Shown here: positions 1 to 41,425 of the stretch, piece after piece
How the letters are laid out: each line of letters opens with the position of its first letter
How positions within the stretch are numbered: the first letter of the stretch is position 1
From: a virus
Lineage: Duplodnaviria > Heunggongvirae > Uroviricota > Caudoviricetes
Length of the DNA: 41,425 nucleotides
IMG/VR virus record: IMGVR_UViG_2534681699_000016
Reading direction: 5' to 3' (one strand)
The notes under the pieces: generated by a model
Told to the model about the DNA's origin: nothing
Database searches by the model: none
What the model saw: only the letters and a program-made list of their open reading frames with translations
Made by a program: the position numbers and the translations under genes

Positions 1-255
1 GGGCGTCTTATGAGCCTGCTGTCACCCTTTGACGTGGTGATATGGATGACGGATGGCTGGCCGCTGTATGAATCCCGCCTGAAGGGAAAGCTGCACGTAA
101 TCAGCAAGCGATATACGCAGCGAATTGAGCGGCATAACCTGAATCTGAGGCAGCACCTGGCACGGCTGGGACGGAAGTCGCTGTCGTTCTCAAAATCGGT
201 GGAGCTGCATGACAAAGTCATCGGGCATTATCTGAACATAAAACACTCTCAATAA
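1..255 (+). CDS. insB: IS1 transposase InsB, C-terminal fragment (5' end outside window)
   Basis: Frame-1 translation [84 protein letters not shown] matches the InsB C-terminus; stop at 253..255. Confidence 0.85.
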
Positions 256-270
256 GTTAGAGTCATTACC
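1..270 (+). mobile_element. IS1 insertion sequence, 3' portion only (element continues upstream of window)
   Basis: Window begins inside IS1: translated frame matches InsB C-terminus, and the characteristic IS1 right terminus ...ataaaacactctcaataagttagagtcattacc ends at 270. Two or three base differences from the canonical IS1 copy I remember. Confidence 0.85.
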
Positions 271-352
271 CAGCTATATAAGAGATCAGCACAATTACGA
301 ACTCTTTATTACACTAACAGGATTTTACATATTTAACAGATTATCCTCAGAT

Positions 353-374
353 AAAAGGGCTGGAATACCAGCCC
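353..374 (-). terminator. Putative rho-independent terminator downstream of tdh
   Basis: Stem gggctgg (357..363) / ccagccc (368..374) with 4-nt loop; on the minus strand it is followed by a U-run (plus-strand aaaa 353..356) just after the tdh stop. Confidence 0.55.
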
Positions 375-383
375 TTGTTCGTG

Positions 384-1409
384 TTAATCCCAGCTCAGAA
401 TAACTTTCCCGGACTGGCCCGAACGCATAGCGTCAAAGCCCTTCTGGAAATCATCGATAGAGAAACGATGGGTAATGATCGGCGAAAGATCGAGGCCAGA
501 CTGAATCAGCGCCGCCATCTTGTACCAGGTTTCAAACATCTCACGACCGTAAATACCTTTAATGAACAAGCCTTTAAAGATCACTTTGGTCCAGTCGATA
601 GACATATCAGACGGCGGAATACCCAGCATCGCAATACGGCCGCCGTGGTTCATGTTGTCAAGCATGGTACGAAACGCTGGCGGCGCACCGGACATTTCCA
701 GACCGACATCAAAACCTTCGGTCATGCCTAACTCCGCCATCACGTCATTGAGATTTTCTTTGGCGACGTTAACCGCACGGGTGATACCCATTTTACGCGC
801 CAGCTCAAGGCGGTATTCGTTAACATCAGTGATCACCACATTGCGTGCACCAACGTGTTTCGCCACCGCCGCTGCCATAATACCAATCGGGCCTGCACCA
901 GAAACCAGCACATCCTCGCCAACCAGATCGAACGACAGCGCGGTATGCACGGCATTACCGAAGGGATCAAAAATGGAAGCCAGGTCGTCGGAGATATTGT
1001 CGGGAATTTTGAAGGCGTTGAACGCCGGGATCACCAGATATTCGGCGAAGCAGCCCGGGCGGTTAACGCCGACGCCGATCGTGTTGCGGCACAGATGGGT
1101 ACGACCGCCACGACAGTTGCGACAGTGACCGCAGGTGATATGGCCTTCGCCAGAAACGCGATCGCCAATCTTGAAGCCCTTCACTTCCTGACCAATACCT
1201 ACCACTTCACCGACATATTCATGGCCCACGACCATCGGCACCGGGATGGTTTTTTGCGACCACTCATCCCAGTTATAGATGTGAACGTCAGTCCCGCAGA
1301 TGGCTGTTTTACGGATTTTAATCAGCAGATCGTTATGCCCGAGTTCCGGTACAGGAACGTCGGTCATCCAGATGCCCTCTTCCGCTTTCAGTTTGGATAA
1401 CGCTTTCAT
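384..1409 (-). CDS. tdh: L-threonine 3-dehydrogenase (zinc-dependent alcohol dehydrogenase family)
   Basis: 341-aa ORF; recognised Tdh sequence with Zn-ADH motifs ([16 protein letters not shown]); directly downstream of kbl as in the kbl-tdh operon. Confidence 0.95.
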
Positions 1410-1418
1410 CTCACATCC

Positions 1419-2615
1419 TCAGGCGATAACGCCCAGTTGTTTACCAATACGCGTGAATGCTTCTACTGCACGCGTAATTTGCTCAGGGGTATGCGCCGCC
1501 GACATCTGGGTACGAATACGCGCCTGACCTTTCGGAACGACCGGATAGAAGAAACCGGTGACGTAAATGCCCTCTTTTTGCAGCTCACGGGCAAATTTCT
1601 GCGCCACTACCGCATCACCAAGCATGACCGGAATAATGGCGTGATCGGCTCCCGCCAGGGTAAAGCCCGCCGCCGACATTTGCCCACGGAACTGACGCGC
1701 GTTCGCCCACAGACGGTCACGCAACTCGCTACCCGCTTCAACCATCTCCAGCACTTTGATGGAAGCGGCGACAATCGCTGGTGCCAGCGAGTTGGAGAAC
1801 AGGTACGGACGAGAACGCTGGCGCAGCCACTCAACCACTTCTTTGCGCGCCGCGGTATAACCACCAGAAGCCCCGCCCAGCGCTTTACCGAGCGTGCCGG
1901 TGATGATGTCGACACGCCCCATCACATCGCAGTATTCATGGGAACCACGACCATTTTCACCGACAAAACCGACCGCGTGGGAGTCGTCTACCATCACCAG
2001 GGCATCGTATTTATCTGCCAGATCGCAAACGCCCTTCAGATTGGCAATCACGCCGTCCATCGAGAACACACCATCGGTGGCAATCAGCACATGACGCGCA
2101 CCGGCTTCACGCGCTTCTTTCAGACGAGCTTCAAGCTCCTGCATATCGTTGTTGGCATAGCGATAGCGTTTAGCTTTACACAGACGCACACCATCAATAA
2201 TAGACGCGTGGTTCAGTGCGTCGGAGATAATGGCGTCTTCCGCGCCCAGCAGCGTTTCAAACAGGCCACCGTTAGCATCAAAGCAGGAAGAGTAGAGAAT
2301 CGCATCTTCCATCCCCAGGAATGCCGCCAGTTTTTGTTCAAGCTCTTTATGGCTGTCCTGAGTGCCGCAAATAAAACGCACCGAAGCCATGCCGAAACCG
2401 TGAGAATCCATTCCCGCCTTTGCTGCCGCAATCAGATCCGGATGATTCGCCAGCCCGAGATAGTTGTTGGCACAAAAGTTAATGACGTGGCTTCCATCAG
2501 CCACGGTGATATCTGCTTGCTGCGCAGACGTAATAATGCGCTCTTCTTTAAACAACCCTTCCGCCCGTGCGGTTTCCAGATCGTTGGTTAACTGCTGATA
2601 AAATTCTCCACGCAT
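1419..2615 (-). CDS. kbl: 2-amino-3-ketobutyrate CoA ligase (glycine C-acetyltransferase), PLP-dependent
   Basis: 398-aa ORF recognised as Kbl (class-II aminotransferase fold, conserved lysine region TLGKALGG); 9 bp upstream of tdh on the same strand. Confidence 0.95.
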
Positions 2616-2828
2616 TGCGATTCTCCAGACAGGGCAAATTCCAGCACATATTACCCAAACTTATAGGTCGCGACGAGATAACGCGTTAACACTTCTGCAA
2701 AATTCAGGATAAATAACGTCCATCAATCTCACTTTTGGCGAATGGCTGAAGCCAACGCCGTGTAGTGATATGATAGAAGTATTCGTGTCTGAGATTGTCT
2801 CTGACTCCATAATTCGAAGGTTACAGTT

Positions 2829-3761
2829 ATGATCATCGTTACCGGCGGCGCGGGCTTTATCGGCAGCAACATCGTTAAGGCCCTGAATGATAAAGGCATC
2901 ACCGATATTCTGGTGGTGGACAACCTGAAAGACGGCACCAAGTTTGTGAACCTGGTGGATCTGGATATCGCGGACTATATGGATAAGGAAGACTTCCTGA
3001 TCCAGATTATGGCTGGCGAAGAGTTCGGCGATGTCGAAGCGATTTTCCACGAAGGCGCATGCTCTTCCACCACCGAGTGGGACGGCAAGTATATGATGGA
3101 TAACAACTATCAATACTCCAAGGAGCTGCTGCACTACTGCCTGGAGCGCGAAATCCCGTTCCTGTACGCTTCTTCCGCAGCCACCTACGGCGGACGCACC
3201 TCCGACTTTATTGAATCCCGCGAGTACGAAAAACCGTTGAACGTCTACGGTTACTCAAAATTCCTGTTTGATGAATATGTTCGCCAAATCCTGCCTGAAG
3301 CGAACTCGCAGATTGTTGGCTTCCGCTATTTCAACGTTTATGGACCGCGTGAAGGCCATAAAGGCAGCATGGCGAGCGTCGCTTTCCATCTCAACACTCA
3401 GCTTAACAAAGGTGAATCACCGAAGCTGTTTGAAGGTAGCGAGAACTTCAAACGTGACTTCGTCTATGTGGGCGACGTGGCAGATGTAAACCTGTGGTTC
3501 CTGGAAAATGGCGTTTCCGGTATCTTCAACCTCGGTACTGGTCGTGCGGAATCCTTCCAGGCCGTAGCAGATGCTACTCTGGCTTATCACAAGAAAGGCC
3601 AGATCGAATACATTCCGTTCCCGGATAAGCTGAAAGGCCGCTACCAGGCGTTCACTCAGGCAGATCTGACAAATCTGCGCGCGGCGGGTTACGACAAACC
3701 GTTCAAAACCGTTGCTGAAGGTGTAATGGAATACATGGCCTGGCTGAATCGCGACGCATAA
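2829..3761 (+). CDS. hldD: ADP-L-glycero-D-manno-heptose 6-epimerase
   Basis: 310-aa ORF, N-terminal Rossmann motif [16 protein letters not shown]; recognised HldD (RfaD) sequence; followed immediately by waaF and waaC. Confidence 0.95.
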
Positions 3762-3770
3762 GAGCTCTGC

Positions 3771-4817
3771 ATGAAAATACTGGTGATCGGCCCGTCTTGG
3801 GTTGGCGACATGATGATGTCGCAAAGTCTCTATCGCACGCTCCAGGCGCGCTATCCCCAGGCGATAATCGATGTGATGGCACCGGCATGGTGCCGTCCAT
3901 TATTATCGCGGATGCCGGAAGTTAACGAAGCTATCCCTATGCCTCTCGGTCACGGAGCGCTGGAAATCGGCGAACGCCGCAAACTGGGTCATAGCCTGCG
4001 TGAAAAGCGCTACGACCGCGCCTACGTCTTACCAAACTCCTTCAAATCTGCATTAGTGCCTTTCTTCGCGGGTATTCCTCATCGCACTGGCTGGCGCGGC
4101 GAGATGCGCTACGGTTTACTCAACGATGTACGCGTGCTCGATAAAGAAGCCTGGCCGCTAATGGTGGAACGCTATGTCGCGCTGGCCTATGACAAAGGCA
4201 TTATGCGTACCGCACAAGATCTGCCGCAGCCATTGTTATGGCCGCAGTTGCAGGTGAGCGAAGGTGAAAAATCATATACCTGTAATCAATTTTCGCTTTC
4301 ATCAGAACGTCCGATGATTGGCTTTTGCCCGGGTGCGGAGTTTGGTCCGGCAAAACGCTGGCCACACTACCACTATGCGGAGCTGGCAAAGCAGCTGATT
4401 GATGAAGGTTATCAGGTGGTTCTGTTTGGCTCTGCGAAAGATCATGAAGCGGGCAATGAGATTCTTGCCGCTTTGAATACCGAGCAGCAGGCATGGTGTC
4501 GGAACCTGGCGGGGGAAACACAGCTTGATCAAGCGGTTATCCTGATTGCAGCCTGTAAAGCCATTGTCACTAACGATTCTGGCCTAATGCACGTTGCGGC
4601 GGCGCTCAATCGTCCGCTGGTTGCCCTGTATGGTCCGAGTAGCCCGGACTTCACACCGCCGCTATCCCATAAAGCGCGCGTGATCCGTCTGATTACCGGC
4701 TATCACAAAGTGCGTAAAGGTGACGCTGCGGAGGGTTATCACCAGAGCTTGATCGACATTACTCCCCAGCGCGTACTGGAAGAACTCAACGCGCTATTGT
4801 TACAAGAGGAAGCCTGA
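3771..4817 (+). CDS. waaF: LPS heptosyltransferase II
   Basis: 348-aa ORF, GT9 heptosyltransferase; position between hldD and waaC; ATG at 3771. Confidence 0.93.
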   Translation: MKILVIGPSWVGDMMMSQSLYRTLQARYPQAIIDVMAPAWCRPLLSRMPEVNEAIPMPLGHGALEIGERRKLGHSLREKRYDRAYVLPNSFKSALVPFFAGIPHRTGWRGEMRYGLLNDVRVLDKEAWPLMVERYVALAYDKGIMRTAQDLPQPLLWPQLQVSEGEKSYTCNQFSLSSERPMIGFCPGAEFGPAKRWPHYHYAELAKQLIDEGYQVVLFGSAKDHEAGNEILAALNTEQQAWCRNLAGETQLDQAVILIAACKAIVTNDSGLMHVAAALNRPLVALYGPSSPDFTPPLSHKARVIRLITGYHKVRKGDAAEGYHQSLIDITPQRVLEELNALLLQEEA

Positions 4818-4820
4818 CGG

Positions 4821-5792
4821 ATGCGGGTTTTGATCGTTAAAACATCGTCGATGGGCGATGTTCTCCATACGTTGCCCGCACTCACTGATGCCCAGCAGGC
4901 AATCCCAGGGATTAAGTTTGACTGGGTGGTGGAAGAAGGGTTCGCACAGATTCCTTCCTGGCACGCTGCCGTTGAGCGAGTTATTCCTGTGGCAATACGT
5001 CGCTGGCGTAAAGCCTGGTTCTCGGCCCCCATAAAAGCTGAACGCAAAGCGTTTCGTGAAGCGCTACAAGCAGAGAACTATGACGCAGTTATCGATGCTC
5101 AGGGGCTGGTAAAAAGCGCGGCGCTGGTGACGCGTCTGGCGCATGGCGTAAAGCATGGATTGGACTGGCAAACCGCTCGCGAACCGTTAGCCAGCCTGTT
5201 TTACAATCGTAAGCATCATATTGCAAAACAGCAGCACGCCGTAGAACGCACCCGCGAACTGTTTGCCAAAAGTCTGGGCTATAGCAAACCGCAAACCCAG
5301 GGCGATTATGCTATTGCACAGCATTTCCTGACGAACCTGCCTACAGATGCTGGCGAATATGCCGTATTTCTTCATGCGACGACCCGTGATGATAAACACT
5401 GGCCGGAAGAACACTGGCGAGAATTGATTGGTTTACTGGCTGATTCAGGAATACGGATTAAACTTCCGTGGGGCGCGCCGCATGAGGAAGAACGGGCGAA
5501 ACGACTGGCGGAAGGATTTGCTTATGTTGAAGTATTGCCGAAGATGAGTCTGGAAGGCGTTGCCCGCGTGCTGGCCGGGGCTAAATTTGTAGTGTCAGTG
5601 GATACGGGGTTAAGCCATTTAACAGCGGCACTGGATAGACCCAATATCACGGTTTATGGACCTACCGATCCGGGATTAATTGGTGGGTATGGGAAGAATC
5701 AGATGGTTTGTAGGGCTCCGGGGAATGAGTTGTCTCAATTGACAGCAAATGCTGTTAAGCGGTTCATTGAAGAAAACGCTGCCATGATTTAA
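4821..5792 (+). CDS. waaC: LPS heptosyltransferase I
   Basis: 323-aa ORF, GT9 family, starts 4 bp after the waaF stop; recognised WaaC sequence. Confidence 0.93.
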   Translation: MRVLIVKTSSMGDVLHTLPALTDAQQAIPGIKFDWVVEEGFAQIPSWHAAVERVIPVAIRRWRKAWFSAPIKAERKAFREALQAENYDAVIDAQGLVKSAALVTRLAHGVKHGLDWQTAREPLASLFYNRKHHIAKQQHAVERTRELFAKSLGYSKPQTQGDYAIAQHFLTNLPTDAGEYAVFLHATTRDDKHWPEEHWRELIGLLADSGIRIKLPWGAPHEEERAKRLAEGFAYVEVLPKMSLEGVARVLAGAKFVVSVDTGLSHLTAALDRPNITVYGPTDPGLIGGYGKNQMVCRAPGNELSQLTANAVKRFIEENAAMI

Positions 5793-5823
5793 ATTACAAC
5801 TCTTTAATAGATAATTTTGAAAT

Positions 5824-5852
5824 AAAATCAGCTTCCTTGCTGATTTTATTTC
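5824..5852. terminator. Bidirectional intrinsic terminator between convergent waaC and waaL
   Basis: Perfect 9-bp stem aaaatcagc (5824..5832) / gctgatttt (5839..5847) with 6-nt loop, flanked by A-run on one side and T-run on the other; lies in the 69-bp gap between the convergent stops. Confidence 0.6.
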
Positions 5853-5861
5853 ACATATTCA

Positions 5862-7115
5862 TTACTTCTCTAATAAACATTGGTCCGATTGTGCTTTAAA
5901 ATAAGCACAAAGCAATATTATGGTGATAAACACAGCAGTCGGAACCGGTTTAGAAAAGAGTATTACATCACTTAGTCCTACTACCAGTAGTGAAAAAAGC
6001 AAGATTAAAATATAAGGTTCTTTAGCAGTTCTTAAGGCATATATGAGTATTGCTGAAAATGCTAAAATTGTTAATACAACTCCAGGAATACCACGCGTTG
6101 ATAACGTATCTATGAGATCGTTATGCAAATGAGAATCTACATAGGGTAAAGCGCCACTCAATCTAGGCTCTTTTTCTTCTAGTTCATGTATTTTTTCCGC
6201 ACGTTTTTCCAGTGATTGTCCTATTGGAGAATATGTTTTTAAGCCAACTTCATACATTGCCAGACGGGCACCGACTGAAGTTCTGGTGTTATCATGCGAA
6301 TAATTAACTAAATCGTTATTTAAGTCATTCATTCTCATAAGCAATGTATCTTTAAAAGAAAATACACCTGCTAATAATGCAATCGTAATAAAACAATATA
6401 ACTTATAATTAATTCGCTTATTAATATAACTATCCATTACGATTAATATTAACGCAAAGAATGGAAACACTAATATGGCTGCACGCGTCTCAGTTACTAT
6501 GACAGCACATAAGCTAAGCATGAAGTTAATTGTATATAATGTTGTTTTATGTCTAAAGTCGGATTTTAAAATGAGAATTGATGCCAGTAAAGAAGGAAAA
6601 AGGATGATGTAGCCTGCTGTTGTAGCGTGGGAAGCTGATAATGCAACACGGTCGACGTTTAAATAGAAATGTTGCCACATGGCATGCGCAAAAAAAAGTA
6701 ACTGCGTTGCCAGGGATGCGAACAGAATTAGTTTCCCAAATTTTATTTTTGTTCTCATCTCATTTTTAGCAAAAAGAACTAAGAAAATAAAAGCGCTACA
6801 CAAGGCAATTTTTCCAGTTTCCATTGGGCCACGATATGCATTGGTATAAACAGAGCCTGAAATTTTATAATGTGAATACCAGATGATATTTACGATACCC
6901 AAAAGACATAATGAGATGAAAATTAACAAAGTAGGATTATTAGTTATTGTTTTTTTTGGTGTCACAAGAAAATACAATGCAGATATAATTCCAGCTGCAT
7001 GAAGAAACTTTGTTGCAACATCATCCCATAAAGACAAAGTCATTAAAGAAAAAATACATAATATGAGAATTAAAGACTTTATACCAGAATTAATTTCATT
7101 CCAACAAAACGACAT
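5862..7115 (-). CDS. waaL: O-antigen ligase (lipid A-core surface polymer ligase)
   Basis: 417-aa highly hydrophobic polytopic membrane protein, AT-rich, at the position waaL occupies at the end of the outer-core operon; sequence is low-conservation as expected for core-type-specific WaaL. Confidence 0.85.
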   Translation of the reverse strand: MSFCWNEINSGIKSLILILCIFSLMTLSLWDDVATKFLHAAGIISALYFLVTPKKTITNNPTLLIFISLCLLGIVNIIWYSHYKISGSVYTNAYRGPMETGKIALCSAFIFLVLFAKNEMRTKIKFGKLILFASLATQLLFFAHAMWQHFYLNVDRVALSASHATTAGYIILFPSLLASILILKSDFRHKTTLYTINFMLSLCAVIVTETRAAILVFPFFALILIVMDSYINKRINYKLYCFITIALLAGVFSFKDTLLMRMNDLNNDLVNYSHDNTRTSVGARLAMYEVGLKTYSPIGQSLEKRAEKIHELEEKEPRLSGALPYVDSHLHNDLIDTLSTRGIPGVVLTILAFSAILIYALRTAKEPYILILLFSLLVVGLSDVILFSKPVPTAVFITIILLCAYFKAQSDQCLLEK

Positions 7116-7160
7116 ATAGTTTCAACCTATGCTACGAGGATGGGTTATTTAATGCAAGAT

Positions 7161-8144
7161 CTAACGTTTATTCTTTTTTCTATTTACCAGTCTTACCATC
7201 CTCCAGATAATATAATTTTTTGATGCTAATATTTTTGCTCGTCTCTTATCTCTCTTGCCAGGAAGATTACAATCTTTTAATTCTTTTTCATTGCTTTCAA
7301 CTAATTGATTCAATTGTTTAAAATCACCATTAAGTAGAACATTCCACAAATAACGAGTTTTATGATAAGCTCTATTTTGACTCAATAATGTATGAATTTC
7401 TTCTTTCCGGTTACCTTTGTATAACTGCATCACAGAAGAGTAGATTTTTTCGTGCACAAATGACTCATGTCGATAATGAGTGATGGTTCTACATGAGTTC
7501 ATTAAGGAATTTTCTCTATAGTTATGCTTATACATATAATATGGAACCGCATACATATCGCATGTAATTAGCAGTCGATAGATAAAATCCAGATCTTCTC
7601 CTAGTCGTAAATCTTCATCAAAAAAAAGATTATTCTCTTCCAGAAGTTGTTTTCTTATAAACAAGCACCCTATATGGAATCTAACCTTTTTATAAAAAAA
7701 GTCGAAAAGTAAAGATCCTTCATTAAACTCTGTATTTATAGGTGAGTAAGTAACACCATTTTTTATATGATGGCCATAAAGCCCACAATAAATGGCATCT
7801 CCTCCCGTCTCATGTTGTCTGGAATACATCTTCAGCAGATAGTTAGGATCTATCTCATCATCATCATCCATAAAACATATAAACTGTCCTTGCGCCTTGC
7901 GGATACCTGTATTCCTGGCAGACGAAACACCGCCATTTTCTTTATTGATAATAATTAATCGAGAGTGGGTTAACCCATACTCTCTCAAAACGTTTGATGT
8001 GTTGTCTTTAGAACCATCATTAACAATAACAATTTCAAAATTTGGGTAAGTTTGTTTTTCTAATTTCGTTAGAGTTTCAGTAATGTAATCAGATGAATTA
8101 TACGTCGGTATTATTATGGATACTAAAGGGTAATCATTGCTCAT
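7161..8144 (-). CDS. waaV: Family-2 glycosyltransferase, R1-core-type beta-glucosyltransferase WaaV-like
   Basis: 327-aa ORF with GT-A N-terminal motif SIIIPTYNSSDYI, VNDGSKDNT and an acidic DDDD (DXD-like) motif; located between waaW and waaL as in R1-type loci. Confidence 0.75.
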   Translation of the reverse strand: MSNDYPLVSIIIPTYNSSDYITETLTKLEKQTYPNFEIVIVNDGSKDNTSNVLREYGLTHSRLIIINKENGGVSSARNTGIRKAQGQFICFMDDDDEIDPNYLLKMYSRQHETGGDAIYCGLYGHHIKNGVTYSPINTEFNEGSLLFDFFYKKVRFHIGCLFIRKQLLEENNLFFDEDLRLGEDLDFIYRLLITCDMYAVPYYMYKHNYRENSLMNSCRTITHYRHESFVHEKIYSSVMQLYKGNRKEEIHTLLSQNRAYHKTRYLWNVLLNGDFKQLNQLVESNEKELKDCNLPGKRDKRRAKILASKNYIIWRMVRLVNRKKNKR

Positions 8145-8228
8145 CGTGTTCTCTTGCCTGAACTAATAAAATATGATAGTACTCATCCTTAATTATTATT
8201 GTAACTCAGACATCCATGATTTTTATTA

Positions 8229-9254
8229 TTACCCAAATGGTTTTCTTTTATACTTATTTAATTTAAATTTAATGAAGTAAATAAAAGCGTTAAACGTATC
8301 ACCATTTTTCTTTGCATGTTGATATTTCACTTGATACTGCTTTTCATTCGTGGCTGGAATAAACGCCACATCATTCCAGCAAGAAGCCTGATAAGCCTCA
8401 TTAAAATAGTTCTGGCAGGGATAATTCGTCCAGTCGTTCCAGGGCTTCGTTACGCCAACATAATGAATCAGCTTAGTATCATCGGTAATGGTCTTTTTAT
8501 AATCTTCATCGCTTTTATTTTTTAACTCATAATCGATGCCATAAAAGCAATCATAATCGCCGCTAATAAAAATACAATGACCAAAAAACAGAATATTTAA
8601 AATATCCTGATCAAGGCATTTATACTTCGTGTGCTGCGGGTCACTTGCCAGCATAGCAATGGCTTTATTCATAAAATCATTTTTCGCCCATGCTTCAAGC
8701 TGCAGATATACTACACCGGCGTTGAAATAATTCCCTGGAAGTCCCTCTATAGCCAGACGCTTCGCTGGTTTTTCCTGCATAAAAGGCACATCTTTAATAA
8801 CAGCTGCAAACTTATCCCCATCAAAATTAATATCAAGCAATCCAGCTAATGAGCCTTTACAGATGACATCAGCATCGATATATAACAGATTTTCAATAGT
8901 TTCACTCAGATACTGGAACGCAACTAAACGGAAGAATGTTGCATAAGACCACTGTTTCAGGCTGGGGAAGATATCAATAAAGGCATTGGAGACTTTATAA
9001 ATTCTTACTTCAACGTTAGCATTTTTGCTGGTAAAAGCATTAACACGTTGTAGATAATCTTCATCAATGTAGTCGGTAAAGAGATGAAACTTAACCGCAA
9101 GGTCCGGGTTATGCATAACAACTGATTGCATAGATACTGCCGCACCAAATAAAAAGTTACGGTCAATACCGTAAGCGATATTTAACACACGATCGGTGTT
9201 AGCAATTTCCCCAGAGACAGCGACTTCAGTAATACTCTCAGCTAATAAATCCAT
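8229..9254 (-). CDS. waaW: Family-8 LPS alpha-1,2-glycosyltransferase (R1 outer core, WaaW-like)
   Basis: 341-aa ORF sharing GT8 motifs with the two paralogs downstream (NIAYGIDRNFLFGAAVS, YIDADV, FNAGVVY, LIHYVGVTKPW). Confidence 0.75.
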   Translation of the reverse strand: MDLLAESITEVAVSGEIANTDRVLNIAYGIDRNFLFGAAVSMQSVVMHNPDLAVKFHLFTDYIDEDYLQRVNAFTSKNANVEVRIYKVSNAFIDIFPSLKQWSYATFFRLVAFQYLSETIENLLYIDADVICKGSLAGLLDINFDGDKFAAVIKDVPFMQEKPAKRLAIEGLPGNYFNAGVVYLQLEAWAKNDFMNKAIAMLASDPQHTKYKCLDQDILNILFFGHCIFISGDYDCFYGIDYELKNKSDEDYKKTITDDTKLIHYVGVTKPWNDWTNYPCQNYFNEAYQASCWNDVAFIPATNEKQYQVKYQHAKKNGDTFNAFIYFIKFKLNKYKRKPFG

Positions 9255-9279
9255 GTTGGTTCCGTTTTGACTGTGTGGT

Positions 9280-9972
9280 TTACGCTTTGCCTTTTAATTT
9301 TTTAATAAATTTGCGTAGTTTGGTTCTGTAGATTACTGAATAGTAGCCATAATCTTTTATTTCGTTGGCAATACCCAGGTGACGTTCCATGGCCAGACGA
9401 TCACGAGCTTTACGCTCTGCCGTACAGCTTTTACCGGATAGGTCAATTATCCTGACACCATCTTTACTAACGATAAAATTACCCCGGTGTGGGTCGCCCG
9501 ATAGCATATTTAAGGCATGCAATTTTTCCATTGAAGCCTTAATTTCTGCTTTAACATTTTCTGGAATAATCGGCATATCATTGAGCTCTACGCCCTCGAC
9601 ATACTCGATAAGCATGATAAAAACACTGGCATAGTTGAAAATTTTACGCTCAGCCAGAAAATAAAAATCATTAGGAAAAGTAAGACCTGCACTTCTGACA
9701 CGATCGGTTTCAACGATCAAATTCTGATAGTAGTCACCTTTTACAAAAGATTTTAAAAAACGTTCATTCCTTTTCGTTTTCGGAGCAAAGACTTTAAAAA
9801 CATAGCGACCATATTTCGTATCAATCAACGATACTTTGGTATCATCAATATTACGTAATACTTTTACTGTTTTAAAATTATAGGCCGGTATTTCATCAAA
9901 GATTTCTTTATATTTATTATCATTATCTTTGTAATAAAATGAGAAGCCGCGATAACGTATACTTGTAATCAT
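9280..9972 (-). CDS. waaY: LPS core heptose II kinase
   Basis: 230-aa ORF between two GT8 genes; contains kinase catalytic-loop-like motif GDPHRGNFIV; size and position match waaY. Confidence 0.8.
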   Translation of the reverse strand: MITSIRYRGFSFYYKDNDNKYKEIFDEIPAYNFKTVKVLRNIDDTKVSLIDTKYGRYVFKVFAPKTKRNERFLKSFVKGDYYQNLIVETDRVRSAGLTFPNDFYFLAERKIFNYASVFIMLIEYVEGVELNDMPIIPENVKAEIKASMEKLHALNMLSGDPHRGNFIVSKDGVRIIDLSGKSCTAERKARDRLAMERHLGIANEIKDYGYYSVIYRTKLRKFIKKLKGKA

Positions 9973-9981
9973 AAGAGTAAT

Positions 9982-10977
9982 TTATTTCTTAAGCTTGTAC
10001 TTAATTAATGAAGTTATGCCTTTTATATACTCACCATGGGCAAACAGATGCTTATATTGTTTCTGCATTTCTGCAACAGTCCGCGCCTCTTTAAGAGGAT
10101 ATTTCTTCCAGGGAGATTGTTCACGCGCGATATTAAAGTATGATGCAGACGGATATCCAGCCCAGCTATGCCATGGTTTAGTTATCCCTGTATAGTGAAT
10201 CAATACTGTTTTATCGGTAATGGTTTGCTGAAACTTTCGATGACTACGATCATGAAGTTCATTTTTCAGGGTATAAATAGTATCAAAATCCTTCCCGAGG
10301 TAGATATTATTCATATTAAATGCGATATTCAACGCATCCTGATCTAAATATTTAAGAGAGCCATATTTAGTTTCCCCTCGTAAAAGCTTGAGTAAATACG
10401 GTGTCAAATTTGCTTCATGCCATTTTTTAAGATTGACATAGATAACGCCTGCATTGAAATAACGTCCATTCATTTCGGGAATGTTAAGGCGTTTTGCACA
10501 TGCCGCCTGCGTACTATCATTGTCAGGAATGACCGCAGCAAACTCATCTTTAAATATAATTTCTGTGAGAGGTTTCAGGCTTCCTTTACAAACAACATCG
10601 GCATCCAGATACAGCAGTGTGGAAATACTTTCACTCAGATATTCAAAAGACAATACCCTGAAGTATGTCGCGTACGACCAAAACTGTGACGTCGGCAGAT
10701 CAGCAAAGTATTTGGGGTCAATTAAATATACAATAATTGAGGTATTAAATTGTTTTGCTGTTTCATTAAATGACTTTAAATAATCATCATCCACATAATC
10801 AGTGAAAACATGAAAGACAAAATTAATATCTGAATTATTAATCAAAACGGAAGAAATTGAAACGCCAGCACCATACAAAAAATTCTTATCGATACCGTAG
10901 GAAACATTTAGCTCTGGGGCGTTTTCTTTTTTATTATCTGCTAAATACGAAAACCGTTCTTTTATAAATTCATTCAT
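9982..10977 (-). CDS. waaT: Family-8 LPS alpha-1,2-galactosyltransferase (R1 outer core, WaaT-like)
   Basis: 331-aa ORF with GT8 motifs (NVSYGIDKNFLYGAGVS, YLDADV, FNAGVIY, LIHYTGITKPW); position between waaO and waaY. Confidence 0.75.
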   Translation of the reverse strand: MNEFIKERFSYLADNKKENAPELNVSYGIDKNFLYGAGVSISSVLINNSDINFVFHVFTDYVDDDYLKSFNETAKQFNTSIIVYLIDPKYFADLPTSQFWSYATYFRVLSFEYLSESISTLLYLDADVVCKGSLKPLTEIIFKDEFAAVIPDNDSTQAACAKRLNIPEMNGRYFNAGVIYVNLKKWHEANLTPYLLKLLRGETKYGSLKYLDQDALNIAFNMNNIYLGKDFDTIYTLKNELHDRSHRKFQQTITDKTVLIHYTGITKPWHSWAGYPSASYFNIAREQSPWKKYPLKEARTVAEMQKQYKHLFAHGEYIKGITSLIKYKLKK

Positions 10978-10993
10978 TTAACTTTTCTCAATT

Positions 10994-12010
10994 TCATTTT
11001 ATTATCTTTAAATAAAAATAATAAATATAATTCATTATCCCGTTAATTGGTTTATTTTGTTTAAAATTATGCTTGGCGCAATAACGAGCATAGTTTGAGT
11101 TAACTGGCCGCATTAACGGTTCATTTTTCCAGGGCGATGCCTCTTTGACTTTGATAAAAGGTCGCGCACTTGGATAACCGGCCCAGTAATGCCAGGGTTT
11201 TGTCGGGCCGACATAATGAATTAATACGGTTTCATCATTAATTGGACAAACAAATGATTTTTTTAATTCATAATTTAAACTAAATTGCGTATTGTATTTA
11301 GCATCAATGAATTTAACTTTCCCTGACAGGATAAGATTAAGTATATCTTGATCCATATAGGTTAAACGGGAAACGACGGCTTTATCAGCAAGCATCGACA
11401 TCGCTTTAGCAGAAACGGACTCCTGCGCCCACGCTAGTGTATTAATTAACAGGACACCTGAATTAAAGTAACCCTTTTCAAGTTCATTACACTGCAGACT
11501 TTGACCCCGTAACGACCACCAGTTAGCATCGCGTTCAGTAACAACAGCAGCAATGTTATTGGCAAGATCCATTGTTATCAGCGGCTTTAAGTTTCCCTGA
11601 CAGGCGATATCAGCATCCAGGTAAAGAACCTTATCTTGTTGATCAATAAAGTAATCTGCAATTACAAAACGGAAATACATGGCAATAGACCAATTTTTGG
11701 TCGTCGGTAATGCCTTAAGCCGTTCACAATTTACCAGATGGATCTGGATACAGGTACGATAGCTTTTCGCCAATTGGGCTAAACGCTGGATATCGGCTTC
11801 AGGGATATCATCAATAAAAACGTGGAAAACAAAACTCACGTCGTTGTTATGTAACAAAACTGACGTGATTGAAACACCACAACCAAAAAGAAAGTTTTTA
11901 TCAATGCCATAAGCAACATGGAATGATGATGCCACTGACGCCGCTGGCCTTTCATCGAAGATGATTGTCTTAGTGATCATCTCTTGTGGATTAAAATAGT
12001 GGGCACTCAT
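10994..12010 (-). CDS. waaO: Family-8 LPS alpha-1,3-glucosyltransferase (WaaO/WaaI-like)
   Basis: 338-aa ORF with GT8 motifs (HVAYGIDKNFLFGCGVS, YLDADI, FNSGVLL, LIHYVGPTKPW); immediately downstream of waaP. Confidence 0.8.
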   Translation of the reverse strand: MSAHYFNPQEMITKTIIFDERPAASVASSFHVAYGIDKNFLFGCGVSITSVLLHNNDVSFVFHVFIDDIPEADIQRLAQLAKSYRTCIQIHLVNCERLKALPTTKNWSIAMYFRFVIADYFIDQQDKVLYLDADIACQGNLKPLITMDLANNIAAVVTERDANWWSLRGQSLQCNELEKGYFNSGVLLINTLAWAQESVSAKAMSMLADKAVVSRLTYMDQDILNLILSGKVKFIDAKYNTQFSLNYELKKSFVCPINDETVLIHYVGPTKPWHYWAGYPSARPFIKVKEASPWKNEPLMRPVNSNYARYCAKHNFKQNKPINGIMNYIYYFYLKIIK

Positions 12011-12025
12011 ATTTCTCTCCGGAAA

Positions 12026-12823
12026 TTACAACGATTTTCGAATCGTTCTTTCCCTGATTTTTGTGGCTTTTGCTTCTGCTTGCGACAGCAGTCCTTGTTC
12101 CTGCTTGAGAATGTCTTTAAGCGGGGCGGCAAAATACACTTTCATAAACCGCCAGATATCCCGCTGAGTCAGGTCGATATTCATCGAAGAAAAATAAAGC
12201 CCAATAAGATCTTTATCCCGCCAACGACGTGGAACGCGCGTGCGAAGCTGCGCCCGGTGCAGGTCAATTACCGAAATTTTTAACTCCTCTTCCTTACCGG
12301 AAAAAGGCAAGTGCAGCAGGAAATGACAGATATAACAGTCACGGTGGTTAATGCCCGCAGCATGCATATCGCGCACCATCGTCGCGACACGCTTAATAAG
12401 CATACGCTTTACGCGAACATCTGGAGGGTTAGTCGCCCAGTCAGCACAGTAATCTTCCAGACTTATGGTTGGTGTCAGATCTTCGGTAATAATAAATGAA
12501 GTTCTGGTCAGCGGATTCATGCCTTTTTCGCCAAATGCCACCCCATACATAGTATCAACGCCGACATCCCGCAGTCGATGAATCGCATTCCATTCGCGGT
12601 CAGCGCCTAATACTGGCATCCGCAATGAGAGTAAATTTTTGATTATCTCTTTCAGGGTCGTGCCGCGATGCCATTTGAGAAAATAGCTTTTGCCCGCCAT
12701 TTCAAAGCGCAGAGTACGGCGAGTTTCCAGTTCACGAAATACCTCACCCTGCAAGGTTTTAACTTCCTCAAAAGGATCTTTGCCGCGCCATAACGTGGCA
12801 AACGGCTCTTTAAGTTCAACCAT
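12026..12823 (-). CDS. waaP: LPS core heptose I kinase
   Basis: Recognised WaaP sequence ([20 protein letters not shown]..., kinase motif [11 protein letters not shown]); ATG at 12823 chosen over the GTG at 12832 used by the ORF track; overlaps the waaG stop by 8 nt. Confidence 0.9.
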
Positions 12824-13940
12824 CCAGACCACCCGTTATGATATCCGCCGCTTTCTCTGGCAGACTGTATAAATCTTGTGTATCAGCATAATGTCGCGCA
12901 TTTTCCGCCCAGGCCTGGCGCAATGAAGATTGCGTTAACGCTTTGCGTAAAATCTCATTCAATGTTTCCTGGCGGAATGGCTCAACAATAGCCTCGCCGC
13001 AATTGGCCTCGACAATATAATGCGCATAGCCACAAACGGCTGTTGTTAGTACCGGTAATCCTGCAGTAATCGCTTCCAGCAGCACAATTCCCGCCGCTTC
13101 CTGGTAGGCAGGATGCAGTAATAAATCCGCCGCCGCCATTAATTCCGAGACATCGTTGCGCCCCGAGAAGAAGTGAACATTACTGCGCACGCCGCGTTTT
13201 TCTGCCAGTGCCTCAAATTTTCGCGGTTTATCCTGCCCAACAACATATAGCAATGTGTTGTGGCGCAGCGAATCCGGTAACGAAGCAAGTGCTTCAATGG
13301 AACGATCGACACCTTTACGCGTGAAGTCTGAACCGACCTGCAACAATAAATATTGTTGTTCGGTTATTCCATTCTTCTTACGGAAGATTTCACGGCTATT
13401 GGCTGGCTGCTGGCTATATTTACGATCAGGATAAATCCCCGGTGGCAGAATATGAAAACGCTCCGCTTCAGTCTGATAATGTTTCTGGAAATCGGCGATT
13501 TGCTTATCTGTCAGCATCAGCAGCTGTGTCGGCTTACCCTGTTCGAAGGTTGCCCGCTCAAAGGCGGCATAATGGCGATAACGTGACGTCAGGCGATAGA
13601 AAAAGCCTTTCTCCTGCGCTACTTTCTCGGCATAACAAACATCAGCGGCATAATAAACGTCCAGCCCCGGCATTTTGTTGAATCCAACGACTTTATCGAC
13701 GGGATGTTCGCGTAAATGTTTTTGCACCCAGGCAAAATACTCCGCATTGCGCCCGTGATTGGTATGCGATTTAACCGGTACTTTGATCAGTTCAAATACA
13801 TCAGGGCATTCGCCTTCCCACGACTGGGTATAAACCCGAACATGATGACCTCGGGCGGCGACTGTCTGAGCAATACGCATAAAATCGCGCTGCAAACCGC
13901 CAAAGGGAAAATATTTATATAAACAAAAAGCAACGATCAT
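12816..13940 (-). CDS. waaG: LPS glucosyltransferase I (GT4)
   Basis: 374-aa ORF recognised as WaaG; start ATG overlaps the waaQ stop (ATGA). Confidence 0.93.
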
Positions 13941-14995
13941 AACGACGTACCTGTCGTGGAGGAGGGCAGTAATTTATCGACAGCAGCAATGACATCTGCC
14001 GCCGGAATAACCGAAAGATACATCTCATTTCGGTCACGCTGATCGCGCGTTGGCATTTCCCGGTAATCTCCCGCCCAGAATTGAATCATGTTATTTGACC
14101 AGGGACGCCAGAAAATATGGTCTGTCGCACCAAACAGCGATATCAGCGGCGTATTAACTGCTGCGGCAATATGCGCCGGTGCGGAATCAACGCCAATAAA
14201 TAGCTGCGCATGATCGATTAACGCACCAAGTTCCGGGAAGGTCACCTTTCCAGCCAGCGCCGTTACTGGTGGCGTCTGGCATCCCTGCGCAATTTCATTG
14301 ACGCAGGCCAGATCGTCTTTATCTGGGCCGGACGTCAGAACGACTTCATAACCACGAGCATGTAAGGCATCAATCACAGCGGAAAACTTGGCGTTGTCCC
14401 AGCATTTGAAGATTTGCCGCGCCGTAGGTTGGATAACCACATAATTTTGTCCAACACCAGCGTGATCAAGTTCGCGACGCATACGTTTCCAGCTTGCAGG
14501 CGGGTAACTCATGGTTGTCTGCTTCACCAACGAATCAAGTCCCAATGGTGTCAGCACGGATAAGTTACTTTCCACCACATTTCCACCCTGCAACGGCACC
14601 AAATGGGTGAAACTTTTACGCCAAAAAGCAGACTGCCGATGATGATAATCCTGGGAAATTTTCACACGGGCATTTAATAAGCGAACCAGTATAGCAACCA
14701 TCCATTGATCGGTAAGATTGACGATAAGGTCATACTTATTGGCACGTAATACCTTGATGAGATGAAAAAAGTTGGCAATTTTTTCTGAGGCTTTTGCTTT
14801 TTTATTTTTTATGCCGTAGAGCGCGTTAATCTCTGGATTTTCAGACAGGATCGGGATGGTGTCCTGATAAAGCAGCACATCGATTTTTGCGTCAGGGGAA
14901 TTTTTTTTCAGCGAACTAATGACGGGAGTAGTTAATAACATATCCCCATGAAAACGCATCTTAATGAGCAAAATTCTTCGAAATGGCTTATCCAC
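13937..14995 (-). CDS. waaQ: LPS heptosyltransferase III
   Basis: GT9 family ORF, first gene of the long waaQ operon. The ORF-track start at 14993..14995 is a GTG; true start may be this GTG or a downstream in-frame codon (e.g. ATG near 14959), so the 5' end is uncertain. Confidence 0.85.
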   Translation of the reverse strand: MDKPFRRILLIKMRFHGDMLLTTPVISSLKKNSPDAKIDVLLYQDTIPILSENPEINALYGIKNKKAKASEKIANFFHLIKVLRANKYDLIVNLTDQWMVAILVRLLNARVKISQDYHHRQSAFWRKSFTHLVPLQGGNVVESNLSVLTPLGLDSLVKQTTMSYPPASWKRMRRELDHAGVGQNYVVIQPTARQIFKCWDNAKFSAVIDALHARGYEVVLTSGPDKDDLACVNEIAQGCQTPPVTALAGKVTFPELGALIDHAQLFIGVDSAPAHIAAAVNTPLISLFGATDHIFWRPWSNNMIQFWAGDYREMPTRDQRDRNEMYLSVIPAADVIAAVDKLLPSSTTGTSL

Positions 14996-15044
14996 AAGTA
15001 ACTCTTTTTGTTGAGATTATCCGATTAAGGTGAAGCAGAAAAAG

Positions 15045-15056
15045 CACGCTACCGCC
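15045..15056 (-). promoter_or_regulatory. ops element (RfaH-dependent antitermination signal) within JUMPstart region of the waaQ operon leader
   Basis: Plus-strand cacgctaccgcc is the reverse complement of GGCGGTAGCGTG, the ops consensus, lying 50..61 nt upstream of the waaQ start on the transcribed strand. Confidence 0.8.
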
Positions 15057-15407
15057 CCAGGCTCAACAGCTACCTGAATACTGATACCGCACTGATATTG
15101 ACGCGCTAGTGTATCACTTCTTTCGCGGCAATCCGACCCGAATGATTTTTAAGCACATTGTTGATTTTCAATAAAGAAATCAATCAAATAAAATCATTAG
15201 CAACCATATTCTTTCACTGTTGCTCTGCGATTCCTTCCTGCACGTACAGCAGAAATCAATGAATCGCATAAAAATACAAAAAAAGTATAGATGTTCAGCA
15301 AGAATTGGCGGGTAAATTGCTATTTAAGTCAAAAACGGGAAAAGTAATGGTAAAGCCACAGCTAAATACATAGAATCCCCAGCACATCCATAAGTCAGCT
15401 ATTTACT

Positions 15408-17172
<1,765 letters not shown>

Positions 17173-17179
17173 CGTTTAT

Positions 17180-17201
17180 GCCGGATGGTATGCCATCCGG
17201 C
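17180..17201. repeat. REP-like GC-rich palindrome between convergent coaD and mutM
   Basis: gccggatgg ... ccatccggc inverted repeat with 3-nt loop; contains the GCCGGATG core typical of REP elements; no flanking U-run on either strand. Confidence 0.45.
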
Positions 17202-17210
17202 GCGCATGAA

Positions 17211-18020
17211 TTACTTCTGGCACTGCCGACAATAAAACGTTGCCCGCTGCGCATGTTTAGTCGCCACAATCGGCGTACCGCACACCCGACACGGCTCGCC
17301 TTTTCGCCCGTAAACCTGCAATTCCTGCGCGAAATAGCCCGGTTTACCATCACTTTGCAGAAAATCTTTCAGCGTTGTACCACCCTGCTCAATCGAACGC
17401 AGCAACACCGCTTTAATCACCCGAGCTAACAATTCACACTCTGCCAGCGACAGTGATGACGCCAGCCGATCCGGATGGATCCCCGCCGCAAACAGTGATT
17501 CGCTGGCATAGATATTCCCTACCCCTACCACCAGCTTGTTATCCATCAGCCACGGTTTAATCGCCGTTTTTTTCTTCGCGCACTTCTGATGCAGATACTC
17601 ACCATTGAAATCGTCGCTAAGCGGCTCCGGTCCAAGATGAGCCAGCACGTTGTGCCCTTCCAGCTCTTTGGTCCACAGCCAGGCACCAAAGCGGCGCGGA
17701 TCGGTGTAGCGCAGCACTTTACCGTTGCTCATCACCAAATCCACATGGTCATGCTTTTCAGGGGGAAGTTCTTCTGGAAGGATGCGCAGGCTGCCAGACA
17801 TCCCCAAATGAATGATAATCCAGCCCTCAGGCAGCTCCAGCAGCAGATATTTAGCCCGCCGCTGCACGCTAAGCACTGGTTGGTCGCTTAAACGGTAGAT
17901 CTCTTCTGAAACCGGCCAGCGCAAGCGTCCGTTGCGCACCACCGCATGAAGAATGGTTGCACCAACGAGATGCGGTTCTATGCCGCGACGGCTGGTTTCA
18001 ACTTCGGGTAATTCAGGCAT
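17211..18020 (-). CDS. mutM: Formamidopyrimidine-DNA glycosylase (Fpg)
   Basis: 269-aa product beginning [20 protein letters not shown] (catalytic N-terminal Pro after Met) with C-terminal zinc finger [25 protein letters not shown]; trimmed from the TTG start at 18047. Confidence 0.95.
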
Positions 18021-18071
18021 AGCATCTCCAGGAATGAACAGATGCAATCAATATGGGGGCAAGCAGATAAC

Positions 18072-18100
18072 AAAAAACCCCGCCGGAGCGAGGTTTTTTG
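18072..18100 (-). terminator. Intrinsic terminator downstream of rpmG (between rpmG and mutM)
   Basis: On the minus strand: stem CCUCGC / GCGGGG (one G.U pair), 4-nt loop, followed by UUUUUU; plus strand shows caaaaaacccc gccggagcgagg ttttttg. Confidence 0.6.
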
Positions 18101-18117
18101 TTACATCAAAGCGAGAA

Positions 18118-18288
<171 letters not shown>

Positions 18289-18305
18289 TTATTTCCTCTA
18301 AGTAC

Positions 18306-18563
<258 letters not shown>

Positions 18564-18758
18564 TTAGCTCGAGCTTCGTATGGGGTATTGGCGCCTCGTC
18601 AGGCTTTACAGCCCGGTCATCGCAGTTCTATGTGAACTCTCGATTGCCAGGCCCAAATGCCAAACCCGAGATTCTCAAAGGTGGCGTAGTATACGCTGAC
18701 TCAGCGATGTGCTCAAGTCCCGAACAGACAAAGATCCCGAAGGATCGCGCATAGCGGG

Positions 18759-19427
18759 TTAAATCCAGCCGCGTTCGGCAAAAGAAACATACTCTCCACG
18801 CCCAATCACGATATGGTCGAGCACGCGTAAATCCATGAACTGACAACTCTTTATTATCCGTTCAGTAATGAGTTTATCCGCTTTACTGGGTTCAGCACAA
18901 CCCGAAGGGTGATTATGTGCAAGGATCAGCGCCGAGGCGTTTATTTTTATCGCTTCGCGGATAATTTCCCGAGGATGGACTTCAACATGGTTTAGCGTGC
19001 CGGAAAAAAGACGGCTATGCGTTATAACCCGGTGTTGTGAGTCGAGAAAGATCACCATAAAGATCTCCCGCTCCTCACCCGTGAGCTGGCTTTGTAAAAA
19101 TTCCCGCGTCATCTCCGGGCTGAGTAAAGGGCTTTCTTCACGCATCCGCACGTTGTAGTAACGCCGCGCCAGTTCAGCAATCCCCTTTAACTGGGCAAAT
19201 TTCGCTACGCCAATTCCATGAACGCCACTAAATTGTTCATATTCAGAGGTTAACAAGCCATAAAGAGAGCCGAAATTCTCCAGCATCTCTTTTGCCAGGG
19301 TTAATACATCTTTACCGCGCGTTCCGGTACGCAGAAATAACGCCAGCAGCTCGACATCCGTTAAGGCGCTAATACCAAACTTCAGCATTTTTTCGCGCGG
19401 CATCAACAGCTGTGCATTGTTTTTCAC
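18759..19427 (-). CDS. yicR: UPF0758 / RadC-like JAB-domain protein
   Basis: JAB/MPN metalloprotease-like motif HNHPSG; start placed at the GTG 5 nt after an AAGGAGG Shine-Dalgarno (giving MKNNAQLL...); the ORF-track start at 19433 is too close to the SD. Confidence 0.85.
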
Positions 19428-19598
19428 CTTCACCTCCTTTGTGGTGCTCGCATCCTGTCATAGCCGTTCCGTTAAATCGACGGCCAGTTTTCAATCCTGG
19501 AAAGCGCCTCGCAAAGTGAATCTCAGGTGAAGGCACGACAACAAAAGTATTGTGATAAAATCGCCAACTTCTGGTGTCACCCTACAGGAAAAATCAAC

Positions 19599-20819
19599 AT
19601 GAGCCTGGCCGGTAAAAAAATCGTTCTCGGCGTTAGCGGCGGTATTGCTGCCTATAAAACCCCTGAACTGGTGCGTCGTTTGCGCGATCGCGGGGCCGAC
19701 GTCCGCGTAGCCATGACCGAAGCGGCAAAAGCCTTTATCACCCCACTTAGCTTGCAGGCGGTTTCTGGTTATCCCGTTTCCGACAGTTTGCTGGACCCGG
19801 CAGCCGAAGCCGCTATGGGCCATATTGAGCTGGGTAAATGGGCTGATTTAGTGATTCTCGCCCCTGCCACGGCAGATTTGATTGCCCGTGTTGCTGCCGG
19901 AATGGCGAATGACCTGGTATCGACGATTTGTCTGGCTACACCTGCGCCTGTAGCCGTGCTCCCCGCCATGAACCAGCAGATGTACCGTGCCGCTGCCACG
20001 CAGCATAATTTAGAGGTGCTTGCTTCCCGTGGTTTGCTCATCTGGGGGCCAGACAGTGGCAGTCAGGCTTGTGGTGATATCGGTCCTGGGCGAATGCTCG
20101 ATCCGTTAACCATTGTGGATATGGCGGTGGCGCATTTTTCGCCCGTCAACGACCTGAAACATCTGAACATTATGATTACCGCCGGTCCGACGCGTGAACC
20201 GCTCGATCCGGTGCGTTATATCTCTAATCACAGCTCCGGCAAGATGGGTTTTGCTATCGCCGCCGCCGCTGCCCGTCGTGGCGCGAACGTCACGCTGGTA
20301 TCAGGTCCAGTTTCACTACCGACGCCACCGTTTGTTAAACGTGTTGATGTGATGACCGCGCTGGAAATGGAAGCCGCCGTGAATGCTTCTGTACAGCAGC
20401 AAAATATTTTTATCGGTTGCGCCGCCGTGGCGGATTATCGCGCAGCTACCGTGGCCCCAGAAAAAATCAAAAAGCAGGCCACGCAGGGTGATGAATTAAC
20501 AATAAAAATGGTTAAAAACCCCGATATCGTCGCAGGCGTTGCCGCACTAAAAGACCATCGACCCTACGTCGTTGGATTTGCCGCCGAAACAAATAATGTG
20601 GAAGAATACGCCCGGCAAAAACGTATCCGTAAAAACCTTGATCTGATCTGCGCGAACGATGTTTCCCAGCCAACTCAAGGATTTAACAGCGACAACAACG
20701 CATTACACCTTTTCTGGCAGGACGGAGATAAAGTCTTACCGCTTGAGCGCAAAGAGCTCCTTGGCCAATTATTACTCGACGAGATCGTAACCCGTTATGA
20801 TGAAAAAAATCGACGTTAA
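19599..20819 (+). CDS. coaBC: Bifunctional phosphopantothenoylcysteine decarboxylase / phosphopantothenate-cysteine ligase
   Basis: 406-aa product beginning [20 protein letters not shown] (flavoprotein N-domain) then the CoaB domain; trimmed from the ORF-track start at 19527; overlaps the dut start. Confidence 0.93.
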
Positions 20820-21255
20820 GATTCTGGACCCGCGCGTTGGGAAGGTATTTCCGCTCCCGACTTATGCCACCTCTGGCTCTGCCGGACTTGACCTGCGTGC
20901 CTGTCTCGACGACGCCGTAGAACTGGCTCCGGGTGACACTACGCTGGTTCCGACCGGGCTGGCGATTCATATTGCCGATCCTTCACTGGCGGCAATGATG
21001 CTGCCGCGCTCCGGATTGGGACATAATCACGGTATCGTGCTTGGTAACCTGGTAGGATTGATCGATTCTGACTATCAGGGCCAGTTGATGATTTCCGTTT
21101 GGAACCGTGGTCAGGACAGCTTCACCATTCAACCTGGCGAACGCATCGCCCAGATGATTTTTGTTCCGGTAGTACAGGCTGAATTTAATCTGGTGGAAGA
21201 TTTCGACGCCACCGACCGCGGTGAAGGCGGCTTTGGTCACTCTGGTCGTCAGTAA
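20797..21255 (+). CDS. dut: dUTP diphosphatase
   Basis: 152-aa [18 protein letters not shown]... recognised as Dut; start overlaps the coaBC 3' end by 23 nt. Confidence 0.95.
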
Positions 21256-21361
21256 CACATACGCATCCGAATAACGTCATAACATAGCCGCAAACATTTC
21301 GTTTGCGGTCATAGCGTGGGTGCCGCCTGGCAAGTGCTTATTTTCAGGGGTATTTTGTAAC

Positions 21362-21958
21362 ATGGCAGAAAAACAAACTGCGAAAAGGAACCGTCGCGAG
21401 GAAATACTTCAGTCTCTGGCGCTGATGCTGGAATCCAGCGATGGAAGCCAACGTATCACGACGGCAAAACTGGCCGCCTCTGTCGGCGTTTCCGAAGCGG
21501 CACTGTATCGCCACTTCCCCAGTAAGACCCGCATGTTCGATAGCCTGATTGAGTTTATCGAAGATAGCCTGATTACTCGCATCAACCTGATTCTGAAAGA
21601 TGAGAAAGACACCACAGCGCGCCTGCGTCTGATTGTGTTGCTGCTTCTCGGTTTTGGTGAGCGTAATCCTGGCCTGACCCGCATCCTCACTGGTCATGCG
21701 CTGATGTTTGAACAGGATCGCCTGCAAGGGCGTATCAACCAGCTGTTCGAGCGTATTGAAGCGCAGCTGCGTCAGGTATTGCGTGAAAAGAGAATGCGTG
21801 AGGGTGAAGGTTACACCACCGATGAAACCCTGCTGGCAAGCCAGATCCTGGCCTTCTGTGAAGGTATGCTGTCACGTTTTGTCCGCAGCGAATTTAAATA
21901 CCGCCCGACGGATGATTTTGACGCCCGCTGGCCGCTAATTGCCGCGCAGTTGCAGTAA
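21362..21958 (+). CDS. slmA: Nucleoid occlusion factor SlmA (TetR-family DNA-binding protein)
   Basis: 198-aa product [24 protein letters not shown]... with TetR-type HTH ([20 protein letters not shown]); trimmed from 21320. Confidence 0.93.
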
Positions 21959-21963
21959 TATGA

Positions 21964-21990
21964 CGCCGGATGACTTTTCATCCGGCGAGT
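21964..21990 (+). terminator. Putative terminator / REP-like hairpin after slmA, between convergent slmA and pyrE
   Basis: 10-bp stem cgccggatga / tcatccggcg with 4-nt loop, followed on the plus strand by agtttcttt. Confidence 0.5.
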
Positions 21991-21994
21991 TTCT

Positions 21995-22636
21995 TTAAAC
22001 GCCAAACTCTTCGCGATAGGCCTTAACCGCCGCCAGATGTTCCGCCATTTCCGGCTTCTCTTCCAGATAGGCAATCAGATCTTTCAGGGTGATGATAGAG
22101 ATCACTTTGCAGTTGTAATCACGCTCAACTTCCTGAATCGCCGAAATCTCGCCGCGCCCCCGTTCCTGACGATCAAGCGAAATCAATACGCCAGCAAGCG
22201 TCGCGCCATTAGCCTGAATAATCTCCATCGATTCGCGAATCGCCGTTCCGGCGGGGATCACATCATCTACCAGCATTACGCGTCCTTGTAACGCGCTACC
22301 AACCAGATTGCCGCCTTCACCGTGGTCTTTTGCCTCTTTGCGGTTAAAGCAGTACGGCAGGTCAAGGTCATGATGCTCCGCCAGCGCCACGGCGGTAGTG
22401 GTCGCAATCGGGATCCCTTTGTAAGCAGGGCCAAACAGCAGATCGAACTCAATGCCAGAATCCACCAATGCTTCAGCGTAAAAACGGCCTAACAGTGCCA
22501 GGTCGCGCCCGGTATTAAACAGCCCGGCGTTGAAGAAATAGGGGCTTTTGCGCCCGGATTTCAGCGTAAACTCGCCAAACTTTAACACCTGCTTGCTAAG
22601 CGCAAATTCAATAAACTGGCGCTGATATGGTTTCAT
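21995..22636 (-). CDS. pyrE: Orotate phosphoribosyltransferase
   Basis: 213-aa product [23 protein letters not shown]... with PRPP-binding motif [14 protein letters not shown]; trimmed from 22651. Confidence 0.95.
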
Positions 22637-22668
22637 GCCTTCGCTCCTCATCTTACTTTTCTACAGAC

Positions 22669-22694
22669 AAAAAAAAGGCGACTCATCAGTCGCC
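22669..22694 (-). promoter_or_regulatory. pyrE attenuator (intrinsic terminator in the rph-pyrE intercistronic leader)
   Basis: Minus-strand RNA GGCGACUGAUGAGUCGCC followed by eight U residues, located 8..33 nt downstream of the rph stop and upstream of pyrE. Confidence 0.85.
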
Positions 22695-22701
22695 TTAAAA
22701 A

Positions 22702-23418
22702 TCAGTTTGCCAGCGCCGCCTTCTGCGTCGCTACAATGGATTCGATTCCCCCTCGGGCCAGCGCCAACAAGGTGAGTAGCTCTTCATGGGTGAACGGCTC
22801 GCCTTCTGCCGTCCCCTGCACTTCAATGATGCGCCCGTCTTCGGTCATCACTACGTTCATGTCGGTCTCTGCGGCTGAGTCTTCAACGTATTCCAGATCG
22901 CAAATTGCTTCACCGTTTACAATACCGACAGAAACTGCGGCTACCATCCCTTTCATCGGGTTGGTTTTCAGCTTGCCGTTTTCCACCAGCTTCTGTAGCG
23001 CATCTGCCAGCGCCACGCAGGCACCCGTAATCGACGCGGTACGCGTGCCACCATCAGCCTGAAGCACGTCGCAGTCCAGCGTAATGGTGAACTCACCCAG
23101 CGCTTTCAAATCTACTGCCGCGCGAAGAGCACGGGCGATCAGACGCTGGATTTCCATTGTGCGTCCACCCTGCTTACCTTTCGCCGCTTCACGAGCGTTA
23201 CGGGTGTGGGTAGAACGTGGCAGCATGCCGTACTCTGCGGTGATCCAGCCCTGGCCCTGACCTTTCAGGAAGCGCGGCACGCCTTCTTCAATAGAGGCGG
23301 TACACAACACTTTGGTATCGCCAAATTCGACCAGCACCGAGCCTTCTGCATGTTTTGTATAGTTACGAGTCAGGGTAACGGGACGCACCTGATTATTGCT
23401 ACGGCCTGCTGGACGCAT
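22702..23418 (-). CDS. rph: Ribonuclease PH (full length)
   Basis: 238-aa product [37 protein letters not shown]... reading uninterrupted to ...[10 protein letters not shown]; trimmed from the ORF-track start at 23442. Confidence 0.95.
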
Positions 23419-23544
23419 ATTGAAATCTCCGGCTTGAAACAAATGTGGCTGCGCATTATACGGACTTCCGGCGGTTATTCCTATCCTGACAAGGCATCGA
23501 TGGCTATAATCCTTCCACCTCTCCTTTTATAAACAGGAACGTCT

Positions 23545-24408
23545 ATGATCCGCAGTATGACCGCCTACGCCCGGCGTGAAATCAAGGGTGAATGGGGGAG
23601 CGCAACCTGGGAAATGCGCTCGGTAAACCAGCGTTATCTGGAAACTTACTTTCGTCTGCCGGAGCAGTTCCGTAGCCTTGAACCTGTCGTTCGCGAGCGT
23701 ATTCGTTCTCGCCTGACGCGCGGTAAAGTGGAATGTACCCTGCGCTATGAGCCAGATGTTAGCGCACAAGGTGAGCTGATCCTCAATGAAAAACTGGCTA
23801 AACAGCTGGTAACTGCCGCGAACTGGGTAAAAATGCAGAGTGACGAAGGGGAAATCAACCCGGTTGATATTCTGCGCTGGCCGGGCGTGATGGCAGCCCA
23901 GGAGCAGGATCTCGACGCCATTGCCGCTGAAATTCTCGCGGCGCTGGATGGTACGCTGGACGACTTTATTGTCGCGCGCGAAACCGAAGGTCAGGCACTG
24001 AAAGCATTGATCGAGCAGCGTCTGGAAGGCGTCACCGCCGAAGTGGTCAAAGTCCGCGCCCATATGCCGGAAATCCTGCAATGGCAGCGTGAGCGTCTGG
24101 TCGCGAAGCTGGAAGATGCTCAGGTTCAGTTGGAAAACAACCGTCTGGAGCAGGAGTTGGTTCTGCTGGCACAACGAATTGACGTTGCCGAAGAACTGGA
24201 CCGCCTGGAAGCGCATGTCAAAGAGACCTACAACATTCTGAAGAAAAAAGAAGCCGTTGGTCGTCGTCTGGACTTTATGATGCAGGAATTCAACCGCGAG
24301 TCGAACACTCTTGCGTCGAAATCTATCAATGCCGAAGTGACAAACTCCGCCATCGAGCTGAAAGTGTTGATTGAGCAGATGCGCGAGCAGATTCAGAATA
24401 TTGAGTAA
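23545..24408 (+). CDS. yicC: YicC-family protein (endoribonuclease YicC)
   Basis: 287-aa ORF MIRSMTAYARREIKGEWGSATWEMRSVNQRYLE... recognised as YicC; divergent from rph. Confidence 0.9.
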   Translation: MIRSMTAYARREIKGEWGSATWEMRSVNQRYLETYFRLPEQFRSLEPVVRERIRSRLTRGKVECTLRYEPDVSAQGELILNEKLAKQLVTAANWVKMQSDEGEINPVDILRWPGVMAAQEQDLDAIAAEILAALDGTLDDFIVARETEGQALKALIEQRLEGVTAEVVKVRAHMPEILQWQRERLVAKLEDAQVQLENNRLEQELVLLAQRIDVAEELDRLEAHVKETYNILKKKEAVGRRLDFMMQEFNRESNTLASKSINAEVTNSAIELKVLIEQMREQIQNIE

Positions 24409-24443
24409 CTCGTAACACTAATTCTTACTTTTCAGCCTTCACA

Positions 24444-24476
24444 AATGCCGCCCACTCAAACAGAGCGGCATTTTTC
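24444..24476 (+). terminator. Putative intrinsic terminator downstream of yicC
   Basis: Stem atgccgc / gcggcat around a 13-nt loop, followed by tttttc, about 35 nt after the yicC stop. Confidence 0.5.
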
Positions 24477-24567
24477 TTCCCCGCAACTTCAATTCTGTTT
24501 TGCGTGCCTGCTCCAGATTTTGCGATGTTTTTTTGCCCAGCACACTGAGAACGTGAGATACTCACAA

Positions 24568-24583
24568 CTGTATATAAATACAG
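24568..24583. promoter_or_regulatory. LexA operator (SOS box) upstream of dinD
   Basis: CTGTATATAAATACAG fits CTGT-N8-ACAG with an AT-rich spacer, 46 nt upstream of the dinD ATG. Confidence 0.85.
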
Positions 24584-24628
24584 TTACAGATTTACTTTCT
24601 TTGCAATCGATATCACATGGAGTGGGCA

Positions 24629-25453
24629 ATGAACGAACATCATCAACCTTTTGAAGAAATACGGCATTATGGCACTGAAGGGCAAGAATTTTGGTCAGCT
24701 AGAGAATTGGCACCGTTACTGGATTATCGGGACTGGCGCAATTTTCAAAAGGTACTGGCCCGCGCGACTCAAGCGTGCGAAGCCAGCAATCAAGCTGCAT
24801 CTGACCATTTCGTTGAAACCACCAAAATGGTTGTATTAGGTTCAGGGGCTCAACGAGAACTTGAAGATGTTCATCTCTCCCGCTATGCCTGTTACCTGGT
24901 AGTACAAAACGGCGACCCTGCGAAACCGGTTATTGCGGCAGGGCAAACTTATTTTGCTATCCAGACCCGACGGCAGGAGCTGGCTGACGATGAAGCTTTC
25001 AGGCAACTTCGTGAAGACGAAAAGCGTCTTTTTCTGAGAAATGAATTGAAAGAACATAACAAACAATTAGTTGAGGCAGCGCAGCAAGCTGGGGTAGCGA
25101 CAGCTATCGATTTCGCCATATTTCAGAATCATGGTTACCGGGGGCTGTATGGTGGATTAGATCAGAAAGCCATCCATCAGCGGAAGGGGCTGAAAAAGAG
25201 TCAGAAGATCCTGGATCATATGGGTTCAACAGAACTGGCGGCTAATCTCTTTCGAGCTACCCAAACAGAAGAAAAACTCAAGCGGGATGGCGTGAATTCA
25301 AAACAGCAAGCTAATACCACACACTTTGACGTGGGTAGCAAGGTGAGGCAAACCATTCAGGAACTTGGCGGAACCATGCCTGAGGAGTTGCCGACCCCGC
25401 AGGTCAGCATCAAGCAGTTGGAAAACAGTGTAAAAATTACAGAGAAGAAATAG
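24629..25453 (+). CDS. dinD: DNA-damage-inducible protein D
   Basis: 274-aa product beginning MNEHHQPFEEIRHYGTEGQEFW; preceded by a LexA box; ORF-track start (24617) trimmed. Confidence 0.9.
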   Translation: MNEHHQPFEEIRHYGTEGQEFWSARELAPLLDYRDWRNFQKVLARATQACEASNQAASDHFVETTKMVVLGSGAQRELEDVHLSRYACYLVVQNGDPAKPVIAAGQTYFAIQTRRQELADDEAFRQLREDEKRLFLRNELKEHNKQLVEAAQQAGVATAIDFAIFQNHGYRGLYGGLDQKAIHQRKGLKKSQKILDHMGSTELAANLFRATQTEEKLKRDGVNSKQQANTTHFDVGSKVRQTIQELGGTMPEELPTPQVSIKQLENSVKITEKK

Positions 25454-25743
25454 CAGAAACTAAAAACTCTTTTTGTTGATTGAGACACCCGATGCGTAAG
25501 CCAAGGTCCAGGTGCAGTGAACACAATGGCTAAATATTGCACCTTTCTTTTCCCCCCTCAGTTTTAACCTATTTTTTCTTATGAATTTTCTCAGACAAGA
25601 AGTCAGAAGAATGCATCTCTGCTACAGAAAATAGCGATTTCACATAACTACAAGTTATCAATTTCCCCTCACCTTAAAAAATCTCAATCGTGACAATGCG
25701 CACAAATCGCTACCCTGCCAGACAGATTTTTAGGGAGAGAACC

Positions 25744-28921
<3,178 letters not shown>

Positions 28922-28975
28922 ACCTGATTTCAGTATCATGCCCAGTCATTTCTTCACCTGTGGAGCTTTTTAAGT

Positions 28976-29251
28976 ATGGCACGCGTAACTGTTCAGGACG
29001 CTGTAGAGAAAATTGGTAACCGTTTTGACCTGGTACTGGTCGCCGCGCGTCGCGCTCGTCAGATGCAGGTAGGCGGAAAGGATCCGCTGGGACCGGAAGA
29101 AAACGATAAAACCACTGTAATCGCGCTGCGCGAAATCGAAGAAGGTCTGATCAACAACCAGATCCTCGACGTTCGCGAACGCCAGGAACAGCAAGAGCAG
29201 GAAGCCGCTGAATTACAAGCCGTTACCGCTATTGCTGAAGGTCGTCGTTAA
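28976..29251 (+). CDS. rpoZ: RNA polymerase omega subunit
   Basis: 91-aa [34 protein letters not shown]... recognised as RpoZ; 18 bp upstream of spoT. Confidence 0.95.
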
Positions 29252-29269
29252 TCACAAAGCGGGTCGCCC

Positions 29270-31378
29270 TTGTATCTGTTTGAAAGCCTGAATCAACTGA
29301 TTCAAACCTACCTGCCGGAAGACCAAATCAAGCGTCTGCGGCAGGCGTATCTCGTTGCACGTGATGCTCACGAGGGGCAAACACGTTCAAGCGGTGAACC
29401 CTATATCACGCACCCGGTAGCGGTTGCCTGCATTCTGGCCGAGATGAAACTCGACTATGAAACGCTGATGGCGGCGCTGCTGCATGACGTGATTGAAGAT
29501 ACTCCCGCCACCTACCAGGATATGGAACAGCTTTTTGGTAAAAGCGTCGCCGAGCTGGTAGAGGGGGTGTCGAAACTTGATAAACTCAAATTCCGCGATA
29601 AGAAAGAGGCGCAGGCCGAAAACTTTCGCAAGATGATTATGGCGATGGTGCAGGATATCCGCGTCATCCTCATCAAACTTGCCGACCGTACCCACAACAT
29701 GCGCACGCTGGGCTCACTTCGCCCGGACAAACGTCGCCGCATCGCCCGTGAAACTCTCGAAATTTACAGCCCGCTGGCGCACCGTTTAGGTATCCACCAC
29801 ATTAAAACCGAACTCGAAGAGCTGGGTTTTGAGGCGCTGTATCCCAATCGTTACCGCGTAATTAAAGAAGTGGTGAAAGCCGCGCGCGGCAACCGTAAAG
29901 AGATGATCCAAAAAATCCTCTCTGAAATCGAAGGGCGTTTGCAGGAAGCGGGAATACCGTGCCGCGTCAGTGGTCGCGAAAAGCATCTTTATTCGATTTA
30001 CTGCAAAATGGTGCTCAAAGAGCAGCGTTTTCACTCAATCATGGACATCTACGCTTTCCGCGTGATCGTCAATGATTCTGACACCTGTTATCGCGTGCTG
30101 GGCCAGATGCACAGCCTGTACAAGCCGCGTCCGGGCCGCGTGAAAGACTATATCGCCATTCCAAAAGCGAACGGCTATCAGTCGTTGCACACCTCGATGA
30201 TTGGCCCGCACGGCGTGCCGGTTGAGGTCCAGATCCGTACCGAAGATATGGATCAGATGGCGGAGATGGGTGTTGCCGCGCACTGGGCTTATAAAGAGCA
30301 CGGCGAAACCAGTACTACCGCACAAATCCGCGCCCAGCGCTGGATGCAAAGCCTGCTGGAGCTGCAACAGAGCGCCGGTAGTTCGTTTGAATTTATCGAG
30401 AGCGTTAAATCCGATCTCTTCCCGGATGAGATTTACGTTTTCACACCGGAAGGGCGCATTGTCGAGCTGCCTGCCGGTGCAACGCCCGTCGACTTCGCTT
30501 ATGCAGTGCATACCGATATCGGTCATGCCTGCGTGGGCGCACGCGTTGACCGCCAGCCTTACCCGCTGTCGCAGCCGCTTACCAGCGGTCAAACCGTTGA
30601 AATCATTACCGCTCCGGGCGCTCGCCCGAATGCCGCTTGGCTGAACTTTGTCGTTAGCTCGAAAGCGCGCGCCAAAATTCGTCAGTTGCTGAAAAACCTC
30701 AAGCGTGATGATTCTGTAAGCCTGGGCCGTCGTCTGCTCAACCATGCTTTGGGTGGTAGCCGTAAGCTGAATGAAATCCCGCAGGAAAATATTCAGCGCG
30801 AGCTGGATCGCATGAAGCTGGCAACGCTTGACGATCTGCTGGCAGAAATCGGACTTGGTAACGCAATGAGCGTGGTGGTCGCGAAAAATCTGCAACATGG
30901 GGACGCCTCCATTCCACCGGCAACCCAAAGCCACGGACATCTGCCCATTAAAGGTGCCGATGGCGTGCTGATCACCTTTGCGAAATGCTGCCGCCCTATT
31001 CCTGGCGACCCGATTATCGCCCACGTCAGCCCCGGTAAAGGTCTGGTGATCCACCATGAATCCTGCCGTAATATCCGTGGCTACCAGAAAGAGCCAGAGA
31101 AGTTTATGGCTGTGGAATGGGATAAAGAGACGGCGCAGGAGTTCATCACCGAAATCAAGGTGGAGATGTTCAATCATCAGGGTGCGCTGGCAAACCTGAC
31201 GGCGGCAATTAACACCACGACTTCGAATATTCAAAGTTTGAATACGGAAGAGAAAGATGGTCGCGTCTACAGCGCCTTTATTCGTCTGACCGCTCGTGAC
31301 CGTGTGCATCTGGCGAATATCATGCGCAAAATCCGCGTGATGCCAGACGTGATTAAAGTCACCCGAAACCGAAATTAA
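29270..31378 (+). CDS. spoT: Bifunctional (p)ppGpp synthetase II / guanosine-3',5'-bis(diphosphate) 3'-pyrophosphohydrolase
   Basis: 702-aa ORF with HD hydrolase motif (HPVAVACILAEMKLDYETLMAALLHDVIEDT), synthetase domain, TGS and ACT regions; first codon at 29270..29272 is TTG. Confidence 0.95.
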   Translation: MYLFESLNQLIQTYLPEDQIKRLRQAYLVARDAHEGQTRSSGEPYITHPVAVACILAEMKLDYETLMAALLHDVIEDTPATYQDMEQLFGKSVAELVEGVSKLDKLKFRDKKEAQAENFRKMIMAMVQDIRVILIKLADRTHNMRTLGSLRPDKRRRIARETLEIYSPLAHRLGIHHIKTELEELGFEALYPNRYRVIKEVVKAARGNRKEMIQKILSEIEGRLQEAGIPCRVSGREKHLYSIYCKMVLKEQRFHSIMDIYAFRVIVNDSDTCYRVLGQMHSLYKPRPGRVKDYIAIPKANGYQSLHTSMIGPHGVPVEVQIRTEDMDQMAEMGVAAHWAYKEHGETSTTAQIRAQRWMQSLLELQQSAGSSFEFIESVKSDLFPDEIYVFTPEGRIVELPAGATPVDFAYAVHTDIGHACVGARVDRQPYPLSQPLTSGQTVEIITAPGARPNAAWLNFVVSSKARAKIRQLLKNLKRDDSVSLGRRLLNHALGGSRKLNEIPQENIQRELDRMKLATLDDLLAEIGLGNAMSVVVAKNLQHGDASIPPATQSHGHLPIKGADGVLITFAKCCRPIPGDPIIAHVSPGKGLVIHHESCRNIRGYQKEPEKFMAVEWDKETAQEFITEIKVEMFNHQGALANLTAAINTTTSNIQSLNTEEKDGRVYSAFIRLTARDRVHLANIMRKIRVMPDVIKVTRNRN

Positions 31379-31384
31379 TGTTTT

Positions 31385-32074
31385 ATGAACCCAACACGTT
31401 ATGCACGCATCTGCGAAATGCTCGCCAGGCGGCAGCCTGATCTGACCGTCTGCATGGAGCAGGTCCACAAACCTCATAACGTTTCTGCGATTATTCGTAC
31501 CGCAGATGCCGTTGGCGTACATGAAGTTCACGCCGTCTGGCCTGGTAGCCGCATGCGCACCATGGCTTCGGCAGCTGCGGGTAGTAACAGCTGGGTACAG
31601 GGGAAAACACACCGCACCATTGGCGATGCCGTCGCTCATCTCAAAGGCCAGGGCATGCAGATTCTGGCAACCCATCTTTCTGATAACGCTGTCGATTTCC
31701 GCGAAATTGATTACACTCGCCCGACCTGCATTTTGATGGGACAGGAGAAAACGGGCATCACGCAGGAAGCATTGGCCCTGGCGGATCAGGACATCATCAT
31801 TCCGATGATCGGCATGGTGCAGTCGCTGAATGTTTCCGTTGCCTCAGCCCTCATTCTTTACGAAGCCCAGCGTCAGCGGCAAAATGCAGGCATGTACCTG
31901 CGTGAAAACAGCATGTTGCCGGAAGCAGAGCAACAACGCCTGTTGTTTGAAGGCGGCTATCCGGTGCTGGCGAAAGTCGCAAAACGCAAAGGCCTGCCTT
32001 ATCCCCACGTCAATCAGCAAGGCGAGATCGAAGCTGATGCCGACTGGTGGGCTACTATGCAGGCTGCAGGGTAA
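31385..32074 (+). CDS. trmH: tRNA (guanosine18-2'-O)-methyltransferase (SPOUT family)
   Basis: 229-aa ORF starting 6 bp after the spoT stop; SpoU-type methyltransferase, recognised TrmH sequence. Confidence 0.93.
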   Translation: MNPTRYARICEMLARRQPDLTVCMEQVHKPHNVSAIIRTADAVGVHEVHAVWPGSRMRTMASAAAGSNSWVQGKTHRTIGDAVAHLKGQGMQILATHLSDNAVDFREIDYTRPTCILMGQEKTGITQEALALADQDIIIPMIGMVQSLNVSVASALILYEAQRQRQNAGMYLRENSMLPEAEQQRLLFEGGYPVLAKVAKRKGLPYPHVNQQGEIEADADWWATMQAAG

Positions 32075-32079
32075 GTGCC

Positions 32080-34161
32080 ATGAAAGGTCGCCTGTTAGAT
32101 GCTGTCCCACTCAGTTCCCTAACGGGCGTTGGCGCAGCACTTAGTAACAAACTGGCGAAAATCAACCTGCATACCGTGCAGGATCTACTCTTACACCTTC
32201 CCCTGCGCTACGAAGATCGCACCCATCTCTACCCCATCGGAGAACTACTGCCGGGCGTTTATGCCACGGTGGAAGGCGAAGTGCTGAACTGCAATATCTC
32301 CTTCGGCGGTCGGCGGATGATGACCTGCCAGATCAGCGACGGTTCCGGCATCCTCACCATGCGCTTTTTCAATTTCAGCGCGGCAATGAAAAATAGCCTG
32401 GCGGCGGGCCGCCGTGTACTGGCTTATGGCGAAGCAAAGCGCGGTAAATATGGTGCGGAGATGATCCACCCGGAATACCGCGTGCAGGGCGATCTCAGCA
32501 CGCCAGAATTACAGGAAACGCTCACGCCGGTTTATCCAACAACGGAAGGCGTAAAGCAGGCCACGCTGCGTAAATTAACCGACCAGGCGCTGGATCTGCT
32601 CGACACCTGCGCCATTGAAGAACTCCTGCCGCCGGAACTGTCACAAGGAATGATGACGCTACCGGAAGCGTTGCGCACTTTGCACCGCCCGCCACCGACG
32701 CTACAGCTTAGCGATCTGGAAACCGGGCAGCATCCGGCGCAACGTCGTCTGATTCTGGAAGAACTGCTGGCGCACAACCTCAGCATGTTAGCCTTACGTG
32801 CCGGAGCACAGCGTTTTCATGCCCAGCCGCTGAGCGCCAATGACACGCTGAAAAATAAACTCCTCGCCGCCTTACCGTTCAAGCCAACGGGCGCACAGGC
32901 ACGCGTAGTGGCGGAGATCGAGCGCGATATGGCGCTGGATGTGCCGATGATGCGTCTGGTGCAGGGCGATGTAGGTTCCGGTAAAACGCTGGTCGCCGCC
33001 CTCGCCGCGTTGCGTGCGATTGCCCACGGCAAACAGGTAGCATTGATGGCACCAACCGAATTACTCGCCGAGCAGCACGCCAATAACTTCCGCAACTGGT
33101 TTGCACCGCTCGGTATCGAAGTGGGCTGGCTCGCCGGTAAGCAGAAAGGTAAAGCACGGCTGGCACAGCAGGAAGCCATCGCCAGCGGTCAGGTGCAGAT
33201 GATTGTCGGTACACACGCCATCTTCCAGGAACAGGTGCAGTTTAACGGCCTAGCGCTGGTGATTATCGACGAACAGCATCGTTTTGGCGTGCATCAGCGT
33301 CTGGCATTGTGGGAGAAAGGCCAGCAGCAGGGCTTCCATCCGCATCAGTTGATCATGACCGCCACGCCGATCCCCCGCACGCTGGCAATGACTGCGTATG
33401 CCGATCTCGATACCTCGGTGATAGATGAGCTGCCGCCAGGCCGCACGCCAGTGACTACGGTCGCTATTCCTGATACCCGCCGTACCGACATCATTGACCG
33501 CGTGCACCACGCCTGCATAACTGAAGGTCGTCAGGCATACTGGGTTTGTACGTTGATTGAAGAGTCGGAATTGCTGGAAGCGCAGGCGGCGGAAGCTACC
33601 TGGGAAGAGTTGAAACTGGCGCTACCAGAGTTGAACGTTGGCCTGGTACACGGGCGGATGAACCCTGCCGAGAAACAGGCGGTGATGGCGTCGTTTAAAC
33701 AAGGTGAGCTACACCTGCTGGTTGCCACAACCGTTATTGAAGTCGGCGTTGATGTGCCTAACGCCAGTCTGATGATTATCGAAAACCCGGAGCGTCTGGG
33801 TCTGGCGCAGTTACACCAGCTTCGCGGGCGTGTAGGTCGTGGTGCGGTGGCTTCTCACTGCGTGCTGCTCTACAAAACGCCGCTCTCCAAAACCGCGCAA
33901 ATTCGGCTGCAAGTGCTGCGCGACAGCAACGACGGTTTTGTGATTGCACAGAAAGACTTAGAGATTCGCGGACCGGGTGAACTGTTAGGTACGCGTCAGA
34001 CGGGTAATGCTGAGTTTAAAGTGGCGGATTTACTGCGCGATCAGGCGATGATCCCGGAAGTTCAGCGCCTGGCGCGACATATTCACGAACGTTACCCACA
34101 ACAAGCAAAAGCCCTGATAGAACGCTGGATGCCGGAGACGGAACGTTACTCCAACGCATGA
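32080..34161 (+). CDS. recG: ATP-dependent DNA helicase RecG
   Basis: 693-aa product MKGRLLDAVPLSSLTGVGAAL... with Walker A (GDVGSGKT), DEQH box (IIDEQHRFG) and helicase C motifs; ORF-track start (32047, overlapping trmH) trimmed to the ATG at 32080. Confidence 0.95.
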   Translation: MKGRLLDAVPLSSLTGVGAALSNKLAKINLHTVQDLLLHLPLRYEDRTHLYPIGELLPGVYATVEGEVLNCNISFGGRRMMTCQISDGSGILTMRFFNFSAAMKNSLAAGRRVLAYGEAKRGKYGAEMIHPEYRVQGDLSTPELQETLTPVYPTTEGVKQATLRKLTDQALDLLDTCAIEELLPPELSQGMMTLPEALRTLHRPPPTLQLSDLETGQHPAQRRLILEELLAHNLSMLALRAGAQRFHAQPLSANDTLKNKLLAALPFKPTGAQARVVAEIERDMALDVPMMRLVQGDVGSGKTLVAALAALRAIAHGKQVALMAPTELLAEQHANNFRNWFAPLGIEVGWLAGKQKGKARLAQQEAIASGQVQMIVGTHAIFQEQVQFNGLALVIIDEQHRFGVHQRLALWEKGQQQGFHPHQLIMTATPIPRTLAMTAYADLDTSVIDELPPGRTPVTTVAIPDTRRTDIIDRVHHACITEGRQAYWVCTLIEESELLEAQAAEATWEELKLALPELNVGLVHGRMNPAEKQAVMASFKQGELHLLVATTVIEVGVDVPNASLMIIENPERLGLAQLHQLRGRVGRGAVASHCVLLYKTPLSKTAQIRLQVLRDSNDGFVIAQKDLEIRGPGELLGTRQTGNAEFKVADLLRDQAMIPEVQRLARHIHERYPQQAKALIERWMPETERYSNA

Positions 34162-35012
34162 CCAGACTCATCACAAGACAAGTCACGCAGTAAATCTTCA
34201 ATCTGGATAGTGAGGATATCCATTGCCTCATACGCATCCTGTGCAATTCGCGCCGCCATTGCGCCTTCCGGTTCACCACGCAGAATTTCAGCCGCTGCCT
34301 GTACGCCAGCCACAATCATTTCAGGTGTTAACATTTGGCGAAGAAAAGCGCGATTATCAGAGGACCAGCCATCTTTATGGCCTAATGGATGCCCCCAGCC
34401 TATCCATTCTTGCGACCATAACGGATTGGCTTCTATGGGATAAATTAGATGCGCGGCATACTGAATAGCACACACCGCTTTTCCTGGCGTATCCAGCGCC
34501 CACCAGCGCGACCAGAGAGAACGAATTAACGGCGCGGCCCCACCCAGAGTATTGAACACCGCCAGCCAGCAAAGAACGTTATTGAAACCACGCTCGTTAT
34601 CCATACGCTGCAACGCGGTGTCCAGTAAAAATTGCCGTACCTGCTGGCGTTGGGAAGCATTCATCATCTCCTGCCAGAGATAGGGCCGACACAATGCCTT
34701 CATTAAGGATTCTTCGAAGTGATCACCATAACCGCCAGCTAAAACGGTTTCATGCCATTGCGCCAGGCAGAGCGGAAACAGATAGCGAAACAACTCTATT
34801 TGCATCGGTTCGTTATAAACGAGATTGAGTACATAGTAAGCACTCAAATCCCATTCGCTGATCTGCTGCCACTCTTTAGCCGCCAGCGCCTTGAGTTCGG
34901 CATCTGCGTAATCAAATTCCGTTTCCCATACACAGAGCACTGGCGGCTCATCACCAAAAATATGGCGACAGTGTTCACGTAGCGTTTCCGGTTCCTTCCG
35001 ACGCTTTTTCAT
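34146..35012 (-). CDS. Hypothetical cytoplasmic protein of unknown function (288 aa), downstream of and translationally coupled to gltS
   Basis: Uninterrupted 867-nt ORF with an ATG start 2 nt after the gltS stop; no predicted transmembrane segments; Trp-rich; host-like base composition; 3' end overlaps the convergent recG stop by 16 nt. I do not recognise the family. Confidence 0.6.
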   Translation of the reverse strand: MKKRRKEPETLREHCRHIFGDEPPVLCVWETEFDYADAELKALAAKEWQQISEWDLSAYYVLNLVYNEPMQIELFRYLFPLCLAQWHETVLAGGYGDHFEESLMKALCRPYLWQEMMNASQRQQVRQFLLDTALQRMDNERGFNNVLCWLAVFNTLGGAAPLIRSLWSRWWALDTPGKAVCAIQYAAHLIYPIEANPLWSQEWIGWGHPLGHKDGWSSDNRAFLRQMLTPEMIVAGVQAAAEILRGEPEGAMAARIAQDAYEAMDILTIQIEDLLRDLSCDESGHALE

Positions 35013-35014
35013 TT

Positions 35015-36220
35015 TTAACCGGCAAAAATCGGCAACATTAAATACAGCTTAATCACCAGCGCATTGACGATATCGATAAAGAACGCACCGACCATCGGCA
35101 CCACCAAAAACGCCATGTGCGACGGGCCAAAGCGTTCAGTGATCGCCTGCATGTTGGCGATTGCCGTTGGCGTTGCACCGAGGCCAAAACCACAGTGACC
35201 CGCAGCCAGCACTGCCGCATCGTAGTTTTTGCCCATCATGCGCCAGGTAACGAAGATGGCATACAACGCCATGAAGATGGTCTGTACCACCAGAATCGCC
35301 AGCATCGGCAGCGCCAGCGAAGCCAGCTCCCACAGTTTCAGCCCCATCAGCGCCATCGCCAGGAACAACGACAGGCTTACGTTACCCAGCACGGATACCG
35401 CACGCTCAAAGACGCGGTAAAAGCCCATCATTGACAGACCGTTGCTCAGAATCACGCCAACAAACAGTACACAGACGAAGGTCGGCAGTTCAAAAGCAGT
35501 GCCAGCCAAAAGTTGCGCAACAATTTTCCCCACCGTCAGGCAGATAGCAATCAGCGCGATAGTTTCAATCAGCACCAGCGAGGTGATCATGCGGCCCACA
35601 TCCGGCTTTTCAAACGCCGTCGGGACTTCCTGGTCATCCGGAATACCGTTCGGCGTGGTGGAGTGTTTCACCAGATAGCGCGCCACCGGACCGCCAATCA
35701 AGCCGCCCAGCACCAGACCGAACGTTGCACAGGCCATCGCCACTTCCGTCGCATTGGTGAAGCCATAACGTTCAATGAACAATTTACTCCACGCAGCGCC
35801 CGTACCGTGACCGCCGGAAAGCGTAATAGAACCGGCCAACAGCCCCATCAGCGGATCAAGCCCTAACAGGCTAGCCATACCAATGCCAATGGCATTTTGC
35901 ATCACCAACAGACCAACAACCACAATCAAGAAGATGCCAACCACACGCCCACCGGCACGCAAACTGGCAATGTTGGCGTTCAGGCCAATGGTGGCGAAGA
36001 AAGCCAGCATTAACGGATCGCGCAGGGACATATCAAAGTTGACTTCCCAGCCCATGCTTTTTTTCAGTACCAGTAGCGCTAGCGCCACCAACAAACCACC
36101 CGCAACAGGTTCCGGTATGGTGTATTTCTTCAAAAAGGAGACGGAATGGACCAACTTACGCCCGAGCAGCAACGTCAGCGTTGCGGCAACAAGCGTTGCT
36201 AAAGTATCGAGATGAAACAT
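35015..36220 (-). CDS. gltS: Sodium/glutamate symporter
   Basis: 401-aa polytopic membrane protein MFHLDTLATLVAATLTLLLGRKLVHSVSFLKKYTIPEPVAGGLLVAL... recognised as GltS. Confidence 0.93.
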   Translation of the reverse strand: MFHLDTLATLVAATLTLLLGRKLVHSVSFLKKYTIPEPVAGGLLVALALLVLKKSMGWEVNFDMSLRDPLMLAFFATIGLNANIASLRAGGRVVGIFLIVVVGLLVMQNAIGIGMASLLGLDPLMGLLAGSITLSGGHGTGAAWSKLFIERYGFTNATEVAMACATFGLVLGGLIGGPVARYLVKHSTTPNGIPDDQEVPTAFEKPDVGRMITSLVLIETIALIAICLTVGKIVAQLLAGTAFELPTFVCVLFVGVILSNGLSMMGFYRVFERAVSVLGNVSLSLFLAMALMGLKLWELASLALPMLAILVVQTIFMALYAIFVTWRMMGKNYDAAVLAAGHCGFGLGATPTAIANMQAITERFGPSHMAFLVVPMVGAFFIDIVNALVIKLYLMLPIFAG

Positions 36221-36499
36221 AGTTACTCCTTTGTATCCGCATCACTCTTTCATACTCGTCATACTTCATCGCGCAGTGGCAACCTCATGAACTATGACGG
36301 GTATCGAGTTATGCTTTCCTGGGTCAAATTCTCAGCTGTTAATGAACAAATGGCATGGATTTTAAGCAGAAAAATACCAAAAGTTATATAAAAAAGTGCA
36401 TTTATCTCATTTAAATATTTAGATGAGGATGTGGCAAACGTTTGCTTTTCTCTTTCGGTCAGCTAAAATGCCCGCTTTGCTACCACGGGATTGTTTTCG

Positions 36500-37891
36500 A
36501 TGTCTGTTTCCACCCTCGAGTCAGAAAATGCGCAACCGGTTGCGCAGACTCAAAACAGCGAACTGATTTACCGTCTTGAAGATCGTCCGCCGCTTCCTCA
36601 AACCCTGTTTGCCGCCTGTCAGCATCTGCTGGCGATGTTCGTTGCGGTGATCACGCCAGCGCTATTAATCTGCCAGGCGCTGGGTTTACCGGCACAAGAC
36701 ACGCAACACATTATTAGTATGTCGCTGTTTGCCTCCGGTGTGGCATCGATTATTCAAATTAAGGCCAGGGGTCCGGTTGGCTCCGGGCTGTTGTCTATTC
36801 AGGGCACCAGCTTCAACTTTGTTGCCCCGCTGATTATGGGCGGTACCGCGCTGAAAACCGGTGGTGCTGATGTTCCTACCATGATGGCGGCTTTGTTCGG
36901 CACGTTGATGCTGGCAAGTTGCACCGAGATGGTGATCTCCCGCGTTCTGCATCTGGCGCGCCGCATTATTACGCCGCTGGTTTCTGGCGTTGTGGTGATG
37001 ATTATCGGCCTGTCGCTAATTCAGGTGGGGCTGACCTCCATTGGCGGCGGTTACGCAGCCATGAGCGATAACACCTTCGGCGCACCGAAAAATCTGCTGC
37101 TGGCAGGCGGGGTTTTAGCCTTAATTATCCTGCTTAACCGTCAACGTAACCCTTACTTACGCGTGGCATCACTGGTAATTGCGATGGCGGCCGGATATGC
37201 GCTGGCGTGGTTTATGGGCATGTTGCCAGAAAGCAACGAACCGATGACGCAAGAACTGATTATGGTGCCAACGCCGCTCTATTACGGTCTTGGCATTGAA
37301 TGGAGTCTGCTGCTGCCGCTGATGCTGGTCTTTATGATCACTTCGCTGGAAACCATTGGCGATATCACGGCGACCTCTGACGTTTCCGAACAGCCAGTGT
37401 CCGGTCCGCTGTACATGAAACGCCTGAAAGGCGGCGTGCTGGCAAACGGCCTGAACTCGTTTGTTTCGGCGGTGTTTAACACCTTCCCGAACTCCTGCTT
37501 CGGGCAAAACAACGGAGTGATCCAGTTGACTGGTGTTGCCAGCCGCTATGTCGGTTTTGTCGTCGCGCTGATGTTGATCGTGCTGGGTCTGTTCCCGGCA
37601 GTGAGCGGTTTTGTACAACACATTCCAGAACCGGTTCTGGGCGGCGCAACGCTTGTAATGTTTGGCACCATCGCCGCCTCCGGTGTGCGTATCGTTTCTC
37701 GTGAGCCGCTGAACCGTCGGGCGATTCTGATTATCGCGCTGTCGCTGGCGGTTGGTCTGGGCGTGTCTCAGCAGCCGCTGATTTTGCAGTTTGCCCCTGA
37801 ATGGCTGAAAAACCTGCTCTCCTCCGGGATCGCCGCGGGCGGTATTACTGCCATCGTGCTGAATCTGATTTTCCCACCAGAAAAACAGTAA
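36500..37891 (+). CDS. xanP: Xanthine permease (NCS2 / nucleobase:cation symporter-2 family)
   Basis: 463-aa product [16 protein letters not shown]...; NCS2 family membrane protein; the ORF-track start at 36491 is TTG, trimmed to the ATG at 36500. Confidence 0.92.
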
Positions 37892-37898
37892 TTCACTG

Positions 37899-37923
37899 GC
37901 GGCGGTAAGATAATTACCGCCGC
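37899..37923. repeat. Inverted repeat (10-bp arms) immediately after the xanP stop
   Basis: gcggcggtaa ... ttaccgccgc with 5-nt loop; not followed by a U-run, so it is called only as a palindrome, possibly a weak terminator or REP-like element. Confidence 0.4.
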
Positions 37924-38011
37924 AGTCTCACCTCTTTAACCATTCCCGCCTTGAGGATTGCGCGTAAATCGTGCATAACTCCCTTATGTGCATTTCACGG
38001 GATGGAAGACC

Positions 38012-39721
38012 ATGAAATTTATTGGGAAGCTGCTTCTCTACATTCTCATCGCTCTGTTAGTGGCGATCGCTGGCCTCTATTTTCTTCTGCAAACCCGCTG
38101 GGGAGCAGAACATATCAGCGCATGGGTTTCCGAGAATAGCGACTATCATCTGGCCTTCGGGGCGATGGATCACCGTTTTTCCGCGCCATCTCATATCGTG
38201 CTGGAGAACGTCACGTTTGGTCGTGATGGCCAGCCCGCGACCCTGGTGGCCAAAAGGGTCGACATTGCGCTAAGCAGTCGGCAACTGACCGAACCACGCC
38301 ATGTCGATACCATCCTGCTGGAAAACGGGACGCTGAATCTCACCGACCAGACCGCGCCGCTACCGTTCAAAGCCGATCGTCTGCAACTGCGTGATATGGC
38401 GTTTAATAGCCCGAATAGCGAATGGAAACTGAGCGCGCAGCGGGTAAATGGCGGCGTAGTTCCGTGGTCACCAAAAGCCGGTAAAGTGCTGGGTACGAAG
38501 GCGCAGATTCAGTTTAGTGCCGGATCGCTTTCGCTCAATGATGTTCCTGCCACCAATGTACTGATTGAAGGCAGTATTGATAACGATCGCGTTACGCTGA
38601 CTAACCTGGGTGCCGACATCGCCCGCGGGACATTAACCGGAAACGCGCAGCGTAACGCCGACGGCAGCTGGCAAGTGGAAAACCTGCGCATGGCGGATAT
38701 ACGTCTACAAAGCGAAAAATCGCTAACCGACTTCTTTGCGCCATTACGCTCTGTCCCGTCGTTGCAGATTGGTCGCCTGGAAGTGATCGATGCTCGTTTG
38801 CAAGGTCCGGACTGGGCGGTGACCGACCTCGATCTCAGCTTGCGCAACATGACCTTCAGTAAAGATGACTGGCAGACACAGGAAGGCAAACTGTCGATGA
38901 ACGCTAGCGAGTTCATTTATGGTTCGCTGCATTTATTTGACCCGATTATAAACACGGAATTTTCCCCGCAGGGCGTAGCGCTGCGCCAGTTCACCAGCCG
39001 CTGGGAAGGGAGTATGGTCAGAACGTCAGGGAACTGGCTGCGTGACGGGAAAACGTTGATCCTTGATGATGCGGCAATTGCCGGGCTGGAATATACCTTG
39101 CCGAAAAACTGGCAACAGTTGTGGATGGAAACGACACCCGGTTGGTTAAACAGCCTGCAACTGAAGAGATTTAGCGCCAGCCGCAATCTGATCATTGATA
39201 TCGACCCTGACTTCCCGTGGCAGCTCACCGCGCTCGATGGTTACGGTGCCAACCTGACGCTGGTTACCGATCATAAATGGGGCGTCTGGAGTGGCTCGGC
39301 GAATCTGAATGCCGCCGCCGCGACATTCAATCGTGTTGATGTTCGTCGCCCGTCGCTGGCGCTGATCGCCAACAGCAGCACGGTGAATATCAGCGAACTG
39401 AGTGCATTTACTGAAAAAGGCATTCTGGAAGCCACCGCCAGTGTTTCACAAACGCCACAACGTCAGACACATATCAGCCTGAATGGACGCGGTGTGCCGG
39501 TGAATATTTTGCAACAGTGGGGATGGCCTAAATTACCGTTGACTGGCGACGGCAATATTCAGCTTACCGCCAGTGGCGATATTCAGGCCAATGTCCCGTT
39601 GAAACCTACGGTTAGCGGGCAATTGCATGCCGTGAACGCCGCAAAGCAGCAAGTGACTCAAACCATGAATGCTGGCATCGTTTCCAGCGGTGAAGTTACA
39701 TCGACGGAGCCGGTGCGGTAA
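38012..39721 (+). CDS. yicH: AsmA-family protein (predicted envelope / outer-membrane biogenesis)
   Basis: 569-aa product MKFIGKLLLYILIALLVAIAGLYFLL... (N-terminal membrane anchor followed by a long periplasmic domain); the ORF-track start at 37988 is GTG, trimmed to the ATG at 38012. Confidence 0.88.
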   Translation: MKFIGKLLLYILIALLVAIAGLYFLLQTRWGAEHISAWVSENSDYHLAFGAMDHRFSAPSHIVLENVTFGRDGQPATLVAKRVDIALSSRQLTEPRHVDTILLENGTLNLTDQTAPLPFKADRLQLRDMAFNSPNSEWKLSAQRVNGGVVPWSPKAGKVLGTKAQIQFSAGSLSLNDVPATNVLIEGSIDNDRVTLTNLGADIARGTLTGNAQRNADGSWQVENLRMADIRLQSEKSLTDFFAPLRSVPSLQIGRLEVIDARLQGPDWAVTDLDLSLRNMTFSKDDWQTQEGKLSMNASEFIYGSLHLFDPIINTEFSPQGVALRQFTSRWEGSMVRTSGNWLRDGKTLILDDAAIAGLEYTLPKNWQQLWMETTPGWLNSLQLKRFSASRNLIIDIDPDFPWQLTALDGYGANLTLVTDHKWGVWSGSANLNAAAATFNRVDVRRPSLALIANSSTVNISELSAFTEKGILEATASVSQTPQRQTHISLNGRGVPVNILQQWGWPKLPLTGDGNIQLTASGDIQANVPLKPTVSGQLHAVNAAKQQVTQTMNAGIVSSGEVTSTEPVR

Positions 39722-39732
39722 ACATCAATCTC

Positions 39733-39759
39733 GCCGGGTACGACTCAGACGTACCCGGC
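39733..39759. repeat. Inverted repeat between convergent yicH and yicI
   Basis: 10-bp arms gccgggtacg / cgtacccggc with 7-nt loop in the 52-bp gap between the two stops; no U-run. Confidence 0.4.
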
Positions 39760-39773
39760 ATTCCATCAATAGA

Positions 39774-41154
39774 TTACAACGTAATTGTCAGCGCATTCCC
39801 TTGAGGCTTCACCACCAGCCCCTGCTCACTTTCAGCCTGCGAACCGTCTTGCAGACCATTTACTTTCACAACATTGCGCAGGCACAGTGTCCAGTTCTTC
39901 GCCTCGCCCGCACCAGTCACAGTAATCGTGTTGCCAGTACGTGCTGCTTTTAAAGTAAAGATCACCGATCCGTCAGCAGCGGGCACTTCACAGACGGCTT
40001 CATGCCCGTCTTGCAGATTAAAGAGGTGGAATGCCGTGCCTTCGTGCCACACGTAATCGGGACGTTGATCGTTGTTGCCCAGCGCCAGTAGAGTGTTATC
40101 ACGCACATAAACGGGCAGACTCAGGAAGCCGTGCTGCTGTTTATGCCAGCGACTACCGTCGAGTTCATCGTTGTGCCACAGGTGTGTCCAGCGACCTTCC
40201 GGCAGGTAGAACTGCACATCGCCCGCTTCAGTGAACACCGGCGCAACCATCACGTTGTCGCCTAACATGTATTGACGGTCAAGGTAATCACAAGCCGGAT
40301 CGTCCGGGAACTCCATCATCATGGCCCGCATCATCGGCGTACCCCGCGCGTTCGCACGCGCAGCTTCACGATACAGATACGGCATCATGCGGCATTTCAG
40401 TTGCGTGAAGAAGCGCACCACATCACAGGACTCATCATCGTAGGCCCACGGCACACGATAAGATTTGCTACCGTGCAAACGGCTATGGCTGGAGAGCAAA
40501 CCAAACGCGCACCAGCGTTTGTAAACGTGCGCCGGAGCGGTATTTTCAAAGCCGCCGATATCGTGGCTCCAGAAGCCAAAACCTGAAAGGCCAATAGACA
40601 AACCACCGCGCAGGCTTTCCGCCATTGATTCGTAGTTAGCGTAACAATCGCCACCCCAGTGTACCGGGAATTTCTGCGCACCGACGGAGGCCGAGCGGGC
40701 AAACAAGACAGCTTCTTCCTCACCAACGGTGTCCTTGAGCACGTTCCACACCAGTTCGTTGTAGATGTACGCATAATGGTTATGCATTTTCTGCGGATCG
40801 GAACCGTCAAACCACTGAACATCAGTTGGGATACGTTCGCCAAAGTCGGTCTTAAAGCAATCAACGCCCATCGCGACCAGACCTTTCAGTTTGTCGGCGT
40901 ACCATTTGCAGGCATCCGGATTGGTAAAGTCATAAATCGCCAGACCTGGCTGCCATTTATCCCACTGCCATAGCGAACCGTCCGGGCGTTTGAGTAAATA
41001 GCCTTTCTCTTGTAACTCTTTAAAGACGGGGGATTTTTGACCGATATAGGGGTTAATCCAGACGCAGATTTTCAGCCCTTTCGCTTTCAGGCGGCGGATC
41101 ATCCCTTCCGGGTCAGGGAAAGTCAGCGGGTCCCACTCAAAATCGCACCACTGT
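39774..41154 (-). pseudogene. yicI: Alpha-xylosidase (GH31) gene truncated at its 5' end by IS150; only the C-terminal ~459 codons remain contiguous
   Basis: The reading frame runs without a stop from the IS150 boundary (41154) to the stop at 39774; the ORF track reports only the portion from an internal Met (41102). Sequence recognised as the C-terminal part of YicI; the N-terminal ~300 codons are not present between this fragment and the IS. Confidence 0.8.
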
Positions 41155-41425
41155 GTACTGCACCCATTTTGTTGGACGATGAAATGGAATAGCCCCTAAT
41201 ATGTCAAAGCCAAAATACCCTTTTGAAAAGCGCCTTGAAGTCGTGAATCACTACTTCACAACTGATGATGGTTACAGGATCATCTCGGCACGTTTTGGTG
41301 TCCCCCGAACCCAGGTCAGGACATGGGTTGCCCTCTATGAAAAACATGGAGAAAAAGGTTTAATTCCCAAACCTAAAGGCGTTAGTGCTGATCCAGAGTT
41401 GCGTATTAAGGTCGTGAAAGCTGTG
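41155..41425 (+). mobile_element. IS150 (IS3 family), 5' portion only (element continues past window end)
   Basis: Terminal sequence tgtactgcacccattttgttggacgatgaaatggaatagccc recognised as the IS150 left end, followed by the insJ (orfA) start. Confidence 0.8.
41201..41425 (+). CDS. insJ: IS150 OrfA (InsJ), N-terminal 75 codons (3' end outside window)
   Basis: Translation MSKPKYPFEKRLEVVNHYFTTDDGYRIISARFGVPRTQVRTWVALYEKHGEKGLIPKPKGVSADPELRIKVVKAV is a helix-turn-helix OrfA of an IS3-family element; absent from the ORF track because no stop falls inside the window. Confidence 0.85.
   Translation, partial: MSKPKYPFEKRLEVVNHYFTTDDGYRIISARFGVPRTQVRTWVALYEKHGEKGLIPKPKGVSADPELRIKVVKAV

What the first reader, a model, noticed from the sequence alone, without database searches (positions are those of the whole stretch)
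34146..35012. Unrecognised 288-aa ORF wedged between recG and gltS, translationally coupled to gltS
The sequence shows a clean 867-nt ORF on the minus strand whose ATG sits 2 nt after the gltS stop and whose own stop overlaps the convergent recG stop by 16 nt. The product is soluble (no hydrophobic segments), Trp-rich, and carries no motif I can assign to a known family. From memory of the K-12 map, recG and gltS are adjacent with no annotated gene between them, so this may be a strain-variable or unannotated gene, but I cannot confirm that without a search. The tight coupling to a glutamate transporter suggests co-expression. Function is entirely open.
Basis: partly seen in the sequence, partly recalled or inferred. 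Interest (0 to 1): 0.6.

Follow-up and report, generated by a model that had tools for sequence, protein, structure and literature searches.

The report
Strain-variable helical-repeat gene beside recG
The ORF is a real, selectively maintained gene (database name Ybl159) that about a third of E. coli strains carry between recG and gltS; it encodes an uncharacterised helical-repeat protein whose distant relatives sit inside RNA-repair and ADP-ribose-removal operons, which gives a first testable lead to its function.

Summary
A 288-aa ORF lies at 34146-35012 (-). Its ATG is 2 nt after the gltS stop and its last 16 nt overlap the recG 3' end.

It is a real gene. RefSeq annotates it as 'hypothetical protein' (WP_000747329; UniRef name Ybl159). 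It is intact in 1912 of 5426 complete E. coli genomes, including O157:H7, O111 and B/BL21, and absent from K-12 and IAI39. It is always chromosomal. Across enteric genera synonymous sites are saturated while pN is 0.19-0.38.

It evolves fast: 47-71% identity where RecG is 92-94%. In every recG-linked enteric locus it abuts recG convergently. gltS is often absent, and the gene then has its own GGGAGG ribosome-binding site, so no functional tie to glutamate transport is implied.

The family has about 440 representative clusters and no Pfam, NCBIfam, PADLOC, PHROG or PDB match. The AlphaFold2 model (pLDDT 88) is an acidic, Trp-rich alpha-solenoid with no evident catalytic residues.

Planctomycete homologues repeatedly sit in operons with RlaP nucleotidyltransferases, Pnkp/Hen1, RNA ligase, Thg1, Macro-NADAR and ADP-ribosylglycohydrolase, with RtcB and KptA nearby.

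Best guess (about 0.3): a non-catalytic binding or adaptor module of RNA-damage and ADP-ribose-reversal responses, kept in E. coli as a solitary accessory gene.

The parts
34146..35012 (-). ybl159-like gene: 288-aa acidic, Trp-rich, all-helical (alpha-solenoid) protein of an uncharacterised family
   Evidence: ORF. RefSeq CDS WP_000747329.1. UniRef name Ybl159. Purifying selection. AF2 model with pLDDT 88 and 14 helices. About 440 family representatives.
35010..35017 (-). gltS stop (TAA), 2-nt spacer, then the ORF's ATG: a probable termination-reinitiation (translational coupling) junction with no Shine-Dalgarno sequence
   Evidence: Sequence. The same 0-2 nt junction occurs in Salmonella and in L007. 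Homologues that are not preceded by gltS carry GGGAGG 5-6 nt upstream instead.
35015..36220 (-). gltS (sodium/glutamate symporter), the upstream gene of the probable gltS-ORF transcription unit
34146..34161 (.). 16-nt overlap of the convergent 3' ends of recG and the ORF. This haplotype has no intergenic space and no terminator hairpin.
   Evidence: No terminator-like site was found here. ORF-less haplotypes carry a GC-rich hairpin instead.
32080..34161 (+). recG, the convergent neighbour. Its 3' end abuts the gene's 3' end in every recG-linked enteric locus found.
33762..34161 (+). Divergent haplotype tract at the recG 3' end, linked to the presence/absence polymorphism: 26 mismatches to K-12 in 400 nt, then 1 mismatch in the next 1300 nt

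Best explanation
Shown: this is a real, translated, chromosomal accessory gene. In E. coli it is co-transcribed with gltS and probably translated by reinitiation after gltS. It encodes a soluble, acidic, Trp-rich alpha-solenoid of about 290 aa. The family is uncharacterised, lies outside Pfam and NCBIfam, and evolves several times faster than its neighbours while remaining under purifying selection. Inferred: the protein is non-catalytic and acts as a binding or adaptor module in the cellular response to RNA damage and nucleic-acid ADP-ribosylation. It might present a damaged RNA end or a partner enzyme, or sequester an attacking ribotoxin. The basis is that its planctomycete homologues are operon partners of RNA end-healing and sealing enzymes and of ADP-ribose-removing enzymes. 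In Enterobacteriaceae the gene has become solitary. It is probably an ancestral resident at the recG 3' end that many lineages, including K-12, have lost by deletion. It would then act in trans with enzymes encoded elsewhere; from general knowledge, not tested here, E. coli has RtcB/RtcA, KptA, YmdB and YbiA.
For: Real gene:
- Intact and annotated in 1912 of 5426 complete E. coli genomes.
- pS 0.70-0.85 against pN 0.19-0.38 between genera.
- Within E. coli, synonymous:nonsynonymous codon differences are 11:10, 18:8 and 25:13, with the reading frame intact.
- A canonical GGGAGG ribosome-binding site precedes the gene wherever gltS is not upstream.

Fast evolution:
- 47-71% identity where RecG, TrmH and GltS are 89-96%.
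- Planctomycete copies are 44-58% identical where the adjacent RlaP genes are 70-90% identical.

Fold:
- AF2 pLDDT 88, pTM 0.88, 14 helices.
- Conserved residues are mainly aromatic or hydrophobic, with no catalytic-looking set.
- Median pI of the family is 5.0.

Genomic context of homologues:
- L047: Thg1 - RNA ligase - HD/AAA_33 kinase - NIF phosphatase - TARGET - RlaP - 126 aa - RlaP; neighbouring genes overlap by 4 nt or lie 3-6 nt apart, apart from 71 nt between the NIF gene and the TARGET.
- TARGET-RlaP-RlaP also occurs in L029 (plus an ADP-ribosylglycohydrolase), L037, L041 and L110 (with an R2K ATP-grasp gene). L032 has an RlaP gene nearby.
- L140: Hen1_L - 161 aa - NTP_transf_5 - TARGET - Pnkp.
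- L141: an RtcB gene about 3 kb upstream on the opposite strand, then Macro, HNH (opposite strand), TARGET.
- L142: KptA/Tpt1 and DUF4262 on the opposite strand, then Macro+NADAR overlapping the TARGET start by 23 nt.
- Macro-NADAR lies directly upstream in L127, L129 and L137 as well.
- At least 10 of 39 unique non-enteric loci with >= 1.5 kb of flank on both sides carry such a gene.
- RlaP is an RNA 3'-end nucleotide-adding enzyme (PMC12776372).
Against: - The E. coli gene has none of these partners nearby, and neither do the other proteobacterial homologues examined.
- About three quarters of non-enteric loci show no such neighbour at BLAST sensitivity.
- The associated loci all belong to one clade dominated by Planctomycetota, so the association may be clade-specific.
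- The E. coli protein is only 33-37% identical to those homologues.
- An acidic protein is not an obvious RNA binder.
- There is no expression, interaction or phenotype data of any kind.
Confidence: 0.3

Rival explanations
1. Orphan immunity-like inhibitor. The acidic helical-repeat protein binds and neutralises an incoming protein toxin or phage protein, and its fast evolution reflects an arms race. Its presence in RNA-repair cassettes would then mean that inhibitor and repair enzymes answer the same attack.
For: Fast evolution under constraint. Patchy distribution and a presence/absence polymorphism. pI about 5 and no catalytic residues. Some loci are arrays of small unrelated genes of unknown function plus Ank, HEAT, DinB and DUF6869/6714/6193/6968 genes.
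Against: None of about 50 loci has a gene with a recognised toxin domain immediately upstream. Large upstream genes are housekeeping genes. No match to any Pfam immunity family or to PADLOC. The gene is absent from phages and from true plasmids.
Confidence: 0.2
2. Accessory or regulatory subunit of the GltS glutamate symporter, made stoichiometrically by translational coupling.
For: The ATG lies 0-2 nt after the gltS stop with no Shine-Dalgarno sequence in E. coli, Salmonella and L007.
Against: The gene persists without gltS in Klebsiella sp., Pseudocitrobacter, Superficieibacter, Intestinirhabdus and Enterobacter sp. kpr-6, and in four of these loci a GGGAGG ribosome-binding site precedes its ATG. 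About 65% of E. coli genomes have gltS but not this gene. No gltS lies beside any non-enteric homologue.
Confidence: 0.05
3. Functionally tied to RecG or the spoT operon, either as a DNA-repair partner or through antisense and transcriptional interference arising from terminator-less convergent overlap.
For: The gene's 3' end abuts or overlaps the recG 3' end in every recG-linked enteric locus: 0-13 nt, with one exception at 353 nt. There is no terminator between the two genes.
Against: The orientation is convergent, so the two genes are not in one operon. No recG lies beside any of 53 non-enteric homologues. Adjacency within Enterobacteriaceae is explained by conserved synteny. Most E. coli genomes lack the gene.
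Confidence: 0.05
4. It has a cellular role unrelated to any of the above, such as small-molecule or protein scaffolding, and the planctomycete neighbourhoods reflect co-residence in accessory-gene islands.
For: Most loci show no conserved partner. The structure gives only generic alpha-solenoid matches.
Against: Tight operonic spacing with RNA-repair and ADP-ribose genes recurs, as overlaps of 4-23 nt or gaps of a few nt, in mutually divergent loci.
Confidence: 0.35

Closest known systems
Accessory components of bacterial RNA-repair operons (RlaP, Pnkp/Hen1, RtcB; Burroughs & Aravind 2016 as cited in PMC12776372 and PMC7824862)
   Same: Planctomycete homologues are encoded inside or next to such operons with small gaps or overlaps. 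The family shows the sporadic distribution and rapid divergence typical of conflict-related genes.
   Different: No catalytic motif. No described family name or profile. The E. coli member is solitary and far from any repair gene. I could not read Burroughs & Aravind 2016 to check whether this domain was already noted there.
Ro60/Rsr (TROVE) helical-repeat RNA-binding scaffold encoded with RtcB in some bacteria (from general knowledge)
   Same: A non-catalytic alpha-helical repeat protein genetically linked to RNA-repair enzymes.
HEAT/ARM/TOG alpha-solenoid domains
   Different: No HEAT or ARM profile match in 75 family members. Foldseek E >= 0.19 and TM <= 0.31. The resemblance is at the level of architecture, not a family assignment.
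Orphan immunity proteins of polymorphic toxin systems
   Same: Small, acidic, helical, fast-evolving, patchily distributed, and sometimes found in arrays of unrelated small genes.
   Different: No adjacent toxin gene in any locus and no match to an immunity family.

Membership tests
HEAT/ARM repeat proteins | Sequence match to HEAT, ARM or related repeat profiles | tested here: not met
   No Pfam hit for the E. coli protein at E <= 1. No HEAT or ARM family among the hits for 75 family members at E <= 0.1.
HEAT/ARM repeat proteins | Alpha-solenoid fold of stacked antiparallel helix pairs | tested here: inconclusive
RNA-repair / ADP-ribose-reversal operon component | Conserved operonic adjacency to RNA ligase, end-healing, nucleotidyltransferase or ADP-ribose hydrolase genes | tested here: inconclusive
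   Met for planctomycete homologues: L029, L032, L037, L041, L047, L110, L127, L129, L137, L140, L141, L142, which is at least 10 of 39 well-flanked unique loci. Not met for the E. coli gene or for other proteobacterial homologues.
RNA-repair / ADP-ribose-reversal operon component | Binding to, or activity on, damaged RNA or ADP-ribosylated substrates, or on partner enzymes | not testable with these tools
   Needs biochemistry or an interaction assay.
Polymorphic-toxin immunity proteins | Encoded immediately downstream of a toxin-domain gene | tested here: not met
   Neighbour maps of about 50 loci. Pfam scans of neighbours show housekeeping genes, RNA-repair genes or genes of unknown function, and no toxin domain adjacent.
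Polymorphic-toxin immunity proteins | Match to a described immunity family profile | tested here: not met
HEPN (partner of minimal nucleotidyltransferases) | Conserved Rx4-6H motif in a four-helix bundle | tested here: not met
   No conserved Arg or His with that spacing among positions >= 60% conserved.
5-hmdU DNA kinase helical domain (UniProt label of the Singulisphaera homologue P0235) | Sequence or profile similarity to the phage 5-HMUDK proteins or their helical domain model | tested here: inconclusive
   No Pfam hit for P0235 or nine other homologues at E <= 10, nor for 75 members. hhalign of the family profile against PhiW-14 gp37 gives probability 0.3%. M6 gp54 is the kinase domain only. 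I could not confirm that the helical-domain model is in the library, and I had only single-sequence templates.
Known anti-phage defence systems | Match to a PADLOC model | tested here: not met
Phage or plasmid cargo gene | Presence on phage or plasmid records | tested here: not met
   No viral contig. No phage record. Only 3 'plasmid' records, which are mislabelled chromosome pieces. All 1922 E. coli places are chromosomal.
GltS-associated subunit | Co-occurrence with gltS across lineages | tested here: not met

The most novel reading that the evidence does not exclude
The family is a previously unrecognised, widespread non-catalytic component of bacterial RNA-repair and nucleic-acid de-ADP-ribosylation systems. 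The solitary E. coli/Salmonella copy is an old presence/absence polymorphism that modulates survival of ribotoxin attack, for example by colicins or phage-triggered anticodon nucleases, or of attack by RNA or DNA ADP-ribosylating toxins. That would make BL21 and O157 differ from K-12 in this respect.
Probability: 0.15. Interest if true: 0.65.

Novelty: new member of a known kind. Interest (0 to 1): 0.4.

Why it matters
The gene is present in heavily used or medically important E. coli strains (B/BL21, O157:H7, O111 and many B1 strains) and absent from K-12, yet I found nothing published on it. Its family has no entry in Pfam or NCBIfam and no solved relative in the PDB. The recurring operon links to RlaP, Pnkp/Hen1, Macro-NADAR and ADP-ribosylglycohydrolase genes, with RtcB and KptA nearby, give a concrete and cheap hypothesis to test. 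They may also add a component to RNA-repair systems whose accessory parts are poorly understood. If the lead fails, this remains an ordinary accessory gene of unknown function.

Tried and rejected
- Pfam, NCBIfam, PADLOC and PHROGs scans of the protein gave no usable match.
- A Pfam scan of 75 family members gave only scattered hits at E >= 0.013.
- A PDB sequence-profile search gave nothing significant.
- The viral contig scan, the phage tblastn and the plasmid tblastn show the gene is not on mobile elements.
- Rfam found no RNA family in the region.
- The promoter and terminator scan found nothing beyond chance.
- Literature searches for guessed locus tags, for ybl159, and for recG/gltS/O157 found nothing relevant. 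Burroughs & Aravind 2016 is not held in the library.
- The search for related loci with the 75-sequence alignment failed for lack of a conserved stretch, so I used a 27-sequence alignment instead.
- A profile search with A2 added few proteins.
- I chased the '5-hmdU DNA kinase helical domain' label. My first comparison was against the wrong M6 ORF, a helicase. The true M6 kinase is a 187-aa kinase domain only. PhiW-14 gp37 shows no similarity. The result is unsupported but not excluded.
- A possible C-x-H-x3-E-x-H motif is invariant in 10 planctomycete members but is not conserved in the enteric proteins, so I did not use it.
Full report
**Observation.**
The ORF is exactly as described. It is an ATG-initiated 867-nt frame at 34146-35012 on the minus strand (288 aa). 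It starts 2 nt after the TAA of gltS (35015-36220, -). It ends 16 nt inside the 3' end of the convergent recG, which is annotated 32080-34161.

The product has GRAVY -0.24, 13 Trp (4.5%) and pI 4.9. It has no Pfam, PADLOC or PHROGs match, and its only NCBIfam hit is far below threshold (10.9 bits against a cut-off of 817).

The window is E. coli O157:H7, 100% identical to strain PV15-279. It spans the waa cluster through spoT-trmH-recG to gltS-xanP-yicH-yicI.

**Is it a gene?**
Yes.
- RefSeq annotates it as 'hypothetical protein' WP_000747329.1. UniRef calls it Ybl159.
- Megablast finds it at >= 80% coverage in 1912 of 5426 complete E. coli genomes. All copies are chromosomal, and 1873 are >= 99% identical. 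Carriers include O157:H7, O111:H8 and the B/BL21 laboratory strains.
- The K-12 derivative BW25113 has a 168-bp recG-gltS spacer instead, made of a GC-rich hairpin interrupted by a REP-like element. IAI39 has a 33-bp spacer holding only the hairpin.
- Between enteric genera, synonymous sites are saturated (pS 0.70-0.85) while pN is 0.19-0.38.
- Within E. coli, divergent alleles differ by 11:10, 18:8 and 25:13 synonymous:nonsynonymous codons, with the frame intact. That corresponds to roughly dN/dS 0.15-0.3.

**Translation signals.**
- Where gltS is upstream (E. coli, two Salmonella loci, and metagenomic L007), no Shine-Dalgarno sequence precedes the ATG. The ATG lies 0-2 nt from the gltS stop.
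- Where gltS is not upstream (Pseudocitrobacter, two Superficieibacter, Enterobacter sp. kpr-6), a canonical GGGAGG sits 5-6 nt before the ATG.
- This supports translation in all lineages. In E. coli it points to termination-reinitiation coupling to gltS.

**Position and evolution in Enterobacteriaceae.**
- In every recG-linked enteric locus recovered, the gene is convergent with recG. These loci are from Salmonella, Klebsiella sp. MISC125, Pseudocitrobacter, Superficieibacter, Intestinirhabdus, Enterobacter sp. kpr-6 and unnamed metagenomes. Its stop is 0-13 nt from the recG stop or overlaps it. The one exception is Superficieibacter electus, which has an extra 127-aa ORF in between.
- The gene on the other side varies: gltS, xanP or a glpX-like gene. 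So the constant is synteny with recG, not with gltS.
- Leminorella, a more distant member of the Enterobacterales, carries its homologue elsewhere, between a gapA-like gene and an aldose 1-epimerase gene.
- The protein is 47-71% identical across these genera, while RecG is 92-94%, TrmH 89-96% and GltS 91-93%.
- Against K-12, the last 400 nt of recG carry 26 mismatches and the next 1300 nt carry one. O157, K-12 and IAI39 each have a distinct haplotype at the recG 3' end. The presence/absence alleles are therefore old or introgressed.
- The simplest history, which is an inference, is an ancestral enteric gene at this site that many lineages have lost.
- The ORF-bearing haplotype has no terminator between the convergent genes.

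**The family.**
- A word-indexed search found only 33 clusters. The E. coli protein itself was hidden because its 90% cluster is represented by GltS, which is a clustering artefact.
- An exhaustive profile search found 439 representatives at E <= 1e-3, of which 317 are at <= 1e-10. Nearly all full-length hits are stand-alone proteins of about 270-330 aa.
- None of 75 diverse members matches a Pfam family.
- Genome and metagenome scans place the family in a few Enterobacterales, Cupriavidus, Zoogloeaceae, Accumulibacter, Sulfurovum, Marinicella, Saezia, Kuenenia, cyanobacteria and, above all, Planctomycetota. It is not in viral contigs, phages or genuine plasmids.

**Structure.**
- AlphaFold2 with the 21-sequence alignment gives pLDDT 88.1 and pTM 0.88, with 14 helices and no strands.
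- Foldseek against the PDB and BFVD finds nothing: E >= 0.19, TM <= 0.31. The PDB sequence-profile search is empty of significant hits.
- Family-wide conserved positions are mostly Trp, Tyr, Phe, Leu, Pro and Gly, plus D34, Q71, N196 and N220. There is no nucleophile, metal or P-loop-like constellation and no Rx4-6H motif.
- The family is acidic, with median pI 5.0.
- I read it as a non-catalytic binding module.

**Context of distant homologues: the functional lead.**
A Pfam tally of 119 neighbours in non-enteric loci singled out RlaP (PF10127), with six hits. Closer inspection showed the following arrangements.
- L047: Thg1-like, RNA ligase, HD+AAA_33 kinase, NIF phosphatase, TARGET, RlaP, a 126-aa protein, RlaP, a 433-aa protein. 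The genes overlap by 4 nt or lie 3-6 nt apart, apart from 71 nt between the NIF gene and the TARGET.
- TARGET-RlaP-RlaP recurs in L029 (followed by an ADP-ribosylglycohydrolase), L037, L041 and L110 (with an R2K ATP-grasp gene between the RlaPs). L032 has a fused RlaP nearby.
- In these loci the RlaPs are 70-90% identical but the targets only 44-58%. The linkage therefore spans much of the clade's diversity.
- Three further homologues, chosen only for long contigs, all gave related contexts:
  - L140: Hen1_L, a 161-aa protein, NTP_transf_5, TARGET, Pnkp (AAA_33-Metallophos-PNKP_ligase).
  - L141: an RtcB gene about 3 kb upstream on the opposite strand, then Macro, HNH (opposite strand), TARGET.
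  - L142: KptA/Tpt1 and DUF4262 on the opposite strand, then a Macro+NADAR gene overlapping the TARGET start by 23 nt.
- Macro-NADAR is also directly upstream in L127, L129 and L137.
- A HEAT_2 protein is a recurrent downstream neighbour.
- At BLAST sensitivity, at least 10 of 39 unique non-enteric loci with >= 1.5 kb on both sides carry such a gene.
- RlaP adds one or two nucleotides to damaged RNA 3' ends (PMC12776372). RNA ligases, kinases and phosphatases, Thg1, KptA and Macro domains are the known toolkit for repairing ribotoxin damage (PMC7824862). R2K ATP-grasp genes and ADP-ribosylglycohydrolases have been linked before in conflict systems (PMC4431377).

**Limits of the lead.**
- The E. 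coli gene and the other proteobacterial homologues have no such neighbours.
  - In Zoogloeaceae it follows a retropepsin-like gene.
  - In Cupriavidus it precedes DUF6869 and DUF6714 genes.
  - In Leminorella it lies between the gapA-like and aldose-epimerase genes.
  - In other loci the neighbours are genes of unknown function.
- Most planctomycete loci show no partner either.
- The E. coli protein is 33-37% identical to the operon-embedded ones.
- The inference is therefore family-level guilt by association. I put about 0.3 on it for the E. coli protein.

**Rivals.**
- An immunity-like inhibitor fits the fast evolution, acidity and patchiness. However, no locus has an adjacent toxin gene and no immunity profile matches.
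- A GltS subunit is contradicted by persistence of the gene without gltS and by gltS without the gene.
- A RecG-linked role rests only on enteric synteny in convergent orientation.
- A chance ORF is excluded.
- UniProt labels one Singulisphaera homologue '5-hmdU DNA kinase helical domain-containing protein'. I could not reproduce any similarity: no Pfam hit at E <= 10, and hhalign against PhiW-14 gp37 is negative. One search was run by mistake against an M6 helicase, and M6 gp54 is a kinase domain only. I leave this label as an open, weak lead.

**Verdict.**
It belongs to an unnamed alpha-solenoid family, with a new and testable link to RNA-repair and ADP-ribose-reversal systems. Interest is moderate. 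A strain-variable hypothetical gene is not surprising in itself. What makes it worth a simple genetic test is its presence in BL21 and O157, the clean structural model, and the recurring operon contexts.

Noticed in passing
window 33762-34161 (recG 3' end): The last 400 nt of recG differ from K-12 at 26 positions, while the next 1300 nt differ at 1. O157, K-12 and IAI39 each have a distinct haplotype here, so this is a recombination or old-polymorphism tract linked to the gene's presence or absence.
   Followed up: partly
L002 1763-1930 (K-12 BW25113) and L003 1763-1795 (IAI39): ORF-less E. coli carry a GC-rich hairpin, probably a bidirectional terminator, between recG and gltS. In K-12 it is split by a REP-like element. 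The ORF-bearing haplotype has no terminator-like structure at all.
   Followed up: partly
window 23294-26361: An ISEc8 (IS66-family) element (tnpA, tnpB, transposase) interrupts a 'trimeric intracellular cation channel family' gene, leaving two annotated fragments.
   Followed up: no
window 6755-7767: A glycosyltransferase family 8 gene in the waa LPS-core cluster is annotated as frameshifted in the identical O157:H7 record.
   Followed up: no
protein collection, cluster of window:34149-35012:-: The 90%-identity cluster containing this protein is represented by GltS and mixes GltS and Ybl159 sequences. This is presumably caused by fused gene calls. It hid the E. coli protein from the first homology search.
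   Followed up: partly
P0235 (Singulisphaera sp. Ch08; locus L031): UniProt names this homologue '5-hmdU DNA kinase helical domain-containing protein'. No Pfam hit or hhalign similarity to phage 5-hmdU kinases could be reproduced here.
   Followed up: partly
L005 5080-5463: Superficieibacter electus has an extra 127-aa ORF with no Pfam hit between the homologue and recG, overlapping the homologue's 3' end.
   Followed up: no
L047 4609-12249; L140 3341-8561; L142 2346-5927: These are compact planctomycete cassettes that combine RNA end-healing and sealing enzymes with ADP-ribose-processing enzymes and small proteins of unknown function (126 aa, 161 aa, 433 aa). They may be worth describing as systems in their own right.
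   Followed up: partly
L022 (record titled E. coli ECGI0523): All genes in this locus are broken into short ORFs, which points to a frameshift-rich assembly. I ignored it in the analyses.
   Followed up: no
alignment A5, columns around residues 96-104 of L054: The 10 planctomycete members aligned share an invariant C-x-H-x3-E-x-H segment ('CSHGDSEFH'). The enteric proteins do not conserve it; they have 'GYGDHFEES' there. It could be a clade-specific metal or ligand site.
   Followed up: no

Follow-up and report, generated by a model that had tools for sequence, protein, structure and literature searches.

Organization of the locus

The stretch of DNA analysed here (the window, 41,425 bp) is the entire contig APXW01000169.1 of assembly GCA_000357425.2, from E. 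coli P0298942.x; an exact match of the YicH variant that it encodes identified this source. Both ends of the contig lie in insertion sequences, with part of an IS1 copy at 1-270 and part of an IS150 copy at 41154-41425, and the minus-strand reading frame next to the IS150 end encodes the C-terminal part of the alpha-xylosidase YicI (Table 1). A sister contig from GCA_000358815.1 carries 31 nt more of the IS150 element. Because short-read assemblies end at repeats, the contig stops inside IS150, and this copy accounts for the end point of the draft contig.

At its other end, the contig begins within a copy of IS1; the terminal inverted repeat of this copy reaches to 270 and adjoins the waaH-tdh spacer (junction 270/271). 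No complete genome matches this IS1 junction exactly, the only matches being composite and non-identical; several complete genomes do possess an IS1 near tdh. The waa (LPS core) cluster at 5862-15000 comprises waaL, a GT2 gene, two GT8 genes, rfaY, waaO, rfaP, waaG, and rfaQ, a gene set unlike that of the K-12 core type.

Table 1. Coordinates of the yicI remnant, the IS150 end, and the sites used for comparison. Positions refer to the window unless another source is named.
Feature	Position	Strand	Remarks
yicI 3' remnant	39774..41153	-	codons Q314-L772 plus TAA stop at 39774-39776
Longest start-codon ORF in remnant	39774..41102	-	M331-L772, 442 aa; from the ORF list
Asp482 codon, GAT (WGGD motif)	40647..40649	-	read from the window, numbered from the PDB alignment; kept in remnant
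Asp416 codon, GAC	40845..40847	-	read from the window, numbered from the PDB alignment; kept in remnant
Insertion junction	41153..41154	.	last yicI base G (sense-strand first base of codon Q314), then T of IS150 TGTACTG
IS150 left end, nt 1-272 of 1443	41154..41425	+	identical to IS150; cut by contig end; opposite orientation to yicI
IS150 left terminal inverted repeat (IRL), ~31 bp	41154..41184	+	from end-to-end comparison of the full 510016 copy
IS150 orfA (insJ), first 75 codons	41201..41425	+	HTH DNA-binding protein, Pfam HTH_28, E = 1.8e-11; runs off the contig
TGTCG at far junction, 510016	L001 6440-6460		CTGGA expected
TGTCG at far junction, CP025886.1	L009 8476-8520		CTGGA expected
Window-private sites (examples)	14898, 16145, 22255, 29091, 31602, 33663, 37110, 38257		
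510016-private sites, matching window	9399, 15677, 15892, 22151, 22602, 27341, 27970, 29665		510016 locus L003
yicI lesions upstream of M331	codons 313, 315, 320, 324, 327		IS150 at codon 313; W315*; W320*; 1-nt deletion at codon 324; 1-nt deletion at codon 327
Independently broken yicI loci (L006-L015), examples	L006 9012-11329; L008 9011-11329; L013 3757-6075; L014 3396-5713		

The yicI remnant

An earlier reading made from the sequence alone (the sequence-only reading) had described the remnant as about 459 codons of a protein of roughly 770 aa, and both figures hold: the minus-strand frame is uninterrupted over exactly 459 codons, and yicI of K-12 (b3656) has 772 codons, for a protein of 772 aa. 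All 459 residues are identical to residues 314-772 of YicI in PDB entries 1WE5, 2F2H, and 1XSI. The Pfam GH31 TIM barrel (PF01055) is matched over profile positions 50-327 of 328 (E = 7e-81), and the GH31 C-terminal domain (PF21365) is matched in full (E = 3e-24). The interrupted gene is thus yicI, encoding a GH31 alpha-xylosidase, as had been proposed. The remnant holds most of the TIM barrel and the C-terminal beta domains. Residues 1-313 are missing, and with them the N-terminal domain and the initial ~49 profile positions of the barrel, so that the earlier reading was correct in placing the loss at the N terminus and put the fraction too low, at a third instead of 40%.

Like the crystallised enzyme (PDB 1WE5, 1XSI-1XSK, and 2F2H), the remnant retains the two catalytic aspartates of YicI, the nucleophile Asp416 and the general acid/base Asp482 (Lovering et al. 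2005, J Biol Chem). Unlike the crystallised enzyme, the frame in the window lacks residues 1-313 and represents a gene fragment only, the full 772-codon frame being broken by IS150 at codon 313/314. The earliest in-frame start codon for the remnant is M331, at 41102. Upstream, the frame continues for 14 open codons within IS150 (GLFHFIVQQNGCST) and then reaches a stop, with no start codon among them, and a minus-strand scan of the IS150 end detected no promoter-like site directed toward the remnant. The matching stretch in strain 510016 is labelled "alpha-xylosidase, incomplete, missing N-terminus" in RefSeq. The remnant is a yicI pseudogene fragment and would not count as a functional member of the YicI group.

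The IS150 element and its junction with yicI

The element adjoining the remnant is IS150, a member of the IS3 family. IS150 transposes by a copy-out/paste-in route and produces an OrfAB transposase via a -1 frameshift. All 272 nt in the window are identical to the IS150 copy of K-12 MG1655 (insJ/insK, NC_000913.3 3720633-3722075), which upholds the earlier identification of the element and corrects its boundary by one base, as IS150 begins at 41154 and not at 41155. The full copy at the yicI site of strain 510016 is identical to the MG1655 copy over all 1443 nt and shares with it the TG...CA inverted repeats, orfA, the A AAA AAG slippery site, and orfB. The two copies differ in location, the K-12 element lying in the hokA/sokA region, and the window holds only the left 272 nt. 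The termini of IS150 are imperfect inverted repeats of the TG...CA form: in the full 510016 copy, 22 of 31 positions of the IRL are complementary to the right end. The IRL begins with TGTACTGCACCC at 41154 and is the only one in the window; the right inverted repeat was read in 510016 as ...GGGGTCAGTACA. In the relatives, complete orfA encodes 173 aa, the slippery site lies at IS position 530, and the orfB frame spans 301 codons with rve/DDE domains. RefSeq names the element in 510016 "IS3-like element IS150 family transposase" and adds the note "programmed frameshift".

A comparison with uninterrupted yicI, as the sequence-only reading had advised, fixes the junction to the base. On the plus strand, the intact gene of K-12 and of the close relative HKUOPY1 reads ...AAAATCGCACCACTG GAAGGCTTTC..., and the window reads ...AAAATCGCACCACTG TGTACTGCACCC... 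at the same site. The last base shared is the G at 41153; in the intact allele CACCACTG is followed at this point by GAAGG. The window was also compared with 510016 here. The exact yicI/IS150 junction was found in one of 5,426 complete RefSeq E. coli genomes, that of strain 510016, and the IS150 segment alone was found in 2,848 genomes at 95% identity or above. The match to the yicI/IS150 junction is not due to chance. The 33-nt junction has no exact match in the GTDB species-representative genomes, and searching the literature for IS150 in combination with yicI yielded no paper.

The interrupted locus in finished relatives

The left junction is common to two finished relatives, strain 510016 (NZ_CP025851.1; human stool, India) and GenBank CP025886.1. 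The window aligns with 510016 over 41,155 nt without gaps at 99.93% identity, the junction included, and the two agree in left junction, orientation, and gene order. They differ by 30 base substitutions, by the IS1 at the far contig end, which is absent at the matching spot in 510016, and by the IS150 sequence of the window stopping at nt 272. We therefore reject the idea that the window is 510016 itself. In RefSeq, both yicI pieces of 510016 are pseudogenes and IS150 is annotated with them (CXX11_RS12085/RS12090/RS12095), so the event is already known as a yicI pseudogene with IS150.

The sequence-only reading had suggested extending beyond 41425 to find the other IS150 end and the 5' portion of yicI, and both are present in the relatives. 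The gene order in 510016 and CP025886.1 is yicH, the yicI 3' part, IS150 (1443 bp, antisense), yicI codons 1-312, yicJ, and selC, with yicJ intact behind the yicI 5' part. Its statement that the 3' fragment is separated from its native upstream context is likewise borne out, as the 5' part and the yicJ-yicI promoter side lie beyond IS150 in these relatives.

A 3-bp target-site duplication, which had also been expected, is where the relatives depart from the prediction. Such a duplication is a trace left by integration and not a feature of the element itself. IS150 normally generates one (PMC4300727), and the net gain in 510016 and CP025886.1 is 1443+3 nt, as expected. Their flanks read ...CACCACTG [IS] TGTCGAGGC..., compared with ...CACCACTGGAAGGC... 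in the intact allele, and no clean 3-bp direct repeat, including a repeat of CTG, is found at the ends of IS150 in either genome. The far flank, which lies outside the window, is TGTCGAGGCTTTC where CTGGAAGGCTTTC is expected, with TGTCG in place of CTGGA; on the sense strand, TCG ACA and then IS150 stand in place of the F313 codon (TTC). TGTCG is found at this position in none of the other 5,421 genomes possessing the region, all of which match from the sixth base on. Duplications of 2, 3, or 4 bp, the IS tips, and the opposite flank were considered as sources of TGTCG, and no model fits.

New IS150 insertions detected with breseq in experimental E. coli populations (PMC4300727) resemble the yicI insertion in the element involved, in disruption of a gene, and in a net addition of three target-side bases. 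Those cases typically show a clean 3-bp duplication, whereas the far yicI junction shows five non-matching bases. According to the same paper, the margins of elements can have a few bases too many or too few (PMC4300727), and the reference IS150 copy of K-12 likewise lacks a flanking repeat. Since the canonical 3-bp repeat is absent from the right junction of the relatives, the integration was not of the textbook kind, and the repeat-less junction could be a record of non-canonical IS150 integration.

A rare marker shared by a small lineage

The 41153/41154 junction is a rare, base-exact marker of a small lineage comprising the P0298942.x drafts, 510016, and CP025886.1; its rarity follows from its presence in one of the 5,426 complete genomes. 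The earlier reading had called the insertion a strain-specific event and a useful lineage marker. The second description stands, and since the carriers are several related isolates it fits better than the first.

We examined the relationship of the carriers over 32 kb by comparing the window and 510016 with strain HKUOPY1, which lacks the insertion. The three are related as a star, with private differences numbering 17 (window), 8 (510016), and 8 (HKUOPY1), and none of the sites unites the two carriers of the insertion, so this region alone is no proof of a carrier clade. Such a star would be in line with independent hits at one site, a hot spot, in the window strain and in 510016/CP025886.1, in which case the junction would not mark common descent, and IS150 has been reported to have insertion preferences (PMC10379815). 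Against this, the carriers agree to the base in where the element lies and which way it points, the junction is found in a single finished genome of the 5,426 surveyed, and about half of the window-private differences resemble sequencing artefacts. The 17 window-private differences lie in 9154-41153, and eight of them are A:T>C:G changes in which each T>G is preceded by G, often by GG; GGT>GGG is a known short-read artefact. Most of the 17 are nonsynonymous in conserved genes (rpoZ V39G, trmH V73G, xanP W90R and V204G, yicH S82R, dut K77N). The sister draft contig differs from the window at five positions in 13.4 kb, all of them G[T>G] sites of this type. The window-private A:T>C:G changes are thus probably GGT>GGG artefacts in these drafts from 2013. 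We consider a mutT-type mutator a less likely source of these changes, because every T>G follows G and the sister drafts differ only at such sites. When the artefact sites are removed, the window moves closer to 510016. The carriers, judging from strain naming, also appear to come from one collection of diarrhoea-study isolates. Taking these points together, we consider repeated hits at a hot spot unlikely and common descent of the carriers the simpler reading.

The differences private to 510016 in the same 32-kb comparison have a skewed spectrum of their own, all eight being G:C>A:T transitions.

A probable simple insertion and its predicted consequences

In the two finished relatives, a full IS150 is followed directly by yicI codons 1-312, and the event there was therefore a simple insertion; from this we infer a simple insertion in the source strain of P0298942.x as well, whose contig ends within IS150. 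The IS150 at 41154 might instead mark a larger deletion or inversion through two IS150 copies, leaving the yicI 5' part and yicJ non-adjacent or lost. The source contig stops within IS150, its opposite end lies in an insertion sequence too (IS1), and the eight IS150 copies of 510016 would be able to recombine. However, draft contigs break at any repeat, rearranged or not, and in the two finished genomes that share this left junction the element is followed immediately by the yicI 5' part, as in a simple insertion, which makes a rearrangement very unlikely in our judgement. That the junction is an assembly artefact, a yicI read joined to IS150 reads at a chimeric contig end, is barely credible: the source is a 2013 short-read draft whose private base differences resemble systematic sequencing errors, but the sister draft contig has the identical junction, and so do two finished genomes that were assembled independently.

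We are therefore highly confident that an IS150 insertion in codon 313 of yicI, in the opposite orientation, cut the GH31 alpha-xylosidase within its barrel, with a predicted loss of its activity. In the sequence of events we propose, an IS150 copy would have entered codon 313 antisense to the gene, dividing YicI within the (beta/alpha)8 barrel. The 5' piece, encoding residues 1-312 (the N-terminal domain together with the beginning of the barrel), would still be joined to yicJ and the operon promoter; in the relatives, it ends with S-T, from the two altered junction codons, and nine IS-encoded codons, reaching a stop 11 codons on. The 3' piece, encoding residues 314-772 with Asp416 and Asp482, would be left with neither a promoter nor a start codon before M331, and without the first barrel strands. 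Neither piece would be expected to fold as an active hexameric enzyme. From the sequence we infer that alpha-xylosidase activity is lost completely and that yicJ, the transporter gene upstream, is intact. Because yicI is the last gene in its operon and yicH converges on it, no polar effect would be expected and the downstream gene should be unaffected.

Repeated loss of yicI in E. coli

The 442-aa ORF beginning at M331 was called on 104 contigs. Reading ten of these loci shows that it arises from at least five independent upstream lesions (Table 1), including IS150 at codon 313, nonsense changes, and single-nucleotide deletions. These lesions cluster in a 17-codon stretch near codons 313-330, a pattern that is due at least in part to sampling, as only lesions just upstream of M331 yield the 442-aa ORF. 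The independently broken loci show that yicI decays repeatedly in E. coli. That this repeated loss reflects selection rather than drift we regard as improbable; if loss of yicI were enriched in gut or diarrhoeagenic lineages, it would suggest that alpha-xyloside hydrolysis or uptake is costly in those niches.

In conclusion, the yicI/IS150 junction is an ordinary insertion sequence knockout of a dispensable sugar-hydrolase gene, of a kind that is routine in E. coli, and useful only for typing. For the strains that carry it, the insertion predicts that alpha-xylosidase activity is lost and the YicJ transporter is kept.
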